From positions 14,570 through 78,569 of the forward strand of contig CAZBVG010000002.1 in NCBI GenBank assembly GCA_964495425.1: a stretch of 64,000 nt of DNA. The letters run 5' to 3'. This DNA comes from an uncultured Candidatus Saccharibacteria bacterium. Its GTDB lineage: Bacteria > Patescibacteriota > Minisyncoccia > Phycocordibacterales > UBA6065. The translations under genes and the position numbers were made by a program. How positions within the stretch are numbered: the first letter of the stretch is position 1; each line of letters starts with the position of its first letter. Positions 1-64,000 of this stretch are shown here, piece by piece. Below the pieces are notes generated by a model. That model ran no database searches. It worked only from the letters and a program-made list of their open reading frames with translations, and had not been told where the DNA came from.

Positions 1-17
1 TTGCCTAACGATAGAGA

Positions 18-1559
18 TTAGAGATCTCTGAAAACCTCGATTTTTGCACCCAGAGAATTGAGACGTGAGGCTAGATCTTCATAACCTCTGTTTATGTTGT
101 AGACATTTCGAAGTACCGATGTGCCTTCTGCGGCAAGCATGGCAATCATAATTACAACTGACGGTCTGAGTGCTGGAGGACAGACAATTTCAGTGGCCTT
201 AAATTTAGTTGGTCCTTTGATGTAAAAGCGATGTGGATCTGCAAGGATGGTTTCAGCGCGCATTTTGTCGAGTTCCTTGTAATAGATGGCTCGTTCTTCA
301 TAGAGCCAGTCGTGAATAAACGTTTCTCCTTCTGCAACAGCGCCAATAACTACAAAGAAGGGAAGGTTGTCGGCATTAATAGACGGATATGGATTGGCAT
401 GGATTTTTTCTTCAAGGGCTTTGAGTTTTGAGGGTGCGGTTTGGATATCAACAAGATTTGCTCGTCCGTTGTTTGCTTTGTAACGCTTCGTTATTTTGTA
501 TTTGAAACCCATTTTCTCGAGTTTGAGTAATTCGAGTTCGAGAAAGTCGATCGGTGCGCGTTCAATAGTAATTGCCGAGTTGGTAACAATTGCAACTGCA
601 ATTAAAGACATGGCCTCAATTGGATCTTCGGTAGGGTAGTATTCAATATTCTTACGTATCTCTGTATCTACTCCATGAATAGTCATGGTTGAGGTGCCAA
701 TACCCTCTATTTTTACTCCCAAAAGCTCGAGATAAAATGCCACATCTTGTACTTGATAATTAGCAGAAGCAAATTTAAGAGTCGTTGTGCCTGGTATGAG
801 TGCCGCTGCCATGAGCATAGTCTCAGTTACCATGTCTCCAGCTTCGTACATGATGATCTCTCGATTCTTTTTAAGGCCATTGTGTGAAATATGATAGTAC
901 TCTGAGCTTGTCTCAATTTTTACTCCCACTTTTTCAAGCGCGTAAAAATATGGTTTTACGGTGCGAGAACCGAGTCTACAACCGCCTGCTTGAGGTAGAT
1001 CAAACTTATTCATCCTATGAATAAGTGAACCCATCATCATAATAATTGTTCGAGTCTTTGCCGCAGAATCATAGGCAATATGTTTCATATCGAATTTCTC
1101 TGGCGGGGTGATATGGAGATCCGATTCCTTCCATTCGATTTTTACGCCAATTGATTCGAGAACTTCAGTAATTCTGTGCACCTCCTCAATTTTTGGTGCA
1201 TTTTTAATAATCGTGGTACCTCGATTAAGAAGTGATGCGCACAATATACCTACGGCACCATTTTTTGAGGTGCGCACTTTAATTGAGCCAGATAGTTTAC
1301 GTCCACCTTCGATGCGAAAATTCACGGTGCCGCCTTTAGAAATAGAAACAATTTCGTGGTTGAGTGCCTCTGAGAGTTTCGCCAATGTTTCCGTTGAAAG
1401 ATTTTGTTCACCTTTTTCTATACGTGCAATGACAGATTGAGTCGTACCAATTTTAGAACCCAACTCTGATTGGGTCATATGTCGGTCCTCTCGCAAACGA
1501 GCAATCATATGGCCAATTGACGAAAGGGCAGCAGGCTTTGTTTCTTTGGATGTAGGCAT
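18..1559 (-). CDS. murA: UDP-N-acetylglucosamine 1-carboxyvinyltransferase (MurA) with an N-terminal XRE-type helix-turn-helix domain
   Basis: Residues about 14-68 (HMIARLREDRHMTQSELGSKIGTTQSVIARIEKGEQNLSTETLAKLSEAL) fit an XRE HTH. The remainder aligns to MurA along its length, including the active-site Cys region QAGGCRLGSRTV. ATG taken at 1557-1559; the ORF track extends to 1595. Confidence 0.8.
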   Translation of the reverse strand: MPTSKETKPAALSSIGHMIARLREDRHMTQSELGSKIGTTQSVIARIEKGEQNLSTETLAKLSEALNHEIVSISKGGTVNFRIEGGRKLSGSIKVRTSKNGAVGILCASLLNRGTTIIKNAPKIEEVHRITEVLESIGVKIEWKESDLHITPPEKFDMKHIAYDSAAKTRTIIMMMGSLIHRMNKFDLPQAGGCRLGSRTVKPYFYALEKVGVKIETSSEYYHISHNGLKKNREIIMYEAGDMVTETMLMAAALIPGTTTLKFASANYQVQDVAFYLELLGVKIEGIGTSTMTIHGVDTEIRKNIEYYPTEDPIEAMSLIAVAIVTNSAITIERAPIDFLELELLKLEKMGFKYKITKRYKANNGRANLVDIQTAPSKLKALEEKIHANPYPSINADNLPFFVVIGAVAEGETFIHDWLYEERAIYYKELDKMRAETILADPHRFYIKGPTKFKATEIVCPPALRPSVVIMIAMLAAEGTSVLRNVYNINRGYEDLASRLNSLGAKIEVFRDL

Positions 1560-1652
1560 GTGGACGTAGTTAGAGTAATGGTAGTAATATAGCATATATG
1601 CTATATTATTCTCAAGCTGTGGATAATAAAAAAGCTGCCATGCGGCAGCTTG

Positions 1653-2030
1653 TCAAAATCCGTTCGCGCTACTTATAAGTCCGTGCAGAACCTTGAAGCA
1701 GTGTGAAATAACTTTTGGTCCAGGATTTCGGTTAAGCGACACTTCTCGATCATCCATGTGAGGTATCTTCTTCAGAAGGTCATGGGTGATAGAAAGGCCA
1801 ATTTCTTCTTCAGCCTTCATCACACACCAAATTCGAAACCATATCATTGAGGGTATGGATTGGTCAGAATACGTGTTTCGAACCACCGTGAAGAAATAAT
1901 GGAGATTCGGGATCTCCTTCATCGTTTTCCTGTAATCATCAGCACACAACCGGGGATTTCGGGAATAACATTCAAGGCCAACTCGCTCGTCGGCCACAGT
2001 AAAGGTAATGAGATCAAGTATTGTAGACAT
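1653..2030 (-). CDS. hypothetical protein
   Basis: 125-aa ORF in the gap between murA and mreB; no recognisable motif. Confidence 0.35.
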   Translation of the reverse strand: MSTILDLITFTVADERVGLECYSRNPRLCADDYRKTMKEIPNLHYFFTVVRNTYSDQSIPSMIWFRIWCVMKAEEEIGLSITHDLLKKIPHMDDREVSLNRNPGPKVISHCFKVLHGLISSANGF

Positions 2031-2073
2031 ATAAGAGGTTCAACTTTTATTTTTATACGCCTCTAGCATATAT

Positions 2074-3135
2074 GTGTCAACTATCGCAAAGCGCTATAAA
2101 AAGCGTATAGTATGGCCATCTATGGCTTTATTCGCGAAGAAACTCGGAATTGATTTAGGAACAGCAAATACGCTCGTGTTTGTGCCAGGTAAAGGCATTG
2201 TGCTCAATGAGCCTTCAGTTGTGGCTGTTTCAGAACAGGACAACAAAATTATGGCTGTCGGTGTTGAAGCAAAGAACATGATTGGTCGAACTCCAGAATC
2301 CATCATTGCGTATCGCCCAATGAAGGATGGTGTTATTGCTGATTATCGCGTTACCGAAGCGATGCTTCGATATTTCATTGATAAAGCGCTCGGCAAATGG
2401 AATATTTGGAAGCCAGAAGTGCTTGTATCTGTACCTGCGGGCATTACTTCAACAGAACGACGTGCGGTAGTTGAAGCCGCAATTCGTGCGGGAGCAAAAA
2501 GTGCGTATGTGGTTAAGGAACCAATTCTTGCTGCAATTGGTGCCGGTATTCCTATTCAAGAAGCTCGAGGACATATGGTAGTAGATATTGGTGGTGGAAC
2601 GACTGACGTCGCTGTAATTTCTCTTGGCGGCATCGTCTCTTCAACTTCTGTGAAATGTGCAGGTAACAGAATAGATGCAGCGATCGCTGACTATATAAAG
2701 AAAACTTTTAACCTCGCCATTGGAGATAAAACAGCTGAGGATATCAAAATAAATATCGGCTCTGCAGTACCGCTCGAAGAAGAACTCACTATGATTATTA
2801 AAGGGCGCGATTTTATTTCAGGTCTCCCTCGTTCGACTGAAATTAAGACTAATGAAATTGTGAAAGCGATTGGTCGTGAGCTTCGCGATATGATCAAGGC
2901 AATTAAGGATGTGCTCCAAGAAACTCCACCTGAACTTGCAGCAGATATTATTGACCATGGCATTATTATGACCGGCGGTTCATCGATGCTTCGAAATCTC
3001 CCTGAGCTGGTGTTTCGACGCACGGGTGTAAAAGCAATTCTTGCTGAAGATCCGCTGTACTGTGTAGCAAAGGGAACTGGTATTGCTCTTGAACATCTTG
3101 ATGTATACAAGAGAACTATTATTGCAAAAAGATAG
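2074..3135 (+). CDS. mreB: rod shape-determining protein MreB (paralog 1; alternative start at 2122)
   Basis: LGIDLGTANTLVFV and DIGGGTTDVAVISLGG actin-like ATPase motifs; similar along its length to the second mreB at 6939. Confidence 0.85.
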   Translation: MSTIAKRYKKRIVWPSMALFAKKLGIDLGTANTLVFVPGKGIVLNEPSVVAVSEQDNKIMAVGVEAKNMIGRTPESIIAYRPMKDGVIADYRVTEAMLRYFIDKALGKWNIWKPEVLVSVPAGITSTERRAVVEAAIRAGAKSAYVVKEPILAAIGAGIPIQEARGHMVVDIGGGTTDVAVISLGGIVSSTSVKCAGNRIDAAIADYIKKTFNLAIGDKTAEDIKINIGSAVPLEEELTMIIKGRDFISGLPRSTEIKTNEIVKAIGRELRDMIKAIKDVLQETPPELAADIIDHGIIMTGGSSMLRNLPELVFRRTGVKAILAEDPLYCVAKGTGIALEHLDVYKRTIIAKR

Positions 3136-3247
3136 TTTGCTTTGACAAAATCTTTTTTCTGAATATCTTCCTCGAGGAGGCGCTGTAGGGCCGGGCATAA
3201 CACGCACAATAAGTTTCGACTCCTTTTACGGGGATGTTTCAAGGTTC

Positions 3248-3285
3248 AGGCCCTCAGCAATGAGGGTCTTTTGTATTTTGGTATA
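3248..3285 (+). terminator. rho-independent terminator after mreB paralog 1
   Basis: GGCCCTCAgcaaTGAGGGTC hairpin followed by TTTTGTATTTT. Confidence 0.5.
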
Positions 3286-3287
3286 CT

Positions 3288-3935
3288 TTGCGTATGTTTT
3301 CTAAAGATACTCTTCATCACGCATATTTTATTGAAGGCGAAAAGGCTGCGGTTTTAGCTGAACTCGAAACTTTTTTAAATGACGCGTTTAAAATTTCTCG
3401 CCAAGGTAATCCTGATGTTCATTTTGCTGAGCATGAGTCATTTGGCATTGATGAAGGTCGAGGGCTTCAGGAAATGCAGTCCTTGCGACCGGTGATGGGT
3501 GATAAAAAGATTTTTATACTTACAATCGGTGCAATTACACACGAAGCTCAAAATTCGCTCCTCAAAGTATTTGAAGAACCAACTCCAGGCACGCATTTCT
3601 TTTTAATTTCTTCTTCACAAAGAATATTATTGCCAACACTTCGATCACGAATGGTAATTGTGACGCACGCATCTGCAGCTAAAAGTGACATGAAAGGTGA
3701 GGCACGGAAATTTATTCCTATGTCACCTAAGGCTCGCCTTGAATTTGTTGCACCATTGATCGAGGAAAAGGATAAGGCAAAAGCGGAAAATTTTTTACAA
3801 GCAGTAGTAACTGAACTTCATAAAGAGGGTAAGTTGGAAGCGGTACGAGAAATATTGCCGCTTATCAAATATCTCAAGGATCGGTCATCATCACTTAAAC
3901 TCATTCTCGAGCGAACAGCCCTTCTTGATCTCTAG
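3288..3935 (+). CDS. holB: DNA polymerase III delta-prime subunit-like protein (short form)
   Basis: HAYFIEGEK start and FEEPTPGTHFFLISS...LLPTLRSR clamp-loader motifs. Confidence 0.6.
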   Translation: MRMFSKDTLHHAYFIEGEKAAVLAELETFLNDAFKISRQGNPDVHFAEHESFGIDEGRGLQEMQSLRPVMGDKKIFILTIGAITHEAQNSLLKVFEEPTPGTHFFLISSSQRILLPTLRSRMVIVTHASAAKSDMKGEARKFIPMSPKARLEFVAPLIEEKDKAKAENFLQAVVTELHKEGKLEAVREILPLIKYLKDRSSSLKLILERTALLDL

Positions 3936-3966
3936 AAAAACCCTCATTTTGTGATATATTTAGCTT

Positions 3967-4518
3967 ATGCAATACAACTTCACTAAACTTAAGACTGACC
4001 TTGGTGCTACTGAAAGCTGGCTTCAAAAGGAGCTTGGTACGATTCGAACCGGTCAGGCAAATCCATCTATTCTTGATGGAGTGCGAGTCGAAGCGTACGG
4101 ATCAGATATGCCACTTAATCAGGTAGCTTCGGTGCTCGCTGAGGGTCCACGAACTATTCGTATCGCCCCTTGGGATCAAGGTCTCGTAAAGTCGATTGAG
4201 AAATCGATTACAGTGGCGAATCTCGGTGTTTCTGTTTCTGTAGATGACAAAGGTGTTCGAGTTTCATTCCCCGAGCTTACTAGCGATCGCCGAAAAGAAA
4301 TTGTGAAGCTTGCGAAAGAAAAGCTTGAGCAGGCTCGTATTCAACTCCGCAAGCATCGAGATGAGGTGAATGCTGATATTGATAAGAAGGAGAAGGAGGG
4401 CGGCATGGGTGAGGACGAAAAGTTTCGCTTTAAGGCTGAAGGACAGAAACTTATTGATGAAGCAACAAAGAAACTAAACGATTTAATGGATAAGAAGGAA
4501 AAGGAAATCCTAAGCTAA
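3967..4518 (+). CDS. frr: ribosome recycling factor
   Basis: 183 aa; N-terminal TESWLQKELGTIRTGQANPSILDGVRVEAYG is typical of RRF. Confidence 0.85.
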   Translation: MQYNFTKLKTDLGATESWLQKELGTIRTGQANPSILDGVRVEAYGSDMPLNQVASVLAEGPRTIRIAPWDQGLVKSIEKSITVANLGVSVSVDDKGVRVSFPELTSDRRKEIVKLAKEKLEQARIQLRKHRDEVNADIDKKEKEGGMGEDEKFRFKAEGQKLIDEATKKLNDLMDKKEKEILS

Positions 4519-4522
4519 ATTT

Positions 4523-5614
4523 GTGTACATTATTCTATTTTTCGTAATACTTGCGGTTCTTGTTCTCGTTCATGAGTTCGGTCATTTTTTTGCTGCAAAA
4601 AGATTTGGGATACGCGTTGATGAATTCGGTCTTGGATTCCCTCCACGACTTTTTGGAAGAATGTGGAATGGAACATTGTATTCAATTAATGCGATTCCGT
4701 TCGGTGGCTTTGTAAAAATATTCGGTGAAAATCCAGATGATGAATCAATTTCTGGACCAGATAGTTCTCGAAGCTTTGTGCATAAGGCAAAGTGGAAGCA
4801 GGTCATTGTGCTTGCCGCGGGAGTTATCATGAACATCATCCTTGCGTGGGTTCTATTCTCAATCGGTTTTATGTCTGGAATGACCATGGGTGTTTCTGAT
4901 GCAAATGCACAATACGTAACTGACAAACATGTCATCGTTCTTGATGCATTACCTAATTCTCCAGCTGCAAAAGCGAAGCTTGTTTCTGGTGATGAAATTC
5001 TCTCGTATTCTATCGGCGGGGCAACTACTACCACTTCAACAGTCGAATCAATTCAAGCTGCAATTCGTGAATCAAATGGTAAGAAAGTTGGATTTGAGAT
5101 TCAGAGGCTCTCGGGGAACACCTACATTGAAGTAGTTCCGGAAAAGGGTGTGTTAGGTGATGCTTACGCTATAGGTATCTCAATGGATATGGTAGGTAAG
5201 GTGCGGTTACCATTTTTCGCTGCTTTTACTGAAGGAGCAAAATTGACTGGTTCGATGTTTATGAATATCGTTGGCGGTCTTTACGGACTTATCCATGATG
5301 CAATTTTGGGCAAAGCAGATATCTCTCAGGTCTCTGGTCCTGTAGGAATTGCTCGACTTGTGGGCGATGCGGGACGACTTGGTTTTGTTTATCTCCTTTC
5401 ATTCACCGCCTTCATATCGTTAAACCTTGCTGTGCTCAATCTTGTTCCATTTCCAGCACTTGATGGCGGACGAATTTTGTTTGTGCTTATTGAAGCGATC
5501 TTCCGACGACCAATTTCTCCTAAGGTAGGGAACACTATTAATACTGTTGGCTTCGGGCTTCTCCTCGCATTCATGTTGTTTGTGACATACAAGGACATTG
5601 TAAAACTTTTCTAG
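4523..5614 (+). CDS. rseP: site-2 protease, M50 family zinc metalloprotease (RseP-like) with PDZ domain
   Basis: HEFGHFFAAKRFG HExxH motif inside a TM helix, a central PDZ-like segment and a C-terminal LDGG motif. Confidence 0.8.
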   Translation: MYIILFFVILAVLVLVHEFGHFFAAKRFGIRVDEFGLGFPPRLFGRMWNGTLYSINAIPFGGFVKIFGENPDDESISGPDSSRSFVHKAKWKQVIVLAAGVIMNIILAWVLFSIGFMSGMTMGVSDANAQYVTDKHVIVLDALPNSPAAKAKLVSGDEILSYSIGGATTTTSTVESIQAAIRESNGKKVGFEIQRLSGNTYIEVVPEKGVLGDAYAIGISMDMVGKVRLPFFAAFTEGAKLTGSMFMNIVGGLYGLIHDAILGKADISQVSGPVGIARLVGDAGRLGFVYLLSFTAFISLNLAVLNLVPFPALDGGRILFVLIEAIFRRPISPKVGNTINTVGFGLLLAFMLFVTYKDIVKLF

Positions 5615-5678
5615 TTTTTTACTTGCCTGAAAAAATAAGCTACTATTGGCGTATTAACTAGATCAGCCCTTATTTTCC

Positions 5679-6935
5679 ATGCGCCAAAGCCAATTATTTA
5701 CAAAGACTAGGAAGGAAGCTCCAAAAGACGAAGTTTCAAAGAATGCTCAGCTTTTGATTCGTGCAGGTTACATATATAAGGAAATGGCGGGTGCGTATGT
5801 GTATTTGCCGCTTGGTTTACGTGTTCTAAACAAGATTGTTCAGGTGATTCGTGAGGAAATGAATGCAATAGGCGGTCAGGAGATGGCACTTACGGCACTT
5901 CAGGACAAAAAGGTGTGGGAGAAAACCGGTCGCTGGTCTGACGATGTTGTCGACAACTGGTTTAAGACAAAACTAAAATCTGGTACCGAAGTTGGTCTTG
6001 GCTTTACGCATGAAGAGCCTCTCACAAATTTGATGACGAATTATATTCACTCGTATCGAGATTTACCAAAAGCTGCATACCAGTTTCAGAATAAATTTAG
6101 AAATGAAGAGCGAGCAAAGTCTGGCATTATGCGCGGTCGTGAATTTTTGATGAAGGATTTGTATTCGTTTGCAAAGGATCAAAAAGAGCATGAAGCGTTT
6201 TATGAAAAGGCAAAAGGCGCTTATATCAAAGTGTTTGAACGACTTGGTCTCGGTGATCGAACCTACGTAACATTTGCTTCAGGTGGAAGCTTTTCAAAAT
6301 ATTCTCATGAGTTTCAGACGGTAACTGATGCGGGAGAAGATCTTATTTATGTACACGAGGGCAAGAAGATTGCGGTAAACAAGGAAGTGCTAACCGAGGA
6401 TGTGTTAAAGGATCTCGGTGTTAAAAAGGCGGATCTTAAAGAAATGAAGGCTGTTGAAGTGGGAAATATTTTCAGTCTTGGCACACGATTCTCTGATGCA
6501 TTTGAACTTTCCTATGTTGCTGAAGATGGGACCAAGAAACCTGTTGTGATGGGTTCGTACGGTATTGGTCCAAGCAGACTCATGGGAACAATTGTTGAAG
6601 TCCTCTCGGACAAAGATGGCATTGTGTGGCCGAGTGAAATTGCTCCATTTAAACTCCATCTTATTTCTCTTGGTAAAGAAGGAAGCGAGGCAGAGAAAGA
6701 GGCGCATAAACTCTACGAAGAACTTACAAAGAAAGGCATTGAGGTGTTGTTTGATGATCGAGATGCTCGACCGGGTGAAAAATTTGCGGATTCAGATCTC
6801 ATTGGAATACCACTTCGCGCAGTAATTTCAGATAAGACTTTGGCAGCGGGTGGAAAGCTTGAAGTAAAAGAGCGCAAAACTGGCGCTGTGTCTATGGTGA
6901 CAAAAGAGGAGCTCAAGGATAGATTGAAGAACTAA
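5679..6935 (+). CDS. proS: proline--tRNA ligase (short form without an editing-domain insertion)
   Basis: MRQSQLFTKTRKE...LLIRAGYI start, FRNEERAKSGIMRGREFLMKDLYSF class II motif and a C-terminal anticodon-binding region; 418 aa. Confidence 0.85.
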   Translation: MRQSQLFTKTRKEAPKDEVSKNAQLLIRAGYIYKEMAGAYVYLPLGLRVLNKIVQVIREEMNAIGGQEMALTALQDKKVWEKTGRWSDDVVDNWFKTKLKSGTEVGLGFTHEEPLTNLMTNYIHSYRDLPKAAYQFQNKFRNEERAKSGIMRGREFLMKDLYSFAKDQKEHEAFYEKAKGAYIKVFERLGLGDRTYVTFASGGSFSKYSHEFQTVTDAGEDLIYVHEGKKIAVNKEVLTEDVLKDLGVKKADLKEMKAVEVGNIFSLGTRFSDAFELSYVAEDGTKKPVVMGSYGIGPSRLMGTIVEVLSDKDGIVWPSEIAPFKLHLISLGKEGSEAEKEAHKLYEELTKKGIEVLFDDRDARPGEKFADSDLIGIPLRAVISDKTLAAGGKLEVKERKTGAVSMVTKEELKDRLKN

Positions 6936-6938
6936 TAC

Positions 6939-8006
6939 ATGGCAAACGGATTTTTAAACAGATTGTATAGCGCGTTTTCTCACGACATCGGGATAGACCT
7001 CGGTACGGCTAATACGCTGGTTTATGTTAAAGGCCAAGGAATCGTCATAAATGAACCGTCGGTTGTTGCGGTTAATCAAAAAACCGGCCGTGTTGTAGCT
7101 GTTGGTTCTCAGGCCAAGGATATGCTCGGACGAACACCGGGACACATCGTCGCTGTGAGACCGCTAGTTGATGGCGTCATTTCAGATTTTGAAGTTGCTG
7201 AGGAAATGATTGTGTATCTTATAAATAAGGCTCAGAAGGAGGCAAAGAAGAAGTTTTTTGGACCTCGTGTGATTGTTGGAATTCCTTCGGGTGTTACAAA
7301 CGTTGAGGCTCGCGCGGTACGTGATGCTACAAAAAATGCAGGGGCACGAGAAGTGCATGTGGTTGAACAGCCAATGGCTGCTGCTATTGGTATTAAACTT
7401 CCTATTCATGATCCAGCTGGAAATATGGTGATTGATATTGGAGGAGGTACAACTGATATTGCCGTAATCTCACTTGGCGGCGTTGTTCGCTCAAAATCAC
7501 TTAAGATTGCGGGTGATAAATTGAATAACGATATTATTTCGTATATTCGAAACGAGTTTAAGATTTTGATTGGCGAAAAGACCGCTGAGGACGTAAAAAT
7601 AGCTATTGGTGTCATTGTTCCTGATGAAATGCCTCATGAAGCTGCGATTCGAGGACGAGATCTTGTTACCGGACTTCCACGTGAAGTGGTTTTAACAGAT
7701 GCAGATATTCGAGAGGCGGTGTCACAGTCGATTGATAATCTCGTTGATTCTGTAAAAGAGGTGCTTGAAACAACTCCGCCTGAAATTTTGGCAGATATAA
7801 TGCATAAGGGTATCTATCTTGTAGGAGGAGGAGCGCTTATCCGCGGTCTCGATAAACTAATTGAAGAATTTGTAAAGATTCCAGTTCACATTGCAGATGA
7901 TCCATTGACCGCTGTAGCTCGTGGCGCAGGAATTATTTTGGAAGATTTAGAAAAGTATCAAGACGTGCTCATTGCAAACGAAGATGACTTACCTAAAGCG
8001 AAGTAA
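6939..8006 (+). CDS. mreB: rod shape-determining protein MreB (paralog 2, first gene of mreBCD-mrdA)
   Basis: IGIDLGTANTLVYV and DIGGGTTDIAVISLGG; followed directly by mreC, mreD and PBP2. Confidence 0.9.
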   Translation: MANGFLNRLYSAFSHDIGIDLGTANTLVYVKGQGIVINEPSVVAVNQKTGRVVAVGSQAKDMLGRTPGHIVAVRPLVDGVISDFEVAEEMIVYLINKAQKEAKKKFFGPRVIVGIPSGVTNVEARAVRDATKNAGAREVHVVEQPMAAAIGIKLPIHDPAGNMVIDIGGGTTDIAVISLGGVVRSKSLKIAGDKLNNDIISYIRNEFKILIGEKTAEDVKIAIGVIVPDEMPHEAAIRGRDLVTGLPREVVLTDADIREAVSQSIDNLVDSVKEVLETTPPEILADIMHKGIYLVGGGALIRGLDKLIEEFVKIPVHIADDPLTAVARGAGIILEDLEKYQDVLIANEDDLPKAK

Positions 8007-8784
8007 TGTAACTGGCAGAAAGTCTCGAACGAGAACGGTCGGCATACTAGCCGGCCTTGTCGGGTTATTTGCTGTACATTTTTTCTTTCCAACTTTTTTC
8101 CCAACAATTCTGTATCCTGTCACGTCTGTATTTTGGAAGTCTGAGTCATCATCAGTCGGTTTTTTTGTTCGAATGGTAAAGATTGTTCAGTCTAAGTACA
8201 GTCTCGTAAAAGAAAATCGACGCCTCTCAGATGAAATTGCATCTCGTGATGCTTCTATGTTGCTGCTCGATACCTTGCGCTCTGAAAATGAGGAACTAAA
8301 AAAGAACGTAGGCAGGACGGGGCAGGGCAAAGATGTGTTGGGTGTGATTTTATCTCGTCCACCAATATCACCCTATGACACACTTGTAATTGATATTGGT
8401 TCAAGTGATGGTGTTGCAGTAGGCAATAAAGTGTATACATCGGGTGACACACTCGTCGGTGATGTGGTGGAAGTATATGAGCATTCATCAAAAATAAGTT
8501 TGTTCTCGACACCAGGAAGAGAGATTCCAATTTTAGTCGGTTCTTCAACGGTGGCTACACAAGCAATTGGTAAAGGAGGTGGAAATTTTTCCGCACAATT
8601 ACCCGCTGATGTTCGTATCAATAAAGGGGATACAATCATCACAACCCAGATTCGCCCTCATGCTTTTGGTGTTGTCCAAGAAATTCTCATAGATTCATCC
8701 GATTCTCTCCAGACAATCCTTTTCAAAGCGCCTATCAATATTCATGAATTTAGATTTGTTCAAGTAGATATATCAGCAAAATAA
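7972..8784 (+). CDS. mreC: rod shape-determining protein MreC
   Basis: N-terminal TM helix, a coiled-coil segment (ENRRLSDEIASRD...ENEELKKN) and a C-terminal beta domain; positioned between mreB and mreD. Confidence 0.75.
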   Translation: MQTKMTYLKRSNVTGRKSRTRTVGILAGLVGLFAVHFFFPTFFPTILYPVTSVFWKSESSSVGFFVRMVKIVQSKYSLVKENRRLSDEIASRDASMLLLDTLRSENEELKKNVGRTGQGKDVLGVILSRPPISPYDTLVIDIGSSDGVAVGNKVYTSGDTLVGDVVEVYEHSSKISLFSTPGREIPILVGSSTVATQAIGKGGGNFSAQLPADVRINKGDTIITTQIRPHAFGVVQEILIDSSDSLQTILFKAPINIHEFRFVQVDISAK

Positions 8785-9035
8785 TGCGAATTGCCTTTCA
8801 TTGCGCTCTCATACTTTCGATTCTTTTTTGCCCCTGGTGGACTGGTGCAATTATCATGATTGCAGCCTGCTTTCTTCTCGATAGATTTTACGAAAGCGTT
8901 ATATATGGCATTGCTGTGGATGCGCTCTATGGCTCATCATTTGGCATACATGGTTTCGTATACACCGGCACCGTGTTTTGTGTCGCCGTATTTCTCAGTG
9001 CCTCTTTCATAAGAACACGGCTCGCATGGCAATAG
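8784..9035 (+). CDS. mreD: rod shape-determining protein MreD (small polytopic membrane protein)
   Basis: 83-aa hydrophobic protein between mreC and PBP2. Confidence 0.55.
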   Translation: MRIAFHCALILSILFCPWWTGAIIMIAACFLLDRFYESVIYGIAVDALYGSSFGIHGFVYTGTVFCVAVFLSASFIRTRLAWQ

Positions 9036-9067
9036 TATCCAGCCACCCGAAGTGGTAAAATGCCTGC

Positions 9068-10786
9068 GTGAACCTTTTTCGCCGACCAAAAAACTGCGTT
9101 CGAAACGAAATCGACCCAGACGAAATTTTTCTTGATTCAAAGAATATTCCTGGTTTTGATGTCCATCAATTTGAAGGGCGTCTTGAAAAGCCGATTTCAA
9201 TCACGACAATTGTGTCTTTGTCAGTTGCTTTTTGTATTCTAGCACTGGTGTTACTGGGTAAGGCTTGGCTTCTTCAGGCAAAGGACGGAGCAGAATATGC
9301 AGCTATGAGCGAGAATAATACGCTGGACGAAACGACAATATTTTCGGAACGTGGCGCAATATTCGATCGAAATGGTGTGAAGCTTGCATGGAATGCGGTC
9401 GATCCTGAAGAGCCCGACTTTTCGAGCAGGGTGTATATTCAGGATTCTGGTTTTGGCCACGTGCTTGGCTATATTAAGTATCCAACAAAGGACAAGCAGG
9501 GAAACTATTATCGTAAAAATTTTGAGGGCGTTTCAGGCATCGAAAAGTATTTCAACGATGTGCTTCAGGGCGAACACGGGCTTCGTATACTCACAACCGA
9601 CGCTCTGGGTAATATTGAATCTGAGTCTGTCGTTCGCCCCGCAAAGGATGGTGAGAACCTCAATCTATCTCTCGATGCAAACATTCAAGAGAAACTCCAT
9701 GAATCTATTGCAGGACTTGCGCAGAGAGTAGGATTTTCCGGTGGAGGAGGAATAATTATGGATGTGTATACGGGCGAAGTGATTGCGCTTACAAGTTATC
9801 CTGAATATAAAAGCGGAATCATGTCCGATGGTTCAGATAAGAAAACTATTACTGACTACCTCACTGATACACGGAAGCCGCTTTTTAACCGCGTGCTTTC
9901 AGGACTTTATACGCCGGGATCGATTGTAAAGCCGTATGTTGCACTCGCGGCACTTGAAGAAAATACTATCGACCCAAACAAGGAAATTATTTCAACAGGG
10001 TCAATAAGTATTCCAAATCCTTATGACAAAACCAAGAAAACAGTATTCATGGACTGGAAGGCGCACGGTGCAGTTGATATGAGAAAGGCGATTGCGGTAT
10101 CTTCAAACGTTTATTTTTATGAAGTTGGAGGAGGATTTGAGGGGCAAAAGGGTTTGGGTATTGATCGGCTCAATAAGTACTTTTCGATGATGGGCTTTGG
10201 AAAATCTACTGACTCTGGATTCTTTACAAGCCCAGCTGGTACAGTACCTTCTCCAACCTGGAAAGATAAAGTTTTTCCAGGTGATCCATGGCGTATTGGT
10301 GATACATACTTTACGTCAATCGGTCAGTACGGTTTCCAAGTAACTCCGTTTCAAATGGTTCGAGCTGTAGCGTCGATTGCAAATGGGGGAACATATCTCA
10401 TGCCATCGATACTTAAGTTTTCTACGTCGTCTCAGACACACATTATCTCGAGCGATTTGCCTGTGAGCGCATCGAATATTCAAATAATTCGTGAAGGTAT
10501 GCGACAGGGAGCTCAAACCGGTACCGCAAGCGGTCTTAATGTTCCATACGTCAAAGTAGCGGCAAAAACGGGTACTGCGGAGCTTGGAGTATCAAAAGCG
10601 TTTGTTAATTCCTGGGTAGCTGGCTTTTTCCCGTATGAAAGCCCGCGCTATGCGTTTGTGGTGATGATGGAACATGGTCCACGAACAAACATTTACGGTG
10701 CCACCTTTGTGATGAGAGAGCTGCTTGATTGGATGAATGTAAATGCCCCTGAGTATTTGGCGGTGCCAGAAAGTACTCAAAACTAG
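9068..10786 (+). CDS. mrdA: penicillin-binding protein 2 (class B transpeptidase, elongasome)
   Basis: Single N-terminal TM helix, and a transpeptidase domain with STGS (SxxK-type), SSN and KTGTA motifs. Gene order mreBCD-pbp2. Confidence 0.8.
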   Translation: MNLFRRPKNCVRNEIDPDEIFLDSKNIPGFDVHQFEGRLEKPISITTIVSLSVAFCILALVLLGKAWLLQAKDGAEYAAMSENNTLDETTIFSERGAIFDRNGVKLAWNAVDPEEPDFSSRVYIQDSGFGHVLGYIKYPTKDKQGNYYRKNFEGVSGIEKYFNDVLQGEHGLRILTTDALGNIESESVVRPAKDGENLNLSLDANIQEKLHESIAGLAQRVGFSGGGGIIMDVYTGEVIALTSYPEYKSGIMSDGSDKKTITDYLTDTRKPLFNRVLSGLYTPGSIVKPYVALAALEENTIDPNKEIISTGSISIPNPYDKTKKTVFMDWKAHGAVDMRKAIAVSSNVYFYEVGGGFEGQKGLGIDRLNKYFSMMGFGKSTDSGFFTSPAGTVPSPTWKDKVFPGDPWRIGDTYFTSIGQYGFQVTPFQMVRAVASIANGGTYLMPSILKFSTSSQTHIISSDLPVSASNIQIIREGMRQGAQTGTASGLNVPYVKVAAKTGTAELGVSKAFVNSWVAGFFPYESPRYAFVVMMEHGPRTNIYGATFVMRELLDWMNVNAPEYLAVPESTQN

Positions 10787-10854
10787 CCTTAAATTGTGGT
10801 AACTCACAATTTATGGTATTATGGCTCCATTAACGCATAACATAGCCACGTCCC

Positions 10855-11322
10855 ATGATGGACACAACAAAATACCTTACGAACGAGAAGTATAAAGAGC
10901 TTGAAAAGGAGCTCGAGGTTCTCAAGACAGTAAAGAGAAAGGAGGTTGCTCAAAATCTCGAATACGCACGATCACTCGGAGATCTCTCAGAAAACGCTGA
11001 GTATCAGGAGGCTCGAGAGCTTCAGGCAACAATTGAAGATCGTATTAGAACTCTAGAAAATACCCTCAAGACAGCTGAGATTGTTCAAGAGATGCACGGA
11101 GACAGTGTTTCTATGGGCTCTGTTGTTTCTGTTGAGAAATCAGGTGCTAAAGGTACTCAAAAATTTAAGATTGTGGGTTCTGATGAGGTGAACACACTCG
11201 AAGGCAAGATTTCTAATCAGTCACCACTTGGTTCTGTGCTAATTGGTAAGCGAAAGGGCGAATCGGTTTCAGTAAAAACCCCTAAGGGAATGGTTTCGTA
11301 TAAGATCGTCGCGGTCGACTAA
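10855..11322 (+). CDS. greA: transcription elongation factor GreA
   Basis: N-terminal coiled coil ending in the acidic tip SLGDLSENAEYQEA, plus a C-terminal FKBP-like domain. Confidence 0.85.
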   Translation: MMDTTKYLTNEKYKELEKELEVLKTVKRKEVAQNLEYARSLGDLSENAEYQEARELQATIEDRIRTLENTLKTAEIVQEMHGDSVSMGSVVSVEKSGAKGTQKFKIVGSDEVNTLEGKISNQSPLGSVLIGKRKGESVSVKTPKGMVSYKIVAVD

Positions 11323-11332
11323 TTTTTGCCAT

Positions 11333-12838
11333 ATGGCATCACTCGAAGAAATAAAGAAAGCCCGTCTCGATAAGCTTGAGCTTTTGAAAAAAGCTGGCAT
11401 GGACCCATATCCAGCTAAGGTCCCACGTGATATGTGTCTTAAGGACGCGCGCGCAAACTTTGCCAAGTTCTCAAAAGACGGCAAGGTTCTTTCACTTGCT
11501 GGTCGAATTATGGCTATTCGCGGACAGGGCGCAATACTCTTTGTGGTCCTAGATGATGGTAAGGCGAAACTTCAGTCTGTGTTTAAAAAAGATACTCTTG
11601 ATGAGAAACTCTTTAAACTTTTTACAGATACAGCTGACATTGGCGATTTTATTTCTGTTACCGGTACATTCTTTACGACACAAAAGGGAGAGGAAAGTAT
11701 TTTGGTGACCGGTTGGACAATGGCATCGAAGTCTCTTTTGCCGCTTCCTGAAAAATGGCACGGTCTTGAGGATGAAGAGATCCGGCTTCGAAAGAGATAT
11801 CTCGATATTCTCACTAACCCAGAAGTAAAGGAGATGGTTTTGAAACGTTCTGCATTCTGGCAAGCGACGCGTCAGTTTCTTTTGGATAAAGGATTTATGG
11901 AGGTTGAGACTCCGGTACTAGAAAATGTTGCGGGAGGTGCTGATGCTCGTCCGTTTATCACACATCACAACGCACTTGATTTAGATGTATATCTCCGCAT
12001 TTCGCCTGAACTCTGGCTTAAGCGCCTCATGGTTGCTGGTTTTCAGAAAGTTTTTGAAATTGGACGTATTTTCCGAAATGAGGGAATGAGTGTCGAGCAT
12101 CTCCAGGATTATACCCAGATGGAGTTCTATTGGGCATACGCTGACTACAACGAGGGCATGAAAGTGGTTGAGGAACTCTACAAATATGTTGCAGAAAAGA
12201 CATTCGGAACACTCAAATTCAAGATCCGTGGTTTTGATGTTGACCTCGGTGCGCCATGGACTGTCTATGATTTCACTGAAACGATTAAGAAAGAAACTGG
12301 TGTAGATATTAGTAAAGCAACACTTAAAGATGTCGAAGCAAAGCTTCGAGAGCTCAAGGTTGAGTATGACTCAAAGGGTATTAATCTCGCTCGCGCCATC
12401 GATACGCTCTGGAAATATTGTCGCAAGAAGATCAGTGGTCCAGGATTTCTCATTAATGTTCCTGTGTTTTTAGAACCTTTGGCTAAACGCAGTCGAAATA
12501 ACCCACATCTCGTGGAACGCTTCCAGGTACTTTTGGCGGGATCTGAAATGGGTAAAGGATTTAGCGAGCTTAATGATCCGCTCGATCAGGCGGGACGATT
12601 TGCAGATCAAGCAAAACTCCGAGAAGCGGGAGATGAAGAGGCACAAATGAATGACACTGATTTTGTTGAAGCGCTCGAGCACGGAATGCCACCGACATGC
12701 GGATTCGGATTCTCAGAACGACTCTTTAGTTTCCTTATGGACAAACCAGCTCGTGAGACACAAATTTTCCCACTCATGAGACCAAAGGGCAGTGAAGTGC
12801 AAACAGAAGAAAAAAAGACAACGAAGAAGAAAAAATAA
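11333..12838 (+). CDS. lysS: lysine--tRNA ligase (class II)
   Basis: N-terminal OB fold, FRNEGMSVEHLQDYTQMEFYWAYADY motif 2 region and GFGFSERLFSFLMD motif 3. Confidence 0.9.
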   Translation: MASLEEIKKARLDKLELLKKAGMDPYPAKVPRDMCLKDARANFAKFSKDGKVLSLAGRIMAIRGQGAILFVVLDDGKAKLQSVFKKDTLDEKLFKLFTDTADIGDFISVTGTFFTTQKGEESILVTGWTMASKSLLPLPEKWHGLEDEEIRLRKRYLDILTNPEVKEMVLKRSAFWQATRQFLLDKGFMEVETPVLENVAGGADARPFITHHNALDLDVYLRISPELWLKRLMVAGFQKVFEIGRIFRNEGMSVEHLQDYTQMEFYWAYADYNEGMKVVEELYKYVAEKTFGTLKFKIRGFDVDLGAPWTVYDFTETIKKETGVDISKATLKDVEAKLRELKVEYDSKGINLARAIDTLWKYCRKKISGPGFLINVPVFLEPLAKRSRNNPHLVERFQVLLAGSEMGKGFSELNDPLDQAGRFADQAKLREAGDEEAQMNDTDFVEALEHGMPPTCGFGFSERLFSFLMDKPARETQIFPLMRPKGSEVQTEEKKTTKKKK

Positions 12839-12857
12839 AATAAAAATTTTTCGAGAA

Positions 12858-12882
12858 GCGCCGCTCAACACGGCGCTTTTTC
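12858..12882 (+). terminator. rho-independent terminator of lysS
   Basis: GCGCCGctcaacaCGGCGC hairpin followed by TTTTTC. Confidence 0.7.
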
Positions 12883-12910
12883 TGTGCACGTTTTGACGAA
12901 TCTCAGAGTT

Positions 12911-12997
12911 GTGTCGTAGGTGAAAAATGTGGATAATGGTGTATCAATGTGGGATGAAGTGTTATAAAATATATGACAAGTGGGAAAAAGTGGAAGA
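12911..12997 (+). promoter_or_regulatory. MraZ operator-like array of GTGKN direct repeats at 10-bp periodicity in the mraZ promoter region
   Basis: GTGTC 12911, GTGAA 12920, GTGGA 12929, GTGTA 12939, GTGGG 12949 and GTGTT 12959, followed by a TATAAAAT -10-like box. A second pair, GTGGGaaaaaGTGGA, lies near 12981. Confidence 0.55.
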
Positions 12998-13168
12998 TAC
13001 ATATTTTCCTCGATAAAAGCCCACGAACACATGCGAATGAAAATCGTTCAAAGTGTTTCAAAAGTAGTCACTTCTTTTGGAACTCTTGAGGTGAAGGTCA
13101 CGCAAGTGAAACATGTTGGTTTACGAAAGAAGGTTTTGGTAAAGAGATAGTTAGCGAATTGCGAGATC

Positions 13169-13603
13169 ATGCTTATCGGCGAATACACTCACTCAATTGA
13201 CGAAAAGAATCGCATCTCGCTCCCGGTCAGATTCCGAGAGAAGATGGGAAAAAAAGTGGTAGTCACTCCAGGACTAGACCACTGTCTATTTGTGTTTACG
13301 CCGAAAGAGTGGGAGAGGATCTCATCAAAACTTTCAGAGGCGAGCCTTGGTCAGGCGGACAATCGCTCGTTCTCACGATTCATGTTCGGTGGTGCGGTCG
13401 AAGCTGACATCGATTCGATCGGTCGAATACTCGTCCCAGATTTCCTACAGGAATGGGCGAGCCTCAAGGGTAAGGTTTCCGTTATCGGCGTCCAATCACG
13501 CGTCGAAATTTGGAACGAAAAGGCTTGGGGTGAATACAAAAAGGGTGTTACAGGCAAAGCAGGTGCTTTGGCTGAAAAACTTGGCCAGGTGGGAGTTATC
13601 TAG
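13169..13603 (+). CDS. mraZ: transcriptional regulator MraZ
   Basis: Duplicated DxxxR-type motifs: SIDEKNRISLP in the first half and DSIGRILVP in the second. Confidence 0.85.
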   Translation: MLIGEYTHSIDEKNRISLPVRFREKMGKKVVVTPGLDHCLFVFTPKEWERISSKLSEASLGQADNRSFSRFMFGGAVEADIDSIGRILVPDFLQEWASLKGKVSVIGVQSRVEIWNEKAWGEYKKGVTGKAGALAEKLGQVGVI

Positions 13604-13605
13604 CC

Positions 13606-14493
13606 ATGCACGAATCAGTACTTTTACATGAATCCCTTGATGCTCTTGAGCTTAAAGCTGGAGAGACTCTTGTGGACGGGACGCTTGGTCGCGCGGGACA
13701 TAGTCTCGAGGCGGTAAGGCGAGTTCCAACAATATTTGTAGTAGGCATCGATAAGGATGAAGATGCGCTTACGGAATCAAAAGTAAAACTTGAGACCGCT
13801 GGTGCACATTTCAAACTTTTCAAAGGAAATTTCGATGGTATCGAAACATTTCTTCGTGAAGCGGGTAAAGATAAGGCCGATAAGATCATTCTTGATCTCG
13901 GAGTTTCATCGCCGCATCTCGATTCATCTGGTAGAGGATTTTCATTTAGGAATGACGAGCCTCTCATGATGACTATGGAAAAGAATCCTGGCGAAGATGC
14001 TTTCACAGCTCGAGACATCGTAAATAATTGGGCTGAGGAAGATATCGCGAATGTTATTTATGCCTACGGTGAAGAGCGCTATGCGCGACGAATCGCTCGA
14101 AAAATTGTCGAGGAGAGGGAGAACTCTTCGATAGAAACAACGTTCGATCTCGTTCGTGTCATTGAGAGTGCAGTTCCTGGAATGTATAAGCACGGCAAGA
14201 TACATCCAGCAACTCGCACCTTTCAGGCGTTGCGAATCGCGGTTAATGACGAATTGGGTAGTTTACGCCGAGGACTTTCAAGATCACTCGATGTATTGAG
14301 TCCTGGTGGACGATTAGCGGTCATTTCATTCCACAGTCTTGAGGATCGCATCGTGAAAATGGCGATGAAGGACTGGGAAAAGGATGGTTTCGGACAAACA
14401 TTTACAAAAAAACCAATAGAGCCAAGTGAAGAGGAGATTGCACGAAATCCTCGATCTCGAAGCTCGAAATTGAGAGTTTTCATAAAAAATTAA
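13606..14493 (+). CDS. rsmH: 16S rRNA (cytosine1402-N4)-methyltransferase RsmH (MraW)
   Basis: HESVLLHESLDAL...DGTLGRAGHS start and FHSLEDRIVK motif. Confidence 0.9.
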   Translation: MHESVLLHESLDALELKAGETLVDGTLGRAGHSLEAVRRVPTIFVVGIDKDEDALTESKVKLETAGAHFKLFKGNFDGIETFLREAGKDKADKIILDLGVSSPHLDSSGRGFSFRNDEPLMMTMEKNPGEDAFTARDIVNNWAEEDIANVIYAYGEERYARRIARKIVEERENSSIETTFDLVRVIESAVPGMYKHGKIHPATRTFQALRIAVNDELGSLRRGLSRSLDVLSPGGRLAVISFHSLEDRIVKMAMKDWEKDGFGQTFTKKPIEPSEEEIARNPRSRSSKLRVFIKN

Positions 14494-14520
14494 TAGAACA
14501 TTAAAAATAATTACAAACGT

Positions 14521-14841
14521 ATGACGCAGTATGTACAAGAAAAAGTGGCAAAAATGGAAAATCCGGTTGTAGCCTGGGTTCTGGTTTCTCTTATACTCAT
14601 GCTTTCTTGTGTATATGCGTATTTTGTAAATGGCACAATTCAGAACATTGTTGAAGCAAAGGATCTTCGTGCAAAGATTTCAGCGGTGACTTCATCAAAT
14701 GGATCACTTGAGGCTCAATATCTCGCTGAAAAGAGCTCGGTTGATCTCGCATACGCTCATTCATTGGGCATGGTTGCGGGTGAGGGCGCTACAGTTTATA
14801 TTGCAAAAAAATCAGATACATCGATTTCGTTTAACCGCTAG
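14521..14841 (+). CDS. ftsL: cell division protein FtsL-like (single TM plus coiled coil)
   Basis: 106 aa with one TM helix, lying between rsmH and the class B PBP. Confidence 0.45.
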   Translation: MTQYVQEKVAKMENPVVAWVLVSLILMLSCVYAYFVNGTIQNIVEAKDLRAKISAVTSSNGSLEAQYLAEKSSVDLAYAHSLGMVAGEGATVYIAKKSDTSISFNR

Positions 14842-14867
14842 CGCTAGGGTATAATGCGAGCGCTCTG

Positions 14868-16583
14868 ATGAATGTTTTACGACCCGGAAGGATAACGCTT
14901 TTAGGAATACTTATCTGCTCATTTGCCATGGTGCTGGTGGGTAGGCTTTATTATATTCAGGTAATCAAAAATGAGGCCTATTTAAATCAGGCTGATAGAC
15001 AGTATATAAAGAAAGGCAACGCTCTCTATGATCGAGGATCAATTTCATGGAGTCTCAAAGACGGCACTCCTGTTTCAGCAGCGACACTTAAAACAGGTTA
15101 TACGATAACGGTTGAACCTAAAAAAATTGAATATCCCGAGGATGTGATTAATGCTCTCTCGGGTATTTTGCCTTTCGATGAAGATAAATTACTTACAACA
15201 GTTGAAGATAAAGAAGATTCGTACTCAGAAATAGGTAAGAGGGTGGATGAAGAAACCGCTCAACGAATCGGCGCCTTAAATTTGAAAGGTGTTGGTGAGG
15301 TAAAAGAGCGATGGCGAGTGTATCCGAGCGGAAAGATGGGAGCGAATATACTTGGATTTACTGGATTTGCGGAAGACGGAAAAACGGTGAGTGGTCGATA
15401 TGGTTTGGAGCGGTATTACAATGATGTCCTCTCACGTGAATCATCTGAACTGTACGTGAATTTCTTTGCTCAGGTGTTCTCTGGGTTAAATGAAGCGCTT
15501 TTCGCGAGTGAAAACACCGAGGGAAATATTGTGACGACTATTGAGCCATCAGTGCAAGCCGAACTTGAAAAGAAGCTTGGGTCAGTTGTTTCTTCTTGGA
15601 ATTCAGATCTTACCGGCGGTATTGTCATGGATCCGAATACGGGTGAAATCTATGCTATGGCCTTAAATCCTACATACGACCCGAATGATTTTTCTAAGGA
15701 AAAAAATGCGAACGTGTACGGAAACGCTCTTGTGGATCGTGTATATGAAATGGGATCGATCGTGAAGCCATTAACTATGGCATCAGGTATTGATGCAGGT
15801 GTTGTTACGCCAACAACACGATACAACGATCAAGGATTCGTGATTGTAAATGGTGCAAAAGTATCAAACTTTGATGGGCGAGGTAGAGGTGACGTGAGTA
15901 TGCAGACGGTGCTCAACGATTCATTGAACACAGGTGTGGCTTTTGTTACTCAGAAGCTTGGGAATGAAGCACTTTCAGATTATTTTTTATCACTCGGGTT
16001 TGGTGAGGAGACAGGCATCGATCTTCCTGGAGAGGTGCATGGGCTTGTAAATAACCTCAAGAGTCCGCGAGATATTGAACATGTGACCGCTTCATTCGGC
16101 CAAGGAATCGCACTTACACCTATTGAAATGATTCGTGCCTTGTCAGCGCTTGGAAATGGCGGGTATCTTCCAAATCCTCACTTGGTAAAAAGAATCGATT
16201 ATGCGGATGGTAGTTCAAAAGATTTAACATACGATGAGCGTGAACAAGTTTTTAAACCCGAGACCTCAGAGCAAATTACGAGAATGCTGGTTAAGGTGGT
16301 TGATGAGGCGCTTTTGAAGGGAACGGTCAAATTACCGCACTACTCGGTAGCGGCAAAAACGGGTACAGCACAGATGGCAAAAGAAGGGGGTGGGGGATAT
16401 TATGATGACAGATATTTACACTCATTCTTTGGATATTTCCCTGCGTACAAGCCACGATTCATCATTTTCCTCTTTACTGTTTATCCAAAAGGTGCAGAAT
16501 ATGCATCACACACTCTGACACAGCCGTTCATAGATCTTGTTAAGTTCCTGATTAATTATTACGAAGTACCGCCAGACAGATAA
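14868..16583 (+). CDS. ftsI: penicillin-binding protein, class B transpeptidase (FtsI-like, divisome)
   Basis: N-terminal TM helix, SIVKP (SxxK), SLN (SxN) and KTGTA motifs; sits in dcw cluster order. Confidence 0.8.
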   Translation: MNVLRPGRITLLGILICSFAMVLVGRLYYIQVIKNEAYLNQADRQYIKKGNALYDRGSISWSLKDGTPVSAATLKTGYTITVEPKKIEYPEDVINALSGILPFDEDKLLTTVEDKEDSYSEIGKRVDEETAQRIGALNLKGVGEVKERWRVYPSGKMGANILGFTGFAEDGKTVSGRYGLERYYNDVLSRESSELYVNFFAQVFSGLNEALFASENTEGNIVTTIEPSVQAELEKKLGSVVSSWNSDLTGGIVMDPNTGEIYAMALNPTYDPNDFSKEKNANVYGNALVDRVYEMGSIVKPLTMASGIDAGVVTPTTRYNDQGFVIVNGAKVSNFDGRGRGDVSMQTVLNDSLNTGVAFVTQKLGNEALSDYFLSLGFGEETGIDLPGEVHGLVNNLKSPRDIEHVTASFGQGIALTPIEMIRALSALGNGGYLPNPHLVKRIDYADGSSKDLTYDEREQVFKPETSEQITRMLVKVVDEALLKGTVKLPHYSVAAKTGTAQMAKEGGGGYYDDRYLHSFFGYFPAYKPRFIIFLFTVYPKGAEYASHTLTQPFIDLVKFLINYYEVPPDR

Positions 16584-16584
16584 C

Positions 16585-17880
16585 ATGAAATCACTTTTTA
16601 AAAAAATTGTAGTTTACAAACTAACGTGGGCCGCGCGACTTGCTCTGTGGCGACATAAGCCGAAGGTTATCGCTATTACCGGAAATGTTGGTAAGACTTC
16701 AACAAAGGATGCAGTCTACGCGCTTGTCTCACAAGCTTTCAATACTCGAAAAAGTGAAAAAAGTTTTAACAGTGAACTTGGTCTACCGCTCGCAATCTTG
16801 GGGCTTGATAACGCGTGGTCATCATTTGGCGGTTGGGTAGAAAACATAGCGATCGGCTTTTGGAGGGCGCTTTTTGCAAAGAATTTTCCAGAATATTTGG
16901 TACTTGAGGTTGGTGCTGATCATCCTGGTGACATTGAGAAGGTTACCAAGTGGCTTCATCCTGATATTGTTGTTTTGACTCGAATGTCAGATACACCGGT
17001 GCATGTGGAGTACTTTAATAGTGCTGCAGATGTACTAAGGGAGAAGATGTTTTTAGCACATGCGCTCAAAATGGGCGGGACATTGATAGTTAATAGTGAT
17101 GACCCTCACTTTGTTAATGCGGTCAGAGATATAAATGCCAAGAAAGCTTTTTATGGCACAACACGGGGAAGTACTGTCGAAATAGAAGAAATGACAGTTT
17201 CATATATTGGCTCAACACTGCCTTTGCCGAAAGGTCAGCGAGCCACGCTCTCAGTAGGAGGAACAAAAAAGCACATAGAAATATACGGGATCCTTGGTGG
17301 TCATTTGGTGTATCCAGTCGCAGCTGCGTGCGCTGTTGGAGTTGTGCTCGGAATTATTGAGTACATAGACAAAGCCTTTACAAATTTCCATACACCAAAG
17401 GGACGTATGAGGATTTTAAAAGGCATTTCGAGTATTGGCATCATTGATGATACGTACAACGCATCTCCCCTTGCAACCATGGAGGCTCTCAAGGCTCTTG
17501 CTGGTGTATCAATTCGAGGTCGTAAAATTGCCGTGTTGGCTGATATGAAAGAACTTGGTGATAAAGCACAACAGGCCCATATGGAAGTAGGATTGTTCGC
17601 GGGTGAGGTGCTTCATATGCTTGCTACCGTAGGGGATATGGCACAGTATATCGGCGAAGGAGCAAAGCGAGCGGGTCTTCCTATGGACCGTATTATGCAT
17701 TTCAATTCATCAGAGGAAGCAGGAAAAGCTATGGTTGACATTGTTCGTGCAGGAGATGTGGTGCTCGTGAAAGGATCACAATCGATGCGCATGGAGCGAG
17801 TTGTGAAGCAGCTTTTGGAAGATAAATTTAAGGCGGGAGATCTACTGGTGCGTCAGGAGGATGAGTGGCAGAAAAGATAA
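16585..17880 (+). CDS. murF: UDP-N-acetylmuramoyl-tripeptide--D-alanyl-D-alanine ligase (MurF, lacks the N-terminal domain)
   Basis: IAITGNVGKTSTKDA P-loop, DDTYNASP motif and C-terminal VLVKGSQSMRMERVV. Confidence 0.8.
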   Translation: MKSLFKKIVVYKLTWAARLALWRHKPKVIAITGNVGKTSTKDAVYALVSQAFNTRKSEKSFNSELGLPLAILGLDNAWSSFGGWVENIAIGFWRALFAKNFPEYLVLEVGADHPGDIEKVTKWLHPDIVVLTRMSDTPVHVEYFNSAADVLREKMFLAHALKMGGTLIVNSDDPHFVNAVRDINAKKAFYGTTRGSTVEIEEMTVSYIGSTLPLPKGQRATLSVGGTKKHIEIYGILGGHLVYPVAAACAVGVVLGIIEYIDKAFTNFHTPKGRMRILKGISSIGIIDDTYNASPLATMEALKALAGVSIRGRKIAVLADMKELGDKAQQAHMEVGLFAGEVLHMLATVGDMAQYIGEGAKRAGLPMDRIMHFNSSEEAGKAMVDIVRAGDVVLVKGSQSMRMERVVKQLLEDKFKAGDLLVRQEDEWQKR

Positions 17881-18302
17881 TTCAAAAGTGCTACACTGAT
17901 GGCATGATGAATTCATACAATTGGTATTCACAATTACTTAAACCGACCTGGGCCCCTCCATCGTGGCTTTTTGGACCGGTTTGGACATTTTTATACATTC
18001 TTATCACTATTTCTTTCGGTAAGGTGTTTATTATGCTTTTCCAAAAGCAGATTCCGTTTGCTGTTGCTTTGCCATTCATTCTGAATCTTATCTTTAACTT
18101 TGCCTTTACTCCATTACAGTTTGGCCTCAAGAACAATTTATTGGCAGCGGCGGATGTTCTCCTTGTGCTTGTAACGCTTATATGGGCAATGAGTGCGATA
18201 TATCCTTATGCGCGTTGGATTACGTATATGCAAATTCCGTACGTCCTCTGGGTATCATTCGCTACAGTCTTGCAACTTACAATTACATATCTCAATAGAT
18301 AA
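17865..18302 (+). CDS. tspO: TspO/MBR family tryptophan-rich sensory protein
   Basis: LLKPTWAPPSWLFGPVWTFLYILI signature and five predicted TM helices. Confidence 0.7.
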   Translation: MAEKIIQKCYTDGMMNSYNWYSQLLKPTWAPPSWLFGPVWTFLYILITISFGKVFIMLFQKQIPFAVALPFILNLIFNFAFTPLQFGLKNNLLAAADVLLVLVTLIWAMSAIYPYARWITYMQIPYVLWVSFATVLQLTITYLNR

Positions 18303-18304
18303 TT

Positions 18305-18757
18305 ATGGAAAAGGATCTGTATGATTTTGTGGGATTATTCATACTCATGGCGGGTTTTGTAATAGGTCTTGGTGCAGTTACGGTAATTGATCTTCATGGT
18401 TTTTTGGGTAGAAAATCTCCGTATTGGACGGAAGCAACCATTCGTACACATAAAGTCACTAAGCCTCTGATTTGGGTTGGAATGTTTCTAGTGATTGTGG
18501 GTGGTGCGATAACGTACCGTGGTATGCCGATTGAGGGACTTGTTTTGTTACAGACGCTTTCTGTACCTATCATGATATTGAACGGCATCTTTTTGTCTTT
18601 TATCGTGAGTCCATTTTTACTTAAGCAAGAAAAGGAAGGTAGATCGCAGGAACTGCTTCCACCGAGTCTTCAAATAAAAATCACCATAAGTTTTATGGTT
18701 TCGTTTGTAAGTTGGTGGGGAAATCTAGCTATAGTGCTCTGGATGCTCATCAGGTAG
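18305..18757 (+). CDS. hypothetical polytopic membrane protein
   Basis: 150 aa with four hydrophobic segments. Confidence 0.45.
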   Translation: MEKDLYDFVGLFILMAGFVIGLGAVTVIDLHGFLGRKSPYWTEATIRTHKVTKPLIWVGMFLVIVGGAITYRGMPIEGLVLLQTLSVPIMILNGIFLSFIVSPFLLKQEKEGRSQELLPPSLQIKITISFMVSFVSWWGNLAIVLWMLIR

Positions 18758-18853
18758 GCGAGTGTAGCAAGGCGTACCAAAAGATATTGCAAATTTAAAG
18801 CCATCTGCTACTCTTGCCCCAGAATACCTCAAACAATACAACCTGCTGAAATC

Positions 18854-19195
18854 ATGAGCCTTGCACAGCTTCCTAATCCTGTCATTGCCGCCCGAGTCCT
18901 GCTCGACAGCTTCAGGGAAATGAAAGATGAAGAGTATGAGAAAGCGTTGGGCGACACCCTACGTAGGGGCGAGATTTTCGCCGCTTCGTACGACGCCGAG
19001 TTTTCCGCATCGCTCAGTGAGGCGGATGCCGCCCGTTACGGGGCGTTCCGCCAGCCTTTCTTAAATGCGTTCGATAGCCTGAAGAAGGTCTCCGACTGTA
19101 GACGGCTCTCCATGGCATACCTCGCGCAAACCATCGCATGGTGGCAGTTGGTGAGTGCGTTTCGTACTCTTTATGGGAAACCCTTGCCTGAGTAA
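18854..19195 (+). CDS. hypothetical protein (GC-rich islet)
   Basis: 113-aa ORF in a segment of visibly higher GC than its neighbours. Confidence 0.35.
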   Translation: MSLAQLPNPVIAARVLLDSFREMKDEEYEKALGDTLRRGEIFAASYDAEFSASLSEADAARYGAFRQPFLNAFDSLKKVSDCRRLSMAYLAQTIAWWQLVSAFRTLYGKPLPE

Positions 19196-19255
19196 TGTTT
19201 GACTGCTCAAGCTCAAATCGTGCCTTTAGTAGGTGCGATTTTTTTATGGGCTAAA

Positions 19256-19300
19256 GTTATACTTGTGTGACCCTGGTGGGACGGGATTGGAATCTGCTGT
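19256..19300. repeat. degenerate copy of the tRNA-Glu 3' end plus flank (integration scar R1)
   Basis: TATACTTGTGTGACCC...GATTGGAATC matches the R2 copy at the same offsets. Confidence 0.5.
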
Positions 19301-19399
19301 ATAAAGCCTTCAGATCATTTCGAGAAATCATTTGCATTTAAGTCATTTCCCAGTACTATGCAAATAGACACTAAACCAAGCAAAAGGAAAGATCTTTAG

Positions 19400-19825
19400 A
19401 TGCCTAAATATACAACTATTCGAGCGATAAACCTGAGCACAGGTCTGCCATTTACTTTTGATGTATCCCAAGAAGATTTGGATCTATTTGAGGGTCAAAA
19501 ACGAGCGGCAAAGGACCGCACATCACTGTTTCTGTTCAGTGAAGAAGAGGCCATATCTTATTTTGAATTCTGTTTGTTCCCAGCGTATCATGAGGTCAGG
19601 AAAATCTTTCTCGAAAACGGCCTGACTACTGAATTGCTTATCCAAATTCTTCGAGAGTTTGGGGTAGAGGACCAGACGTTCATCCAAAAATTACTAGAGG
19701 ATTCTGATTATATCTCCAGCATACAAGGCTGGTTCACAGGAATCGCGGGCGAGGGTGTAAGAGCCTCTCGGACCCCTGGGTATCGTCTACGAAGCAACTC
19801 GCCGTTTTTACACGGAGAAAATTAG
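19400..19825 (+). CDS. hypothetical protein (between scar repeats R1 and R2)
   Basis: 141-aa ORF. Confidence 0.4.
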   Translation: MPKYTTIRAINLSTGLPFTFDVSQEDLDLFEGQKRAAKDRTSLFLFSEEEAISYFEFCLFPAYHEVRKIFLENGLTTELLIQILREFGVEDQTFIQKLLEDSDYISSIQGWFTGIAGEGVRASRTPGYRLRSNSPFLHGEN

Positions 19826-19879
19826 CAATCTTCCCCTGCATCCCGATCTACTTTGATCGGGTTTTTTTATTCAGTTTCC

Positions 19880-19925
19880 AACCTATACCCTTTGTGACCC
19901 ACATTATACGAGATTGGAATCAATT
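19880..19925. repeat. copy of the tRNA-Glu 3' end plus downstream flank (integration scar R2)
   Basis: ACCTATACCCTTTGTGACCC here versus TCCTATACCTTTGTGACCC at 21046-21068. Confidence 0.6.
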
Positions 19926-19965
19926 ATATAGAAGTCTACAGGTAATAGTTAATTTAAAACTTTAA

Positions 19966-20553
19966 TTAGTACCAAGCCTCCTTTATGTCACAAGTTTCAA
20001 TTCTACCATCTATATAACAGCCAATCTGTAGTAATGAGTCCTTTTGATGAATAGGAAGTAAAAGAAATTCTATATCGCTGTTTTCACAACCATAATCCAC
20101 CCTCATGTTTGCGATTCCAGTTGTCGCACCAGTAAGAAACCTACATTCTGCGTTCTTGCTGAATAATTTAATGAACCACGGCCGTTTTTCATCATGAGAA
20201 GACGCTGAAAAATTTAGCTTCTTATCTAGGGGATCGATTTTATAATAATTATTATTTTTATATGGATTTAAAGGACAAATTAAAATATCTGGATCTGTAA
20301 AATATCTGAAACAAGGATCTTCAATTCCTTTTGTTGTTTTGCACCTAAAAGCGTCACCTCTGTTTGTGGAGAGGCTATTTACCCAGCAACTGGCTGTATC
20401 CAAATTAGTTGTTATCTCACTCTCCGAACCAACAAAATAAAAGGATAGTGTTTCTTTTTTAAAATCAGTTAATTTGGTATACGAAAAGACAATTAGTGGT
20501 ATTAGTAGAGTCCCAATAATCCAACGATGATTTTTAATTAAATATTTTTTCAC
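19966..20553 (-). CDS. hypothetical secreted or membrane-anchored cysteine-rich protein
   Basis: N-terminal TM/signal anchor WIIGTLLIPLIVFSY and about 10 Cys; lies between R2 and the tRNA. Confidence 0.45.
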   Translation of the reverse strand: MKKYLIKNHRWIIGTLLIPLIVFSYTKLTDFKKETLSFYFVGSESEITTNLDTASCWVNSLSTNRGDAFRCKTTKGIEDPCFRYFTDPDILICPLNPYKNNNYYKIDPLDKKLNFSASSHDEKRPWFIKLFSKNAECRFLTGATTGIANMRVDYGCENSDIEFLLLPIHQKDSLLQIGCYIDGRIETCDIKEAWY

Positions 20554-20608
20554 AATAATTTTAAGTCTTTATGGCGACTGTTATTCCAATGTAGAATTTA
20601 TTGTTATA

Positions 20609-21049
20609 TCAAATCCAATCATTTGCTATAGACATACCGGCAACAAACGTAAGTACAAGTGATAAGAGGAGAATTGCTCCCCCGGCAGATAAAGTAAATA
20701 ATCTATATCTCTTTCCTTTGTAAAACTTAAAAATTAGAAATCCAAAGTAGGCGGTTAAAATTATCAAAACTGAACTCGAAGCAATTATACTTAGTGTGTC
20801 GTAAAAGGCCGAACCTATCACAGAAATGAAAATTGGGGTGCCAATAGCATACCCAATCTCATATGAATTGTACTGAGGCCTTATATCTTTTCCTTTTATT
20901 AGTAGATATCCATAAATAAGAAAAAGGATTAAAAGAATAATTGTTAGAGGAAAGAGGTATGAAAATACTCCTATAGCTTGCGAGAAATGGAAAAAGATTC
21001 CGCTGGTAAATTGGCCTAACATATTAAATATAATAACACTTGTTTTCAA
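20609..21049 (-). CDS. hypothetical 4-TM membrane protein
   Basis: 146 aa, strongly hydrophobic. Confidence 0.45.
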   Translation of the reverse strand: MKTSVIIFNMLGQFTSGIFFHFSQAIGVFSYLFPLTIILLILFLIYGYLLIKGKDIRPQYNSYEIGYAIGTPIFISVIGSAFYDTLSIIASSSVLIILTAYFGFLIFKFYKGKRYRLFTLSAGGAILLLSLVLTFVAGMSIANDWI

Positions 21050-21062
21050 TCCTATACCTTTG

Positions 21063-21134
21063 TGACCCTACGGGGAATCGAACCCCGATTTAAAGCTTGA
21101 GAAGCTTCTGTCCTAACCATTAGACGATAGGGCC
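21063..21134 (-). tRNA. tRNA-Glu(CTC)
   Basis: Reverse complement GGCCCTATCGTCTAATGGTTAGGACAGAAGCTTCTCAAGCTTTAAATCGGGGTTCGATTCCCCGTAGGGTCA folds as a 72-nt cloverleaf: 7-bp acceptor stem, GGTTCGATTCC T-arm, anticodon loop TTCTCAA. CCA is not encoded. Confidence 0.85.
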
Positions 21135-21136
21135 GT

Positions 21137-21556
21137 TTGAGACGACTCAGTGAGAATACAGAATTTATGAGCTTTTATCAAGAAAAGACAAAATTCCTCC
21201 TTTTGTCGTATTATGAGTATATGAAGAAAATAATCATCATACTTCTAGTTATCGTGCTCGGCATCGGCCTTTATGTGTACTTTTCGCCACGGGAAGAAGT
21301 ACCGGTCACGTCTACCTCAACTTCGACACAAAATCGTCTTATGTCGATTGATAACTATGTGAAGCTCTATATTGGCGAACTTTCACCGGTGCCTGAAGTG
21401 TTGGGCGGTAGATTCTATGTAACAAGCATTGAGACGGGTGATGGAAAGGGAGTTGTATCCTATGAAGACGGTCACAATGCGTATACTGCAGACTTTACGT
21501 ATACCTCATCAGAGGAAACTGGGGTAAACGTAACCTCGTTCGTTATTAGGAATTAA
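21137..21556 (+). CDS. hypothetical secreted or membrane-anchored protein (probable start at 21221)
   Basis: MKKIIIILLVIVLGIGLYVYF anchor followed by a Thr/Ser-rich linker. Confidence 0.45.
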   Translation: MRRLSENTEFMSFYQEKTKFLLLSYYEYMKKIIIILLVIVLGIGLYVYFSPREEVPVTSTSTSTQNRLMSIDNYVKLYIGELSPVPEVLGGRFYVTSIETGDGKGVVSYEDGHNAYTADFTYTSSEETGVNVTSFVIRN

Positions 21557-21746
21557 TATTGTATTTCTGAATGAGCGCTTGGAGTTTTGCAATGTGCTCA
21601 TCCTTGGTTTTTTCCATTTCCTTCCAGATGGCCATGATATCTTCTGAACCTACTGCCTCGCGCATGTATTCATTTTTAATGCGCCAGACTGATTTTGATT
21701 CCTGGACGAGCTGATTCATCAAATTAAATGCGTTGTTTCGAATCAT
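21546..21746 (-). CDS. hypothetical small protein
   Basis: 66-aa ORF. Confidence 0.3.
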   Translation of the reverse strand: MIRNNAFNLMNQLVQESKSVWRIKNEYMREAVGSEDIMAIWKEMEKTKDEHIAKLQALIQKYNINS

Positions 21747-21813
21747 TGGGTTTTCCTAATCTAATAGTAGGTTAAGTATAGCAAAGATAAGGAAGAGAAA
21801 AGGGAACGAAAGA

Positions 21814-21838
21814 GGCCGGATCGCTTCGCGATCCGGCC
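21814..21838. terminator. GC hairpin, terminator-like
   Basis: GGCCGGATCgcttcgcGATCCGGCC perfect 9-bp stem. Confidence 0.6.
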
Positions 21839-21876
21839 GTTTCTCTACCTATGAAGGTAGAAGGTTTGTTTTGGGC

Positions 21877-22146
21877 CTAGGCGGCTTCATGTGACTCAAG
21901 TGCAGCGTGTGAAGCTGCAGCATGAGACCAATGACGGGGTTTGCCGCTTCGGTAGTTGTTCGGTTTCTGGTCGAACGCCTGCTGTGCCAAGCTGGCAAGC
22001 ACAGTTGCGTTACCAAAAAACCGATTACTCTTGGTAATGACGAGTGAGGTGGCCATTGCCGAACTGACATGTTCCTCACGCATCACACGAACTACCTCCG
22101 TCACCAACTTCTGGTCGATGACTTCCTCAGGCGGTGGAGTGTTCAT
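21877..22146 (-). CDS. hypothetical protein (GC-rich islet)
   Basis: 89-aa ORF with GC well above local background. Confidence 0.35.
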   Translation of the reverse strand: MNTPPPEEVIDQKLVTEVVRVMREEHVSSAMATSLVITKSNRFFGNATVLASLAQQAFDQKPNNYRSGKPRHWSHAAASHAALESHEAA

Positions 22147-22224
22147 TTTCGAATATAATTATATACCCAAAAACGTGTTTTGTCAATACTAGAAAACACG
22201 TTTTGAGATCTGGCAAATTATGGC

Positions 22225-22677
22225 TTACACAAAGAGTGAATCTACTACTTCTTTAATATCTGAGCCTTCAGCTTTACCCTTGAGCTCTTTTGAAATAGCG
22301 CCAATAAGTTTACCTGCACCAGACTTATCAGTTACACCCATCTCAGCCTTTTTGGCGGTGGCAACTTTCTTAATTTCATCTTTTGACATTGTTGCGGGAA
22401 GGTATGCTTCAAGAACTTTGAGTTCCTTTTTCTCGCTTTCTGCAAGTTCTGGTCTGCCACCTTTAGTGAACTGATCAATAGAGTCTTTTCGCTGTTTTAC
22501 GAGTCTTTTGATGACAGCGAGCACTTCTTCATCAGTGCCTTCTGTTGCTGCAGATTTTTTTGCAATAAGCTCTTTTTGAATTTCAGCTTGGACGCCTCGC
22601 AAAACCATGGTGCGAGTCTCGTCCTTGGCGATCATTGATTCCTTAATGTGTCCTTTTATTGTTTGATGTAGCGTCAT
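22225..22677 (-). CDS. GatB/YqeY domain protein
   Basis: Typical YqeY family signature throughout: ...ESMIAKDETRTMVLRGVQAEIQKE...KRLVKQRKDSIDQF...ELKVLEAYLP. Confidence 0.75.
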   Translation of the reverse strand: MTLHQTIKGHIKESMIAKDETRTMVLRGVQAEIQKELIAKKSAATEGTDEEVLAVIKRLVKQRKDSIDQFTKGGRPELAESEKKELKVLEAYLPATMSKDEIKKVATAKKAEMGVTDKSGAGKLIGAISKELKGKAEGSDIKEVVDSLFV

Positions 22678-22704
22678 GCAATCAGTATATCCTATAATAG
22701 AGGT

Positions 22705-23778
22705 ATGGAAACAGCTGTACTTGTAGTGTTTGCGATTGTCTTGGTGGCCCTTAATATCGGGATTCTCTTTTTTATTCTACGAAAAAAGCCTGAGCCAAAG
22801 CAGGATGATAGTTCAATGAGACTCCTGTTAGATCAAATGAATGAGCTCAATCGGACTGTTGATAAAAAAATTGGTGAGACGAATCGCACGATGACGGATT
22901 CGATGCGAACACAATTTTCAGAATCACAGAAACTTGTCGATAAATTTCTGAGGGAAGTTACATCGATGGCCGAAAAGGTTACTCGAGTAGAGGAAACAGG
23001 CAAACAGATGGTTGGCTTCGCTGATCAGCTTCAGAATCTTCAAGACATTTTAAAGAACCCAAAACAACGAGGTGTTCTAGGAGAATACTATCTTGAAGCC
23101 CTCCTTAAAAACGTTCTTCCTCCGGGAAGCTATCAAATGCAGTATGGGTTTAATGATGGGGAAATTGTGGATGCTATTGTACGCGTGAAAGAGAAAATCA
23201 TCCCGATCGATTCAAAATTCTCGCTTGAAAACTACAACCGCCTAGCAGAAGAGAAGAATGAGGCCGAAAAAGTTCGTCTCGAGAAGTTATTTGTAACGGA
23301 CCTCAAGAATCGAATCCAGGAAACATCAAAATACATTCGTCCAAGTGAAGGGACCATGGATTTTGCGTTCATGTTCATACCTCACGAGGCAATTTATTAT
23401 GATCTTTTGGTAAATAAAATTGGTGCAATTACGGAAGATACAGACAACCTCATTCAGCGAGCTGCAAATAAATACAAGGTGATCATCGTTTCTCCAACAT
23501 CATTTTTGGCGTACCTCCAGACAGTTCTTCAGGGTCTTAAGGCGATGCAAATCGAAGAGACAGCGAAAGATATAGTTCAGCGAGTGGGAGAATTGGGTAA
23601 ACATCTCAAGGCATATGAGGAATTTCATAATAAATTGGGTAACAACCTGGCTACGGTGGTTAACCAGTACGTTTCTTCTTCAAAGGAGCTTAAGAAAGTT
23701 GATAAGGATGTTATGAGGATCACAGGTTCTACAGCTGGACTTGATCCAGTTATGGTAGAGAAGCCGGATCTCGAATAA
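22705..23778 (+). CDS. rmuC: DNA recombination protein RmuC
   Basis: N-terminal TM helix, long coiled coil and a C-terminal RmuC region (MFIPHEAIYYDLL...VIIVSPTSFLAYLQ). Confidence 0.8.
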   Translation: METAVLVVFAIVLVALNIGILFFILRKKPEPKQDDSSMRLLLDQMNELNRTVDKKIGETNRTMTDSMRTQFSESQKLVDKFLREVTSMAEKVTRVEETGKQMVGFADQLQNLQDILKNPKQRGVLGEYYLEALLKNVLPPGSYQMQYGFNDGEIVDAIVRVKEKIIPIDSKFSLENYNRLAEEKNEAEKVRLEKLFVTDLKNRIQETSKYIRPSEGTMDFAFMFIPHEAIYYDLLVNKIGAITEDTDNLIQRAANKYKVIIVSPTSFLAYLQTVLQGLKAMQIEETAKDIVQRVGELGKHLKAYEEFHNKLGNNLATVVNQYVSSSKELKKVDKDVMRITGSTAGLDPVMVEKPDLE

Positions 23779-23801
23779 AAAGGCTAAAAAGTTGCTTTTT
23801 T

Positions 23802-23848
23802 AGGGCTTATATGCGATATTTACTCGTACAAAAGCCCTGATTAGGGCT
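23802..23848 (+). promoter_or_regulatory. rplU leader with two mutually exclusive hairpins
   Basis: AGGGCTT (23802-08) pairs with AAGCCCT (23832-38), or AAGCCCT pairs with AGGGCT (23843-48) followed by a U-rich tract. This is an attenuator-like arrangement 17 nt before the rplU ATG. Confidence 0.35.
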
Positions 23849-23864
23849 CTATATATTTAAAAAT

Positions 23865-24218
23865 ATGGCTACAAATAAGGCAAAAAACACTCTTGGAACT
23901 GATGCATTCGCTGTCATTGCGACTGGTGGAAAGCAGTACAAGGTCAAAGTTGGTGACACCGTAAAGATCGAAAAGATCCTTGGTGATCATAAGGTTGGTG
24001 GAAAAGTATCTTTCGACAAGGTACTCCTCGTTGATAACGCGGGTTCAACCACTGTTGGCGCTCCATACGTTTCTGGTTCAGTTGTAGAAGGTGAGATCAA
24101 GGAGATCGGCCGAGACGCAAAGGTAACTGTGATTCACTACAAGCAGAAGTCAAAGTACTTCAAGAAGTACGGTCACCGACAGCCATTCTTCAAGGTAGCT
24201 ATCACCTCTATCGCATAA
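23865..24218 (+). CDS. rplU: 50S ribosomal protein L21
   Basis: FAVIATGGKQYKVKVGDTV start and overall bL21 pattern. Confidence 0.9.
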   Translation: MATNKAKNTLGTDAFAVIATGGKQYKVKVGDTVKIEKILGDHKVGGKVSFDKVLLVDNAGSTTVGAPYVSGSVVEGEIKEIGRDAKVTVIHYKQKSKYFKKYGHRQPFFKVAITSIA

Positions 24219-24223
24219 ACGAA

Positions 24224-24250
24224 AGCCGCTCACTCGAGCGGCTTTTTGTT
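24224..24250 (+). terminator. rho-independent terminator of rplU
   Basis: AGCCGCTCactcGAGCGGCT hairpin followed by TTTTTG. Confidence 0.75.
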
Positions 24251-24265
24251 GCTTTTACATCCATT

Positions 24266-24868
24266 GTGAGTAGTATCCTTGATAGGAGTATTACAACTAT
24301 GAACTTCTCTGAACTTACTGAGTTGCTTGCTCGAAACAGCATACCGACGGCACAGTGGGGCAAGGGTAACGCAAAAACGATCGAAAATCTTCTCGGTGAA
24401 GTAAATACCGGAGAATGCACTCTGGTCGAGGAATCCGGTCGTTTGATACGAAAACTGCGCCTAGCCCGGGTCGAAGTCCTTTATTACGATTTCGGCACGA
24501 GCATTTCGTACCGACTGGCTGAAGTGAGACAGGTTTTCGCGGACGGAAGGATGCGTACGCGAGTCGGACTGCCAACTAGTCTATGCGAAAAGCTTCGCTA
24601 CGATGAACCGAGTAAGCAGGGCGCTCGCAGGGCAGTACGAGAAGAACTTGGCATAGACGAAACACGTCAAATCGTGTTTTCCAGGAACAAAGTTGAAAAG
24701 GACGAGATGATTTCTGGCACCAAGGCTGTATCTTTTCCGGGCATTTGGACTTCCTCACAGGCAACGATCTATGTGTGGAATATGCCCAGAATATTATTTA
24801 AGCCAGAAGGCTACGTCGAAAGACAATTCGACAAGTCGTCATACTTTGTGTGGCGGCCGGTGACATAA
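24266..24868 (+). CDS. hypothetical protein, possibly Nudix-like with a degenerate box (GC-rich islet)
   Basis: E-x7-RAVREELGI resembles the Nudix box E-x7-REUxEExGU with one substitution. GC is well above the neighbours. Confidence 0.35.
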   Translation: MSSILDRSITTMNFSELTELLARNSIPTAQWGKGNAKTIENLLGEVNTGECTLVEESGRLIRKLRLARVEVLYYDFGTSISYRLAEVRQVFADGRMRTRVGLPTSLCEKLRYDEPSKQGARRAVREELGIDETRQIVFSRNKVEKDEMISGTKAVSFPGIWTSSQATIYVWNMPRILFKPEGYVERQFDKSSYFVWRPVT

Positions 24869-24897
24869 CACAATTGCCCGAAATTCGGGCAATTTTT

Positions 24898-25146
24898 TTA
24901 TTCTCGCTCACTTCTGATGAAAAGTTTTCGTTTTGTAAGCTTGCGAGGCTTTGCTTTTGTTGGCATTGTGCCCGATTCAATATCTTTCACCAGTTTTTCG
25001 ATATCTTCAGTCTTGTAGATGCGGTAATTAGACATTGGGTGTCGTGTGGTGGGCAATTTGCCGTTTTTATCCCAATTTCGAAGGGTGAGGGGAGTAACCC
25101 CAAGAATTTTTGCTGCCTGTTTAATTGTCATGAATCTACCTTCCAT
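24898..25146 (-). CDS. MerR/excisionase-type helix-turn-helix DNA-binding protein
   Basis: MTIKQAAKILGVTPLTLRNWDKNGKL is typical of the HTH_17 / Xis / MerR N-terminal family. Confidence 0.6.
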   Translation of the reverse strand: MEGRFMTIKQAAKILGVTPLTLRNWDKNGKLPTTRHPMSNYRIYKTEDIEKLVKDIESGTMPTKAKPRKLTKRKLFIRSERE

Positions 25147-25258
25147 GTGATTTGTATAGATAAGTATAACAGAAAGTAGTTGTAAGGTTTAGTAAGGTTG
25201 TGGTTAACCTGTTAATTTCCCAAATCTGATATACTTGATGCATTAACTTTTACATACC

Positions 25259-26296
25259 ATGTTTGGAAAAAAGAAAATTCGAGTTGCTATAAACGGTTTC
25301 GGTAGAATTGGTCGCGCGTTTCTTAAGGTTGCACGTGAGCGAGAGGAAATTGAAGTTGTTGCAATTAATGACTTGGGTAATGCAGCAAACCTCGCATACC
25401 TTCTCAAGTACGACTCTGCATATGGAGTAAGTCCATTTAGTGTCTCTGCAAAGGCGGACGGCAAGGCACTTATCATCGATGGTAAAGAAGTAGCCTTTAT
25501 TCAGGAGAAAGAAGCGCCAAAGCTTCCATGGAAAGCGCTCGATATTGATGTAGTCGTTGAATCAACAGGACTTTTCACTGATTTTGCAAAGGCAAAGGTG
25601 CATCTCGAGGCGGGTGCAAAACGAGTAGTCATTTCAGCTCCAGCAAAGGGCGATCCAGCGTCAGAAGCAATGGGTGCAACTATTCTTATGGGCCTTAATG
25701 AGGACCGATTCAAATCAGCGCAGATTACTTCAAACGCCTCTTGTACAACAAACGCAGGTAGCCCACTCATGGCGATTCTCGATGAAAAAATTGGTATTGA
25801 AAAAGCGATCCTAAACACAGTACATGCATATACAGCGAGCCAGGCGATCGTAGATGGTCCTTCAAAGAAAGATTTGCGAGAGGGCCGAGCTGCTGCTCAA
25901 AATATTGTTCCGTCATCAACTGGTGCAGCGATTGCTGTTACCAAGGCTTTGCCACAGTTGGCAGGTAAATTTGATGGCGTTTCAATCCGAGTGCCTGTAG
26001 TTGTAGGTTCTATTGTTGATGTGACATTCCTTGCAAAGCGAAAGACTTCAGCAGAAGAGGTGAACAAAATCCTTACTGAAGCTGCAAAGGAAAAGCGATG
26101 GCAGAACATTTTTGCTGTTTCAAACGAGCCCCTTGTTTCATCAGACATAAAGGGTAACCCTCACGCATCTATAGCCGATCTCGAAATGACCCGTGTTGTT
26201 GATGGAAATCTTGTGAAGGTGTTGGCATGGTATGACAATGAGATGGGGTATACGCATACGCTCGTAGAGCATGTAATTAAGGCTGCGAAAGCATAA
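25259..26296 (+). CDS. gap: glyceraldehyde-3-phosphate dehydrogenase
   Basis: VAINGFGRIGR Rossmann motif and the SNASCTTN active-site Cys. Confidence 0.9.
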   Translation: MFGKKKIRVAINGFGRIGRAFLKVAREREEIEVVAINDLGNAANLAYLLKYDSAYGVSPFSVSAKADGKALIIDGKEVAFIQEKEAPKLPWKALDIDVVVESTGLFTDFAKAKVHLEAGAKRVVISAPAKGDPASEAMGATILMGLNEDRFKSAQITSNASCTTNAGSPLMAILDEKIGIEKAILNTVHAYTASQAIVDGPSKKDLREGRAAAQNIVPSSTGAAIAVTKALPQLAGKFDGVSIRVPVVVGSIVDVTFLAKRKTSAEEVNKILTEAAKEKRWQNIFAVSNEPLVSSDIKGNPHASIADLEMTRVVDGNLVKVLAWYDNEMGYTHTLVEHVIKAAKA

Positions 26297-26304
26297 ATAT
26301 ATTT

Positions 26305-26754
26305 ATGAAAATCTTTATCGCATCAGATCACGCTGGGTTTGAGCTCAAAAAGTTTCTTTTTGAGAGACTTACGCTTGCCAATCATGACATTCGTGATTTA
26401 GGCGCAAAAGAATATGACCCAGAGGATGATTATCCTGACTTCATCAAGCTCGTGGCAAAAGAAGTGTCGCATAACCCAAGTCAGGTTAAAGGTATCATCA
26501 TCGGTGGTTCAGGACAGGGTGAGGCAATGTGCGCAAACAAATTCTATGGTGTCCGTGCTGCCGTATATTACGGAAGCAATATGGACATCATAAAACTTTC
26601 ACGAGAGCATAATGATGCAAATGTTCTATCTTTAGGAGCGCGATTTTTGTCGCCAACTGACGCTCTCAATGCAGTAAATGTCTGGCTCAAGACTCCATTT
26701 ACGGAAGAAGAACGACACAAGAGACGAATCAACAAGCTTTTCAATATTAAGTAA
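26305..26754 (+). CDS. rpiB: ribose-5-phosphate isomerase B
   Basis: MKIFIASDHAGFELK start and GIIIGGSGQGEAMCANK motif. Confidence 0.85.
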   Translation: MKIFIASDHAGFELKKFLFERLTLANHDIRDLGAKEYDPEDDYPDFIKLVAKEVSHNPSQVKGIIIGGSGQGEAMCANKFYGVRAAVYYGSNMDIIKLSREHNDANVLSLGARFLSPTDALNAVNVWLKTPFTEEERHKRRINKLFNIK

Positions 26755-26760
26755 CCTTGT

Positions 26761-27465
26761 ATGGCTGAAATTATTCCTGCAATCCTACCAAAGTCGTATG
26801 ATGAACTCACAGAGCAGCTCAATACGGCTGCTGCGCATGTATCTACGGTACAGATTGATATTTGTGATGGGGGATACGCACCTTCTCGCACCTGGCCATA
26901 CCTTAAGGGTGTAGGTTCTGACCTTATATTCGATGAGATTGTAAGTCAGGAAAAGGCTTTGCCGCACTGGGAGGATTTAAATTACGAATTTGATCTTATG
27001 GTAAAAGATGTTACCGAGAAAATTCCTGATTTTATTTCTGCGGGTGCTTCAAAAATAATTGTGCATAAAGGCAGTGTTGATGACGCTGAACTAGCTGCGA
27101 TCGTTAAGGAATACGGAAAACACTCAGAGGAGCTTGGACCATTTGATGTTGAGCTTGCGATAGCTTTAAAGCCATCCGAGACAGCAGATTCTATTCGTGA
27201 TTACATACCTCATATTCATTCGGTACAGGTTATGGGTTCAGAAAAGATTGGTCATCACGGCGAAACACTAAATGAAAAGGCGGTGGAACTTATTCGAAAT
27301 CTCCGCACTGCATACCCAGATCTTCCAATTGCTATTGATATCGGTGTAAACCTCGAAACAGCGCCAAAACTCATTGATGCTGGTGCTACGCACCTTGTTG
27401 TGGGTAGCGCGCTCTTTAATGCAGTTGATTTTGCTGGTACACTGGAAGAGTTCCGTCAACTCTAA
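26761..27465 (+). CDS. rpe: ribulose-phosphate 3-epimerase family protein
   Basis: TIM-barrel pattern IIPAILP...VQIDICDGGYAP, located between rpiB and transketolase. Confidence 0.55.
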   Translation: MAEIIPAILPKSYDELTEQLNTAAAHVSTVQIDICDGGYAPSRTWPYLKGVGSDLIFDEIVSQEKALPHWEDLNYEFDLMVKDVTEKIPDFISAGASKIIVHKGSVDDAELAAIVKEYGKHSEELGPFDVELAIALKPSETADSIRDYIPHIHSVQVMGSEKIGHHGETLNEKAVELIRNLRTAYPDLPIAIDIGVNLETAPKLIDAGATHLVVGSALFNAVDFAGTLEEFRQL

Positions 27466-27477
27466 CAAGGCTCTTTC

Positions 27478-28371
27478 ATGGCGCTTACGGCGAAAAAAAT
27501 AAAAGAAATCGAACTGAAAGCAAACTCGATCCGCACCTCTATTATCGAGATGCTTATTGCTGCCGGCTCAGGACATACTGCAGGGCCCCTTGGCATGTCA
27601 GATATCTTCGCCACGCTCTATTTTCATACGCTTAACCATAATCCGAAGAAGCCGGATTTGCTGACGCGCGACAGAGTTGTTCTATCAAACGGTCATATTG
27701 CACCGGTTTTGTATTCGACGATGGCACATGCAGGATATTTTCCCGTAGATGAGCTTAAAACACTCCGAAAATTTGGTTCACGTCTCCAGGGGCATCCACA
27801 TCGAGAGTTTTTGCCGATGCTCGAGACTTCATCTGGTCCTCTTGGTTCAGGACTCTCACAAGCTGTCGGAATGGCGCTTGCTGATCGCATAGATAACGGG
27901 CGTGGGACTCAGAAACGTATCTATTGCCTTACCTCTGATGGCGAACATGATGAAGGAAACACATGGGAGGCAATTATGCTTGCTGGAAAAGAGAAGCTTT
28001 CGAATCTCGTCTGTGTGGTTGATCGAAACAACATTCAGATTGATGGAAATACCGAGGATATCATGCCCTTGGAGCCGTTTGTAAATAAATATATTACGTT
28101 CGGATGGCATGTGATTGAAGTTGATGGTCATAATATTGAGGAGATTGCGAATGCGTTTGAAGCGGCACGGGGAATTGAAAACAAACCGGTTTGTATCATG
28201 GCTCATACTATTCCCGGTAAAGGAGTGAAAGAGTTTGAGTACGACTACAGGTGGCATGGAAATCCGCCGGGACTTGGACCAGAGGATAAAATTCCAAAGG
28301 CAAAGCAGGGAGAAGTAGCTTTGGCAGAGCTTAGGACGTTGGGCAAGAAAATAAAGAGCGAACATGAATAA
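27478..28371 (+). CDS. transketolase, N-terminal (thiamine-diphosphate-binding) subunit
   Basis: GSGHTAGPLGMSDIFATLYFH and GDGEHDEGNTWEA thiamine-diphosphate motifs. Confidence 0.85.
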   Translation: MALTAKKIKEIELKANSIRTSIIEMLIAAGSGHTAGPLGMSDIFATLYFHTLNHNPKKPDLLTRDRVVLSNGHIAPVLYSTMAHAGYFPVDELKTLRKFGSRLQGHPHREFLPMLETSSGPLGSGLSQAVGMALADRIDNGRGTQKRIYCLTSDGEHDEGNTWEAIMLAGKEKLSNLVCVVDRNNIQIDGNTEDIMPLEPFVNKYITFGWHVIEVDGHNIEEIANAFEAARGIENKPVCIMAHTIPGKGVKEFEYDYRWHGNPPGLGPEDKIPKAKQGEVALAELRTLGKKIKSEHE

Positions 28372-29368
28372 TATGATCTCTCCATCTTCAAAACTTAATC
28401 CGAAAGTATTCGACAAGGATGTCGAACAGGTACCTATTCGAAAAGGATTTGGTCAGGGTTTTTTGGCTGCGGCAGAGAAAAATAAAAATGTCGTTGGTTT
28501 GTGTGCAGATTTGACCGAATCAACGCAGATGCATTTATTTAAAGAAAAGTTCCCTGAACGATTCATTGAAATCGGTGTAGCGGAACAAAACCTCATCTCG
28601 GTAGCGTCAGGGATGGCGGCTATGGGTAAAATTCCATTTACTTCTTCGTATGCAATGTTTTCACCAGGACGCTCTTGGGAGCAGATTCGAACGACTGTGG
28701 CGTATAACGATCGAAAGGTGGTGATCGTGGGATCGCATGCGGGGGTTTCGGTGGGTCCCGATGGGGGAACACATCAGGCGATTGAGGATATTGCTATTAC
28801 TCGAGTCATTCCAAACATGGTAGTTGTATCCCCGTGTGACTCGATTGAGGCTAAAAAGGCAACGATGGCAATTGCACAGACCAAGGAACCGACCTATATT
28901 CGTCTTATTCGCGAGAAAACGCCTGTTATAACGACGGAGGCGACTCCGTTTGAAATTGGTAAGGCTCAGATTTTCTTTAGTCCTGTGACCGGTGTGGCGG
29001 ATGTGGCACTTATTGCTACTGGCGCATTAGTGCACAAGGCACTTGTTGCAGCTAAAGAATTAGAAAAAGAAAAGATTGGAGTAACGGTGGTGAATCTATC
29101 TACTATTAAACCACTCGATACAGATACGTTGGTCCGAGTAGCTAAAGAGGCAAAGGCAGTTGTGACGGTAGAGGAGCATCAGGTCGCCGGTGGTATGGGA
29201 TCAGCGGTTGCCGAGCTCCTTTCAGAGCACTGTCCTGTGCCTCTTATTAGGCTCGGAGTGCAGGATAAGTTCGGGCAGTCTGGAACCCCCGATGAGCTTG
29301 TCGAACATTACGGAATGGGGGTAAGTCATATTAAAGAGGCGGCGAAAAAGGTAATTTCAAAGAAATGA
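28364..29368 (+). CDS. transketolase, C-terminal (pyrimidine-binding) subunit
   Basis: FIEIGVAEQNLISVASGMA pyrimidine-binding motif and the C-terminal domain; overlaps the N-terminal subunit gene by 8 nt. Confidence 0.85.
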   Translation: MNNMISPSSKLNPKVFDKDVEQVPIRKGFGQGFLAAAEKNKNVVGLCADLTESTQMHLFKEKFPERFIEIGVAEQNLISVASGMAAMGKIPFTSSYAMFSPGRSWEQIRTTVAYNDRKVVIVGSHAGVSVGPDGGTHQAIEDIAITRVIPNMVVVSPCDSIEAKKATMAIAQTKEPTYIRLIREKTPVITTEATPFEIGKAQIFFSPVTGVADVALIATGALVHKALVAAKELEKEKIGVTVVNLSTIKPLDTDTLVRVAKEAKAVVTVEEHQVAGGMGSAVAELLSEHCPVPLIRLGVQDKFGQSGTPDELVEHYGMGVSHIKEAAKKVISKK

Positions 29369-30942
29369 TAGAAACATTAAATCCATCATTATTAGTAACA
29401 ATTGTTTCGTACGGTTTCTTCTTTCTTATAACCGTATTGTTTGGTCTCTGGGTTTATCTAAAGAGCTCACAGAAGGTCACACACGTGATGTTTCTTTTAA
29501 TGTGTCTTGCGATTGGTATCTATCAAATCGCGCACGTGTTTGGTGTGACAGCTGTTGATCCCGACGCATCGAGAGCGATTCTTACCATGACACTCTCCCT
29601 CATTTTTGTTGCCTGTTTTACCGTGCATTGGATTGCACTTACGCTTGAACGAGAGGGAGAATATAAAACAGCAATTATCACAATGTATGCTGTCGGCGCT
29701 CTTCTTGTCGCGTTCTTTCTCTTGGTACCTAAGGCATTCCTTGTCACATCTGTACCAAAGATGTACTTCCCAAATTACTACCAAGCTGGCTCGTTTTATT
29801 GGCTCTTCATGGCATTTTTCATGTCAGCATTCTTTGTTTCAATCAGAATGCTCATGAGGGCATACAAAATGTCTGATCCTGCCCATAAAAATCGAATTAC
29901 ATACTATGTAATTGCAATTACGATGGGGTACCCAATTGGTAGCACCGGCTTTTTGTTAGCGTACGACATTGGTGTCGACCCAATATTTTCTGTAGCGTTC
30001 AATTTCTTCATCGTGCCTCTTGCATACGGAATATTGCGTTACGACATCATGGACATTAAGGTTGCTGCACGACGAACGCTTTCGTACACCGCGTTTATTC
30101 TGGGTACAGCACTCTTTATTTTGGGTACCAATTTGGGAAATAATTTTATTTTAGTTGCATATCCAAATGCGCCAAGTTGGATTGTGCCTCTTACCTCATC
30201 ACTTCTCATAGTGCTTTTTGCGGGATTTATTTGGGAGCGTACCAAGGAACTCGAGACTCTTAAGTATGAATTTATAACGGTTATTACACACAAATTTAGA
30301 ACTCCGCTCACGCGTATAAAGTGGTCAACGGAAATTCTGAGACATCATTCTGATGTAGATGGTGATGAGAAGACCGCGATCTCGGAGATCGACGAAGCAA
30401 GTGATCATCTTGTGGGTCTTACTGACATGCTTATTAATCTTCGAAAGGCGAGCGACTCTGCTTTCCAGTATGAATTTGAAGAGGTTAATATGTGCGATAT
30501 TGTCGAATCTGTTATTAAAAATATGGACAAGCGAATTAAAGATCGAAAGATTTCATTCGCTATGTCGTGTGCCGAAGGTCCAATATATGCAAGTGCTGAC
30601 AAGCGTCGAATGCTCTTTGCTATTCAGATCGTTATGGAGAATGCTATTACCTATACACCGCCAGAGGGCAAAATTTCAGTATTTGTGCTCAAAGAGAGGC
30701 CGCATATTTATATTCGGGTAAAGGATAGTGGTATTGGTATAGACAGAGATGACCTTCCAAAGCTTTTCACCAAATTCTGGCGCAGCAAAGAAGCAAAAAC
30801 TACGGATACAGAAGGTATGGGAATCGGTCTCTTTATGGCGCGAGAAATTATCGAGCGACATGATGGTGAAATATACGTTGAATCAGAAGGTGTGGGTAAA
30901 GGATCAACCTTCATCATTCGACTTCCACTTGCAATGAATTAG
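29365..30942 (+). CDS. sensor histidine kinase with about eight N-terminal TM helices; no cognate response regulator nearby
   Basis: HisKA H-box ITHKFRTPLTRIKW and HATPase_c GMGIGLFMAREIIERHDGEIYVESEGVGKGSTF; start overlaps the transketolase stop. Confidence 0.8.
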   Translation: MIETLNPSLLVTIVSYGFFFLITVLFGLWVYLKSSQKVTHVMFLLMCLAIGIYQIAHVFGVTAVDPDASRAILTMTLSLIFVACFTVHWIALTLEREGEYKTAIITMYAVGALLVAFFLLVPKAFLVTSVPKMYFPNYYQAGSFYWLFMAFFMSAFFVSIRMLMRAYKMSDPAHKNRITYYVIAITMGYPIGSTGFLLAYDIGVDPIFSVAFNFFIVPLAYGILRYDIMDIKVAARRTLSYTAFILGTALFILGTNLGNNFILVAYPNAPSWIVPLTSSLLIVLFAGFIWERTKELETLKYEFITVITHKFRTPLTRIKWSTEILRHHSDVDGDEKTAISEIDEASDHLVGLTDMLINLRKASDSAFQYEFEEVNMCDIVESVIKNMDKRIKDRKISFAMSCAEGPIYASADKRRMLFAIQIVMENAITYTPPEGKISVFVLKERPHIYIRVKDSGIGIDRDDLPKLFTKFWRSKEAKTTDTEGMGIGLFMAREIIERHDGEIYVESEGVGKGSTFIIRLPLAMN

Positions 30943-30957
30943 GGTAAAGCACGTGCT

Positions 30958-31590
30958 CTACATGAGTGTTTCTTGTTTTCGACCAAGTAGAGCGTTTTTA
31001 ATAGTTTCTGCATCAGAGTATTCGATTTCTGTGCCTGTCGAAAGACCTCGGCCGAGTACAGTCACCTTAAGTGAATATGATTTTATGATTGGTGCAATAT
31101 AGCTTTCCACAAATTCACGCGTGTTTTCTCCTTCGCTATTAAGTGAGAGGGCAAGAATTACTTCCTTGAGGCCTTTTTTTGCACGATGTTCTATCGCAAG
31201 TACTAATTCTTGCGTTCGAATTTTTGATTCAGGATCTTTTTCTGTAAGGGAGAGAGTGTTGCCCAAGATAAAGTAATTGCCGCGGTATACTCTACTTTTT
31301 TCTACCGCATCGAGGTCAACATCCCTAGCGACTATCATGAGTGACTCTGGGTCACGCGTATCGTCGCTGCAGACACTGCAGAGCTTTCGATCATAACCCT
31401 TGCTATCGAAGTATCGAAAACATGAGGAGCAGATGGTAACACGTGCAGAAAGTTCAAGAATTTCCTGTGCAAGGGTCTTTCGATATGCCTCGCTTGTACC
31501 TAAAAGGAAATAGACAAAACGCTTAGCCTGGCGGGGGCCAATTCCGGGGAACTGTTTAAAAAGGTCGTGGAGACGGTTTAAGTGATCCAT
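30958..31590 (-). CDS. recR: recombination protein RecR
   Basis: FPGIGPRQAKR helix-hairpin-helix, CSSC...CSVC zinc finger and a Toprim domain. Confidence 0.85.
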   Translation of the reverse strand: MDHLNRLHDLFKQFPGIGPRQAKRFVYFLLGTSEAYRKTLAQEILELSARVTICSSCFRYFDSKGYDRKLCSVCSDDTRDPESLMIVARDVDLDAVEKSRVYRGNYFILGNTLSLTEKDPESKIRTQELVLAIEHRAKKGLKEVILALSLNSEGENTREFVESYIAPIIKSYSLKVTVLGRGLSTGTEIEYSDAETIKNALLGRKQETLM

Positions 31591-32972
31591 TAGAACGAAT
31601 TAACTTCTGTCGGTACAAAGTCACCAAAGTCTGCTTTTTCAACAGGGAGGAAGGTAGACTTGTCTGAATCGAATACGAGCTGAATTTCTCCGGTAGGGCC
31701 GTTTCGGTGCTTTTCAATAAGGATTGTGGCTTCACGGGAACGAGCCTGTTCACCAGATTCATCTTTTTCTCGATGAATAAACATTACAACGTCTGCGTCC
31801 TGCTCGATAGAACCAGAGTCTCGAAGGTCAGAGAGACGTGGTTTTCCACCTCGAGATTCCACGGCTCGAGAAAGCTGTGATAGGGCAATCACCGGCACAT
31901 CGAGGTCACGCGCAAGATTTTTAAGTGAGCGGGAGATCTCAGTTACTTGCTGCACCACATTGTCATTATTAATTGACTGGACTGGTGTCATAAGCTGGAG
32001 GTAGTCGACAATAATAAGTCCAAGAGACTTTTCCGATTTGAGTCGACGAGCAACAGCGCGCATTTTCAAAATATTTTGACCCGGCTGGTCATCGATGTAG
32101 ATAGGAGCCTTTGAAAGTTTGTCCATAGCATCACGAATTTTGGTGAAATCGTGTTCGATAGAGAGATTTTTTCCGGTTCGCAACTTCCATGCATCAACTC
32201 GTGCCTCTGCGGCAAGCATACGATCAACGAGCTGCTGCGAACTCATTTCAAGAGAGAAAATACCCACAGGAATATTGTGATTAACGGCAGCCATACGAGC
32301 GATATCGAGGGCGAGGGAAGTTTTACCCATTGAAGGTCGAGCAGCCAAGATTATGAGGTCAGACTTCTGAAAACCAGAAAGTTTATTGTCGAGCGCCTTA
32401 AATCCAGTCGGCACACCTCGGAGCTCGTCACGTGTGTTATGAAGTCGATCAAGTCGCTCCCATGCCTCACCAAGCGTATCTTTAAGTTCAACGAATTTAT
32501 GTGAGCCAACTGAATTAGTTACATCAAACAATTTTTTCTCGGCAGTATCGATGATTTCTTCAAGCTCGCCTTGTTCAGCAAAACCAGTGTGGGTAATATG
32601 CTCGCCGGCTTCGATGAGGCGTCGCATCATACTTTTTTTCTGTACGATTGCAGCGTAATGTCGGACGTTTGATGCTGACGGTACAAGTTGCACGAGCTCT
32701 GAAAGATACGAAGCGCCACCAACTCGATCGAGTGATCCAAGATCCCGAAGCTTTGAGGAGAGGGAAAGGAGGTCAATTGGATTTCCTTTGTTCATGAGCT
32801 CAAGCATTGCTCTCCAAATGACACGGTGCTTATCTGCATAAAAGTCATCTTCACGAACAATGTCAGTTACTTCGTGAACTGCGTCAGGTCGAAGCATGAT
32901 AGAACCGAGGAGCGCTTGTTCAGCCTCGGTTGATTGTGGAGGGATGCGGATGTGATCTCCTTTCTTTTGCAT
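31590..32972 (-). CDS. dnaB: replicative DNA helicase DnaB
   Basis: EAEQALLGSIM N-terminal domain, Walker A ILAARPSMGKTS and Walker B LIIVDYLQLM; no intein. Confidence 0.9.
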   Translation of the reverse strand: MQKKGDHIRIPPQSTEAEQALLGSIMLRPDAVHEVTDIVREDDFYADKHRVIWRAMLELMNKGNPIDLLSLSSKLRDLGSLDRVGGASYLSELVQLVPSASNVRHYAAIVQKKSMMRRLIEAGEHITHTGFAEQGELEEIIDTAEKKLFDVTNSVGSHKFVELKDTLGEAWERLDRLHNTRDELRGVPTGFKALDNKLSGFQKSDLIILAARPSMGKTSLALDIARMAAVNHNIPVGIFSLEMSSQQLVDRMLAAEARVDAWKLRTGKNLSIEHDFTKIRDAMDKLSKAPIYIDDQPGQNILKMRAVARRLKSEKSLGLIIVDYLQLMTPVQSINNDNVVQQVTEISRSLKNLARDLDVPVIALSQLSRAVESRGGKPRLSDLRDSGSIEQDADVVMFIHREKDESGEQARSREATILIEKHRNGPTGEIQLVFDSDKSTFLPVEKADFGDFVPTEVNSF

Positions 32973-33057
32973 GCGTATATTCTAACACCGGTCTACTGAG
33001 AAATATGCAATATGAAAGGTTTATAATGAGTTGAAAAGGTGGGGAAAAGAAATCTAG

Positions 33058-34449
33058 CTAGTTTTTCGTCACTTTTTGTCCCTCTGCAGTGTCTTTCACG
33101 GTGTATCCAAGTTTTGCAATTTGATCTCGGATAAGGTCAGACTTTGCGAAATTTTTTGTTTTGCGAGCTTCTTCGCGTTCATTTACAAGATCCTGCACAT
33201 TTTGAGGAATTTTTTCTTCAACTTTTGCTTTTGCCGCACCCAATCCAAGTCCAAGAAGGGAATCGATTTTTAAAATAGTTGCTTTCTTGTCGGCGGGCGA
33301 TACTTTGTCATCTTTCAAAATATCCCACTGCAATGCGAGTGCCTTTGGCGTATCGAGATCGTCAGAAACGAATCCAAGAGCCTTATTCCAGTATTCCATA
33401 TTAACTTTGCCACCATTTGGAAGTTCGTTTACCGCACCATACAATCTTTTCAAAGCAGTCGCTGCTGCATCAAGTGCTTCCCAGGTGAAATTAAGTTGTG
33501 TCGAGTATCGAGCACCGAGCAAGAAATAACGATAAGCAAGAGGGTTGTATCCCTTTTCGATGAGTGTTTTTAGGTATACTACATTACCAACAGACTTCGC
33601 CATCTTTTCATTGGCGAGTACCAAATGCGCATTATGAAGCCAGTAGTTTGAGAACGGCTTGCCAGTCGCGTGCTCTGACTGAGCAATTTCATTGTTGTGA
33701 TGAATTGAAATGTGCTCGATACCACCAGTGTGAATATCAAATGTCTCTCCGAGGTATTTCATAGACATTGCAGAACATTCGATGTGCCAGCCAGGGAAGC
33801 CTTTGCCCCATGGTGATGGCCAACCAATTGCGGTGTTGAGTTTCCAGAGTGAAAAATCTCGAGGGTGTTTCTTTTCAGTATTAACACCGATACGACTTTC
33901 ACCATCGTCGTCACTTAATCCACCGAGCTTTCCATAATCTTGAATTTTTGAAGTATCGAAATATACACCGCTCGATGCTTTGTATGTTAAACCCTTTTTT
34001 TCAAGTTTTTTAATAATCTCTATATCTTCTGCAATGTGCTTGCTTGCTTTAGGCATCTTCGACGGCAGCATGACATTGAGCGCAGTAATATCACTTATGA
34101 AAGCTTTTGCATAAAAATCAGCGAGTTCGGCCATAGCGTCGAGTGTAAGGGGCTTGTTCTCTCGAATCAAAGCTTTTGTCATTTTGTCTTCACCTTCATC
34201 CGCATCGCTTGAAAGGTGACCGATATCAGTGATATTCATCACCTGATTTACTTTGTAACCACGTGCTTCAAAGAGTCGACGAAGGGTATCCGTGAAAACA
34301 GCAGCGCGTAGGTTTCCAATATGTACATAGTTATGTACCGTGGGGCCGCAGTGATACATCGAAACAACCGGCTTGCCAAACAAAGTCTTTTTGAGCGGCT
34401 TGAAGAGCTCTCTTGTGCCGCTGGCAGTGTTGTGGAGGTGAATTTCCAT
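33058..34449 (-). CDS. cysS: cysteine--tRNA ligase
   Basis: MYHCGPTVHNYVHIGN HIGH region and KMAKSVGN KMSKS variant. Confidence 0.9.
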   Translation of the reverse strand: MEIHLHNTASGTRELFKPLKKTLFGKPVVSMYHCGPTVHNYVHIGNLRAAVFTDTLRRLFEARGYKVNQVMNITDIGHLSSDADEGEDKMTKALIRENKPLTLDAMAELADFYAKAFISDITALNVMLPSKMPKASKHIAEDIEIIKKLEKKGLTYKASSGVYFDTSKIQDYGKLGGLSDDDGESRIGVNTEKKHPRDFSLWKLNTAIGWPSPWGKGFPGWHIECSAMSMKYLGETFDIHTGGIEHISIHHNNEIAQSEHATGKPFSNYWLHNAHLVLANEKMAKSVGNVVYLKTLIEKGYNPLAYRYFLLGARYSTQLNFTWEALDAAATALKRLYGAVNELPNGGKVNMEYWNKALGFVSDDLDTPKALALQWDILKDDKVSPADKKATILKIDSLLGLGLGAAKAKVEEKIPQNVQDLVNEREEARKTKNFAKSDLIRDQIAKLGYTVKDTAEGQKVTKN

Positions 34450-34535
34450 GCTAGTACATTAATCGTATCACGAAATCTTTGCAATTCACGGAAAACCATT
34501 TGTGAATACGTATATTTTTTGAGATAATAATTCGC

Positions 34536-35801
34536 ATGAATCAATCAAACCGCCTATCAATAGGTGCAGTTCTTATAGTCGTTATCGCGGCGTCTTTTTT
34601 GTTTGGATTTCATTCAGGATCACGATCAATTCCACCAGAAAGTCTTGTGTTAACTGTTGATAATAAGGATACGAATAAACCCGATACAGTTGATTTTGCT
34701 GCTTTTTGGAAAGCCTGGAATATAATTAATGAAAAGTACGCAGGTACATCGACTGATGATCAAGCGCGAGTGTATGGCGCGATTGAAGGTATGACCGCAT
34801 CACTTGGTGATCCATACACCGTATTTTTCCCACCAAAGGAAGCAAAGGTGTTTGCAAGTGAAATCGCCGGAAATTTTGAAGGAGTAGGAATGGAGCTTGG
34901 TGTTAAAGATGGCAGGCTTACCGTGGTTTCTCCAATCAAAGACGCCCCAGCAGAAAAGGCGGGTGTAAAAGCAGGCGACATCATCGTAAAGATCGATGAT
35001 AAAGATTCTGTGCTCATGGCGACCGACGAAGCCGTCCAGCTTATCCGAGGAAAGGCGGGAACTAAGGTCAAATTGACACTTGCACGTCAGGGCGTGAAGA
35101 ATCCTGTTGAAATTACCATTACGCGAGGAAAGATTGATCTACCGACGGTCCGAACAACAACAAAGAATTCAATCGCAAGCGGCGCAGATGTCGGTGCGTC
35201 GGGTACTGGTCTTCGAAAAGACGGCATATTTGTAATTTCTTTGTACAGCTTTAATGCAAATTCTGCTAATCAGTTTAGAAATGCACTCAAAGAATTTATA
35301 AATTCTGGTTCACATAAGCTCATTCTCGACCTCCGAGGAAATCCGGGAGGATATCTTGAGGCTGCGGTTGATATGGCAAGTTGGTTTTTGCCGGCTGGTG
35401 ATGTGATTGTTCGAGAGGAGTTTGGTAAGGATAGGGAAGCGGATGCAATGCGAAGTAAGGGCTATGATATTTTTGGTGATAACTTGCGCATGATTATTCT
35501 TGTTGATGGAGGATCTGCTTCAGCATCGGAAATTTTGGCCGGAGCTTTATCAGAGAACGGTGTTGCAAAACTTGTTGGTACAAAAACATTCGGAAAGGGA
35601 TCAGTACAAGAGCTCGTAGACATCACCTCGGATACATCACTCAAGGTAACAATTGCAAATTGGTTTACTCCAAATGGTGTTTCAATTTCAAAGCACGGTA
35701 TCACGCCTGATTATGTAGTGCCGATCACGGAGGATGATGTTAAGGCACAAAAGGATCCACAAATGGACAAGGCTGTTGAGCTTTTGTCGAAGGAACCGTA
35801 G
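34536..35801 (+). CDS. ctpA: carboxyl-terminal processing protease, S41 family, with PDZ domain
   Basis: N-terminal TM helix, PDZ segment (GVKAGDIIVKIDD) and S41 core LDLRGNPGGYL. Confidence 0.8.
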   Translation: MNQSNRLSIGAVLIVVIAASFLFGFHSGSRSIPPESLVLTVDNKDTNKPDTVDFAAFWKAWNIINEKYAGTSTDDQARVYGAIEGMTASLGDPYTVFFPPKEAKVFASEIAGNFEGVGMELGVKDGRLTVVSPIKDAPAEKAGVKAGDIIVKIDDKDSVLMATDEAVQLIRGKAGTKVKLTLARQGVKNPVEITITRGKIDLPTVRTTTKNSIASGADVGASGTGLRKDGIFVISLYSFNANSANQFRNALKEFINSGSHKLILDLRGNPGGYLEAAVDMASWFLPAGDVIVREEFGKDREADAMRSKGYDIFGDNLRMIILVDGGSASASEILAGALSENGVAKLVGTKTFGKGSVQELVDITSDTSLKVTIANWFTPNGVSISKHGITPDYVVPITEDDVKAQKDPQMDKAVELLSKEP

Positions 35802-35867
35802 GGTTTGATAAGTAGGGTTAGTTTTGGTACTGTGTGTGAACTATAAGCGAATTTAACGAAATACCAG

Positions 35868-36314
35868 ATGAAGATTGTAATGCTCAAAGACGTAAAGGGA
35901 GTAGGGAAGAAGCACGATATAAAGGCCGTTGCTGATGGCTTTGCGCTCAACTCTCTTATCCCACAGGGACTCGCTGAAGTGGCGACCGATAAAGCTCTTG
36001 CTCGAGTTACTGTAATAAAGAAGCAGGAGGAAGCTGAAAAGAAGATCCAGGCTGATCTTCTCTCAAAGAACATCAAATCTATTCATGATGCGGTTGTTGA
36101 GGTAACTGTCGGTGCTAATGAGAAAGGACATCTTTTCGCAGGTCTTCATGCGGCTGAGATTGCTCCACTCGTAAAGGCTTCAACTCAGATCGACGTAGCC
36201 CCTGAATTCCTTGTTCTCGAGAAACCGATCAAGGAGGTAGGTGATCATAAGATCGATGTGAAAGTTCAGGGCAAGACAGCGACATTCACTCTTAAGGTAA
36301 AAGCAAAGAAATAA
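35868..36314 (+). CDS. rplI: 50S ribosomal protein L9
   Basis: [37 protein letters not shown]-terminal domain. Confidence 0.85.
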
Positions 36315-36316
36315 GA

Positions 36317-36345
36317 AAATCCCCGCACTCGCGGGGATTTTTGTT
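36317..36345 (+). terminator. rho-independent terminator of rplI, one of two near-identical hairpins flanking a GC-rich insert
   Basis: AAAATCCCCGCActcGCGGGGATTTTTG. Confidence 0.8.
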
Positions 36346-36600
36346 GTGTGGTAGTCTGCATCTCGGAACCTCCAAAACTATATGATTATTCCTGATGATG
36401 AAGCTGAAGAAACTCCCCGTCGTATGGGGAAAGGCGGACTACTCCTCCTTGCTGACGGCACAGATGCGCTTGATGCTATCGTAGCCGCCGGTGTAAAGGT
36501 GGGGCAGGGCAAATTACCTTCGCCCACCCACCGCCCAAAGCTCTTTATTTTCGATCCCCTTAGGGACCCAAACCATAGGCGTCAATGAATTTCAAATAGC
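36346..36600. other. GC-rich 250-bp element between convergent rplI and rpmA, bounded by twin hairpins
   Basis: GC far above flanking sequence. It contains a 68-aa ORF of doubtful coding quality. No tmRNA, SRP or RNase P motifs were recognised. Confidence 0.4.
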
Positions 36601-36629
36601 AAAAGCCCCGCATCTCGCGGGGCTTTTTT
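36601..36629 (-). terminator. rho-independent terminator of rpmA (twin of the 36317-36345 hairpin)
   Basis: AAAAGCCCCGCAtctcGCGGGGCTTTTTT. Confidence 0.8.
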
Positions 36630-36630
36630 A

Positions 36631-36903
36631 TTAGTCTATGTTTACTACGTTCTTTACTTTTGTCTTTCCGTTGAATCCCATCTTTCGCTTTGTTGAGTTT
36701 CGGACGGTGCCTTCCTTTGTTGCGTAGATCGTATAGTCCTTGCCGATATCTGTGTTCTTACCAGGGAGAGTATTGAGACCTTCCTGTCGGATGATAATTG
36801 AACCGATCTTTGCCTTTTCACCAGCGTAAAGCTTCACACCCAAATATCGTGGGTTTGAATCTCGGCCGTTTTTGACTGTACCACCTGATTTTTTTGTTGC
36901 CAT
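36631..36903 (-). CDS. rpmA: 50S ribosomal protein L27
   Basis: [29 protein letters not shown] bL27 signature. Confidence 0.9.
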
Positions 36904-36962
36904 GGATTGTTTAGGGCCGGATTCTTTATAAAAAATTTATCCTGACCTGTAATTATCTACGT

Positions 36963-37436
36963 ATGCTTAGGTTTCGAAGTATAGCCCAAACCCTCACTAA
37001 AATCAAGGGTTTGGCTAGCAAGCTTACTACGGGGGACATGTATACCTCTTTTTACCTTATATTGGCTCTATTTTCTGGGTATTTTTGGGGTGCTTTTACT
37101 GAAGTAAGGCAAGAAAGAATTCCTCTACAGCTAGAAAGATTTGAGCCGATATTTCCAGAGCCGACCCTATCAGTATGTGAACCAATATCTGGGCCTATAA
37201 ACGCACCAGGACAGGCCGCACTCCTGAAGCGGGAACAAGTTCAATCTGGTGTCAAAAAGCCTCTAAATGAGCCAAATACAGGCCTATATGTGGGATCAAA
37301 GTCCGGATCTAAGTATCATTTACCAAATTGTCCTGGAGCGCAGCGAATTTCGGCTGAAAATAAGGTCTGGTTTGCTTCAAAAGAGGACGCTTTGGCTAAA
37401 GGATATACGCCGGCGGCAAACTGTAAGGGGCTTTAA
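36963..37436 (+). CDS. hypothetical membrane-anchored protein with a C-terminal Cys/His motif reminiscent of the Ada-type zinc-binding domain
   Basis: TM helix YLILALFSGYFWGAF; C-terminus GSKYHLPNCPGAQRISAENKVWFASKEDALAKGYTPAANCKG. Confidence 0.4.
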   Translation: MLRFRSIAQTLTKIKGLASKLTTGDMYTSFYLILALFSGYFWGAFTEVRQERIPLQLERFEPIFPEPTLSVCEPISGPINAPGQAALLKREQVQSGVKKPLNEPNTGLYVGSKSGSKYHLPNCPGAQRISAENKVWFASKEDALAKGYTPAANCKGL

Positions 37437-37537
37437 ATACAAAATTTCAATGGAGAGGGAAGGGTAGGAGGGGTATTATATGGCTCTATTGAGCCGTTTT
37501 ATTGGCTTTGACATATTGAAAATATATGGGATAACCA

Positions 37538-37566
37538 TTGACATTTGGGATCGAAGGTGCTATAAT
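37538..37566 (+). promoter_or_regulatory. consensus sigma-70 promoter
   Basis: TTGACA (37538-43), 17-nt spacer, TATAAT (37561-66). Confidence 0.7.
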
Positions 37567-37640
37567 ATGAGTACATCAGAGTTGATCCTCTGGTGATTTG
37601 TTTTAAAGGCTAGAAACTCTCAAAGACGAAAGTCGATAGG

Positions 37641-38150
37641 GTGTCTTCCTCAAAAACATTGAACCTACACATTATGTTTGAAATTACCTCTAGCTTGCTT
37701 ATGCTTGCTTCTGCTCTTACTCCTATGACAGGGAAGTTGATAGCAGATGCAAAGACCTCAGCTTCGACTACAGATGCACAGGCAACCACGACCGTATCGG
37801 AGGCAATACCAGATGATCATCCACTTATTACTGTTTCTGTAGAGGCGTATGTCCGAGATTATTTTAAGGATACTCCGCTTCTTGCAGAAATTTCACGCTG
37901 TGAATCGACCTTCCGCCAGTATGACTCTAAGGGCAACGTTCTTAGAGGAAAGGTGAATAAGGACGACATTGGTGTGATGCAGATTAACAAGATGTATCAC
38001 GAGGAAGATGCAGAGAAGCTTGGCTTCGACATCTATACTCTCGATGGTAATCTTGGGTATGCTAAATGGCTTTACGGCAAGTACGGTGACTCACCTTGGG
38101 TGCATTCATCGAAGTGCTGGGTCAAGAATAAGATAGCAATGAAACTCTAA
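37641..38150 (+). CDS. secreted lysozyme-like / lytic transglycosylase (SLT) domain protein (probable start at 37674)
   Basis: Signal-like MFEITSSLLMLASALTP; CESTFRQYDSKGN...DIGVMQIN matches the SLT catalytic ES...G(L/V)MQI motif. Confidence 0.5.
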   Translation: MSSSKTLNLHIMFEITSSLLMLASALTPMTGKLIADAKTSASTTDAQATTTVSEAIPDDHPLITVSVEAYVRDYFKDTPLLAEISRCESTFRQYDSKGNVLRGKVNKDDIGVMQINKMYHEEDAEKLGFDIYTLDGNLGYAKWLYGKYGDSPWVHSSKCWVKNKIAMKL

Positions 38151-38230
38151 AACAAAAGACCACTCCGCAAGGGGTGGTTTTTTGTTGTAAAGAAAAAATC
38201 CACGACGCTCTATCGTGGATTTTGCTATGG

Positions 38231-38434
38231 CTAGGCGGCCGCCGGAGTATTCCGTGCCGCGATGTGCAAGAGGTCAGCCTCGGCGATGTTGTGGGTTGTG
38301 AGGATGACGGTGAGCCTCGAACGTTCTGCTGCCGTTGCTGCCATATCCTTACCAACAATTGCAGCATACTCGAGTGCTGCCGCAATGACTTCAGGCTCGC
38401 AAGCCCGTGTTTCCTTGATTGAATGGAGCTTCAT
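38231..38434 (-). pseudogene. GC-rich gene fragment; the peptide resembles the H-loop region of an ABC-type ATPase
   Basis: RLTVILTTHNIAEADLL resembles the TVllvTHdleEA region. It is a 67-aa isolated ORF in a GC-rich patch with overlapping ORFs on both strands. Confidence 0.3.
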
Positions 38435-38450
38435 GCAATGGGAGTAACTA

Positions 38451-39096
38451 GGGTTAAGACTCTGCGATGAATACTACCCTAGCAATGAATTATGGCAAGG
38501 ACTACTACCCTATATCTGACCCAAGGCAAAGTAGGGTAGGGTCTACCCTGTTGGGAAGAGTTTGAAATCCGGGGAGGTGGCAAAAACTGAATGTAATTTA
38601 AGAAAAAAATATTTAATTTTTTTTTGGAAATTCACGAGGGAAGAGAAGTAATATATTTTTTAGAAAAAAATTTAAATAATTTATGTAGACGAATTGAACT
38701 ATTACCAGTTCCTTGGCCTAGGGAGTATTATAAGGTAGTGTCGCACAATATATCTTTCCGGTAATTAGTCTCTAGGGGCCAGGGGTCTATATAGGTCTTT
38801 AGGCTTGTTCGCTCTTTTACAACATCCGTCTTCCCTAATACATATTCCTGTTAAGAAAATATTTTTAAATCGTGAATATTTTTTTAATATCTGTCTCCTC
38901 TTTTGATCTGCATGCTTCAAGAAAATTTTGTTTTTGTTTACATATACTCTGTTTTATATGAAATGTGCCTAAAAGCACCTAATCCAAGCCTTTGTTAAGC
39001 GGCCCCATAAAACGAGCCTCTAAAATGCCCTATAAGCTGCCTTTTATTCGAGGCTTATACTTTTTATCGATTGAATTACCCCTTTGCATTAAAAAA
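38451..39096. other. about 650-bp gene-free region with CTACCCTA / TAGGGTAG direct and inverted repeats followed by an AT-rich tract
   Basis: ACTACCCTAG 38483, ACTACCCTATA 38505 and palindrome AGGGTAGGGTCTACCCT at 38530. A long A/T run lies at 38590-38690. No ORF of 60 aa or more on either strand. Confidence 0.4.
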
Positions 39097-39128
39097 TCAC
39101 ATGAGGGGAGTCTCGTGTGATTTTTTTT
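39091..39128 (-). terminator. rho-independent terminator of the 39134-39451 gene
   Basis: AAAAAATCACATGAGGggagtCTCGTGTGATTTTTTTT. Confidence 0.65.
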
Positions 39129-39133
39129 GTAGT

Positions 39134-39451
39134 TTACTGGCCGAGTGGTCGATATGGACTGTTTGTTGTGTCGACGAATCGTTGAGTTGCATCCTGTAGT
39201 TCGGTTGGCGCTCCTGCATCTGCGCGTTCAAGATTGTGGATGAACGCTTGCCACAAAATTCCCAAAAAAATATTATTCCAAAGATAAGAAAACGGCGCTT
39301 GTAAGTAATTATTCCAGACATATGTTACGCCGCTCCATGCGTATGTGAGATTATTTTGTGTTGTGGGGTCTTCGATGATCGCTTTTAAGTCGTATCCAAA
39401 GAAACTTACTACAATGATCAATATAAGTGCAAGGATGATGTATTTAATCAT
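39134..39451 (-). CDS. hypothetical Trp-rich membrane protein
   Basis: 105 aa with an N-terminal TM helix. Confidence 0.4.
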   Translation of the reverse strand: MIKYIILALILIIVVSFFGYDLKAIIEDPTTQNNLTYAWSGVTYVWNNYLQAPFSYLWNNIFLGILWQAFIHNLERADAGAPTELQDATQRFVDTTNSPYRPLGQ

Positions 39452-39472
39452 ACTAAAACTATATCAGGTAAC

Positions 39473-40774
39473 CTAGATCTTCGGAAGATATGCTGAAGGA
39501 TCAAGGTAAGCGCTTGTTGGTGCAGCTACGGTCTTTATACCCGCGCATTTTGATGACCCAAGTGATGATGAATCAACGATTTTGACCCCGGCTGAAGCAT
39601 ATACGCCGAAATGAAGATGAGGACCAGTCGCGTATCCTGTATTTCCGCTGTATCCGATAGTGTCACCAGTTAATACGGTGTCTCCTGGATTTACGGTTAC
39701 AAGAGAAAGATGTCCATAGATTGATGTAAGACCGTTTGGATGACGAATTAATACCCACTTACCATACTGACAACCTGTTTTAATTCGAACACCTTCGGTA
39801 TCGATAACGGTTCCAGAAAGTGCGGCCATGACTTTTGTACCATTTGAGGCTCTGAGATCGATTCCACCGTGAGTTCCGGATGTGTAGAGTCGTTGTGCAG
39901 CAACTGTTTTACCGAAAAATTGTGTGACCGAGACACTTTCAAGTGGCCACATGAGAACACCAGATCGAGCATTAGGGATTGAGTTTGGATCAATCGCTAT
40001 CTTGAGTTGAGATTCGTATTCAAACAATTTCTTTTCGAATGCTTCCCTTTCCTTTATTGCTGTAGCGAGGAGGTTTTTGTAGGTTGATTCCTTGTTCTGT
40101 GTATCTTTAAGGAGTTTATCTTTTTCTTCCTTGTTCGCTTGGACAACTTTAGTTTGATCAGAAAGTGCTATTTTATATGATTCAAGCTTTGATTTTTCGC
40201 CCTGAGCCTCATCTCGCTTTAGGCCCAAAATCTTGCGCAAGTCCTGAAGATCTGAGAGCTCATTTTTGATGCGCCCTTCGAATGTCTTGAGTGCGTTAAT
40301 GTAATCCCAGGTCTCAGACATGCTTTTGTTTTTCAAAAGTTCTTCAATAGCAGATTCTGATTCGGCCATATTCATGTTACGGATATTTACCGCAACCGCT
40401 TTTGAGGTTGAAGCAATTTTCTTTTCTGTGACGTTAATATCATCACTTAATTCCTCGAGTGTAAGTGCAGTCTTGGAGATCTGAGTTGTAGTGAGCTTGA
40501 GATTTGCTTCAAGCTTCTTTTGTGTAAGTTCAAGACTAGAAAGTGCGTTTTTGAGTGTCTGTGCCTCTTTGGAGGTAGTATTGAGAAGCGTTGAATACTG
40601 ATCAATTTGTTTTTGAATCTCTTCAATTTTTTGGTTGTTTTCAGCAATTTTTGATCGAATGTCATCAATATTTGCTGCATAACCTACACCGCCGCTAAAC
40701 GAAAAAGCGCCGGCTACAAGCACAGCGAATATGCCGATGATCGCTATTCGGTTGTGGTTACTTTTGATTTGCAT
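39473..40774 (-). CDS. M23 family peptidoglycan metalloendopeptidase with a long N-terminal coiled coil (EnvC-like)
   Basis: C-terminal GIDLRASNGTKV...HLHFGVY M23 motifs, N-terminal TM helix and about 250 aa of coiled coil. Confidence 0.8.
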   Translation of the reverse strand: MQIKSNHNRIAIIGIFAVLVAGAFSFSGGVGYAANIDDIRSKIAENNQKIEEIQKQIDQYSTLLNTTSKEAQTLKNALSSLELTQKKLEANLKLTTTQISKTALTLEELSDDINVTEKKIASTSKAVAVNIRNMNMAESESAIEELLKNKSMSETWDYINALKTFEGRIKNELSDLQDLRKILGLKRDEAQGEKSKLESYKIALSDQTKVVQANKEEKDKLLKDTQNKESTYKNLLATAIKEREAFEKKLFEYESQLKIAIDPNSIPNARSGVLMWPLESVSVTQFFGKTVAAQRLYTSGTHGGIDLRASNGTKVMAALSGTVIDTEGVRIKTGCQYGKWVLIRHPNGLTSIYGHLSLVTVNPGDTVLTGDTIGYSGNTGYATGPHLHFGVYASAGVKIVDSSSLGSSKCAGIKTVAAPTSAYLDPSAYLPKI

Positions 40775-42263
40775 CGGTGCACTTCTTTAGAGCCGCATCG
40801 ATTCGTGTGAGAGTTTTTTCTTTTCCTAAAATGTAAGCAAGCGTGAATGGGTTTGGAGACTTTTCCTTTCCTGACAATGCGTATCTCAGTGGCCACAAAA
40901 CTTGTCCGCGTCCCTCAGCTTCTGCATATGGCCAGAGAGTGTTTTTAATATCATCTTCAGTCCACTTTTTCTCCGACAAAGCTGTAAGTGTTGTTTGTAT
41001 AAACGAGAGATGTTTCTGTGCCGATACAAGGTCTTCTTCCCCTTTCCATCGCAACGAAAGAGCGTCGTATTCTGGTTCACTGAAATAGTAGTCGAGATCT
41101 CGTTCAATCACCATTTGATCAATATCAGAATATATTTCAATTCGCTCGAGTAGAACAGGAGCAATTTTTTTAAGAACCTCATCAGAAAGATTCCATCCGA
41201 GGTCTCTGACGCGTTCGATTGATGCGAGGCGCTCGCGAAGGATCTGTACAAATTCCTCTTTAGAAAGGGCTTTGATGTATTCCTTATTCATCCAACGTAG
41301 CTTGTCTTCATTAAAGACTCCACCTGCCTTGTGGATTCGTGAAATATCGAATGCCGCAATGAGTTCTTTGAGTGAAAATATTTCTTGTTCAGTACCAGGA
41401 TTCCAGCCGATGAGTGCAAGGAAGTTAACCATTGCTTGCGGCAAGAAGCCCTCTTTCTTGTATTCAAGAATGTCTTTCGCACCGTCTCTTTTACCGAGCT
41501 TTTTAATTTTGTCGCTTCGAAGTATTGGCGGAAGTGTTACAAATACTGGTGGTTCAATACCAAGTCCTTCATACAGCGAAAGGAATTTTGGGGTGCTCGA
41601 TATGAATTCATCGGCACGCATGATGTGTGTTACACCCATGACAAAGTCATCAACAATATGTGCGAAGTTATATGTAGGAAAACCGTCCTTCTTGATGAGA
41701 ATAAAGTCGTCGAGCGCTTCTTCACCTGCCTCGAGAGGGCCTCGAACGGCATCATGCCATTTCATGCGCTTTATGGTTGGAGTCTTAAATCGCAAGGCTT
41801 TTGTACCATCCCATTTCTCAAATGTAGTTGGTCGATGAAGTCGATATAAGAATGGTCGCTTTTCTTCTTCAGCCTTTTTTCGGAATGCTTCGAGTTCTTC
41901 TGCGGTGTATGGATCAGGATATGCAAGACCTTTTTCAATCAATTTCTTGGCAAATTGATGATAGGTTTCTAGTCGTTCAGATTGGATGCATGAACCAAAA
42001 GGACCAGGTTTGTCTGGACCATAATCCCAGTCAATCGAGAACCATTTGAGTGATTCCTGGATGTGTTCAACCGAGCCTTCAACCTTTCGATCGGTATCGG
42101 TATCTTCAATTCGCAAAATAAACGTACCGTTATTCTTTTTTGCCCACAAATATGCAAAAAGCGCTGTTCGGACGCTACCTATATGCATAAAACCGGTCGG
42201 GCTTGGGGCAAACCGTGTTACTACCTTGGGTTTGGAAAATAGAGCCTTAATATTGGCTAACAT
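40758..42263 (-). CDS. gltX: glutamate--tRNA ligase
   Basis: TRFAPSPTGFMHIGSVRTALF HIGH region and KLGKRDG KMSKS variant. Confidence 0.85.
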   Translation of the reverse strand: MLANIKALFSKPKVVTRFAPSPTGFMHIGSVRTALFAYLWAKKNNGTFILRIEDTDTDRKVEGSVEHIQESLKWFSIDWDYGPDKPGPFGSCIQSERLETYHQFAKKLIEKGLAYPDPYTAEELEAFRKKAEEEKRPFLYRLHRPTTFEKWDGTKALRFKTPTIKRMKWHDAVRGPLEAGEEALDDFILIKKDGFPTYNFAHIVDDFVMGVTHIMRADEFISSTPKFLSLYEGLGIEPPVFVTLPPILRSDKIKKLGKRDGAKDILEYKKEGFLPQAMVNFLALIGWNPGTEQEIFSLKELIAAFDISRIHKAGGVFNEDKLRWMNKEYIKALSKEEFVQILRERLASIERVRDLGWNLSDEVLKKIAPVLLERIEIYSDIDQMVIERDLDYYFSEPEYDALSLRWKGEEDLVSAQKHLSFIQTTLTALSEKKWTEDDIKNTLWPYAEAEGRGQVLWPLRYALSGKEKSPNPFTLAYILGKEKTLTRIDAALKKCTDANQK

Positions 42264-42342
42264 AGGAAAAGCATACCATTTTTAGGCTGTTTAGTGAATA
42301 TGTCTTCCCTATTACACGAGATAAAATCCGTCTAATAAACCC

Positions 42343-43467
42343 CTATGAATGAGAAAGGCCTAATTTAATGATTTCTCGAGCGATTTTGTCTGCTGCGTCC
42401 TTGTGGGCAAATGTTTCTGTGCTCTTTTTCATGGCCTCAGCTACACCTGGTTTTTCAACTATACGATCGATTTCTGAGGCAAGAACATGAGGAGTTAGAT
42501 TTCGTTCTTCAATCACAGAGCAAGAACCGGTAGCAGCGTAGGCAAAAGCATTTGAAGTTTGATCGTGACTTATATCTTCAGGAATTGGAATGATGATCGA
42601 TGGTACTTTCCAAAGCGCAATTTCAAATATGGTAGAGCCAGCGCGAGAAATAATTACAGAGGCTGTTCCGGCCGCCATACGTAGTGCGAGCGGATTAAGA
42701 TATGCGTACGGCATATATCTATGGCGATATTGGGTTTTACCCAAAATAACATCAGCCGTATTCGACATTTCATCAATATGATCCTTCCCTGTTTGATGAA
42801 TTATGTAATATTTCTTTGCGAGCTCAACTAGAACCTCCATAATGCTCTCGTTTATTCTTTGAGAACCTTGTGAACCACCAAGAACAAGAATCGTCGGTAC
42901 GGGATCCTCTAGTTTTAAATATTCTTTCGCGCCCTCATGTATCGCTTCGCCTATTTCTTTTCTGATTGGATTACCAGTGAATGCAACTCGCTCTGTTGGA
43001 AAGTATTTTGCTGCTGCTTGATACGAAACAGCAATTCGTCGTGCGAATTTTCCCGCCCAGAGATTTACTCTGCCTGGATGTGAATCTGATTCATGAATGA
43101 TAACAGGTATACCAAGAATTTTTGCGGCAAAAAGTACAGGAAAACTGACGTATCCGCCTTTACCAAAAACAACATCTGGATAAATGCGCCACACGCTTAA
43201 AATTGCACTTATGACACCGATGCCCGTCTTGAATAGATCGGTAACATTTTTCAATGAAAAATAGCGACGGATCTTGCCTGCGTAAGATTGTTCAAAAATA
43301 ATGCTGTTATCAAACAGAGCGCGCTTGTCGTACTGAGTTGGCGCCATGTAATACAGTGTTGGATCGAGCAGTCGTTCTTCTTTTGCGATCGCTCGAATTG
43401 ATTGTGCAACAGCAATGATTGGGTAAAAGTGTCCGCCTGAACCACCGCCTGTAAGTATGATTTTCAT
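42343..43467 (-). CDS. murG: undecaprenyldiphospho-muramoylpentapeptide beta-N-acetylglucosaminyltransferase (MurG)
   Basis: MKIILTGGGSGGHFYP N-terminal glycine-rich loop. Confidence 0.85.
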   Translation of the reverse strand: MKIILTGGGSGGHFYPIIAVAQSIRAIAKEERLLDPTLYYMAPTQYDKRALFDNSIIFEQSYAGKIRRYFSLKNVTDLFKTGIGVISAILSVWRIYPDVVFGKGGYVSFPVLFAAKILGIPVIIHESDSHPGRVNLWAGKFARRIAVSYQAAAKYFPTERVAFTGNPIRKEIGEAIHEGAKEYLKLEDPVPTILVLGGSQGSQRINESIMEVLVELAKKYYIIHQTGKDHIDEMSNTADVILGKTQYRHRYMPYAYLNPLALRMAAGTASVIISRAGSTIFEIALWKVPSIIIPIPEDISHDQTSNAFAYAATGSCSVIEERNLTPHVLASEIDRIVEKPGVAEAMKKSTETFAHKDAADKIAREIIKLGLSHS

Positions 43468-43506
43468 AATATGAGATGAGTCTATTGTAGCAGAAAAAAT
43501 ATGAGG

Positions 43507-44619
43507 CTACACAACGTTATTGTTGAGTTTTGCATAGCGAGAGATGTTGAGGAGTATTCCAGACTCAGCAAGCACAAAGAGAAGCGCGGTACCTCCCTGT
43601 GACACGAAAAGAAGTGGAATTCCTGAAAGCGGTAGCACACCAACCATGGCACCAATGTTAATAAACGATTGAACCATGATAAATGTAATGATTCCGACCG
43701 CGAGGAGACCACCAAACGTGTGATTAGCCGCGCGAGCTATCTTGAGGCTACGCATTGCAAAGAATACATACAGCAAGACGAGCGCCATGCTGCCGAAAAA
43801 ACCGAATTCTTCTGCTGCGACAGCAAAAATTGAATCGCCGACAGGTTCGGGCAGATAATTAAATTTTTGAATGCTTTGACCGAAACCTCGGCCGGTAAAT
43901 CCGCCGGAGCCGATGGCAATAAGCGATTGTTGAATTTGATAACCAGATCCTTGGCTTTGTGCAGAAGGATTAATGAATGTTTGAATTCTCGACATGATGT
44001 ACGGTCGTGTGAAAGCAAGAATGGTGAGACCGAGAAGTGCAATAAGCACCAAGGAACCAATATGTCGCCACTTCCCTCCTCCGGCTAGATACATTGCCAT
44101 GAGCGCAGATGAAATAACCACGAGTGTGTCTGTATCAGGCTGCATGAGACACAGTCCCGCAACCACGCTCAGCATAATAATGAGCGGTAAAAATCCGTGT
44201 CTGAAGTCATTTATCTTTTCCTTTGCCATCGAAAGCCATGCGGCAAAATATATGACTGCAGCAATCTTCAATACCTCAGAAACTTGGAATGAAAATGTGC
44301 CAATGAGAAGCCATCGTGTTGCGCCGCCATGGGTAAGTCCAACTCCCGGAATGAAAATAATAAGGTTTAAGAGGATGGCAAAAACTAAAAACCAAAACGC
44401 TGCTCGTCGCCAATACAAATAATTAATATGTGCCACCACAAACAATGCTATGAGACCAGGTACAAGGCCAAAAAAGATTTGCTTGAAAGCGATTGAACTG
44501 AAATGGGTTGAGTCACGCGCCAAAAGTCCCAAGGAGGCAGACAAAAAGATGAGAAATCCCGCTCCAACAAGAAGCAGGACAGAAATGAGAAGCTGTCTGT
44601 CAATTTTCTGAGATCGCAT
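43507..44619 (-). CDS. ftsW: SEDS family peptidoglycan glycosyltransferase (FtsW/RodA)
   Basis: Ten TM helices with the SEDS pattern; directly upstream of murG. Confidence 0.8.
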   Translation of the reverse strand: MRSQKIDRQLLISVLLLVGAGFLIFLSASLGLLARDSTHFSSIAFKQIFFGLVPGLIALFVVAHINYLYWRRAAFWFLVFAILLNLIIFIPGVGLTHGGATRWLLIGTFSFQVSEVLKIAAVIYFAAWLSMAKEKINDFRHGFLPLIIMLSVVAGLCLMQPDTDTLVVISSALMAMYLAGGGKWRHIGSLVLIALLGLTILAFTRPYIMSRIQTFINPSAQSQGSGYQIQQSLIAIGSGGFTGRGFGQSIQKFNYLPEPVGDSIFAVAAEEFGFFGSMALVLLYVFFAMRSLKIARAANHTFGGLLAVGIITFIMVQSFINIGAMVGVLPLSGIPLLFVSQGGTALLFVLAESGILLNISRYAKLNNNVV

Positions 44620-44638
44620 TCTCTTATCTTACCAGAAA

Positions 44639-45601
44639 CTATCTTACGCTTACAGATGTTGAGGCAGAAGTTGATGCGGTTCCAAGGTATACGAGGGTTG
44701 CATCGACGAGTTTGCTGAGATCCTCAAACCTACCATCATAAGATGAGCCTAAGACAGAGATGATAATCGGATGATCGATACCTGCATTCCATGCAACAAC
44801 CACATTTCCACCTGAAAGATCCGTAAATCCGGTCTTTGATGCGAGAATATTCGGTATATGTGGAATTGCCTTATTGGTGTTCGTTGCCGTGTGGACCAGA
44901 AGTTTTGAATCAATGTTAATTGTATCGAAGGTTGTTGCCTCAAGCAGATGTGGATCCTTTTTTAGAATATAGTCGACTAGGATCGCCATGTCTTTTGCTG
45001 AGCCATATCCACCAGAAAGCGCTTCAGAGACATCAAGTCCTGATTGATTAAGAAAGTATGTCTCGGTAAGGCCAATTTCTCGTGCTTTGCGATTCATTTC
45101 ATCGATAAAGCGTAGTTCGGGCGATGTGTAGGTACTTGTGGCAATTTGGGAACCAGCAACAGATGCTACCGCGCGAATACCATCATTTGATGAGACGACG
45201 AGGCTGTAATCTATGAGCTTTCGAATGTTCCATTCTTCACTTACATATAACCCAGAATCACCTTCTTCTCGTAAATCATCAGGGGTAATTCTGACAAGCA
45301 TGTAATCTGGCACTATGGTAGATGCGGTAAGTGCAGACATGAGCTTGGTAAGTGAGGCAAGCGGCCACTGGAGCTCGGGATCCTTTTCGTAGAGTGCCCT
45401 ATCTTCTGCGGCGTCATAGACATAGGCTGCCTTTGCTTCAATTTCAACATCTGGAAAAAAAGCTACCTTTGATGTAGTTGCAATAACCGGCGCAATCTCT
45501 GTTTCTTGCTTCGGTGCTTCTGGAATAATCCACCACAAAAACAAGGCGATTCCAAGCGCCAAGAGAGTGAGCTCCCCATATGCAATGAATTTCGGTTTCA
45601 T
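44639..45601 (-). CDS. D-alanyl-D-alanine carboxypeptidase (S11 family, low-molecular-weight PBP)
   Basis: ASLTKLM SxxK motif and VVSSND SxN motif; N-terminal TM anchor. Confidence 0.65.
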   Translation of the reverse strand: MKPKFIAYGELTLLALGIALFLWWIIPEAPKQETEIAPVIATTSKVAFFPDVEIEAKAAYVYDAAEDRALYEKDPELQWPLASLTKLMSALTASTIVPDYMLVRITPDDLREEGDSGLYVSEEWNIRKLIDYSLVVSSNDGIRAVASVAGSQIATSTYTSPELRFIDEMNRKAREIGLTETYFLNQSGLDVSEALSGGYGSAKDMAILVDYILKKDPHLLEATTFDTINIDSKLLVHTATNTNKAIPHIPNILASKTGFTDLSGGNVVVAWNAGIDHPIIISVLGSSYDGRFEDLSKLVDATLVYLGTASTSASTSVSVR

Positions 45602-45605
45602 GATG

Positions 45606-46172
45606 TTATGCCTGAGGTGGTTTTGCCTCTTCTTCAGACTTAGCTGCCTCTTCAGCGCATGCTTTCAATTCTTCCTTTACCTTTGAATATTCAGGCAAAT
45701 CATCAATCTTTGCAATACCTAGATGAGCCAAAAGATCAATTGATGGCTTATACGAATATCCGCGCCCTGTTCCCTCTTTTTCTGAGACTCGCTCTATGAG
45801 CCCACGAATAAGGAGGTTGCGGAGAATGAATGAAGAATTTACACCTCGAATGTAGTCGATATCTGAGCGTTTAACAGGACTCTTGTACAAGATGATCGCA
45901 AGGGTTTCAAGGCCAGCTTTACCAAGGTCTCGCATGAGTTCTTCTTTGGTGAGTTTTTCAATGAGACTGCTTGTTTCAGGTGCTGTGCGCATTTCAAGTT
46001 CATCACCATTATGCATTACGCGCAGTCCCCGTTGTGCCAGGCTTTGTTCAAGGTCAGAAAGTGCCTTCTCAAGATCGTTAGCTGTGCACTCAAGCGCAGC
46101 TGCGATTTTTTTCTTTGACATAGGCTCACCCTTCCAAAAAAGGAGTGCTTCTAGCTTAGATTCGAGATTCAT
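45606..46172 (-). CDS. scpB: segregation and condensation protein B
   Basis: LEALLFWKGEPMSKKKIAAAL winged-helix start. Confidence 0.8.
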   Translation of the reverse strand: MNLESKLEALLFWKGEPMSKKKIAAALECTANDLEKALSDLEQSLAQRGLRVMHNGDELEMRTAPETSSLIEKLTKEELMRDLGKAGLETLAIILYKSPVKRSDIDYIRGVNSSFILRNLLIRGLIERVSEKEGTGRGYSYKPSIDLLAHLGIAKIDDLPEYSKVKEELKACAEEAAKSEEEAKPPQA

Positions 46173-46202
46173 ACGTGAAATTATAATCGGTTATAGCTCA
46201 TT

Positions 46203-46922
46203 TTAATAGCGTGGCACGCTTACATCAGCTCCAGTTTCCATGCTTATGTCATCGAAGTGTCTTTCCTGGGTGACGTTGATAACGCCCTGCTTAACAAGTT
46301 CTAGCATTGCAAGGAACGATACGATTACGTGTACTCTTTCCTTTTTACCGCCTGAAAACTCCCTAAAGCTCATGCGAAGATTGCTACTTATTCGTTCGGT
46401 GAGGTTTGAAATCATTTCTTCGAGGCTGATCACTTTATCAACCATAACTTTAGGCAAGAATTCTCTTTTTGGAAGACTTGCAAGTACCCTGCCGGCTGCA
46501 GCAAATATATTGGCAACAGTCATGTCTTTATCAGGTGAAAATACAGGATCGAGCTTTCTTTCACCACGTGCAAACATAAACTCTTTGCCGAACATAGGGC
46601 GAAGTTTCTGCGAGATATCTCTCATGCGTTCATAGATTTTGAGGCGGAGCTGAAGATCGTCTATAGATGCCTGTTCTTCGTTTGTGAGATTGAGTGTTGG
46701 AAGAAGAGACTTTGATTTAATAAGAAGCAGTGTTGAGGCGATCAAAATAAAGTGCGCGCTATCTGCCACAGGAAATTCACTGAGGTTTTTTACGTACGCG
46801 ATATAGTCATCAGCCACTTTGGCGAGTGATACATCATTAACAAAAAGCTTCCTCTTTTCAATAAGATCAAGGAGAAGATCAAGCGGCCCTTCAAAGTGTG
46901 TCTGCTTTACCGTAAACGACAT
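46203..46922 (-). CDS. scpA: segregation and condensation protein A (start taken at MSFTVKQTHFEGPLDLL)
   Basis: FEGPLDLLLDLIEKRKL ScpA signature; the ORF-track start at 47021 is probably too long. Confidence 0.8.
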   Translation of the reverse strand: MSFTVKQTHFEGPLDLLLDLIEKRKLFVNDVSLAKVADDYIAYVKNLSEFPVADSAHFILIASTLLLIKSKSLLPTLNLTNEEQASIDDLQLRLKIYERMRDISQKLRPMFGKEFMFARGERKLDPVFSPDKDMTVANIFAAAGRVLASLPKREFLPKVMVDKVISLEEMISNLTERISSNLRMSFREFSGGKKERVHVIVSFLAMLELVKQGVINVTQERHFDDISMETGADVSVPRY

Positions 46923-47234
46923 CAGAAAGATTATAACAAATAAAATAACCGCTCTCGTTTTGAGAAGCGGTTGGACGGATTCACACTCAGGTGAATCCGT
47001 GAAAACAGTCCTAACTAACAAAAGAACAAAAAACCTAAGAAAATGAAGTAACCGATAGCGTCGACTAATGTCGAATTTGTGTTACGGGAACGCTTAATTT
47101 GAGGCCACACAGTGGCTTGCAAAAGAGAATCTCTTCTGCCCAGATCTACTTCTTTTCGAAGTGCATGAGAGTGATCGAAATCCATCACCCTCATCAATAG
47201 TATATGATATTTATCTATTTTACGCAAGTGTTTT

Positions 47235-47262
47235 ACGACAAATAAAAAACGGCACTGAGCCG
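47235..47262 (-). terminator. rho-independent terminator of the 47268-47564 gene
   Basis: AAACGGCtcagtGCCGTTTTTTATTT on the minus strand. Confidence 0.65.
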
Positions 47263-47267
47263 TTTGA

Positions 47268-47564
47268 TTACTGAATTCGCCTGATGTAGTCGCGGATCGT
47301 TTCCCTCAAATAGTTGGTCGCCACTTCCCACTGAAGGCCGGGGACCGGTGCCCTCTGAGGGATCTCGGAGAGGCACAAGCCTTGGTCCGTGAGCTCTACT
47401 CGGAAAACAAATCTGTTCAGGGTTCTCTGACCAGTTTGATAGAAAATGGTCAGCGCCTTATCGTCCATCGAGGGAGAAATTTCGAATCCTTTGAAACTGG
47501 GTTCGGTTTGAATTGTCCGTTGGATAACCGCGAATATCTTTTTAAGAATTTCTTGGGGAGTCAT
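47268..47564 (-). CDS. hypothetical protein (GC-rich islet)
   Basis: 98-aa ORF with elevated GC, immediately downstream of the nucleotidyltransferase gene. Confidence 0.4.
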   Translation of the reverse strand: MTPQEILKKIFAVIQRTIQTEPSFKGFEISPSMDDKALTIFYQTGQRTLNRFVFRVELTDQGLCLSEIPQRAPVPGLQWEVATNYLRETIRDYIRRIQ

Positions 47565-47608
47565 AGGAGTAAAGGACTGTTGCTAAGCAAGATAGTACTG
47601 AAGAGTGC

Positions 47609-48250
47609 TTAAATGTCAAACAAATGATTGTATATTTTAACAGCTATTTCTGCACGTTGTTCATTTGTTTTTGATTGTGCAAAATCGGTAATAAGATTAT
47701 AAAAATATGTATCTTCCTGCTCGAACACATCTATTGCTTCATAGATTGGGATTGGCCATCTACTCCTTATTCCAAACCAATATACAAGCGCTAAATCAAA
47801 AAATTTGCAGATATGTCTAAAACATATGATGTTATTATTTGTGGTTCCTAAAATTGCTTCGAGGAATCTTTGCAGCCTGGTTTTGTTATCTTGAAGCTCG
47901 TCAGAGGTCCATTCTTTTGGACCCTGCATATATCTTGCTAGAGTTCTATTTTCATATTCAATGAGTTTATTCTTCAACTTGTCATCTCTATAAAGGACAT
48001 CAAAAGGTACCGCTGGTGAATATGGTGTATCAATCACCGAGAAATCAATTTTTGATTCGTGAATGTATTTAATATCAATTGAAATATTGTCAAATTTTTC
48101 TGATAATGGATTTTCATTATCTGGAACAACTAAATGTATATCCCAATCACTATTTTTTCTTTGTTTGTTTCTAACTCTTGACCCAGATAGGTAGATACCT
48201 GATGCCTTAAACTTTTTAACGTAGTAATCTACTATTTGTTTCTTGATCAT
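47609..48250 (-). CDS. Pol-beta superfamily nucleotidyltransferase (KNTase / Lnu-like two-domain architecture)
   Basis: GSRVRNKQRKNSDWDIHLVV matches the GS-x9-13-DxD nucleotidyltransferase motif; an all-helical C-terminal domain follows. AT-rich. Confidence 0.6.
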   Translation of the reverse strand: MIKKQIVDYYVKKFKASGIYLSGSRVRNKQRKNSDWDIHLVVPDNENPLSEKFDNISIDIKYIHESKIDFSVIDTPYSPAVPFDVLYRDDKLKNKLIEYENRTLARYMQGPKEWTSDELQDNKTRLQRFLEAILGTTNNNIICFRHICKFFDLALVYWFGIRSRWPIPIYEAIDVFEQEDTYFYNLITDFAQSKTNEQRAEIAVKIYNHLFDI

Positions 48251-48309
48251 TTGTTACTAAATCATATTAGGTAACCTAGTATGCTATGAATAGATAAAGA
48301 AAATATAAA

Positions 48310-49710
48310 TTATTTTTTCTCCTTTTTGACGGTAATCCCTAGTTCAATAAGTTGTTCCAATGAAACCTCCGAAGGGGACTTTATCATAAGGTCTCTTCCC
48401 TCGCCTGTTTTTGCAAAGGCGATTACCTCACGAATATTTGGTTCATTTTGAAGGATTGCCATTAATCGATCGAGTCCCCATGCTATGCCACCATGCGGAG
48501 GTGCGCCATATGAGAATGCATCGAGCATATGGCCGAAATTCTCTTTAATTTTTTCTGGAGAGTGTCCCATGATTTCGAGTACTTTGGTAAGGGCTTCTGG
48601 GACATGGTTTCGGATCGATCCCCCGCCAATTTCAAAACCGTTGAGCGCTACATCGTACTGAGTCGTTAATATTTCTCCGATGTTTTCCTTTTTCATAAGC
48701 ATATCCATATGCTCTGGCTTTGGAGCCGAGAAAGGATTATGGGTAAATGTCCATCCACCAGTTTCTGTTTTTTCAAAAAATGGAAAATCAATAACCCAGC
48801 AGAATGCCAAAAGATTTGGATCACTCTTATCGGTACGAATATCTGGTTTATCACTATTGTATTTCTCCATCGCTTCTTTGTAGGTAAGGCGTGGAAAAGG
48901 AATCTGTTGGATTTTCTTGTGTGGAGCAACAGTTTTTACGAGCTCGATTAAAAGCTTTTCGTTCAGCGCCATCACATCTTCTCGCTTTACAAAGCTCATT
49001 TCCATATCAAGCTGGGTAAATTCTGGTTGTCGGTCACCTCGCGTATCTTCGTCTCGCATACAGCGGGCAAGTTGGAAATACTTTTCAAATCCAGAGACCA
49101 TTAAAAGCTGTTTGTACTGCTGAGGCGACTGTGGGAGCGCATAGAACTTTCCGTTTTCAAGTCGTGATGGGACAAGGTAGTCACGGGAACCTTCTGGAGT
49201 TGATTTAGTTAAAAGAGGTGTCTCTATTTCTGTAAAACCTTCCTTTGTAAGGTAGTTTCGAATAAACATATTTACCGCATGTCTGGTCCTGATATTCTTT
49301 TGAAGTCTTGGACGTCGCAAATCAAGATATCGGTATGTAAGGCGGCTTTCTTCACCTATCTCCTTACCTTCGCCACGAACGTCAATTGGAGGGGTCTGTG
49401 CCTCGTTTAAAACAGTTATAGAGAGGATTTCAAGCTCTATAGCACCATTTTGCTTATCCTTCTGAACGTTCTTCTCTGGACGAGGATTAACTTTGCCGGT
49501 AACTTCAATCACCCACTCCGGACGGACTTTTGTTGCCACAGCTTGAGCATCTTTTGCACCAGGCAAAACAACTCCCTGGACGTATCCAGTCATGTCTCTG
49601 AAATCAAGAAAGACAAGCTTTCCTTGATCGCGGCGAATATCGATCCATCCTTTGATGGTGACAGTCTCACCCTTTTTCGACTCGAGGTCTTTGATGTATG
49701 TTCGTTCCAT
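48310..49710 (-). CDS. aspS: aspartate--tRNA ligase (short type)
   Basis: N-terminal OB fold, FRDEDTRGDRQPEFTQLDMEMSF motif 2 and GGIAWGLDRLMAIL motif 3; 466 aa. Confidence 0.9.
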   Translation of the reverse strand: MERTYIKDLESKKGETVTIKGWIDIRRDQGKLVFLDFRDMTGYVQGVVLPGAKDAQAVATKVRPEWVIEVTGKVNPRPEKNVQKDKQNGAIELEILSITVLNEAQTPPIDVRGEGKEIGEESRLTYRYLDLRRPRLQKNIRTRHAVNMFIRNYLTKEGFTEIETPLLTKSTPEGSRDYLVPSRLENGKFYALPQSPQQYKQLLMVSGFEKYFQLARCMRDEDTRGDRQPEFTQLDMEMSFVKREDVMALNEKLLIELVKTVAPHKKIQQIPFPRLTYKEAMEKYNSDKPDIRTDKSDPNLLAFCWVIDFPFFEKTETGGWTFTHNPFSAPKPEHMDMLMKKENIGEILTTQYDVALNGFEIGGGSIRNHVPEALTKVLEIMGHSPEKIKENFGHMLDAFSYGAPPHGGIAWGLDRLMAILQNEPNIREVIAFAKTGEGRDLMIKSPSEVSLEQLIELGITVKKEKK

Positions 49711-49741
49711 GTTTTTTTATTAAATTTTAGATTTGAGTAAA

Positions 49742-49930
49742 TAAAAAAGCGCCCCTCCAAATTTAACGCTGTTAAATTCGCAGGGGCGATTTCATCGCGG
49801 TGCCACCCTGGTTTCGTCTTAATTTACCGCATCAGGCGGCATCTGGAGGAGTCTACTCTGGCCCTTTAAAGCCATTTCTTTCCTCGCCTCGCCGGTGTCA
49901 GCCGGGTCGTTGGATGGGGTTACTTTAGCG
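49742..49930 (-). promoter_or_regulatory. T-box riboswitch leader of aspS (5' extent uncertain)
   Basis: Minus strand reads AGGGUGGCACCGCGAUGAAAUCGCCCCU. That is the T-box sequence (49796-49809) forming an antiterminator with helices AGGG/CCCU and GCGAU/AUCGC around the 7-nt bulge UGGCACC. A competing 18-bp terminator hairpin (49749-49788) plus U-run ends 36 nt before the aspS ATG. Confidence 0.75.
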
Positions 49931-49958
49931 CAAAAAAATCACTAGAGCAAATATCAAA

Positions 49959-51716
49959 TTACAACTTCTGCTTTTCCCAAAGGGTATAGAATCTCCCTCT
50001 CATTTTATGCAATTCATCGAATGATCCGTGCTCTATAATTTTACCGTCTTCAATCATAAGAATTTTATCCATTTCCTTAATGGTGGAAAGTCTATGTGCA
50101 ATTACAACTGCTGTTACAGTTTTAAAGAAATGATGGAGTGAATCCTGAATTTTTTCCTCGGATTCAATATCGAGATGAGAGGTTGCTTCATCGAGAAGTA
50201 AAAGTTCGGGCTCCTTATAAATTGCTCGGGCTAATCCAACTCGCTGTTTCTCTCCTCCAGATAGCTTCACTCCCTTTTCACCAATAAGCGTATTAATTCC
50301 CTGTGGTAATAGTTTTGCAAACCCATTCACATGCGCGACAGTAAGTGCTCTTTCGAGTAGACCTTCATCAGTCAGCTTATCAATATTAGAAATGGTTATA
50401 TTATCTTTGAGAGTCAGGTTAAAGACCTCGGTATCTTGAAGTACTACAGCCGTATGCTTAAAATAATCAATTTTACTGATAGTTTTTAGAGGTACGCCAT
50501 CAACGAGAATATCTCCAGTGTAGCTCTCCCTTTCTTTCAAGAGAAGTTTAAACAGAGTAGATTTACCTGCCCCGGAGAGACCAACAATACCAATTTTTTC
50601 ACCTCTTGAAATAGTAAATGAAACATCTTCAAGAATTTTTTTATCTCCATACGAAAATGAAAGATTTTTAACTTCGATATTCTTCCAATCCTTTGGAAAC
50701 ATAACCTTTCCTTCTTCGATGTCAGTAACAGGTTTGGTCTGCAATAGTTCCATCATTCGCGCTACAGACTGCTTGTGTGTTGCGAAAGTTTGAGAAATAT
50801 CAGCAAGTCTTGAAATAGCGGCTAAAACATTTGAGAAATAGCTGTAGAAAAGAACAATGAACCCAATATCATATCTTCCGTGCATAATACCAACACCAAT
50901 ATATGCGACTACACCTAATCGGAATATGTGACCCATTAAATTTTTTACCACGCCACCTGATAGATACCAAAACATCCTTTTGTACGCCAAAGAAACAAGG
51001 TCATTACAAAATATCGTGAGTCTTGAGATAAGAGGATTCACCATGGACATGACCTTGGCGCTGCGAACATTGTTTACGGATTCAAAAACGAGGCCAGAAA
51101 CCTCTTCTTCTTTTAGGTGCTCACTTTTTTGAGCTTTTACTGCACGAGTTGTAAAGAAAAAAGAAACAAGCAGATAAACAGCAAAGAAAGCGATTGTCGC
51201 TAATGTAATTGGCTTATCAAAATGCGACATAACAATGAACACACCAAAAATACTCACCCCTACTTCAATAAAGGAGTTAAACCACATTCGAATGAGCTGG
51301 TTTACACCTTCAGCTCCGCGACCTATTCTTTTCACCTTATTTCCTGTGTTTTCTCGTTCGTGCCATTCAATATCAAGTGAAAATGCATGACGCATGGTGA
51401 GAAGTTCGGTTTGAATGGCTGTCTTTTTGGCGAGCTTATATCCGAGCATGTTGCCAAAGTATATGGCAGTAAAATGAAAAATAATCACGATTCCGAATGT
51501 CACTACGATTCTCCAAAACTCATCAAGAGATTCTCCTGTTTTATACGTGCTAAAAAATGTTGTGATTGATGCGAGTGCATACGCTGAATAGAGCCACGAT
51601 ATATCACTCGCAATCCGGATGACAGACGCCCAAATAAAACGCCACTTGAACGGCTTGGCAAAGGTAAAAAGATCCCTAATCAGTGCAAACGAAGAATAAT
51701 TGAACTCGTTGTTCAT
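49959..51716 (-). CDS. ABC exporter, fused permease and ATPase
   Basis: Six TM helices, Walker A GLSGAGKST, signature LSGGEKQRVGLARAI and Walker B LLLLDEATSHLD. Confidence 0.85.
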   Translation of the reverse strand: MNNEFNYSSFALIRDLFTFAKPFKWRFIWASVIRIASDISWLYSAYALASITTFFSTYKTGESLDEFWRIVVTFGIVIIFHFTAIYFGNMLGYKLAKKTAIQTELLTMRHAFSLDIEWHERENTGNKVKRIGRGAEGVNQLIRMWFNSFIEVGVSIFGVFIVMSHFDKPITLATIAFFAVYLLVSFFFTTRAVKAQKSEHLKEEEVSGLVFESVNNVRSAKVMSMVNPLISRLTIFCNDLVSLAYKRMFWYLSGGVVKNLMGHIFRLGVVAYIGVGIMHGRYDIGFIVLFYSYFSNVLAAISRLADISQTFATHKQSVARMMELLQTKPVTDIEEGKVMFPKDWKNIEVKNLSFSYGDKKILEDVSFTISRGEKIGIVGLSGAGKSTLFKLLLKERESYTGDILVDGVPLKTISKIDYFKHTAVVLQDTEVFNLTLKDNITISNIDKLTDEGLLERALTVAHVNGFAKLLPQGINTLIGEKGVKLSGGEKQRVGLARAIYKEPELLLLDEATSHLDIESEEKIQDSLHHFFKTVTAVVIAHRLSTIKEMDKILMIEDGKIIEHGSFDELHKMRGRFYTLWEKQKL

Positions 51717-51810
51717 ACGATGATTAAATTATCGCTGGTTCGGATAGTAAAGCAAGGGACAACGCGCTGGTGCAAGCGTCAATTGATGTGCTATACTGTA
51801 TACATAAGAG

Positions 51811-51841
51811 AAAACCGCGATTAAAGTCGCGGTTTTCTTAT
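51811..51841 (-). terminator. rho-independent terminator of trpS
   Basis: AAAACCGCGActttaaTCGCGGTTTTCT. Confidence 0.7.
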
Positions 51842-52825
51842 TTATTTGAGCGTCACTCCCACATTCTTCTTCACCTCCTTCATCTTCGCATTCGCTACTT
51901 TGTTAGCAGCTTTTGCTCCCTTTTCGAGGATTTTGATTACCTTGTCGCGATTCTTTGCGAGCTTCTCTCGTTTCTGTCGAAGTGGGCAAATAAATGACTG
52001 AATGTCTTTAACGAGCGCCTCCTTGAGATCTTTATATTTCCCCGCTTTCTCTGCATACAGCTGATCAAGGTACGCCTTATCTCTAAAAAGCTCATGAATA
52101 GCTCGTACATTTACAGGCACACCGCCTGATGAGTCAGTCACGATAGACATGACTGCTTTATGGATCTCCTCGTCCGTAGCAAAAAGGCTAATGGTGTTGC
52201 CGTAACTCTTCGACATCTTGCGTCCATCAGTTCCAGGAACTATTTTTACGCTTTCAATAATCTGCTCCTTTGGAAGTTTGAAGGTCTCACCAAAGAGTCG
52301 ATTGAATTTCTCTGCAGTATCACGGGCATACTCAACATGCTGCTTCTGATCCTGGCCAACGGGAACAACATCAGGGCTATAAAGCAAGATATCTGCGGCC
52401 ATAAGCATTGGATAGTTGAAAGTACCGACAGAGATTTCTTTGTCTTTTGCCTCTGCATCTTTGTATGCGTGTGCTCGCATAAGATACGGCATGGTGGTGA
52501 TGGTATCGAAAATCCATGCGAGTTCTGTGTGTGCTGTCACATCAGACTGCTTGAAAAGAACGCATTTCTTTGGATTTAGACCAATAGCCAAATAGTCGAG
52601 CGCAAGATCGATTATGTTATCCTGCATCTTCTTGCCATCTTGTATGAAATTAAGTGCGTGGTAGTCAGCGATAAAAATAAAGCATTCGTATTGCCCTGAA
52701 TTGAGATTATCCACAAACTGCTTCATAGCACCGAAATAATTACCGATATGAGGTCTGCCGGTAGGTTTCACACCGGAGAGAAGAATTTTCTTTTCCATGC
52801 CGAAATAGTACCAAAAATTGCGCAT
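51842..52825 (-). CDS. trpS: tryptophan--tRNA ligase
   Basis: SGVKPTGRPHIGNY HIGH region and KMSKSYGN KMSKS motif. Confidence 0.9.
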   Translation of the reverse strand: MRNFWYYFGMEKKILLSGVKPTGRPHIGNYFGAMKQFVDNLNSGQYECFIFIADYHALNFIQDGKKMQDNIIDLALDYLAIGLNPKKCVLFKQSDVTAHTELAWIFDTITTMPYLMRAHAYKDAEAKDKEISVGTFNYPMLMAADILLYSPDVVPVGQDQKQHVEYARDTAEKFNRLFGETFKLPKEQIIESVKIVPGTDGRKMSKSYGNTISLFATDEEIHKAVMSIVTDSSGGVPVNVRAIHELFRDKAYLDQLYAEKAGKYKDLKEALVKDIQSFICPLRQKREKLAKNRDKVIKILEKGAKAANKVANAKMKEVKKNVGVTLK

Positions 52826-52834
52826 TTACTCCAC

Positions 52835-53719
52835 TTATTGAGCAATTGGAGCTGGCGCAGGTGCCGGAACTGCCTTTCTAAACTTGTTAAATCCGAGGAG
52901 TCCGCAGGTAAGAAGGAAAAGGGCGAATGCGTAGAGGAGATCCCCTGTTCCACCGATATAAGACGTGCCAACAAGTGATGAGTACGCAAAATATGAGTCG
53001 GCTGCAAACATACCAGCTAGACCAGTCAAAATAAAGACAATCTCAGTTTTATACAACCCACCTAGATATCTAAATGAAAGACCAGCTACCACTGCTGCGA
53101 CTGCAAGGCTCACGGCGTCACCGATCGGATACGCGATATTGAAGATAGATCGGAGAATTGTATCTTTGTTAGAAATGAGCGTGTCTATGTCTGCTTTTGG
53201 AAGTGCTATCAAAACATAATATGCGAGGATAAACACAACGATAGGTGTAACAATCGCAAAAATACGACCTGAAGTAAATTTAAGGCTCAAACGAATGCCA
53301 GTTGTAAGTGACAAATAGATAGTACCGATCGTATAGAGGAACACGCTCGGGGCAAAGAACCAATCAGGAAGCGATGCATTCTGAATTCCTGGAATCGCGG
53401 CGTAGTAAACCCAGGCGATTTTTCCAAAACCCCACATGAAAAGTCCGAGTCCAAGGAAAAGAATTGCTTTTCCGAGTATCGTTGAAAGGCCTCCCCACTC
53501 TTGATACCCGCGAATGGCTGCGATACCTCCTAAAAATGGCATAAGCGCATACATCAGTGCGAATATGTAATTGAGTGATCCACTTTTTGTTCCTGTTGTG
53601 AAGAGGTAGCCCCAGAAGATGAGAAGAACGAACAGAAAAGCGATACAAGACTTTTGATATGCGTTAAGGCGCGACATACGTATAGAGTACGGCGTTTGTT
53701 TCATGTCGTCAAAGGACAA
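52835..53719 (-). CDS. hypothetical polytopic membrane protein (between hisS and trpS)
   Basis: 294 aa with about 8 TM helices and a PAPAPAP tail. Confidence 0.5.
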   Translation of the reverse strand: MSFDDMKQTPYSIRMSRLNAYQKSCIAFLFVLLIFWGYLFTTGTKSGSLNYIFALMYALMPFLGGIAAIRGYQEWGGLSTILGKAILFLGLGLFMWGFGKIAWVYYAAIPGIQNASLPDWFFAPSVFLYTIGTIYLSLTTGIRLSLKFTSGRIFAIVTPIVVFILAYYVLIALPKADIDTLISNKDTILRSIFNIAYPIGDAVSLAVAAVVAGLSFRYLGGLYKTEIVFILTGLAGMFAADSYFAYSSLVGTSYIGGTGDLLYAFALFLLTCGLLGFNKFRKAVPAPAPAPIAQ

Positions 53720-53723
53720 CTTT

Positions 53724-55022
53724 TTAGAAAAAGCGCGAGATTTTAGAGAGTTCTACTTTCTCCTGAGTTCCCTTTTCGAGGTTTTTCACCACTATCTTCC
53801 CTTCCTTGGCCTCATCAGGACCGTAGATGACAGCAAATTTGATACCTTTATCTCCTGCGTATGAAAGCTGCTTTTTGAGATCTGCTGCCTCGAAGTACAC
53901 CACGGTGTTTATTGAGGCGGCACGCAGTTCAGATGCGATCTTGAGGTAATCGTTAGTGAGACTTTCGTCAAAGTTTACGATAAGCACCTGGGCAGTTGTT
54001 TTGGCGTCTGGCAAAAGGTTAAGTTCTTCAAGTGCGGCCATGAGTCGATCAAGACCGATGGAAAGACCAACCGCAGGAACTGGTTTGTTTGAAAAGATTC
54101 CTACAAGGTTATCGTATCGTCCTCCTGAGCAAATTGAACCAAAGCCAGCAGCTGAGGTGAGATTTACTTCAAAAATCATGCCGGTGTAATAGTCGAGGCC
54201 GCGAGCGATAGAAAAATCGACAACAAATTTCGCATCAGGGCTCTGAACGTATGCATATTCAATAATTGTTGAGAGTTTTCGTAGTGGTTCTTTGATTGCG
54301 GGGAATGACTCAGCAATATTTCCGAGGTCCGCCTGATTTCGAATCCCATCAACGCTTGTAGAGGCAAAGCGGAGAATTTCTTGTGCATTTGCTTGAGAAA
54401 TTCCCGCTTTCACGAGCTCATTTTCGACTTCCTTTGGACCGATTTTATCCATCTTGTCGACAATGCGGGTCGCTGTAAGCTGCTCAGCCTCAGAAAGTGC
54501 AAGAGATGTATAAAACGCAGAAATAATTTCGCGTGAATTGATGCGAACGACAAAGCTGTTGATTCCGAGGTTCTGAAGCGTCTTGGCCACAAGTGCGAGA
54601 ATCTCTGCGTCGGCCAAAGGACTCGTTGATCCAACAATATCAGCATCGCACTGATAGAATTCGCGGTATCTTCCCTTCTGTGTGTTATCAGCTCGCCAAA
54701 CCGGGCTAACCTGGTAGCGCTTGAAAGGTTTCTTGAGCTCACCGTTTTGCGCGACAACTCTCGCGAGAGGAATGGTGAGATCATATCGCATCGCCACATC
54801 TCGATCACCGTTGTCTTTGAAGCGGTACATGAGCTTGTCGCCTTCATCACCATATTTACCAACGAGTGTTTCAGCATATTCCAAAACCGGAGTTTCGAGC
54901 GGCTCAAAACCAAACGTCTCGTACGACGCCTTGATTGTTTCGATCATTTGCTGCCGTGGAATCTGCATTTCCGGGAGAAAATCTCGAAACCCCTTAAGGT
55001 TTTTAGGCTCTATTTTTGCCAT
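53724..55022 (-). CDS. hisS: histidine--tRNA ligase
   Basis: KGFRDFLPE start, class II motifs and a C-terminal anticodon-binding domain. Confidence 0.9.
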   Translation of the reverse strand: MAKIEPKNLKGFRDFLPEMQIPRQQMIETIKASYETFGFEPLETPVLEYAETLVGKYGDEGDKLMYRFKDNGDRDVAMRYDLTIPLARVVAQNGELKKPFKRYQVSPVWRADNTQKGRYREFYQCDADIVGSTSPLADAEILALVAKTLQNLGINSFVVRINSREIISAFYTSLALSEAEQLTATRIVDKMDKIGPKEVENELVKAGISQANAQEILRFASTSVDGIRNQADLGNIAESFPAIKEPLRKLSTIIEYAYVQSPDAKFVVDFSIARGLDYYTGMIFEVNLTSAAGFGSICSGGRYDNLVGIFSNKPVPAVGLSIGLDRLMAALEELNLLPDAKTTAQVLIVNFDESLTNDYLKIASELRAASINTVVYFEAADLKKQLSYAGDKGIKFAVIYGPDEAKEGKIVVKNLEKGTQEKVELSKISRFF

Positions 55023-55072
55023 ATATTTAGTCTAGCAAAATATGGGGTTTTTGGGAAAGAATAGTCATATTA

Positions 55073-55103
55073 ATTGACATTTGTCTCAAAATGGGTTTAT
55101 AAT
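55073..55103 (+). promoter_or_regulatory. sigma-70-like promoter upstream of the GNAT gene
   Basis: TTGACA, 18-nt spacer, TATAAT. Confidence 0.5.
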
Positions 55104-55320
55104 TTCACAGCATATGAATACACATACGCACACAACGTATATGAAGATTACCTGCCCTCGAAACCTTGAGGGGTCTTTTGCTGTCTCTACTTTAGATATT
55201 TTGTGTCTGGCCGACATGTGTGCATAACATTCTATTTCCCAATTAGAAATGAACTCATCCCGGCTGAACGCAAGCCGGGATTTTCCTTGCCCGTTTCAGC
55301 TCGTTAGCTCCTTAAACAAA

Positions 55321-55905
55321 ATGAAGTCTAAAAATAAAAACTCAAGTGGTGTAGTGTTTCTACGCGGCAAAAAGACATTTCTCCGGCCTTTGGAAGAAAA
55401 AGATCTTCCTCTACTGGTTAAATGGATTAATGACAGAGAAGTTACCAGGTATCTGATAGCTTACCTGCCAATGAGTATGGAAAATGAAAAGGAATGGTTT
55501 TCAAAGCTGAAAGATAGCAAAGATCAAATTACTCTGGGTATTTGTCTTCTCGACGGCACGCTCATAGGCGTCATGGGCACTCATAAAATCGTGTGGAAGG
55601 ATGGAATTACCACCACGGGTGCATTTATTGGTGATAAAAGGTATTGGGGCAAGGGTTATGGAACCGACGCCAAAATGCAGCTTCTTAATTACCTATTCAA
55701 TACGCTTAACCTTAGGAAAATAATGTCCCGGGTTATTGCATTCAACGAACGCAGTCTCGCCTATAGCAAACACTGTGGCTACAAGGTTGAAGGTACGTCG
55801 AGACTCGAAATCTTCAAGGAGGGAAAGTTCTGGGATGTTATTGATCTCGGCCTTTTCAAAGAAGAGTGGTTTCCCTATTGGAAGAAATATCTTGCGGCAA
55901 AATGA
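55321..55905 (+). CDS. GNAT family N-acetyltransferase (RimJ/RimL-like)
   Basis: VFLRGKKTFLRPLEEKDLPLLVKWINDREVTRYL N-terminus and the GNAT core pattern; start taken at MKSKNK (the ORF track begins at 55249). Confidence 0.7.
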   Translation: MKSKNKNSSGVVFLRGKKTFLRPLEEKDLPLLVKWINDREVTRYLIAYLPMSMENEKEWFSKLKDSKDQITLGICLLDGTLIGVMGTHKIVWKDGITTTGAFIGDKRYWGKGYGTDAKMQLLNYLFNTLNLRKIMSRVIAFNERSLAYSKHCGYKVEGTSRLEIFKEGKFWDVIDLGLFKEEWFPYWKKYLAAK

Positions 55906-55912
55906 TTTATAC

Positions 55913-55940
55913 AAATCCGGATTCGTCCGGATTTTTATTT
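55913..55940 (+). terminator. rho-independent terminator of the GNAT gene
   Basis: AAATCCGGAttcgTCCGGATTTTTATTT. Confidence 0.7.
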
Positions 55941-56050
55941 ATAAAATAAGTATGGATTAAATGAAGAGCGTAAGAATTTTTAAAGTCATGCCTTGTTGAC
56001 CTTGCACATCAGTATATAAAAAAGCCGTATTTCTACGGCTTATGCACGAG

Positions 56051-56767
56051 CTAACTAACTCGTATGTGGCTTCTACCGACAATCATGCGCAGGCATTCTC
56101 TCGTTGAAAGCTCGGGACACTGAATTGACATTTCCTGCAGTAGGATTTTTCTTGCTCGCGAGAGTTTACTTTTAACAGTACCTACTTTTATTCCGAATAT
56201 CTCGCCGATTTTATCGTATGTTAAATGGCGATGAATCCTGAGGTAAAGAATTTGACGACGCATCGGATCAAGTCTCATTGAGCACTTTTCAACGAGGTCT
56301 TCAAATTCATCAATGACAATCTGTTGGTCGGGACCCATAGCGTCGCTGGCAATCAGGTCTAGAAACGTCGCGCCGCCATCTTCTGTCAGCGCCTTGTCGA
56401 GAGAGCTAGTCTGATCGATTTTCCTTCGCCTGAAGTACCAATACCTATTTTTAGATAGGTTGAGTGCAATACTATGGAGCCAAGTTGCTAGTGAACTGTC
56501 TTCACGAAAGAATTTGAGTCCTTTGTATGCTCGAACGAATACATCTTGAACGATCTCTTGGGAGTCGTGATGATTGTGGAGAAATTTAAACACTATTGCA
56601 AAAATTTTCTCCCGATGAATCAAAACGATCTCCTCAAAGGCTTTTTCGTCTCCGTTAAGGAAGCGGTGTATGAGTTCCCTGTCTCGTTGCGCACGTTGGA
56701 TGGCTGCAGTGGTGGTCTTTTGAGAGGTTTTTTTAGACTCACTGAGTGATGTACCTAGTGTAATCAT
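56051..56767 (-). CDS. RNA polymerase sigma-70 family factor (ECF-like; regions 2 and 4 only)
   Basis: Region 2 IVQDVFVRAYKGLKFF...ATWLHSIALN and region 4 HTH LTYDKIGEIFGIKVGTVKSKLSRARKIL. Confidence 0.75.
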   Translation of the reverse strand: MITLGTSLSESKKTSQKTTTAAIQRAQRDRELIHRFLNGDEKAFEEIVLIHREKIFAIVFKFLHNHHDSQEIVQDVFVRAYKGLKFFREDSSLATWLHSIALNLSKNRYWYFRRRKIDQTSSLDKALTEDGGATFLDLIASDAMGPDQQIVIDEFEDLVEKCSMRLDPMRRQILYLRIHRHLTYDKIGEIFGIKVGTVKSKLSRARKILLQEMSIQCPELSTRECLRMIVGRSHIRVS

Positions 56768-56879
56768 TCGAAATCCTGTGATTTTGTGGTTGAGTTAGAT
56801 TAAGAATTGTAAGAACCAAACTTGGTTTAAATTAGCATAAATTTAGGGGATGTACATATTGTAGGTAAAACTTAAATCA

Positions 56880-64000: not shown

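What the first reader, a model, noticed from the sequence alone, without database searches (positions are those of the whole stretch)
18..1559. MurA fused to an N-terminal XRE-family helix-turn-helix domain
The first-committed-step peptidoglycan enzyme carries a roughly 70-aa HTH_XRE module in-frame at its N-terminus (start MPTSKETKP...). The catalytic Cys (GGCRLG) is retained, so the enzyme should still be active. A DNA-binding domain on MurA suggests autoregulation or moonlighting as a transcription factor linking cell-wall precursor flux to gene expression.
Basis: partly seen in the sequence, partly recalled or inferred. Interest (0 to 1): 0.55.

Follow-up and report, generated by a model that had tools for sequence, protein, structure and literature searches.

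The report
MurA enzyme fused to its own repressor
The first enzyme of bacterial cell-wall synthesis (MurA) here carries a DNA-binding domain, and a matching palindromic DNA site sits on its own promoter in hundreds of species, so the enzyme most likely switches off its own gene, a kind of control I found no description of for cell-wall synthesis.

Summary
One uninterrupted minus-strand ORF (start ATG 1559, stop 18-20, 513 aa) encodes an XRE-type helix-turn-helix domain (aa 10-67), a poorly conserved 12-aa linker and a full-length MurA domain. All core catalytic residues, including the Cys, are present.

The fusion is not an assembly artefact. The identical protein occurs on 7 contigs from 3 samples. 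Full-length fused homologues occur in at least several hundred species genomes of Patescibacteria (Paceibacteria, Saccharibacteria, Uhrbacteria, Kaiserbacteria) and in cultured Actinomycetota (Nocardioides, Pimelobacter, Janibacter, Ornithinimicrobium, Serinicoccus, Knoellia).

The new finding is a perfect 24-bp palindrome (1585-1608), the longest in the window, overlapping the -10 of the murA promoter.
- An 18-bp version, TAT-NN-CA-N4-TG-NN-ATA, lies just upstream of the start codon in 72 of 76 fused loci.
- It is almost absent elsewhere in 539 kb of fetched loci.
- Its variable dinucleotide changes symmetrically between clades, together with one recognition-helix residue.
- It is missing in the three relatives that have lost the HTH.

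Best reading: an active MurA that represses its own promoter, a "trigger enzyme". Modulation by a ligand is plausible but untested. I found no description in the literature available to me. Interest 0.65; new variant of a known kind.

The parts
18..1559 (-). HTH-MurA coding sequence (513 aa plus stop codon at 18-20), starting at ATG 1559-1557
   Evidence: ORF list; Pfam and NCBIfam domains; homologue alignment fixes the N-terminus; the ATG at 1595 lies inside the operator, upstream of the -10
1359..1532 (-). XRE-type helix-turn-helix domain (aa 10-67), with recognition helix about aa 41-48 (QSVIARIE)
   Evidence: Pfam HTH_3 E 9e-14. The AF2 model has four helices: 10-25, 30-37, 41-48, 56-65. 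Conserved about as well as the enzyme (59% against 63% mean pairwise identity)
1326..1358 (-). Linker (aa 68-78) between the HTH and the MurA domain
   Evidence: Low AF2 confidence (aa 72-76 below 50) and low conservation (36% mean identity)
21..1325 (-). MurA (enolpyruvyl transferase) domain, aa 79-513
   Evidence: phmmer against PDB MurA chains, 7.8e-53, end to end; Foldseek TM 0.86-0.93 to MurA structures; NF006873 above its cutoff
978..980 (-). Codon of the catalytic Cys194 (equivalent to E. coli Cys115) in the GGCRLGSR loop
   Evidence: Alignment with E. coli MurA. K22, N23, R91, C115, R120, D305, R371 and R397 are invariant in all 81 family members
1585..1608 (.). Perfect 24-bp palindrome TAATATAGCATA|TATGCTATATTA, with the conserved 18-bp core TATAGCATATATGCTATA at 1588-1605. 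Predicted operator of the HTH-MurA protein
   Evidence: It is the longest perfect palindrome in the window, and 1 of 200 shuffles reaches this arm length. The core is conserved upstream of 72 of 76 fused genes and co-varies by clade. It is absent in the unfused relatives
1586..1615 (-). Predicted sigma-70-type promoter of murA: -35 TTGAGA (1615-1610), 18-nt spacer, extended -10 TGcTATATT (1594-1586)
   Evidence: Consensus scan, 10 of 12 matches with TG. 70 of 72 homologous operators carry a TAnnnT hexamer in the right arm
1618..1626 (-). Exact DnaA-box consensus TTATCCACA next to the -35. Possibly a second regulatory input; its function is unknown
   Evidence: 3 copies in 64 kb against 0.45 expected. 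A box with at most 1 mismatch lies at a similar position (17-28 nt upstream of the operator, one of them on the opposite strand at -13) in 14 of 72 loci, against about 1 expected
1632..1651 (-). Terminator-like hairpin plus T-run ending the upstream ORF (1653-2030). It isolates murA as its own transcription unit
   Evidence: 8-bp stem with 5 GC pairs, followed by a T tract

Best explanation
The gene encodes a catalytically competent MurA (UDP-GlcNAc enolpyruvyl transferase) whose N-terminal XRE-type HTH domain binds, as a symmetric dimer, an 18-bp palindromic operator (TAT-NN-CA-N4-TG-NN-ATA). That operator overlaps the extended -10 element of the gene's own promoter. When enough protein is present it occupies the operator, blocks RNA polymerase and shuts down its own transcription. 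The enzyme that commits precursors to peptidoglycan therefore sets its own level by negative autoregulation.

Shown here (by computation): the fusion; the intact catalytic residues; the operator's position, conservation, clade-wise symmetric covariation, specificity to this promoter, and loss together with the HTH.

Inferred: DNA binding itself, the dimeric state, and repression rather than activation. The last rests only on the overlap with the -10 and on the start codon lying 6-11 nt after the -10 in most loci, which makes the transcripts leaderless.

Speculative extension: MurA ligands that drive its open-to-closed transition (UDP-GlcNAc, PEP, or the feedback ligand UDP-MurNAc) change operator affinity. 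That would make it a true flux-sensing trigger enzyme like BirA, PutA or NadR.
For: Fusion and enzyme:
- Both domains lie in one ORF.
- The fold is MurA.
- K22, N23, R91, C115, R120, D305, R371 and R397 equivalents are invariant in 81 of 81 family members.
- The organism makes peptidoglycan: mreB, mreC, PBP2, murG, ftsW/rodA and a DD-carboxypeptidase are in the window. No other murA is in the 64-kb window.

Operator:
- A perfect 24-bp palindrome lies at 1585-1608, inside the TTGAGA-18-TGcTATATT promoter.
- 72 of 76 fused loci score at least 10 of 12 on the 18-bp model immediately upstream of the start.
- In 539 kb of loci, sites scoring at least 11 occur 70 times at this position and only twice elsewhere.
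- No other site scoring at least 11 of 12 is in the window or in the extra 10 kb (a few score 10).

Covariation:
- The half-site is TATAGCA in Paceibacteria, TATATCA in Saccharibacteria, TATCTCA in Actinomycetota and TATACCA in an Uhrbacteria locus. The change is mirrored in both arms.
- Recognition-helix residue T (xTQS) goes with the AG half-site in 30 of 33 loci; S (xSQS) never does.

Loss and conservation:
- The three unfused members (L017, L024, L027), nested within the fused clade, lack the palindrome. L017 keeps only the -10 half.
- The HTH is as conserved as the enzyme (59% against 63%), while the linker is not (36%).

Promoter geometry:
- 70 of 72 operators contain a TAnnnT -10 hexamer in the right arm.
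- The distance from operator to start codon has its mode at 8-13 nt.
Against: - There are no binding, expression or activity data; everything is comparative.
- The protein-DNA covariation is confounded by phylogeny: a few clades means a few independent events.
- Part of the right-arm conservation, including the invariant TG, can be explained by promoter function alone.
- How a dimer would form is unknown. The HTH has only four helices and a flexible linker, and I know of no evidence that canonical MurA works as an obligate dimer (own knowledge).
- Two fused loci (L026, L029) lack a proximal site.
- The UDP-GlcNAc-binding loop differs from canonical MurA (K160E, S162G, G164T/M) and the TIGR01072 equivalog cutoff is missed, so the substrate is not proven.
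- The rest of the genome was not searched for other operators or a second murA.
Confidence: 0.72

Rival explanations
1. The HTH is a protein-protein interaction module, not a DNA binder. As in RodZ, whose XRE-like HTH contacts MreB, it would tether MurA to the MreB/elongasome machinery encoded next door.
For: mreB is the divergent neighbour here (2074-3135) and in some relatives (L007, L024). That RodZ uses an HTH to bind MreB is my own knowledge.
Against: - Pfam matches are to DNA-binding XRE families (HTH_3, HTH_31, HTH_19, HTH_26), not to the RodZ-type HTH_25.
- This model does not explain a conserved, co-varying palindrome at the promoter, nor its loss together with the HTH.
- The mreB neighbourhood is not conserved: glyA is the divergent neighbour in Nanosynbacter, and fadAB and dxs flank the gene in Janibacter.
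Confidence: 0.06
2. The palindrome is only a promoter feature (an extended -10 and its mirror image, for example a bidirectional promoter), or it is bound by a different factor. The HTH of MurA would then act elsewhere or be functionless.
For: The right arm contains TG-n-TAnnnT in 70 of 72 loci. Divergent genes lie upstream in several clades.
Against: - The left arm has no promoter role in the window, where the upstream gene is co-directional and ends in a terminator.
- In 70% GC Actinomycetota the AT-rich palindrome persists with a different half-site.
- Unfused relatives keep a promoter but lose the palindrome.
- A recognition-helix residue tracks the half-site.
- The site is essentially unique to this promoter.
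- The HTH is under the same constraint as the enzyme.
Confidence: 0.1
3. The MurA-like domain is a catalytically silent sensor, as in BzdR, where an XRE HTH is fused to a shikimate-kinase-like effector domain. The protein would be purely a transcription factor, and a separate canonical MurA would do the chemistry. This is most plausible for the Actinomycetota copies.
For: - The TIGR01072 equivalog cutoff is not reached.
- The UDP-sugar loop is altered.
- RefSeq names several members only 'helix-turn-helix domain-containing protein'.
- The actinobacterial gene is not in a cell-wall gene context.
Against: - Eight catalytic or substrate residues, including Cys115, Asp305 and Lys22, are invariant in 81 of 81 members.
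- Unfused members of the same clade exist as plain MurA.
- No other murA is in the 64-kb window of a peptidoglycan-making organism.
- Small Patescibacteria genomes are unlikely to keep two copies (own knowledge).
Confidence: 0.08
4. The palindrome acts as an RNA hairpin (7-bp stem, 4-nt loop) in the 5' leader, and the symmetric covariation reflects base pairing rather than protein binding.
For: Compensatory changes at positions 4-5 and 14-15 preserve complementarity.
Against: - In most loci the start codon is only 8-13 nt after the palindrome, and the palindrome contains the -10, so most of the palindrome would lie upstream of the transcription start and could not form the hairpin.
- The outer and inner positions are sequence-invariant from 30% to 74% GC genomes, and no G-U type changes were evident among the 18-mers listed (not counted).
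- In Paceibacteria the centre is itself palindromic, which an RNA loop does not need.
Confidence: 0.02
5. The fusion is an assembly or frameshift artefact that joins a small regulator to murA.
For: None found.
Against: The identical protein is on 7 contigs from 3 samples. There are more than 120 full-length homologues in independent assemblies, including isolate genomes with RefSeq WP_ accessions.
Confidence: 0.01

Closest known systems
Trigger enzymes with a fused DNA-binding domain: BirA (biotin ligase/repressor), PutA (proline dehydrogenase/repressor), NadR, archaeal RbkR (riboflavin kinase/regulator)
   Same: An active metabolic enzyme is fused to an N-terminal DNA-binding domain. The protein binds a palindromic operator at promoters of its own pathway (PutA represses its own gene, own knowledge), and the enzyme domain doubles as the sensor. 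RbkR was also found by comparative genomics, and some lineages later lost the DNA-binding domain, as L017, L024 and L027 have here (PMC5397151).
   Different: The enzyme family (enolpyruvyl transferase) and pathway (peptidoglycan) differ. [quoted passage not shown] Only self-regulation is seen so far, and ligand dependence is untested.
Canonical MurA (E. coli / Enterobacter cloacae MurA; MurAA and MurAB of Firmicutes)
   Same: The same two-domain fold (TM 0.86-0.93). The Cys115 loop and K22, N23, R91, R120, D305, R371 and R397 are conserved.
   Different: - Only 25-31% identical to E. coli MurA; the fused family forms a separate long-branched clade.
- It has an extra N-terminal HTH and an insertion around aa 355-385.
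- The K160/S162-G164 loop is altered.
- The known controls of MurA are post-translational: UDP-MurNAc feedback (PDB 3su9 and 3swd, listed), and ClpCP/ReoM proteolysis and CwlM activation (own knowledge). I know of none that is transcriptional autoregulation by MurA itself.
BzdR (XRE HTH fused to a shikimate-kinase-like domain; NCBIfam PRK08154 'anaerobic benzoate catabolism transcriptional regulator')
   Same: An XRE HTH is joined by a linker to an enzyme-fold effector domain. The HTH of the window protein weakly matches this model (NF006015, E 2.5e-7).
   Different: In BzdR the enzyme-like domain is a non-catalytic ligand sensor (own knowledge). Here every core catalytic residue is kept.
RodZ (XRE-like HTH that binds MreB)
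   Same: An XRE-like HTH in a cell-wall/elongasome protein, with the gene next to mreB in this window.
   Different: RodZ's HTH is used for protein contact, and RodZ is a membrane protein. The window protein has no HTH_25 match, and it comes with a conserved DNA palindrome.

Membership tests
MurA (UDP-N-acetylglucosamine 1-carboxyvinyltransferase) | Two-domain enolpyruvyl-transferase fold, closer to MurA than to AroA or NikO | tested here: met
   AF2 model pLDDT 87. Foldseek: MurA structures E 1e-38 to 1e-32 with TM 0.86-0.93, NikO 5e-31, AroA 1e-26. phmmer: MurA 7.8e-53, NikO 5e-24.
MurA (UDP-N-acetylglucosamine 1-carboxyvinyltransferase) | Catalytic loop Cys115 (or Asp), plus Lys22, Arg120, Asp305 and Arg397 | tested here: met
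   All are present in the window protein (K99, C194, R199, D397, R491) and invariant in 81 of 81 family members.
MurA (UDP-N-acetylglucosamine 1-carboxyvinyltransferase) | Score above the curated family cutoffs | tested here: inconclusive
   NF006873 subfamily: 324.8 against a cutoff of 297, met. TIGR01072 equivalog: 311.9 against 392.7, not met. NF009470: 214 against 552, not met.
MurA (UDP-N-acetylglucosamine 1-carboxyvinyltransferase) | UDP-GlcNAc-binding residues (K160, S162-G164, P121) | tested here: inconclusive
   Replaced by E/G/D/T(M) and T, but invariantly so within the family (YEAGDTVTE). The alignment in this loop may be imprecise.
MurA (UDP-N-acetylglucosamine 1-carboxyvinyltransferase) | Enolpyruvyl transfer from PEP to UDP-GlcNAc; the sole or essential murA of the organism | not testable with these tools
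   No assay is possible. There is only one murA in the 64-kb window, and the whole genome is not available.
XRE-family HTH DNA-binding domain (Pfam HTH_3) | Sequence match above the gathering threshold and a helical bundle with a helix-turn-helix | tested here: met
   HTH_3: 51.7 bits against a cutoff of 23. The AF2 model has helices 10-25, 30-37, 41-48 and 56-65.
XRE-family HTH DNA-binding domain (Pfam HTH_3) | Binds a dyad-symmetric operator as a dimer | tested here: inconclusive
   A conserved, co-varying 18-bp palindrome lies at the gene's own promoter. Physical binding and the oligomeric state were not tested.
Trigger enzyme (enzyme plus transcription regulator in one protein) | One polypeptide that is both catalytically active and controls transcription | not testable with these tools
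   The sequence predicts both activities. Neither has been measured.
Trigger enzyme (enzyme plus transcription regulator in one protein) | Regulatory output depends on the substrate, product or catalytic state | not tested
   No evidence either way. UDP-MurNAc/PEP 'dormant' complexes of canonical MurA exist in the PDB (3su9, 3swd).
RodZ-like HTH | HTH_25-type domain followed by a transmembrane segment | tested here: not met
   There is no HTH_25 hit among 7 Pfam matches. The HTH is followed directly by the MurA domain.

The most novel reading that the evidence does not exclude
HTH-MurA is a true flux sensor. Binding of UDP-GlcNAc/PEP, or of the pathway feedback ligand UDP-MurNAc, to the enzyme domain would switch operator binding, so that the peptidoglycan precursor pool directly sets murA transcription across a large share of Patescibacteria and some Actinomycetota. 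That would be the first trigger enzyme in cell-wall synthesis. In the Paceibacteria closest to the window it may be combined with DnaA-box control that couples wall synthesis to replication initiation.
Probability: 0.3. Interest if true: 0.82.

Novelty: new variant of a known kind. Interest (0 to 1): 0.65.

Why it matters
MurA is the committed step of peptidoglycan synthesis and the target of fosfomycin. The ways its activity is known to be controlled are post-translational: feedback by UDP-MurNAc, proteolysis via ClpCP/ReoM, and activation by CwlM.

A MurA that carries its own DNA-binding domain and operator would be a different, very compact solution: a one-protein feedback loop. It appears to be the standard form of the enzyme in the Patescibacteria lineages sampled here. 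These organisms have tiny genomes and few regulators, and how they control growth is largely unknown.

The same fusion occurs in culturable Actinomycetota (Nocardioides, Pimelobacter simplex, Janibacter, Ornithinimicrobium, Serinicoccus), and Saccharibacteria are now genetically tractable. The hypothesis can therefore be tested directly. The predicted operator also gives an immediate handle for reporters, EMSA and ChIP.

The result would also extend the trigger-enzyme concept from cofactor and amino-acid metabolism to cell-envelope biogenesis.

Tried and rejected
- **Generic palindrome score.** A "best inverted repeat" score on upstream regions separated fused loci from controls only weakly (median 7 against 5), because unrelated hairpins compete. 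I replaced it with an explicit 18-bp model.
- **Apparent control hits.** Control upstream regions scoring 11-12 appear to be the same murA site seen from overlapping spurious ORFs. One search scanned whole loci and found only 2 such sites away from murA.
- **Literature.** Five searches for a described HTH-MurA fusion and four follow-up reads found nothing relevant. The hits were author names or unrelated words such as "Muranotrichea". The library holds only open-access PMC and bioRxiv papers, so an earlier description cannot be excluded.
- **Second murA.** tblastn of the MurA domain against the 64-kb window found none.
- **Regulon.** No further operator copy scoring at least 11 of 12 is in the window or in the 10 kb beyond its end.
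- **Representative-library search.** phmmer with aa 1-140 returned mostly fragments. It shows that by my estimate about 90 of the best 150 clusters (50% identity) span the junction, but it gives no clean family size.
- **Rival readings considered and rejected.** RodZ-like, RNA-hairpin, bidirectional-promoter, silent-sensor and artefact readings (see the rivals).
- **Neighbouring ORF.** Pfam gave no family for the 125-aa ORF at 1653-2030 upstream.
Full report
**1. The observation**

Translated from 1559 it is 513 aa.

Pfam finds HTH_3 at aa 19-67 (E 9e-14), with related XRE-type HTH models, and EPSP_synthase at aa 84-498 (E 3e-42). NCBIfam places the C-terminal part in the MurA subfamily NF006873 (324.8 bits, cutoff 297). 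It stays below the strict equivalog cutoff of TIGR01072 (311.9 against 392.7).

Residues 80-509 align end to end with crystallised MurA proteins (best 7.8e-53). NikO (5e-24) and AroA are far weaker.

An AlphaFold2 model built on 23 homologues has pLDDT 87 and pTM 0.79. It shows a four-helix HTH (helices 10-25, 30-37, 41-48, 56-65) and a low-confidence linker (aa 72-76 below 50), followed by the MurA fold. The model superposes on about 40 MurA structures with target-normalised TM 0.86-0.93. No PDB entry carries an HTH on MurA.

**2. The fusion is not an artefact and is not rare**

All of the best 120 proteins in the 5.8-billion-protein collection are 71-100% identical over 98-100% of the query, are 495-550 aa long, and carry both Pfam domains. 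The identical protein is on 7 contigs from three samples (ERZ27309396, SRR6747781, SRR6747782).

Of the best 80 loci, 77 are fused. Judged by record titles and sequence clustering, they come from:
- Paceibacteria/Parcubacteria, Taylorbacteria, Kaiserbacteria, Uhrbacteria and Saccharibacteria (including Nanosynbacter);
- cultured Actinomycetota: Nocardioides, Ornithinimicrobium, Janibacter, Knoellia and Lapillicoccus.

Many MAG titles say "Saccharibacteria" by default, so my clade labels follow sequence clustering.

RefSeq calls the actinobacterial proteins either "UDP-N-acetylglucosamine 1-carboxyvinyltransferase" or just "helix-turn-helix domain-containing protein". Examples are WP_106818878 and WP_056716671; members also occur in Pimelobacter simplex and Serinicoccus.

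All 77 fused ORFs are continuous.

**3. The enzyme part looks active**

I aligned the window protein and the 80 loci against E. coli MurA (fetched). The equivalents of K22, N23, R91, C115, R120, D305, R371 and R397 are invariant in all 81. In the window protein these include K99, C194 (codon 978-980), R199, D397 and R491.

The family is nevertheless divergent. It is 25-31% identical to E. coli MurA and forms a single long-branched clade in a neighbour-joining tree. The loop that contacts the UDP-sugar in E. coli (K160, S162-G164) reads E-A-G-D-T/M, and this is invariant within the family.

The window also encodes two MreB paralogues, MreC, a PBP2-type transpeptidase, MurG, an FtsW/RodA protein and a DD-carboxypeptidase. 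The organism therefore makes peptidoglycan and needs a MurA. No second murA is in the 64-kb window; the extra 10 kb was not searched by tblastn.

**4. The operator**

Between the terminator-like hairpin of the upstream ORF (1632-1651) and the start codon lies a promoter-like site: TTGAGA, 18 nt, TGcTATATT (1615-1586, 10 of 12 matches).

Inside it sits a perfect 24-bp palindrome, TAATATAGCATA|TATGCTATATTA (1585-1608). It is the longest perfect palindrome in the window, and only 1 of 200 shuffles reaches that arm length. There is one copy only.

The ATG at 1595, used by the deposited 525-aa model, is inside this palindrome and upstream of the -10. The true start is therefore almost certainly 1559, where the homologues also begin.

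**5. Comparative test of the operator**

Upstream regions of the fused genes show the same element almost everywhere. A single 18-bp model fits all clades: TAT-NN-CA-N4-TG-NN-ATA, with the two NN dinucleotides complementary to each other.

- 72 of 76 testable fused loci score at least 10 of 12 immediately upstream of the start.
- Over all 539 kb of fetched loci, sites scoring at least 11 occur 70 times at that position and twice elsewhere. One of those two lies 227 nt upstream of the fused gene of L029.

The variable dinucleotide changes between clades, and it changes in both arms:

| Clade | 18-bp operator |
|---|---|
| Paceibacteria | TATAGCA....TGCTATA |
| Saccharibacteria | TATATCA....TGATATA |
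| Actinomycetota (genomes about 60-74% GC) | TATCTCA....TGAGWTA |
| Uhrbacteria locus L040 | TATACCA....TGGTATA |

The second residue of the motif preceding the recognition helix tracks this change. The xTQS form goes with AG half-sites in 30 of 33 loci. The xSQS form goes with AT, AC or CT and never with AG. This covariation is confounded by phylogeny, but it is what a specific protein-DNA contact predicts.

Three members of the same MurA clade have no HTH (L017, L024, L027; 72-74% identical, nested inside the fused Paceibacteria). They have no separate HTH gene nearby and no palindrome. L017 keeps only the right half, ATGCTATAA, that is, the -10. The HTH and the left arm therefore disappear together.

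The HTH is as conserved as the enzyme (mean pairwise identity 59% against 63%), whereas the linker is not (36%).

**6. Promoter geometry**

In 70 of 72 loci the right arm contains a TAnnnT hexamer (operator positions 15-20 or 17-22). The invariant TG at positions 12-13 is in the place of an extended -10 TG.

The distance from the end of the operator to the start codon has a sharp mode at 8-13 nt, in roughly 49 of 71 loci. The start codon is then 6-11 nt after the -10, and the transcripts are probably leaderless. In the window the distance is 28 nt, which gives a short leader with no obvious Shine-Dalgarno sequence.

A protein sitting on this site would occlude the -10, hence repression. This geometry also argues against an RNA-hairpin reading, since most of the palindrome would not be transcribed.

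**7. Mechanism proposed**

The protein is an active MurA. Through its HTH, and as a symmetric dimer, it binds the operator on its own promoter and represses it. This is negative autoregulation of the committed enzyme of peptidoglycan synthesis.

- Shown, by computation only: the architecture, the catalytic residues, and the operator's existence, position, specificity, covariation and co-loss with the HTH.
- Inferred: binding, dimerisation, and the sign of regulation.
- Speculative: MurA ligands modulate binding. Canonical MurA closes on UDP-GlcNAc and forms tight UDP-MurNAc/PEP complexes (for example PDB 3su9 and 3swd, listed).

No other target was seen in about 74 kb of this genome, and gene neighbours are not conserved between clades. 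The evidence therefore points to self-regulation rather than a regulon.

**8. Comparison with what is known**

In how it works, the closest class is the "trigger enzymes", which have a fused DNA-binding domain: BirA, PutA, NadR and archaeal RbkR. [quoted passage not shown] RbkR also lost its DNA-binding domain in some lineages, as seen here.

A peptidoglycan enzyme of this kind, carrying an XRE-type HTH, would be a new variant. BzdR (XRE HTH plus a shikimate-kinase-like sensor) is similar in architecture, but there the enzyme fold is not catalytic (own knowledge). RodZ uses an XRE-like HTH for MreB contact (own knowledge), but the window protein shows no HTH_25 match.

The known controls of MurA are post-translational (own knowledge).

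Five literature searches and four follow-up reads found no description of an HTH-MurA fusion. The library covers only open-access and bioRxiv papers, and the architecture is of course visible in public databases under generic names.

**9. Verdict**

Ligand sensing and wider regulatory roles remain open.

- Novelty: new variant of a known kind.
- Interest: 0.65.
- Confidence in "active MurA plus autorepressor": about 0.7.

Noticed in passing
window 1618-1626 (minus strand); also L001, L002, L003, L004, L007, L013 (exact) and L008, L010, L012, L018, L030, L036, L050 (1 mismatch): An exact DnaA-box consensus, TTATCCACA, sits just upstream of the -35 of the murA promoter. The window has 3 copies against 0.45 expected. 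A box with at most 1 mismatch lies 17-28 nt before the operator (in L012 on the opposite strand, at -13) in 14 of 72 loci, against about 1 expected, mostly in the Paceibacteria closest to the window. This may couple murA transcription to DnaA and the cell cycle, or it may be the site of another factor.
   Followed up: partly
window 1557-1595: The deposited protein (P0001, 525 aa) starts at the ATG at 1595. That ATG lies inside the operator palindrome and upstream of the predicted -10. The homologues and the promoter geometry point to ATG 1559 (513 aa), so the database N-terminus is probably 12 residues too long.
   Followed up: yes
L045, L057-L059, L062-L064, L070-L072, L075, L077-L079 compared with L036-L080 (Saccharibacteria): In a neighbour-joining tree the fused MurA of Actinomycetota is sister to that of Saccharibacteria (65% identity, against 54% to Paceibacteria). 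Saccharibacteria live as epibionts on Actinomycetota (own knowledge), so horizontal transfer of gene plus operator between the partners is plausible. The direction is unknown. In Janibacter the gene lies between fadAB and dxs, which is not a cell-wall context.
   Followed up: partly
L017 (match from 979), L024 and L027 (match from 3001): These are three members of the same MurA clade without the HTH and without the palindrome, nested among fused Paceibacteria. This looks like secondary loss of the regulatory module. L017 retains only the -10 half of the former operator.
   Followed up: yes
loci L004, L007-L012, L014, L019, L020, L032-L036, L042-L080 (upstream of the fused gene): The start codon lies only 6-11 nt after the -10-like hexamer in most loci. 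This implies leaderless murA mRNAs in Saccharibacteria, Actinomycetota and many Paceibacteria. The window copy instead has a leader of roughly 20 nt with no visible Shine-Dalgarno sequence.
   Followed up: partly
window 2074-3135 (+) and 6939-8006 (+), with 7972-8784 and 9068-10786: There are two MreB paralogues within 5 kb. One is divergent from the murA region. The other heads an mreB-mreC-(83 aa)-PBP2 cluster. This is notable for a small Patescibacteria genome.
   Followed up: no
window 1653-2030 (minus strand): A 125-aa ORF between mreB and murA ends in a clean terminator-like hairpin (1632-1651). It has no Pfam family, but it is called as a gene on all three contigs that carry the locus. 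Its function is unknown.
   Followed up: partly
L026 and L029: These fused genes have no proximal operator. L026 has only a 12-nt palindrome, TATAAGCTTATA, about 60 nt upstream. In L029 the only good site (TATATCACACTTGATATA) lies 227 nt upstream.
   Followed up: no

Follow-up and report, generated by a model that had tools for sequence, protein, structure and literature searches.

Repeats resembling serine-integrase attachment sites enclose two small segments at the 3' end of a tRNA-Glu gene

Within a 64-kb stretch of a Parcubacteria (Candidate Phyla Radiation, CPR) genome (hereafter, the window), the 3' end of a tRNA-Glu(CTC) gene recurs twice beyond the gene itself, and relatives vary in the genes that they carry between MurF and this tRNA. 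We consider it probable (roughly 0.6) that the tRNA-end copy (C0) and the two further repeats (R2 and R1) are attachment-type sites of elements mobilized by large serine recombinases (LSRs), with the tRNA-Glu 3' terminus serving as attB. If this is true, one tRNA-Glu gene would be a major gateway for foreign DNA into Parcubacteria, with LSRs serving it in place of the tyrosine integrases that are usual at tRNA genes. How CPR bacteria, with their tiny genomes, gain genes is poorly understood. The B half-site of the tRNA, together with several P half-sites, would also supply candidate attB and attP sequences for a new family of serine integrases, enzymes with practical appeal for genome engineering. 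Within the window, the outcome is more modest, as the segments would be decayed, integrase-less remnants: a genome scar of an ordinary kind, in an unusual form and in a little-studied bacterial group.

Results

Repeats of the tRNA-Glu 3' end

The tRNA gene and the three sites are as follows:

21062/21063-21134, minus strand: tRNA-Glu(CTC) gene (ARAGORN; Rfam tRNA, 64.8 bits)
21045-21082, no strand: C0, attB-like dyad of 38 bp, TTCAATCCTATACCTTTGT/GACCCTACGGGGAATCGAA, with its centre at the last tRNA nucleotides
19876-19919, plus strand: R2, hybrid-type site of 44 bp, TTCCAACCTATACCCTTTGT/GACCCACATTATACGAGATTGGAA
19256-19292, plus strand: R1, a more decayed site, TATACTTGTGT/GACCCTGGTGGGACGGGATTGGAA

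ARAGORN and Rfam agree upon the tRNA gene, which an earlier note on this DNA had placed at 21063-21134 of the minus strand. The same note had proposed that the tRNA 3' end recurs twice, and this was upheld by formal alignment, in which Smith-Waterman scores were compared with those of 300 dinucleotide shuffles. The tRNA-end copy at 21042-21068 (GTTTTCAATCCTATACCTTTGTGACCC) recurs at R2 (19874-19900, GTTTCCAACCTATACCCTTTGTGACCC) with one mismatch and two one-base indels, and C0 scored 37 against the 3.2-kb interval (shuffles 19.0 +/- 2.1, maximum 29; 0/300). R1 and R2 scored 28 against each other (shuffles 19.8 +/- 2.1, maximum 27; 0/300). R1 (19256-19273, TATACTTGTGTGACCCT) is identical to C0 at 15 of 17 ungapped positions, but its score of 24 was attained in 10 of the 300 shuffles and is therefore marginal, so R1 is tied in mainly via R2. 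Aside from this one comparison, which would suit chance similarity, both the C0-R2 and the R1-R2 scores lie above all of the shuffles and both R1 and R2 are kept in position and sequence in the relative L094. Chance is thus already refuted for C0-R2 and R1-R2, and its overall probability is negligible.

All three copies are in direct orientation. What recurs from C0 at R2 is the left 21 nt of the dyad plus TGACCC, and the tRNA portion of the repeats amounts to just the last 6-7 nt of the gene, TGACCC(T), the remainder of the common sequence being mostly trailer. R1 and R2 were also claimed to share sequence at an identical offset, and ACGRGATTGGAATC was indeed found in both at an equal distance from GACCC and nowhere else in the 64 kb; an exact TTTGTGACCC occurs there only in R2 and C0. 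The homology of R1 and R2 covers ~60 nt (19256-19313 versus 19883-19941) and extends to about 19327 and 19947, respectively. Thus, the repeats described earlier are real, while their length is not the roughly 20 nt then supposed, since the units measure 44-65 nt. No further copies exist in the window, and the R units were accordingly rejected as a dispersed repeat. The L094 site orthologous to R2 (6476-6520) is 45 bp long and has perfect 12-bp inverted arms, in comparison to arms of 6 bp for R2 in the window; over 31 nt, R1 has 90% blastn identity with the right half of this L094 site.

Direct repeats at tRNA 3' ends are most commonly caused by tyrosine-integrase elements, and the layout seen here is compatible with heavily decayed scars of such elements, whose identical core would lie in the 3' part of the tRNA. 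The identity inside the tRNA is just 6-7 nt, however, versus an expected core of at least ~15 nt; Pfam searches found no Phage_integrase-type protein in the window, and all of the recombinases among the tested island ORFs of relatives are of the serine type, with no tyrosine integrase among them. We therefore regard this origin as very unlikely.

Half-site geometry

C0 is an imperfect dyad with outer arms TTCAATCC and GGAATCGAA. Its tRNA-side half, comprising the 3' 19 nt of tRNA-Glu, is a B-type half-site: numbering from the G of GACCC at 21064, GGAATCGAA occupies positions 11-19, and the outer motif is found at 11-19 in every tRNA copy. In R2, the left half is homologous to the left half of C0, while the right half is P-type, with AGATTGGAA at 16-24. 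R1 likewise has a P-type right half (GGATTGGAA at 16-24), and its left arm is gone. An ATTGGAA-type motif at 16-24 is common to R1 and R2 of the window, the R2 homologue of L094, and the distal sites of L008 and L104 described below. The integrase LI has its outer 9-bp motif at positions 11-19 of the attB half-site and at 16-24 of the attP half-site, which is a shift of 5 bp (PMC3783163). The same 5-bp shift separates the B-type and P-type motifs here, for a site centre picked by symmetry and a motif defined after the data had been seen. In L108, three near-identical sites, each located after a single gene, have ATTGGAA at 18-24, even though they contain 5 extra nt at another place. As the motif holds its position despite an insertion elsewhere, its spacing seems to be constrained rather than a mere consequence of common descent. 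Judging from this geometry, the repeats look like serine-integrase-like sites of 38-45 bp with B-type and P-type half-sites, and not like 20-bp tyrosine-integrase cores.

The trailer-side halves were less regular. A clean P'/B' scheme failed for them, with outer motifs at 12-21, between both of the expected positions. In C0, the trailer-side motif (GGATTGAAA, as the reverse complement read outward from the centre) is located at 12-20. Such spacing is that of a B-type half-site, not a P'-type one, and an integrase 3' end is lacking here, so C0 is not a canonical attL. It instead resembles an attB that is unoccupied and might still be usable as one.

Gene content of the MurF-tRNA interval

The remaining features of the interval are as follows:

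18854-19195, plus strand: ORF G113, 55% GC versus a background of 42-43%, just outside R1
19215-19248, plus strand: intrinsic terminator of this GC-rich ORF, directly upstream of R1 (terminator search)
19320-19873, plus strand: B141 module, consisting of a promoter region, ORF 19400-19825, terminator 19842-19861, and a T-run (blastn blocks in relatives)
19948-21044, no strand: segment A, a strain-specific AT-rich insert from R2 to the tRNA, GC 0.324 versus 0.42-0.43 in its flanks
19966-20553, minus strand: ORF A195, 195 aa, 8 Cys, N-terminal hydrophobic stretch (ORF analysis)
20609-21049, minus strand: ORF A146, small membrane protein with 3-4 hydrophobic segments, 137 aa if the ATG at 21022 is the start

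The interiors bounded by the repeats are unrelated (627 versus 1168 bp, with different genes). The small ORFs previously noted between the repeats (141 aa, a Cys-rich protein, and a multi-TM protein) were confirmed as ORFs of 141, 195, and 146 aa, the last with the 3-4 hydrophobic segments listed above, and the GC-rich ORF reported beyond R1 proved to have the GC content given for G113. The suggestion to search the cargo against phage and mobile-element databases led to no matches: the 113-, 141-, 195-, and 146-aa ORFs found nothing in Pfam or PHROGs and no tblastn match in 50,697 phage genomes.

The two segments have quite different distributions. Segment A has no tblastn match in any fetched relative, and it is missing from L109, where the terminator of the 141-aa gene adjoins the tRNA, and from L096, where that terminator adjoins the tRNA plus the E element described below. 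Beyond its own sequence cluster, A195 has homologues in only three clusters (41-43% identity), found on short contigs where the surroundings are unrelated and DUF2326 or HATPase_c genes lie alongside. The 141-aa protein has 16 homologue clusters (49-85% identity), and its gene adjoins tRNA-Glu in L094, L095, L096, and L109. Blastn blocks of the B141 module run from 19320/19330 to 19869/19873 against L095 and L096 (70-71%) and from 19373 to 19919 against L094 (82%); in the window, its ORF has a C-terminal frameshift. From this conservation, the 141-aa gene is best described as a long-standing resident or an element fixed long ago and is not recent cargo. Thus, of the two segments originally taken for integrated cargo, segment A would fit that description, being 32% GC and absent in relatives, while the R1-R2 segment does not, as its gene is conserved at the locus. 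Relatives carrying the same ORFs without the repeats had been named as evidence that would refute the earlier note. For the R1-R2 segment, this is formally the case: no R1 or R2 is recognizable in L095, L096, or L109 despite a 141-aa gene beside tRNA-Glu, with intergenic DNA not alignable at that distance. B141 beside tRNA-Glu in genomes lacking recognizable R1/R2 stands as counter-evidence to the LSR reading as well. G113 belongs to a family of small proteins of ~110 aa (30 representative clusters); it is absent in all fetched relatives, no boundary site was recognized on its left side, and it may be a remnant of an older acquisition.

R1 and R2 are each directly preceded by an intrinsic terminator that belongs to a plus-strand gene (19215-19241 and 19842-19861), a detail absent from the earlier note. 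As sigma-70 promoters, R1 and R2 were rejected, because their hexamer spacings do not fit and promoter-like matches are at the shuffle level. The R units might otherwise be functional host sequences of the B141 module and its neighbours, either protein binding or acting at the RNA level near bidirectional terminators, and they would resemble the tRNA end for the sake of that function. Their position directly behind terminators would suit such a role, as would the perfect inverted arms in L094, which are unexpected for a decaying relic. An R-type site also follows the terminator of a B141 homologue (50% protein identity) at the L108 locus, which has no tRNA within 8 kb, so that R2 may be part of the B141 module. 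On the other hand, the B141 homologues of L095, L096, and L109 are not followed by R sites, R sites are found behind unrelated genes in L108 and directly after MurF in L008, and an Rfam scan returned the tRNA as its sole match, with no family for the R sites. Overall, a host function seems improbable.

Recombinases and islands at the tRNA-Glu locus of relatives

The earlier note had seen no integrase between the repeats. Neither of the repeat-bounded segments contains integration or transfer genes, and no LSR gene or remnant was found anywhere in the 64 kb (tblastn, E<=1; Pfam). The locus was also recommended for comparison with related genomes, and the gene content between MurF and the tRNA was found to differ in every relative examined, which supports the 3' flank of tRNA-Glu as a recombination hot spot. 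At this position, relatives have genes for copper resistance, restriction-modification systems, nucleases, and small proteins of the membrane or secreted type.

In several relatives, LSR genes or fragments enter the tRNA-Glu 3' end or a copy thereof. A large serine recombinase gene, often in truncated form, runs into the same GTGACC junction in L008, L028, L066, L104, and L107; in these LSR-bearing relatives, the integrase 3' end takes the place of the trailer-side half of C0. The L066 recombinase matches PF07508 (4.9e-9) and the phrog_95 integrase (1.5e-22), while that of L008 matches phrog_95 (2e-16) and has homologues with PF00239, PF07508, and PF13408. Another LSR fragment is found in L006, 1.7 kb downstream of the tRNA. 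The L104 island spans 7.7 kb and encodes a FokI-like nuclease, a resolvase, and the LSR; its distal boundary is TTTTTGT/GACCCTAACGATACATGATTCAAAA and its proximal boundary is TTTTGT/GACCTTAC, which continues into the tRNA. A site like the distal one of L104 is located directly after the MurF stop codon in L008, and the distal-end sites of both islands are built like R1 and R2. Scans of IMG/VR for attP sequences with R-type patterns gave chance-level matches only, inside unrelated viral sequence, and scans with two LSR fragments had no matches. We found no precise empty-site allele, the nearest genomes having at best 82% nucleotide identity.

Relatives also have E, an undescribed tRNA-like structured RNA element of 110-180 nt, downstream of tRNA-Glu. 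The 5' module of E corresponds, in reverse complement, to the tRNA 3' end, apart from an insertion that is placed as in R1, and the 3' end of E is a further copy of the tRNA 3' end. The right half of R resembles the 5' module of E in L008. Accordingly, R1 and R2 might be decayed duplicates of tRNA 3' ends or pieces of E that arose through unequal or illegitimate recombination or inversion, without any integrase, while the genes came and went by ordinary indels. E does copy the tRNA 3' end in both of its modules, R1 and the L008 5' module have CCCTGGTGGG in common, partial tRNA-Glu fragments surround the gene in L004, L070, and L104, and genes to the left of R1 also vary among relatives without recognizable boundary sites. 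However, nhmmer (E<10) found no E in the window and R1 and R2 have no conserved E core; their orientation relative to the tRNA is opposite to that of E; the same type of site bounds the LSR islands distally in L104 and L008; and the outer motif keeps its position in L108 next to a 5-nt insertion elsewhere. Duplication without an integrase is consequently unlikely, if somewhat less so than a host function.

Discussion

Under the LSR reading, the attB would be the 38-bp imperfect dyad at 21045-21082, centred on the last nucleotides of the tRNA. Integration would create a hybrid site at the far end of the element, in which the tRNA-facing half is the P half-site of the element, resembling the tRNA 3' end but with its outer recognition motif 5 bp further out. 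R2 and R1 would be two such distal sites in direct orientation, which would imply that integration and accretion took place at tRNA-Glu at least twice. The integrase and most other element genes would have been lost later, leaving integrase-less mini-segments similar to CIMEs or pseudo-SCC elements. We infer that the B141 module (R1-R2) would be the older remnant and the AT-rich two-gene segment (R2-tRNA) the younger. The common part of C0 and R2 is the trailer-side half plus the crossover region, and that of R1 and R2 is the tRNA-side (P) half, a distribution that fits tandem accretion. In relatives, LSR genes adjoin the corresponding junction and two of the islands have distal sites of like construction, and LSRs presumably acted in the lineage of the window as well. 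From the original proposal of successive integrations into the tRNA 3' end, the succession itself gains from the hot spot, the LSR islands, and their distal sites, while short repeats of about 20 bp and the R1-R2 segment as recent cargo have to be given up.

A different and rather doubtful scenario is that the repeats are working parts of a Patescibacteria gene-capture system that employs serine recombinases, is anchored at tRNA-Glu, and receives its integrases in trans. Each unit would consist of a single gene with its terminator and a P-type half-site, and such units would accumulate serially at the tRNA-end attB; E, which would duplicate the attB half-site, would serve as another landing pad or as a decoy. 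Sites do follow genes three times in L108 and twice each in the window and L094, and the LSR remnant of L008 abuts the 3' copy in E, not the tRNA itself.

Comparison with known systems

Several known systems resemble the tRNA-Glu locus in part. The tyrT/rtT locus of E. coli has tandem duplications that are homologous over the whole unit and include ~19 nt of the tRNA. Both loci have tRNA 3'-end copies downstream of a tRNA gene, but repeats of this type were ruled out here because the interiors are unrelated and just 6-7 nt of the tRNA are repeated. Integron cassette arrays and CALINs similarly consist of units in series, each a short gene with a partly palindromic site, with no integrase nearby. 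They differ in having the IntI tyrosine recombinase and attC structure, whereas the array in the window is anchored at a tRNA and has mixed gene orientation. We rejected an integron-like array given the lack of IntI, the mixed orientation, and the conserved upstream region and terminator that B141 has of its own.

The SCC and pseudo-SCC islands of staphylococci depend upon Ccr large serine recombinases, with attB at the 3' end of rlmH/orfX. As is proposed for the window, the target of the serine recombinase is the 3' end of a conserved gene, and elements pile up in tandem, including recombinase-less ones. The differences are the tRNA target, the CPR host, the tiny units (0.6-1.2 kb with one or two genes), and the window's having no recombinase left. 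The sites of Listeria innocua/A118-family integrases (PMC3783163) are likewise imperfect dyads of ~38-50 bp with motifs at 11-19 and 16-24, and C0 (38 bp), R2 (44 bp), and the L094 homologue (45 bp) are within that range; the recognition motif is another one, the trailer-side halves do not fit, and the central dinucleotide is an inferred one. A cognate LSR beside the site is lacking in the window but present in L008, L028, L066, L104, and L107. Lastly, accretion of CIMEs, ICEs, and IMEs proceeds by integration, decay with the att sites kept, and a new adjacent integration (Pavlovic 2004; Bellanger 2011; reviewed in PMC5704250), and there are documented cases of other elements that accreted in tandem and then lost their integrase (PMC5704250). 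The same three steps are proposed by analogy for the tRNA-Glu locus. The documented cases mostly involve tyrosine integrases and long identical cores, in contrast to the serine-type geometry and 6-7 nt of identity seen here. As in CIMEs, direct repeats containing the 3' end of the target gene (C0, R2, and R1) bound each of the two segments, neither of which carries genes for integration or transfer.

Repeats of the tRNA-Glu(CTC) 3' end

The earlier note had described further copies of the end of tRNA-Glu(CTC) beside the gene, and these withstood both alignment and shuffling. The features concerned are the following:

21062-21134, minus strand: tRNA-Glu(CTC), called by ARAGORN (Rfam, 64.8 bits)
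21042-21068: C0, the tRNA 3' end plus trailer, reading GTTTTCAATCCTATACCTTTGTGACCC on the plus strand
19874-19900: R2, where the C0 string recurs apart from one mismatch and two indels of one base each
19256-19273: R1, a weaker, ungapped recurrence of the C0 string (15/17 positions)
19320-19873: the B141 module between R1 and R2, a discrete unit made up of an ORF with its upstream region and its terminator
19948-21044: segment A, AT-rich, with genes for a 195-aa protein (8 Cys) and a protein of 3-4 TM segments

The local alignments were scored against 300 dinucleotide shuffles. The C0-R2 pair scored 37 (shuffles, 19.0 +/- 2.1) and the R1-R2 pair 28 (shuffles, 19.8 +/- 2.1), neither of which was reached by any of the 300 shuffles, and a chance likeness among R1, R2 and C0 is extremely improbable. 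The C0-R1 score of 24 was reached by 10 of 300 shuffles (the C0-R2 shuffle set being reused), and R1 is therefore tied to the set mainly via R2. Homology between R1 and R2 spans ~60 nt and includes ACGRGATTGGAATC, which lies at an equal distance from GACCC in both. An HMM of the R units matched nothing but R1, R2 and, weakly, C0, and the exact repeat strings had no further occurrence in the 64 kb. GC content is 0.324 from R2 to the tRNA, 0.51 around a 113-aa ORF left of R1, and 0.42-0.43 elsewhere. Among sigma-70-like matches in the region, the best (TTAACT-18-TATAAT, 10/12; 19923-19952, minus strand) falls within R2, in its conserved right arm, and is directed at the B141 terminator; in total, such matches occur at shuffle level.

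We favor an origin of R1, R2 and C0 through accretion and decay of elements carrying large serine recombinases (LSRs), with a probability of roughly 0.6. Such elements would integrate at the tRNA-Glu terminus, later integrations would push older junctions outward, and integrase genes and most cargo would then be lost, so that mini-segments free of integrase genes would remain between att-type sites. The pattern of similarity fits accretion: the trailer-side half and the crossover region are common to C0 and R2, as expected of related element ends, and the P (attP-like) half is common to R1 and R2. The route proposed for the tRNA-Glu locus resembles the accretion and decay described for CIMEs (PMC5704250).

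Geometry of the sites

With positions counted from the G of GACCC, site centers set from symmetry and the outer motif defined after the sites had been seen, all tRNA copies have GGAATCGAA, or GGAGTCGAA / AGAATCGAA, at 11-19, while a related motif, (G/A/T)GATT(G/C)(G/A)AA, occupies 16-24 in R1, R2, the R2 homologue of the closest relative (L094) and the sites at the distal ends of the islands with LSRs in L008 and L104. These positions match those of the Listeria innocua integrase, whose 9-bp outer motif lies at 11-19 in attB and 16-24 in attP half-sites, a scheme that Rutherford et al. proposed for other LSRs as well (PMC3783163). On this reading, C0 (21045-21082) would be a 38-bp attB-like dyad centered on the last nucleotides of the tRNA, and R2 (44 bp) and R1 would be hybrids, with a P half-site on the side that faces the tRNA. 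The L094 R2 homologue is 45 bp long with perfect 12-bp inverted arms. The trailer-side halves have their motif at 12-21, between both expected positions; the trailer side of C0 is B-type (attB-like) in look, not P'-type, and in relatives its position is occupied by the integrase 3' end.

A further genome, L108, has three near-identical R-type sites (TTTGT|GACCCTnCGGGGATGGAATTGGAAC; 14381-14417, 15541-15574 and 16052-16083), with ATTGGAA at 18-24. Their five extra bases lie between the T-stem and T-loop equivalents and those of R1 between the acceptor and T-stem equivalents, so that the position of the outer motif is conserved and the place of the insertion is not. Each of the three follows one gene (237, 292 and 125 aa), with a terminator also preceding the site after the latter two, and they form a cassette-like array with no tRNA within the 16 kb examined.

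Serine recombinases at the same terminus

LSR genes lie directly downstream of tRNA-Glu in many relatives, convergent with the tRNA and mostly truncated or interrupted, and five of the loci have the final LSR codons extending into the GTGACC junction, i.e., the tRNA 3' end or its copy in element E, a tRNA-like structured RNA element.

L066, 4278-5225: LSR (PF07508, 4.9e-9; phrog_95 'integrase', 1.5e-22)
L008, 7144-7870: LSR (phrog_95, 2e-16); database homologues have Resolvase, Recombinase and Zn_ribbon_recom domains
L104, 6294-7840: LSR, arranged as in L066 and L008
L107, 774-2394: LSR, same arrangement
L028, 566-1921: LSR, same arrangement
L006, 7199-7858: LSR fragment, 1.7 kb from the tRNA

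These look like a family specialized on a tRNA terminus in Parcubacteria. The clearest case is L104, where a 7.7-kb island encodes the LSR along with a FokI-like nuclease and a small resolvase and is bounded distally by TTTTTGT|GACCCTAACGATACATGATTCAAAACCC and proximally by CGTTTTGT|GACCTTACTGGGAGTCGAACCC (the tRNA). The L008 distal site is nearly identical and immediately follows the MurF stop codon. In SCC and pseudo-SCC composite islands, accretion and decay likewise involve serine recombinases, there at the rlmH 3' end.

The earlier note had seen no integrase between the repeats, and the window as a whole lacks recombinases of every type; tblastn at E<=1 gave no LSR remnant either. We consider decayed tyrosine-integrase scars very unlikely, with no tyrosine integrase in the window or among the tested island ORFs of relatives.

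A variable locus with a conserved module and a strain-specific segment

The window comes from a genome of the Parcubacteria/Paceibacteria (CPR); its MurF shares 62-63% identity with those of one Taylorbacteria MAG and one Parcubacteria MAG, and the identical locus occurs on 7 public contigs. Within the conserved frame MraZ-RsmH-FtsL-PBP-MurF ... tRNA-Glu ... YqeY-RmuC-L21, the interval from MurF to the tRNA-Glu 3' end differs in content in every relative:

L004: copper-resistance cluster
L041: type I restriction-modification genes and RhuM
L008: kinase-like gene
L061: decarboxylase and aminotransferase genes
L070: ice-binding-like protein
L019, L033, L006, L016, L047, L059: nearly empty (39-375 nt)

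Across 80 loci retrieved by way of RmuC, the window's six interval genes had no homologues. Relatives also vary in how tRNA-Glu is oriented with respect to MurF (L109 3534-3662, L107 2367-2607, L006, L016, L047, L059, window 17880-21134): in some genomes it immediately follows MurF on the same strand, and in window-type genomes it is inverted with the variable zone in between, implying inversion at the hot spot. Between tRNA-Glu and YqeY, a second short GC-rich patch (0.53; window 21800-22100) holds an ORF of 89 aa on the minus strand, which is weakly conserved in L095 and L019.

The earlier note had counted the 141-aa segment as cargo; in view of its conservation, it is not recent cargo. The protein has 16 homologue clusters (49-85% identity), B141 faces the tRNA-Glu 3' end in five genomes, and the block is 70-82% identical in nucleotides in L094, L095 and L096, with ends that lie a little inward of R1 and R2. 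In L109 the tRNA and B141 are inverted together with respect to MurF. Given this conservation beside tRNA-Glu, B141 is the oldest of the accreted units, fixed long ago, or else a host gene at the hot-spot edge. R1 and R2 might serve a host function tied to B141 or to terminators: intrinsic terminators of plus-strand genes lie immediately upstream of both (19215-19241 and 19842-19861), and in L108 an R-type site (8468-8495) still follows a B141 homologue at a different locus. The repeats are conserved in L094 but not recognizable in L095, L096 and L109, and we regard such a function as quite unlikely.

The B141 family (P0005-P0021) is small and conserved, with an invariant N-terminus (MPxYTT..NLSTG.PFTFE). 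Alignment to 15 homologues, each about 151 aa long, shows the window ORF (19400-19825) to be frameshifted near codon 124, which replaces its last 27 codons; the +1 frame reads ...LGIVYEATRRFYTEKISNLPLHPDLL*, matching the homologues. The truncated protein is identical on all 7 contigs, so the frameshift is probably a real mutation. The AlphaFold model is confident (pLDDT 87.6, pTM 0.83; two strands and seven helices) but had no structural neighbor in PDB or BFVD. A MerR regulator label on one member, from one source, found no support.

Segment A, whose boundaries appear to be R2 and C0, was absent from all relatives compared. In L109 the terminator of the B141 homologue leads directly into GTTGT|GACCC of tRNA-Glu, in L096 a small RNA element intervenes, and L094 and L095 have other small genes in this place. 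This absence and the L109 and L096 layouts indicate that segment A was inserted between B141 and the tRNA in the window's own lineage. The earlier note's reading of successive integration scars is partly supported, and is refined to sites of serine-integrase type, one young, strain-specific segment and one old, conserved module. The 195-aa protein has only three homologue clusters beyond its own in the public database (41-43% identity), on short contigs beside DUF2326 or HATPase_c genes; it may act as an effector in some conflict system. In L088 (549-1863) and L089 (1051-3002), the homologues lie immediately downstream of, and overlap, a DUF2326 or weak HATPase_c gene.

A structured element next to the tRNA in relatives

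In relatives, a hairpin and the 110-180-nt element E follow tRNA-Glu on the same strand:

L008 7874-7985, L004 17023-17143, L096 6547-6651, L095 7208-7308, L012 2269-2400, minus strand: E
L010, L041, L042, L069: further copies of E
L036 962-1052, minus strand: E after tRNA-Lys, ending in tRNA-Lys 3' sequence

The 5' end of E is the reverse complement of its own genome's tRNA 3' end and trailer, in a module interrupted by an inserted hairpin or 5-6 nt, and its 3' end repeats the last 12-22 nt of the tRNA, both ends co-varying with the adjacent tRNA. Duplicated tRNA ends or such an element could have given rise to R1 and R2 with no integrase, but E is absent from the window, and we judge this unlikely. 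For the favored LSR-based reading, E offers a second attB half-site, since the L008 LSR remnant abuts its 3' copy.

The conserved core of E contains two hairpins (…GACGGAG-hairpin-GAGTCGGGGTCGCG-hairpin with CAGCAG loop-GTGACC) and E as a whole is predicted to fold into a closed multi-helix structure, the tRNA-sense strand being more stable in 9/9 cases. E had no Rfam match and, judging from its covariation, appears to be an undescribed tRNA-linked structured element: in an alignment of 10 cores, compensatory changes are seen at 18 of the 21 predicted pairs, with one G-U pair retained in 9 of the 10. Partial tRNA-Glu 5' halves, with an E-like core fused on or a hairpin interruption, also lie just upstream of the intact tRNA-Glu in L004 (17299-17447), L070 (8432-8560) and L104 (7930-8010).

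Follow-up and report, generated by a model that had tools for sequence, protein, structure and literature searches.

A small, probably protein-coding gene framed by paralogous terminator-like hairpins in the rplI–rpmA gap of a patescibacterial genome

In the 64,000-nucleotide stretch of DNA analysed here (the window), from a member of the Patescibacteria (Paceibacteria/Parcubacteria), the genes for ribosomal proteins L9 (rplI) and L27 (rpmA) are convergent and separated by a 316-bp gap. We consider it likely that the DNA between the two hairpins in this gap is a small protein-coding gene, orf68, framed by two paralogous bidirectional terminators. A first-pass annotation had given the coordinates of the gap accurately, and both hairpins lie where it had placed them; its reading of the DNA between them as an inserted element or a structured RNA is revised here. 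The features of the locus are as follows.

35868–36314, + strand: rplI, ribosomal protein L9, 148 aa (Pfam L9_N 1.9e-17, L9_C 2.7e-10)
36316–36341, both strands: hairpin T1, AAAATCCCCGC-ACTC-GCGGGGATTTT, 11-bp stem with an A-tract and a T-tract at its flanks
36349–36357, + strand: candidate extended −10 element TGGTAGTCT, a weak match picked out by eye
36382–36588, + strand: orf68, 68-aa protein, from the list of open reading frames, with homologues in loci L009 and L006
36601–36627, both strands: hairpin T2, AAAAGCCCCGC-ATCTC-GCGGGGCTTTT, 11-bp stem
36631–36903, − strand: rpmA, ribosomal protein L27, 90 aa (Pfam Ribosomal_L27 2e-26)

Each hairpin consists of a perfect 11-bp stem with 6–7 GC pairs and a loop of 4–5 nt. 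The calculated folding energies on the two strands are −19.1 and −18.0 kcal/mol for T1 and −19.8 and −20.3 kcal/mol for T2, and the z-scores of the folds range from −4.6 to −6.4 on either strand. Each hairpin is flanked by an A-run and, on its opposite side, a T-run, which gives a hairpin followed by a U-tract on both strands. The distances to the neighbouring stop codons are short: T1 begins 2 nt past the stop codon of rplI and T2 12 nt past that of orf68, and the end of T2 lies 3 nt from the rpmA stop. With a stable GC-rich stem, a U-tract and a position just 3′ of stop codons, T1 and T2 have the form of bidirectional intrinsic terminators. T1 would be the end of the rplI transcript and would also block antisense read-through from rpmA, and T2 would be the end of orf68 on the + strand and of rpmA on the − strand; termination of transcripts at both sites is predicted from the sequence. 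The proposal that the boundary hairpins mark the ends of an element gives way to terminators that frame a gene.

The two hairpins had been described as near-identical copies, and this holds: their differences amount to one compensated pair (T:A to G:C) in the stem and a single base in the loop. The CCCCGC...GCGGGG stem is found at two sites in the 64 kb, both of them in this gap, against an expectation of zero from shuffling. Our own scan of the window found about 12 other terminator-like hairpin sites, every stem being different, so the likeness of T1 and T2 is specific and not a house style of the genome. T1 and T2 are paralogous copies, and the compensated pair argues that their stem is under selection.

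The evidence for a gene between the hairpins comes from two other Paceibacteria that carry homologues of orf68: L009 (73 aa) and L006 (65 aa). BLASTP aligns orf68 with the L009 protein at 37% identity over 52 aa (E 2e-8) and with that of L006 at E 2e-4. A blind phmmer search over 82 loci, comprising 10,570 ORF segments, links orf68 to L009 (E 2e-6) and L009 to L006 (E 3e-5), and found no family members beyond these three. All three known members are 65–73 aa long, lie on the rplI strand in the rplI–rpmA gap and begin with aligned M-I-x-P starts; they share the core G-[LS]-x-x-L-[SA]-D-G-T-[DH]-x-x-[DE]-A-[IL]-x-x-x-G-[VI]. The family evolves fast, at 30–37% identity compared with 76–80% for L9. 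In the 24-codon core, orf68 and its L009 homologue differ at 11, 6 and 19 sites at codon positions 1, 2 and 3, respectively, and at 13 of the 23 identical residues the codons differ. Turnover at third positions together with conservation of the amino acids indicates selection on a protein and not on an RNA. orf68 had been set aside as a low-quality ORF, which does not agree with its conservation in L009 and L006 or with this pattern of substitutions. The first-pass annotation had also suggested comparing the rplI–rpmA junction in relatives, and had named a conserved protein-coding gene there as the finding that would count against its own reading; L009 and L006 carry just such a gene in the gap.

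Public gene callers already predict orf68 (P0001), and the L006 homologue was called by JGI (P0002). The exact orf68 protein is found on seven contigs in public assemblies, for which one distinct place is reported, namely the rplI–rpmA slot. In the two places that were retrieved (SRR6747781 and an ENA assembly), the DNA is 100% identical to that of the window, so these copies offer no polymorphism within the species for a test of selection.

A structured small RNA, encoded on either strand between two bidirectional terminators with the ORF being incidental, was also considered, since the segment is bounded, for transcription in either direction, by hairpins of terminator form. Over 36345–36600, the fold of the minus strand has a z-score of −2.5, with 2 of 200 shuffled sequences folding as well, whereas the plus strand reaches only −1.4. 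RNAalifold on the three homologous regions gives a weak consensus of −14 kcal/mol across some 300 columns; its covariation term, at +2.3, is unfavourable, and the conservation described above lies at the amino-acid level with third-position turnover. At gathering thresholds, Rfam reports only a tRNA (21063–21134) in the whole window, and no family near this region. A permissive Rfam search of 36200–36750 scores at best 30.7 bits where the threshold is 50, and its matches are terminator look-alikes at the two hairpins (Leu_leader, rimP and Phe_leader). ARAGORN finds no tmRNA or tRNA in the region. The first reading had recognised no tmRNA, SRP or RNase P motifs, and these Rfam and ARAGORN results bear out that no known RNA family is present. 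The suggestion of a structured small RNA, in contrast, is countered by the modest z-scores, the weak consensus fold and the codon-like substitutions, and we hold it very improbable.

Regarding the protein itself, database searches returned nothing beyond the family. A profile of the three sequences and orf68 alone, searched against 5.8 billion proteins, recovered only orf68 itself and the L006 protein, and phmmer against 1.84 billion representatives recovered only orf68. There was no match to orf68 in Pfam, NCBIfam, PHROGs or PDB (profile search), and a scan of JGI metagenome contigs and viral contigs with a pattern from the family profile yielded no relatives. The protein is acidic at its N-terminus, its conserved core has a single predicted helix, and its tail is basic and rich in proline (example peptide GGLLLLADGTDALDAIVAAGVK). 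AlphaFold2, run on the single sequence, gives a pLDDT of 62 with one helix at residues 27–35, a model too poor for a fold search. The core holds a motif resembling G-D-T-x-x-x-A-L-x-x-x-G-V, which we take to be reminiscent of beta-grasp or ThiS/2Fe-2S-like proteins; such a fold was rejected, as the protein lacks cysteines and a C-terminal GG and matched no profile. Our best guess is a small and largely disordered binding protein. It would most likely act through binding a partner, and a partner related to translation is guesswork drawn from its fixed place between ribosomal genes. The orf68 family may accordingly be viewed as a candidate lineage-specific factor associated with translation.

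The expression signals of orf68 were compared with those of its homologues and neighbours. A promoter scan of the + strand, which requires both hexamers, found no consensus promoter for orf68. The candidate −10 box TGGTAGTCT lies 24 nt ahead of the ATG, about 20 nt more than in L009, where TAGACT stands 7 nt ahead of the ATG in a leaderless layout. TAGACT also occurs in L001 at the equivalent spot past hairpin 1. The box-to-ATG spacing in both L009 and L006 is compatible with leaderless mRNA. A promoter at 36349–36357 is possible, and orf68 is probably transcribed on its own. No Shine–Dalgarno motif precedes orf68; such motifs are rare in the window (5 of the 43 long genes have a similar one), so its absence is uninformative. 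In the window at large, −10-like boxes (TATAAT, TATACT, TAGACT and TAGAAT) are seen 6–8 nt ahead of many ATGs, for example at 22705, 3294 and 14868 on the + strand, and several genes on the − strand likewise have a −10-like box ahead of the ATG. This arrangement suggests that leaderless mRNAs are widespread in this Paceibacteria genome.

The same features bear on whether orf68 is a decaying or non-functional ORF, the remnant of a once-functional small gene whose expression has ceased in this genome. The lack of a consensus promoter, the additional 20 or so nucleotides between the −10 box and the ATG, the tiny and fast-evolving family and the low-confidence structure model would all fit decay. 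However, the reading frame runs unbroken over its full length and keeps both the conserved start and the core, and rplI and rpmA share the long spacing, with a −10-like box about 20 nt before the ATG and also without a Shine–Dalgarno motif. We regard decay as unlikely, and retain a functional small gene as the preferred reading.

The composition of the inter-hairpin DNA had been taken as a sign of foreign origin. The 259 bp between T1 and T2 are 50.6% GC, compared with a window mean of 42.1% (sd 4.7, 200-nt windows). The earlier statement that GC lies far above the background is right in its direction and overstated in its degree: the segment falls within the top 2% of windows of equal size and is no outlier. 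The GC contents of orf68 at codon positions 1, 2 and 3 are 0.70, 0.45 and 0.45, and the value at the third position matches those of rplI, rpmA and the S41 protease gene (0.35–0.45). The raised GC comes from the amino-acid composition (Gly, Ala, Pro, Asp and Arg) through codon positions 1 and 2. Since GC3 equals that of the neighbours, the inter-hairpin DNA is not compositionally foreign, which removes this part of the earlier reading. Coding DNA rich in Gly, Ala, Pro, Asp and Arg codons with raised GC can mimic foreign DNA, and caution is needed where GC content is read in this way.

Other small or weakly assigned ORFs lie near this locus. Just past rpmA, at 36963–37436 on the + strand, a 157-aa protein has a C-terminal Ada-type zinc-binding domain below threshold (PF02805, E 8e-4, 19.8 bits against the Pfam cut-off of 23). 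By eye, sequence related to this protein seems to be present in the rplI–rpmA gap of L005, where rpmA is inverted, on the opposite strand. At 38174–38447, three overlapping ORFs of 61–82 aa on both strands coincide with a local GC peak of 57.5% (38200–38399); public gene calls select a 67-aa ORF on the minus strand (38231–38434). This may be another small GC-rich orphan gene.

To place the gap among relatives, loci were collected by a search with the L9 protein, 80 of them from genomes that represent species and a further 80 from metagenomes. Those with names belong to the Patescibacteria (Paceibacteria/Parcubacteria and allies). In 132 of these loci rplI lies next to rpmA in convergent orientation, with a median gap of 105 bp. 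The gap is at most 150 bp in 80 of the 132, often with a single shared hairpin, and exceeds 300 bp in 37. In most relatives it measures 30–140 bp, which upholds the view that the inter-hairpin DNA is extra: it is accessory. The ORFs in the long gaps are small, one or two of 35–200 aa on either strand, and for the most part unrelated; no integrase, tRNA or mobile-element gene is found in the gap. The rplI–rpmA gap is thus a hotspot for gain and loss of small accessory genes, and it recurs as such in Paceibacteria, whose genomes are very reduced.

Two further kinds of gap content were seen among the relatives. In one sub-clade, a single near-perfect hairpin of about 110–130 nt fills the gap in place of a short terminator or gene (L013 2902–3021, L015 2082–2224, L091 538–663 and L092 2944–3086). 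In L007, two tiny and very basic ORFs at 3501–3617 and 3702–3812, each followed by its own hairpin, encode 38 aa (MARNKSTKSAKKSPRTARKQSKARK...) and 36 aa (MAIPSVTIRKGKGRIYRMKVKKKPIRFLQYPRYRRR) with a composition like that of ribosomal proteins. L090 is identical, and neither ORF has homologues among the compared loci.

The history of the hairpins and their cargo was read from comparison with L001. Its L9 protein is identical to that of the window, and the DNA is about 84% identical over the locus. L001 keeps T1 (28 of 28 nt) and T2 (31 of 32 nt), and the 337 bp between them (3476–3812) show no similarity to the cargo of the window; homology between the two ends at the inner foot of each hairpin. 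This L001 cargo has a candidate ORF of 79 aa (P0003) and, overlapping it in a different frame, another candidate of 65 aa; the 79-aa ORF is an orphan, found nowhere else. The T:A versus G:C difference is common to the window and L001, so the duplication of the hairpin is older than their split. At least one replacement of the cargo took place after that split, inside a fixed hairpin frame.

The hairpin type can be followed into other loci. The CCCCGC hairpin is found on the rpmA side in L001, L003 and L007/L090, in the last two beside other cargo, and in the distant L040 it is the single shared terminator. Conversely, in L006 and L009 the homologues of orf68 have flanking hairpins unrelated to the CCCCGC type. 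From this distribution, the hairpin goes with the locus and not with the cargo. T2 is the copy that occupies the position of the rpmA-side or single shared terminator of the relatives, and T1 and T2 would both derive from the terminator type that adjoins rpmA, or is the sole one in the gap, in those relatives. L003 is the closest other species (L9 91% identical) and the most informative relative, and is unreadable at this spot: exactly 100 N run from the rplI stop to the CCCCGC hairpin (3445–3544, CAYJCZ010000004.1), either a scaffold gap or a masked stretch.

These comparisons bear directly on whether a MITE-like or hairpin-recombined cassette inserted into a terminator shared by rplI and rpmA, duplicated it and is exchangeable at the hairpins. 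Such a cassette would account for paralogous hairpins unique in the window, for the unrelated cargo of L001 with its break of homology at the inner feet, and for the moderately raised GC, and the 100 N in L003 replace DNA at exactly the same spot. However, the segment is single-copy in the 64 kb, with T1 and T2 as its sole inverted repeats; the hairpin type stays with the locus under other cargo or none, whereas L006 and L009 carry their cargo homologues between unrelated hairpins; GC3 is native; the cargo ORF of L001 is itself an orphan; and recombination in the rplI and rpmA flanks, which are 95–98% identical, accounts for the swap without site-specific machinery. A blastn search for further copies, which the first-pass annotation had recommended, returned only the self match of 36342–36600 in the 64-kb window, and the 162 related loci hold no copy of the cargo at any other place. 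The ends of the cargo (36342..., ...36600) are not complementary by eye. Lacking terminal inverted repeats, single-copy in the 64 kb and with conserved coding capacity, the segment does not have the properties of a MITE; nor is the palindrome dispersed at many sites, as in REP/BIME elements, its two sites both being in this gap. The earlier suggestion of a MITE-like insert or captured fragment is therefore disfavoured by the lack of a second copy, the locus-bound hairpin and the protein-coding cargo, and we judge a mobile cassette of this kind quite improbable.

Returning to orf68 as a small gene between terminators, the slot between the hairpins would gain, lose and swap small ORFs. In a rough neighbour-joining tree of L9 and L27, the three carriers of orf68 fall into two clades that are sister to each other, with non-carriers scattered among them; the tree did not include the locus of the window itself, whose place was taken from its closest relatives, L001 and L003. 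Because orf68 is also present in the rplI–rpmA slot of the sister clade, it is probably the older occupant of the slot, and losses and replacements would have followed. rplI and rpmA are 91–98% identical between L001 and the window, compared with about 80–85% for the neighbouring genes, and this better conservation makes them good anchors for recombination. Exchange of cargo would most likely proceed by ordinary homologous recombination anchored in rplI and rpmA, which we regard as the simplest route; no observation calls for a mechanism specific to the hairpins.

The twin hairpins could instead form an exchangeable cassette slot, acting themselves as recombination substrates with no integrase nearby. 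The basis of this idea, which we hold to be very improbable, is that two congeneric genomes share the hairpins almost to the base and have unrelated small genes between them. The hairpins would, for example, fold in single-stranded DNA like integron attC sites, or template switching would occur at the stems. If true, small genes would be shuffled into the rplI–rpmA gap of Paceibacteria. A candidate duplication of the rplI stop, the AAATAG ahead of T2, was discarded; it is absent in L001, and five matching nucleotides in A-rich sequence carry no weight.

On the preferred reading, a hypothetical small gene with standard terminators that gene callers already predict, biology at large is little changed, and the region can be compared with known systems. 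Like MITEs and REP/BIME elements, it has short GC-rich palindromes in a gap between convergent genes. Unlike them, it has only two copies of the palindrome in 64 kb and neither a short target-site duplication nor cargo that is repeated, and the cargo codes for a conserved protein. Integration hotspots with core-gene flanks occur in bacterial pangenomes. The rplI–rpmA gap resembles these in that the flanks are conserved and syntenic in 132 loci while the gap varies and holds unrelated cargo; it differs in that the slot is miniature and holds no integrase, tRNA or mobile-element gene. Bidirectional intrinsic terminators between convergent genes are described for E. coli in a bioRxiv report (10.1101/2022.10.23.513370). 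T1 and T2 share with such terminators the GC-rich 11-bp stem, the A-tract and T-tract and a position 1–12 nt past the stops of rplI, orf68 and rpmA. The difference is that here two paralogous copies 285 bp apart frame an extra gene, whereas most relatives have one shared hairpin. Lastly, orf68 is similar to the uncharacterised small proteins of Patescibacteria/CPR in being short, lineage-restricted, without a Pfam or NCBIfam domain and already called (P0001 and P0002), and it stands apart from them in its position, which is fixed between two ribosomal genes in three divergent genomes.

Follow-up and report, generated by a model that had tools for sequence, protein, structure and literature searches.

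The aspS locus

The window analysed here, the whole 64-kb stretch of DNA, comes from an ultra-small bacterium of the Patescibacteria (CPR), and the contig belongs to the Paceibacteria. The main gene considered, aspS (Table 1), was called correctly in the sequence-only reading: its product matched NF001750 with 626.7 bits (cut-off 443) and TIGR00459 with 582.4 bits, both matches being split into two stretches, and the only Pfam domains detected were PF00152 and PF01336. The upstream ABC-transporter ORF ends at position 49959, which leaves the gap of 248 nt described previously 5' of aspS. An antiterminator, a terminator and a U6 tract were all read from the sequence within positions 49742–49930 of the minus strand, and the whole leader architecture covers about 130 nt (133 nt).

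Table 1. Features of the aspS leader and its surroundings (window coordinates; sequences given as RNA except for the promoter hexamers)
Feature	Position	Strand	Description
aspS	48310..49710	(-)	466-aa bacterial-type AspRS, without GAD insertion domain
Intrinsic terminator (predicted)	49743..49788	(-)	Hairpin 49788-49750, 17 pairs and one G.G mismatch; then C; U6 49748-49743
Antiterminator (predicted)	49781..49810	(-)	A1 CAGGG/CCCUG (C-AGGG 49810-49806, CCCUG 49785-49781); bulge UGGCACC 49805-49799; A2 GCGAU/AUCGC (49798-49794, 49790-49786); loop GAA
Purine-rich 16-nt linker	49811..49826	(-)	UAAAUUAAGACGAAAC; stands where Stem III would; RAG A49820-A49819-G49818; AA A49813-A49812
Stem IIA/B pseudoknot	49827..49845	(-)	CAG 49845-49843 with CUG 49835-49833; CCGC 49839-49836 with GCGG 49830-49827
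Stem II	49846..49885	(-)	Lower helix GAGGA 49885-49881 / UCCUC 49850-49846; apical hairpin 49874-49859
Stem II S-turn strands	49875..49880, 49851..49858	(-)	AAGAAA 49880-49875; GAGUAGAC 49858-49851
K-turn (GA motif) enclosing Stem I	49887..49913	(-)	CC-AAC-GA / GA-GG; C-stem C49913-G49887 and C49912-G49888; 3-nt bulge AAC 49911-49909; tandem G49908-A49907 / G49890-A49889
Ultrashort Stem I	49892..49905	(-)	CCGG 49905-49902, loop CUGACA 49901-49896, CCGG 49895-49892
Specifier codon (putative)	49897..49899	(-)	GAC (Asp) in terminal loop CUGACA, followed by conserved purine A49896
-10-like hexamer	49922..49927	(-)	TAAAGT; predicted RNA 5' end ~49915, few nt 5' of K-turn
-35-like hexamer	49945..49950	(-)	TTGCTC, read from sequence; 17 nt from TAAAGT; putative promoter

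The candidate promoter TTGCTC-17-TAAAGT was absent from the output of the consensus promoter scan, and we infer it from the −10 positions across a family of related leaders: in 41 of 51 of these, a TANNNT hexamer with at least four of six matches to TATAAT ends 9–15 nt 5' of the K-turn bulge. Since the −10 hexamer lies so near the K-turn, there would be no space for a long Stem I upstream.

A family of related leaders

We collected 57 distinct related leaders, all attributable to Patescibacteria. The downstream gene was identifiable for 53 of them and encoded AspRS in every case, the proteins sharing only ~25–85% identity. A covariance model built from the related leaders found a single site in the window, the aspS leader itself (118.7 bits), in line with the earlier statement that no other aaRS gene there has such a leader; trpS was the sole other aaRS gene re-annotated by us. 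In 514 kb of Patescibacteria DNA, the model yielded no matches adjacent to any other gene, and the element is restricted to AspRS genes in the sampled sequence. Its distribution is patchy: it occurs in 10 of 80 species representatives. No tRNA-Asp or tRNA-Asn gene was found in the window or in any of the 201 loci; the tRNAs adjoining two of the leaders (L101 and L123) are Met and Pro.

The family supports a common secondary structure. The proposed pairs were formed in 97.0% of 1254 cells, versus 75.5% in shuffles and 39–51% when the register was slid, and compensatory changes were observed at 16 of the 22 pairs (covariation score 0.619, versus 0.05–0.16). The same 22 pairs were obtained by unconstrained RNAalifold from a plain MAFFT alignment.

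Antiterminator and terminator

The T-box sequence (AGGGUGGCACCGCG...CGCCCCU, 49781–49810) places helices A1 and A2 around a 7-nt bulge of the UGGNACC type. In the family, A1 and A2 are paired in 99.0% and 99.1% of cases, with covariation in A1; the bulge reads UGGCACC in 44 of 57 leaders and UGGUACC in 13, and all 58 sequences have G-C as the basal A2 pair, where the consensus has G.U. The antiterminator AGGG-UGGCACC-GCGAU-gaa-AUCGC-CCCU had been recognized beforehand at exactly this place, and UGGC in the bulge is, as claimed, complementary to a GCCA tRNA 3' end. The accompanying argument that the bulge matches the discriminator base of tRNA-Asp is weak alone, as G73 occurs in several tRNAs, the UGGU of 13 relatives fits G73 only as a wobble and no tRNA-Asp gene was found for comparison.

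The terminator hairpin has a computed energy of −25.2 kcal/mol, versus −9.6 kcal/mol for the antiterminator alone, and forms in the MFE structure predicted for the entire leader. It overlaps the 3' half of the antiterminator; CGCCCCUG (49788–49781) is common to both, and the two folds are therefore mutually exclusive. The exclusive terminator and its U-tract had been placed well, but the hairpin contains 17 pairs rather than 18, and the distance from the end of the U-tract to the ATG is 32 nt, not 36. An equivalent strong hairpin with a U-run was found in 56 of 57 relatives. With at most one mismatch allowed, the 13-mer GGGTGGNACCNCG occurs at two sites in the window, more than the 0.19 expected by chance; the other one, at 43585, falls within coding sequence and was considered a chance match, as was GGTGGCACC at 10705.

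Decoding module

A K-turn of the GA-motif type lies at the base of Stem I. The pairs of its C-stem, taken in register, form in 101 of 102 cells, versus 27–55% when slid, the second of them covaries (CG 28, GC 17, AU 3, UA 2), and RF00230 aligned the UGA/GAG of relatives to the K-turn positions of the model. The enclosed Stem I consists of 4 bp and a 6-nt loop; a long Stem I with an internal-loop specifier and a distal AG-bulge/apical-loop elbow platform was not found in the aspS leader. The short hairpin is paired in 99.6% of cells in 58 distinct sequences and covaries at all four pairs (CG 29/GC 20/AU 4/GU 2 at one, GC 24/CG 12/AU 11/UA 10 at another), and unconstrained RNAalifold predicted it independently.

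The loop of this hairpin displays GAC-A (49899–49896), a putative specifier that agrees with aspS and has C at the third position and a purine next. The loop reads NN-(G/A)AC-A in the family (CUGACA in 28 of 57), and the codon, GAC in 39 leaders and AAC in 18 and always followed by the conserved A, obeys the 'C rule' for specifier codons (PMC7583486), with the qualification that metagenome members were fetched with a pattern requiring RACA, so that codon conservation among them is partly due to ascertainment, the stems being outside the pattern. The specifier loop was also present in leaders whose retrieval had been based on the protein and not on the codon.

The candidate specifiers of the sequence-only reading, which lacked the 4-bp hairpin, have to be abandoned in favour of the one at 49899–49897. 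The proposed GAC (AGAGUAGAC; AGAGUAGACU) falls within the S-turn of Stem II, on its 3' strand, which ends in UAGAA in ~45 of 57 leaders and in UAGAC in only ~10, so that GAC is not conserved there. The GAU in CCAGAUG, also not conserved, corresponds to helix IIA and loop 1 of the IIA/B pseudoknot.

Stem II, pseudoknot and linker

Stem II is followed by a IIA/B pseudoknot with an F-box. In the family, the lower and upper helices of Stem II are paired in 96% and 90% of cases, with four covarying pairs each, and its apex varies in length and sequence. The S-turn strand AAGAAA is found in 38 of 57 leaders, and the 3' strand most often reads (A/G)AGUAGAA; these strands agree with the described S-turn G37A38A39 / G67U68A69G70A71 (PMC7583486), and RF00230 aligned GAA/AGUA of the relatives at the same element. 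A few relatives (L006, L019 and L024) have no Stem II S-turn, and some appear to have lost even Stem II, giving leaders of 83 nt.

The H-type pseudoknot was scored per sequence against shuffles, the MAFFT alignment being out of register in this region, and was present in 38 of 49 leaders, versus 10.7% of shuffles. Its S1 helix occurs as CGG/CCG, CGU/ACG or CAG/CUG and S2 as 28 different helices; IIA was also recovered by RIBOSUM alifold. Many family members have an F-box-like CCCGUUA, placed by RF00230 at the IIA/CCGUUA positions of the model. The F-box of the aspS leader reads CCGCCUGAU rather than CCGUUA, and both pseudoknot helices are present.

The region immediately 5' of A1 is normally occupied by Stem III: a hairpin ending 1–4 nt 5' of A1 was found in 19 of 20 ileS controls and 14 of 15 canonical controls. 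No such hairpin with RRRxG/AA flanks was found at this position in the aspS leader, in which IIB, 13 nt away, is the only hairpin. Stem III was scored by hairpin position and inspection, a 32-nt window being confounded by the IIB hairpin. Across the family, the MFE of the last 20 nt 5' of A1 averages −0.09 kcal/mol and is below −2 in only 1 of 57 leaders, and the Stem III positions were deleted when relatives were aligned with RF00230. The linker found instead is conserved at R-A-G (−10 to −8: 96%, 96% and 71% G) and at AA (−3/−2: 100%). A few relatives do carry a local hairpin at the Stem III position.

Relationship to the RF00230 model

The leader had been described as a textbook T-box, a description that does not hold: it scores below the RF00230 gathering score, and the bulk of the Stem I positions and Stem III are missing. 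The scan that had been proposed as a check gave no match to the aspS leader at the gathering score (93 bits), and a permissive scan gave only a local match to model positions 183–216, the antiterminator (24.4 bits, E=0.0012). When the model was forced onto relatives, scores of 34.6–45.8 bits were obtained, with 72–74 Stem I positions deleted (2–4 nt being present instead) and the whole of Stem III deleted; none of 18 relatives reached the gathering score, as against 108 bits for a canonical asnS leader (L091). The K-turn, Stem II S-turn, IIA/F-box and antiterminator of the relatives were nevertheless aligned in the correct order. The rule proposed earlier, that the lack of a significant RF00230 hit would reduce the motif to chance, would wrongly discard a real element, and we dropped RF00230 as the deciding criterion because the related loci show a conserved variant.

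Comparison with known T-boxes

Transcriptional T-boxes are considered to need a long Stem I, the elbow-binding platform being essential in them; Stem III is described as a feature of every known T-box, and an antiterminator without it as showing no appreciable tRNA binding (PMC7583486, PMC11404447). A class with a short Stem I has been defined by an apical-loop specifier, compensated by Stem II and IIA/B (PMC7583486). It comprises the translational T-boxes of actinobacterial ileS genes, with an 'ultrashort' Stem I (Mycobacterium smegmatis/tuberculosis; Sherwood et al. 2015, as reported in PMC7583486), for which the structure of a leader–tRNA complex has been solved (PMC7583486, PMC11297988; PDB 6UFG as cited in PMC7583486). 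The aspS leader shares with this class II the apical-loop specifier on a short Stem I together with Stem II and IIA/B. However, it has a hairpin and U6 with no Shine–Dalgarno (SD) sequence inside, rather than a sequestrator over the SD without a terminator, and its discriminator domain has no Stem III.

The ileS leaders, which were caught by the same scan as the family, were compared directly. The two types have in common the GA-motif flanks, a 4-bp Stem I with a 6-nt apical loop NN-codon-A (CCAUCA in ileS, CUGACA here), the Stem II S-turn AAGAA.../...UAGAA, a compact pseudoknot, the UGGNACC bulge and the lack of an elbow-binding platform. They differ in that the ileS leaders sequester the SD without a U-run, whereas the aspS leader and the same 56 of 57 relatives have an apparent intrinsic terminator; in Stem III, which appears as a hairpin 2–3 nt 5' of A1 in 19 of 20 ileS leaders but is absent from the aspS leader and most relatives; in the basal A2 pair (G.U in CGUCCC versus G-C in CGCCCC); and in specificity, gene and host (Ile, ileS and Actinobacteria versus Asp or Asn, aspS and Patescibacteria). 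The ileS leaders were not matched by the family model (R1) at E<1e-8. The T-boxes of glyQS are also reduced and transcriptional, but they retain the long Stem I, its platform and Stem III and lack Stem II and IIA/B (PMC7583486), which is the opposite of the aspS leader; the few relatives without a Stem II S-turn resemble glyQS in that respect.

With canonical class I T-boxes (RF00230; Bacillus subtilis tyrS and the asnS leader L091), the aspS leader shares the terminator/antiterminator competition, the T-box sequence, the K-turn, the Stem II S-turn, the IIA/B pseudoknot with F-box, an aaRS-matched specifier and the C rule. The canonical specifier is in an internal loop rather than in the terminal loop, and the ~72–74 Stem I positions of class I (AG bulge, distal loop and elbow platform) and its Stem III are both missing from the aspS family. 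Saad and colleagues reportedly described, in 2012, an Asn-specific T-box on a non-discriminating AspRS/GatCAB operon of Clostridium acetobutylicum. This element would resemble the 18 of 57 relatives with an Asn codon before an AspRS gene, but it is said to have a canonical long Stem I in a member of the Firmicutes, and the specifier of the aspS leader is that of Asp.

The remark that a T-box here bears on taxonomy was relevant but pointed in the opposite direction, since the host is a Patescibacterium. A literature search for T-boxes in Patescibacteria, CPR or Saccharibacteria returned no report, and a T-box in CPR is apparently previously unreported.

Interpretation of the aspS leader

The aspS leader is very probably a real T-box-type attenuator and a new structural variant, and we are confident, on the basis of its sequence and that of its relatives, that it acts as a tRNA-sensing T-box transcription attenuator of reduced architecture. 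As both modules are missing, its function is not guaranteed in view of previous work (PMC7583486, PMC11404447).

The same absence of two modules called essential or universal (PMC7583486, PMC11404447) would be expected of a decayed T-box that has lost tRNA sensing and now attenuates either constitutively or in response to another signal (a protein or NTPs), a reading that also suits a reduced host genome. We consider such a relic unlikely, because strong purifying selection acts on the elements that contact the tRNA, in front of genes whose proteins have diverged so widely: the codon and the purine 3' of it within a covarying hairpin, the purines of the S-turn, UGGNACC (57 of 57), RAG and the invariant AA have all been kept, and a relic would not be expected to retain a codon that fits its gene in all 53 cases. 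It is still less probable that the leader is a translational switch like that of actinobacterial ileS, the apparent terminator helix serving mainly to hide the ribosome-binding site. This type of decoding module has so far been tied to translational control (PMC7583486), and in one relative (L126) the terminator is missing and the ORF starts 14 nt past the antiterminator. However, the hairpin of the aspS leader is followed by U6 well upstream of the ATG and contains no purine-rich SD, almost all relatives have the same hairpin and U-run, and the ileS controls pair a GAAGGA/GGAGG SD and have no U-runs.

The ligand could be tRNA-Asn rather than tRNA-Asp if the AspRS were non-discriminating, as AAC stands before AspRS genes in 18 of 57 relatives and both tRNAs normally have G73, but for this leader we find the proposal very hard to sustain, given that the GAC of its loop is fully complementary to GUC (Asp) but not to GUU. 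Finally, a chance T-box-like sequence beside an ordinary terminator, the null of the sequence-only reading, has a negligible probability: the RF00230 match is only local (34 positions, 24 bits) and the single upstream part folds indistinguishably from shuffles (z = −0.56), but this explanation is refuted by the 133-nt architecture, which recurs with extensive covariation in 57 distinct leaders before AspRS genes, and the only covariance-model match in the window is this one.

Under the preferred reading, a tRNA-sensing attenuator, transcription would start a few nucleotides 5' of the K-turn, and the 4-bp Stem I of the nascent leader would display GAC-A in its terminal loop. Stem II would form next, its S-turn purines docking on the codon–anticodon duplex, followed by the compact IIA/B pseudoknot. 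We take the tRNA-Asp of this genome to have the anticodon GUC, which would pair with GAC, and G73. The 3' GCCA of an uncharged tRNA may pair with UGGC in the bulge and stabilize the weak antiterminator, which would block the stronger terminator and let RNA polymerase enter aspS; read-through probably extends to the nucleotidyltransferase gene behind it. With charged or absent tRNA, the terminator would form and transcription would end at the U6 tract. Such a leader would work without a distal Stem I platform on which the tRNA elbow rests and without Stem III, whose flanking purines (RAG...AA) are kept in the 16-nt linker.

Implications

We regard it as an evenly balanced question whether the Patescibacteria harbour an undescribed T-box class, transcriptional and with a minimal tRNA-reading apparatus (apical-loop codon and Stem II, no elbow contact, no Stem III, and G-C for the G.U 'steric sensor'). 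The surveys of T-box distribution are biased, because the RF00230 gathering score misses this family and the TBDB short-Stem-I model was run on Actinobacteria only. With the aspS leader, which is one of the few recognizable cis-regulatory RNAs in such streamlined genomes, the range of T-box regulation would gain a large and poorly understood bacterial radiation.

The leader combines features of separate classes, the short Stem I of translational T-boxes and the intrinsic terminator of transcriptional ones, and this mixture makes it testable which modules kinetic, co-transcriptional tRNA sensing needs. These compact natural tRNA sensors (~130 nt, and 83 nt in the smallest relatives) are also possible engineering parts. 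If such leaders are functional, co-transcriptional tRNA sensing would not in general require the elbow platform or Stem III, and the CPR form would either have arisen by extreme reductive evolution or offer a view of a simpler, ancestral T-box.

A family of leaders upstream of aspS

The sequence-only reading had placed a T-box upstream of aspS, and by its own rule, should RF00230, the Rfam T-box model, fail, the motif would be just a terminator beside a T-box-like sequence that arose by chance. RF00230 gave no match in the window at the gathering score, and a permissive scan of the gap recovered only positions 183–216, the antiterminator, at 24.4 bits versus a gathering score of 93. The upstream part folded alone did no better than shuffled sequences. 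At the gathering score, the model found none of the 18 tested members of the family described below, and it did find the canonical control. Force-aligned to the relatives (34.6–45.8 bits), it placed the K-turn, the Stem II GAA/AGUA, the pseudoknot (IIA/CCGUUA) and the antiterminator correctly, reduced 72–74 Stem I positions to 2–4 nt and deleted the Stem III hairpin.

Relatives were collected from aspS loci sampled at one genome per species (80 Patescibacteria loci) and from metagenome contigs. An identical GGUGGCACC core was found upstream of aspS in 8 of the 80 loci, and these leaders conserve a small 5′ hairpin with the loop (C/A)UGACA and compensatory changes in its arms. The metagenome pattern was anchored on single-stranded motifs (RACA, UAGAMYC and the T-box core) with all stems unconstrained; neither stems nor pseudoknot, K-turn, terminator or gene formed part of it and, since it demanded RACA, other specificities could not be detected. 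It yielded at least 120 loci, with a class IIb aminoacyl-tRNA synthetase downstream in 57 of 120, among the matches listed. Internal controls came from the same pattern: about 20 ileS leaders of Actinobacteria, together with canonical T-boxes of asnS, ilvB, leuA and tnaA.

R1, a covariance model built from 19 leaders aligned with MAFFT as the seed, detected the aspS leader (118.7 bits) and nothing else in the 64-kb window. Over the collected loci it gave 63 matches, corresponding to 57 distinct family leaders and one weak canonical hit, and in 514 kb of Patescibacteria DNA no match lay beside any gene other than aspS. Two look-alikes of the T-box core, GGGAGGTACCGCG (43585–43597, minus strand), inside a membrane-protein coding region, and GGTGGCACC (10697–10705, minus strand), are not hit by R1 and were rejected as chance matches. 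R1 matched 10 of the 80 species-representative loci; the nearest AspRS relatives of the window (L002–L005, 73–81% identity) lack the leader and the more distant L045 and L076 carry it, a patchiness that suggests repeated loss or transfer.

In the R1-fitted alignment, standard pairs filled 97.0% of 1254 pair cells, versus 75.5% in shuffled sequences and 39–51% with partners slid. Compensatory changes affected 16 of the 22 pairs (308 cells), with a covariation score of 0.619 versus 0.05–0.16. As this alignment is fitted to the model, unconstrained RNAalifold was run on a plain MAFFT alignment and returned exactly the same 22 pairs; RIBOSUM scoring added helix IIA and a sixth pair in antiterminator helix A1. 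Sequence and covariation show the structural parts of the leader.

Features of the aspS locus and of its leader (window positions)
Feature	Position	Strand	Details
Gap, ABC-transporter ORF (end 49959) to aspS ORF		minus	248 nt; sequence reading
-10-like hexamer	49927-49922	minus	TAAAGT; just upstream of structure
K-turn		minus	C-stem CC/GG, bulge AAC, tandem GA/GA
Stem I	49905-49892	minus	CCGG-CUGACA-CCGG; 99.6% paired, all four pairs covary
Stem II	49885-49846	minus	S-turn: AAGAAA opposite GAGUAGAC
H-type pseudoknot	49845-49827	minus	19 nt; CAG...CUG + CCGC...GCGG
Purine linker	49826-49811	minus	16 nt; counted from A1, R-A-G at -10 to -8 and AA (invariant) at -3/-2
Antiterminator	49810-49781	minus	C-AGGG / UGGCACC / GCGAU-GAA-AUCGC / CCCUG; sequence
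Terminator hairpin	49788-49750	minus	shares CGCCCCUG with antiterminator
U6 tract	49748-49743	minus	follows terminator hairpin; ends 32 nt upstream of ATG
aspS ORF	48310..49710	minus	bacterial-type aspartate--tRNA ligase

Host, genes and operons

The host contig belongs to a Patescibacteria (Paceibacteria/Parcubacteria) genome. The aspS product scored 626.7 bits against NF001750 (cut-off 443); it has merely 466 aa because the GAD insertion domain of about 120 aa is missing (PF02938 is absent, and the NCBIfam match is split in two stretches). A Polbeta-type nucleotidyltransferase gene (47609–48250, minus strand) begins 60 nt beyond the stop codon of aspS, in the same orientation, and is probably co-transcribed with aspS, which would put it under the same T-box. 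The sole tRNA gene of the window is tRNA-Glu(CUC) (21062–21134, minus strand), and no tRNA-Asp or tRNA-Asn gene was found in the window or in any collected locus.

AspRS is encoded downstream of all 53 leaders with an identifiable gene, as the short bacterial type of the window, a full-length bacterial type (606 aa, with PF02938) or an archaeal-type aspartate--tRNA(Asn) ligase. For each of the three types, the nearest relatives in the database belong to named Patescibacteria lineages (Paceibacterota, Parcubacteria, Yonathbacteria, Vogelbacteria, Falkowbacteria and others). In several operon variants (L010 2041–2500, L018 195–1143, L095, L164, L099, L184 and L140), the T-box is followed by a small Cys-rich ORF or an ORF of about 200 aa and then by aspS; the latter ORF had no NCBIfam match and appears C39-peptidase-like by eye.

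The decoding half

In the K-turn, the C-stem covaries, and 101 of its 102 in-register cells are paired. The Stem I loop reads NN-(G/A)AC-A throughout the family (CUGACA in 28 of 57), which identifies GAC at 49899–49897, followed by the usual purine, as the specifier. Neither codon proposed in the sequence-only reading occupies this place: GAC in AGAGUAGAC belongs to the S-turn motif and reads GAC or GAA among the eight leaders with the identical core, and CCAGAUG is the first helix and loop of the pseudoknot. The Stem II motif is the S-turn in which G37A38A39 / G67U68A69G70A71 docks on the codon-anticodon duplex (PMC7583486). An equivalent pseudoknot, often F-box-like (CCCGUUA), occurs in 38 of 49 leaders versus 10.7% of shuffles, and its S2 helix takes 28 different forms.

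Of the 57 leaders, 39 carry GAC as specifier and 18 carry AAC, the metagenome members having come via the RACA-requiring pattern. The Asn codon AAC on an AspRS gene (e.g. L076 2278–2417, L101 1496–1638, L125 5133–5296 and L018 195–304) suggests a non-discriminating AspRS controlled by tRNA-Asn. Even smaller aspS leaders without the Stem II S-turn were found at L006 (782–864), L019 (2310–2416) and L024 (707–796), with R1 scores of 45, 41 and 17 bits; the first packs into 83 nt a 3-bp Stem I (loop GAUGACAA) between GA flanks, a linker of purines containing GAG...AA, antiterminator and terminator. From published work, hardly any tRNA binding would be expected of a short Stem I that lacks Stem II.

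Linker and absence of Stem III

The linker is unable to fold (mean MFE -0.09 kcal/mol; below -2 in 1 of 57). A hairpin ending at most 4 nt from A1, our positional test for Stem III, was present in 19 of 20 actinobacterial ileS controls, 14 of 15 canonical controls and 7 of 56 members of the aspS family. On inspection, most of these seven, and of the pairings ending 5–7 nt off, were not local hairpins but paired over long range with the 3′ strand of Stem II; by test and inspection, the window lacks a local hairpin where Stem III would lie. Only L164 (3768–3904), and perhaps L156 and L134/L157, has a local hairpin between RAG and AA, and it seems that family members have lost, or gained, this hairpin. 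In L159, L144, L186 and L154, a GAAGA linker is complementary to a UCUUC Stem II 3′ strand, and RNAfold pairs both around the pseudoknot, which could be an alternative fold or mere purine/pyrimidine bias; the window shows no such complementarity (UCCUC vs UAAGAC).

The expression platform

The antiterminator and terminator described for the gap in the sequence-only reading were borne out exactly on the minus strand. The terminator re-uses CGCCCCUG, and the two structures are therefore mutually exclusive; with folding energies of -25.2 kcal/mol for the terminator versus -9.6 for the antiterminator alone, termination is the default state. A strong hairpin with a U-run is present in 56 of 57 relatives. 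The sole member without a terminator, L126 (9465–9595, minus strand), has its AspRS ORF beginning 14 nt after the antiterminator and may be a translational version. A -10-like hexamer comparable to that of the window ends 9–15 nt upstream of the structure in 41 of 51 relatives, which places the RNA 5′ end at the K-turn.

At the base of helix A2, all 58 distinct leaders carry a G-C pair, in contrast to G.U in the consensus and the controls. The bulge reads UGGC in 44 and UGGU in 13 of 57 leaders; UGGUACC (e.g. L083, L086, L109, L120, L143 and L154) accompanies a GAC specifier in 8 of the 13 and implies either an A73 tRNA or a G.U wobble with G73.

tRNA-Asp in general has anticodon GUC and discriminator G73, and the same is presumed for this genome. 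The anticodon would pair with GAC of the Stem I loop, backed by the S-turn of Stem II, and the 3′ GCCA of uncharged tRNA would pair with UGGC, stabilising an antiterminator that pre-empts the terminator. We infer tRNA binding, charge discrimination and termination by the leader, and consider it very likely to be a functional tRNA-Asp-responsive attenuator.

Relationship to known T-boxes

The decoding half shares its layout with that of actinobacterial ileS T-boxes with an ultrashort Stem I, such as L113 (GAU-GGGG-CCAUCA-CCCC-GGAG; Stem II CCGG-AAGAAC...CUAGAA-CCGG). Those leaders have Stem III, the G.U pair and an SD-sequestering helix. The Patescibacteria (CPR) aspS leader has the expression platform of canonical transcriptional T-boxes. 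According to PMC7583486, transcriptional T-boxes generally require a long Stem I with an elbow platform, a short Stem I is associated with control of translation, and all known T-boxes have an essentially identical discriminator core. The short-Stem-I model of TBDB was used only on Actinobacteria and RF00230 hits. We found no paper linking a T-box to Patescibacteria, CPR or Saccharibacteria, in an incomplete literature coverage that leaves room for an earlier description.

The leader departs from the curated family in three features (long Stem I, Stem III and gathering score) and from the translational class in two. What the sequence-only reading observed is real, and the leader is very probably a T-box by mechanism and descent. 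A transcriptional T-box lacking the elbow platform and also Stem III would surprise T-box specialists, and the CPR aspS leader family is open to direct in vitro testing.
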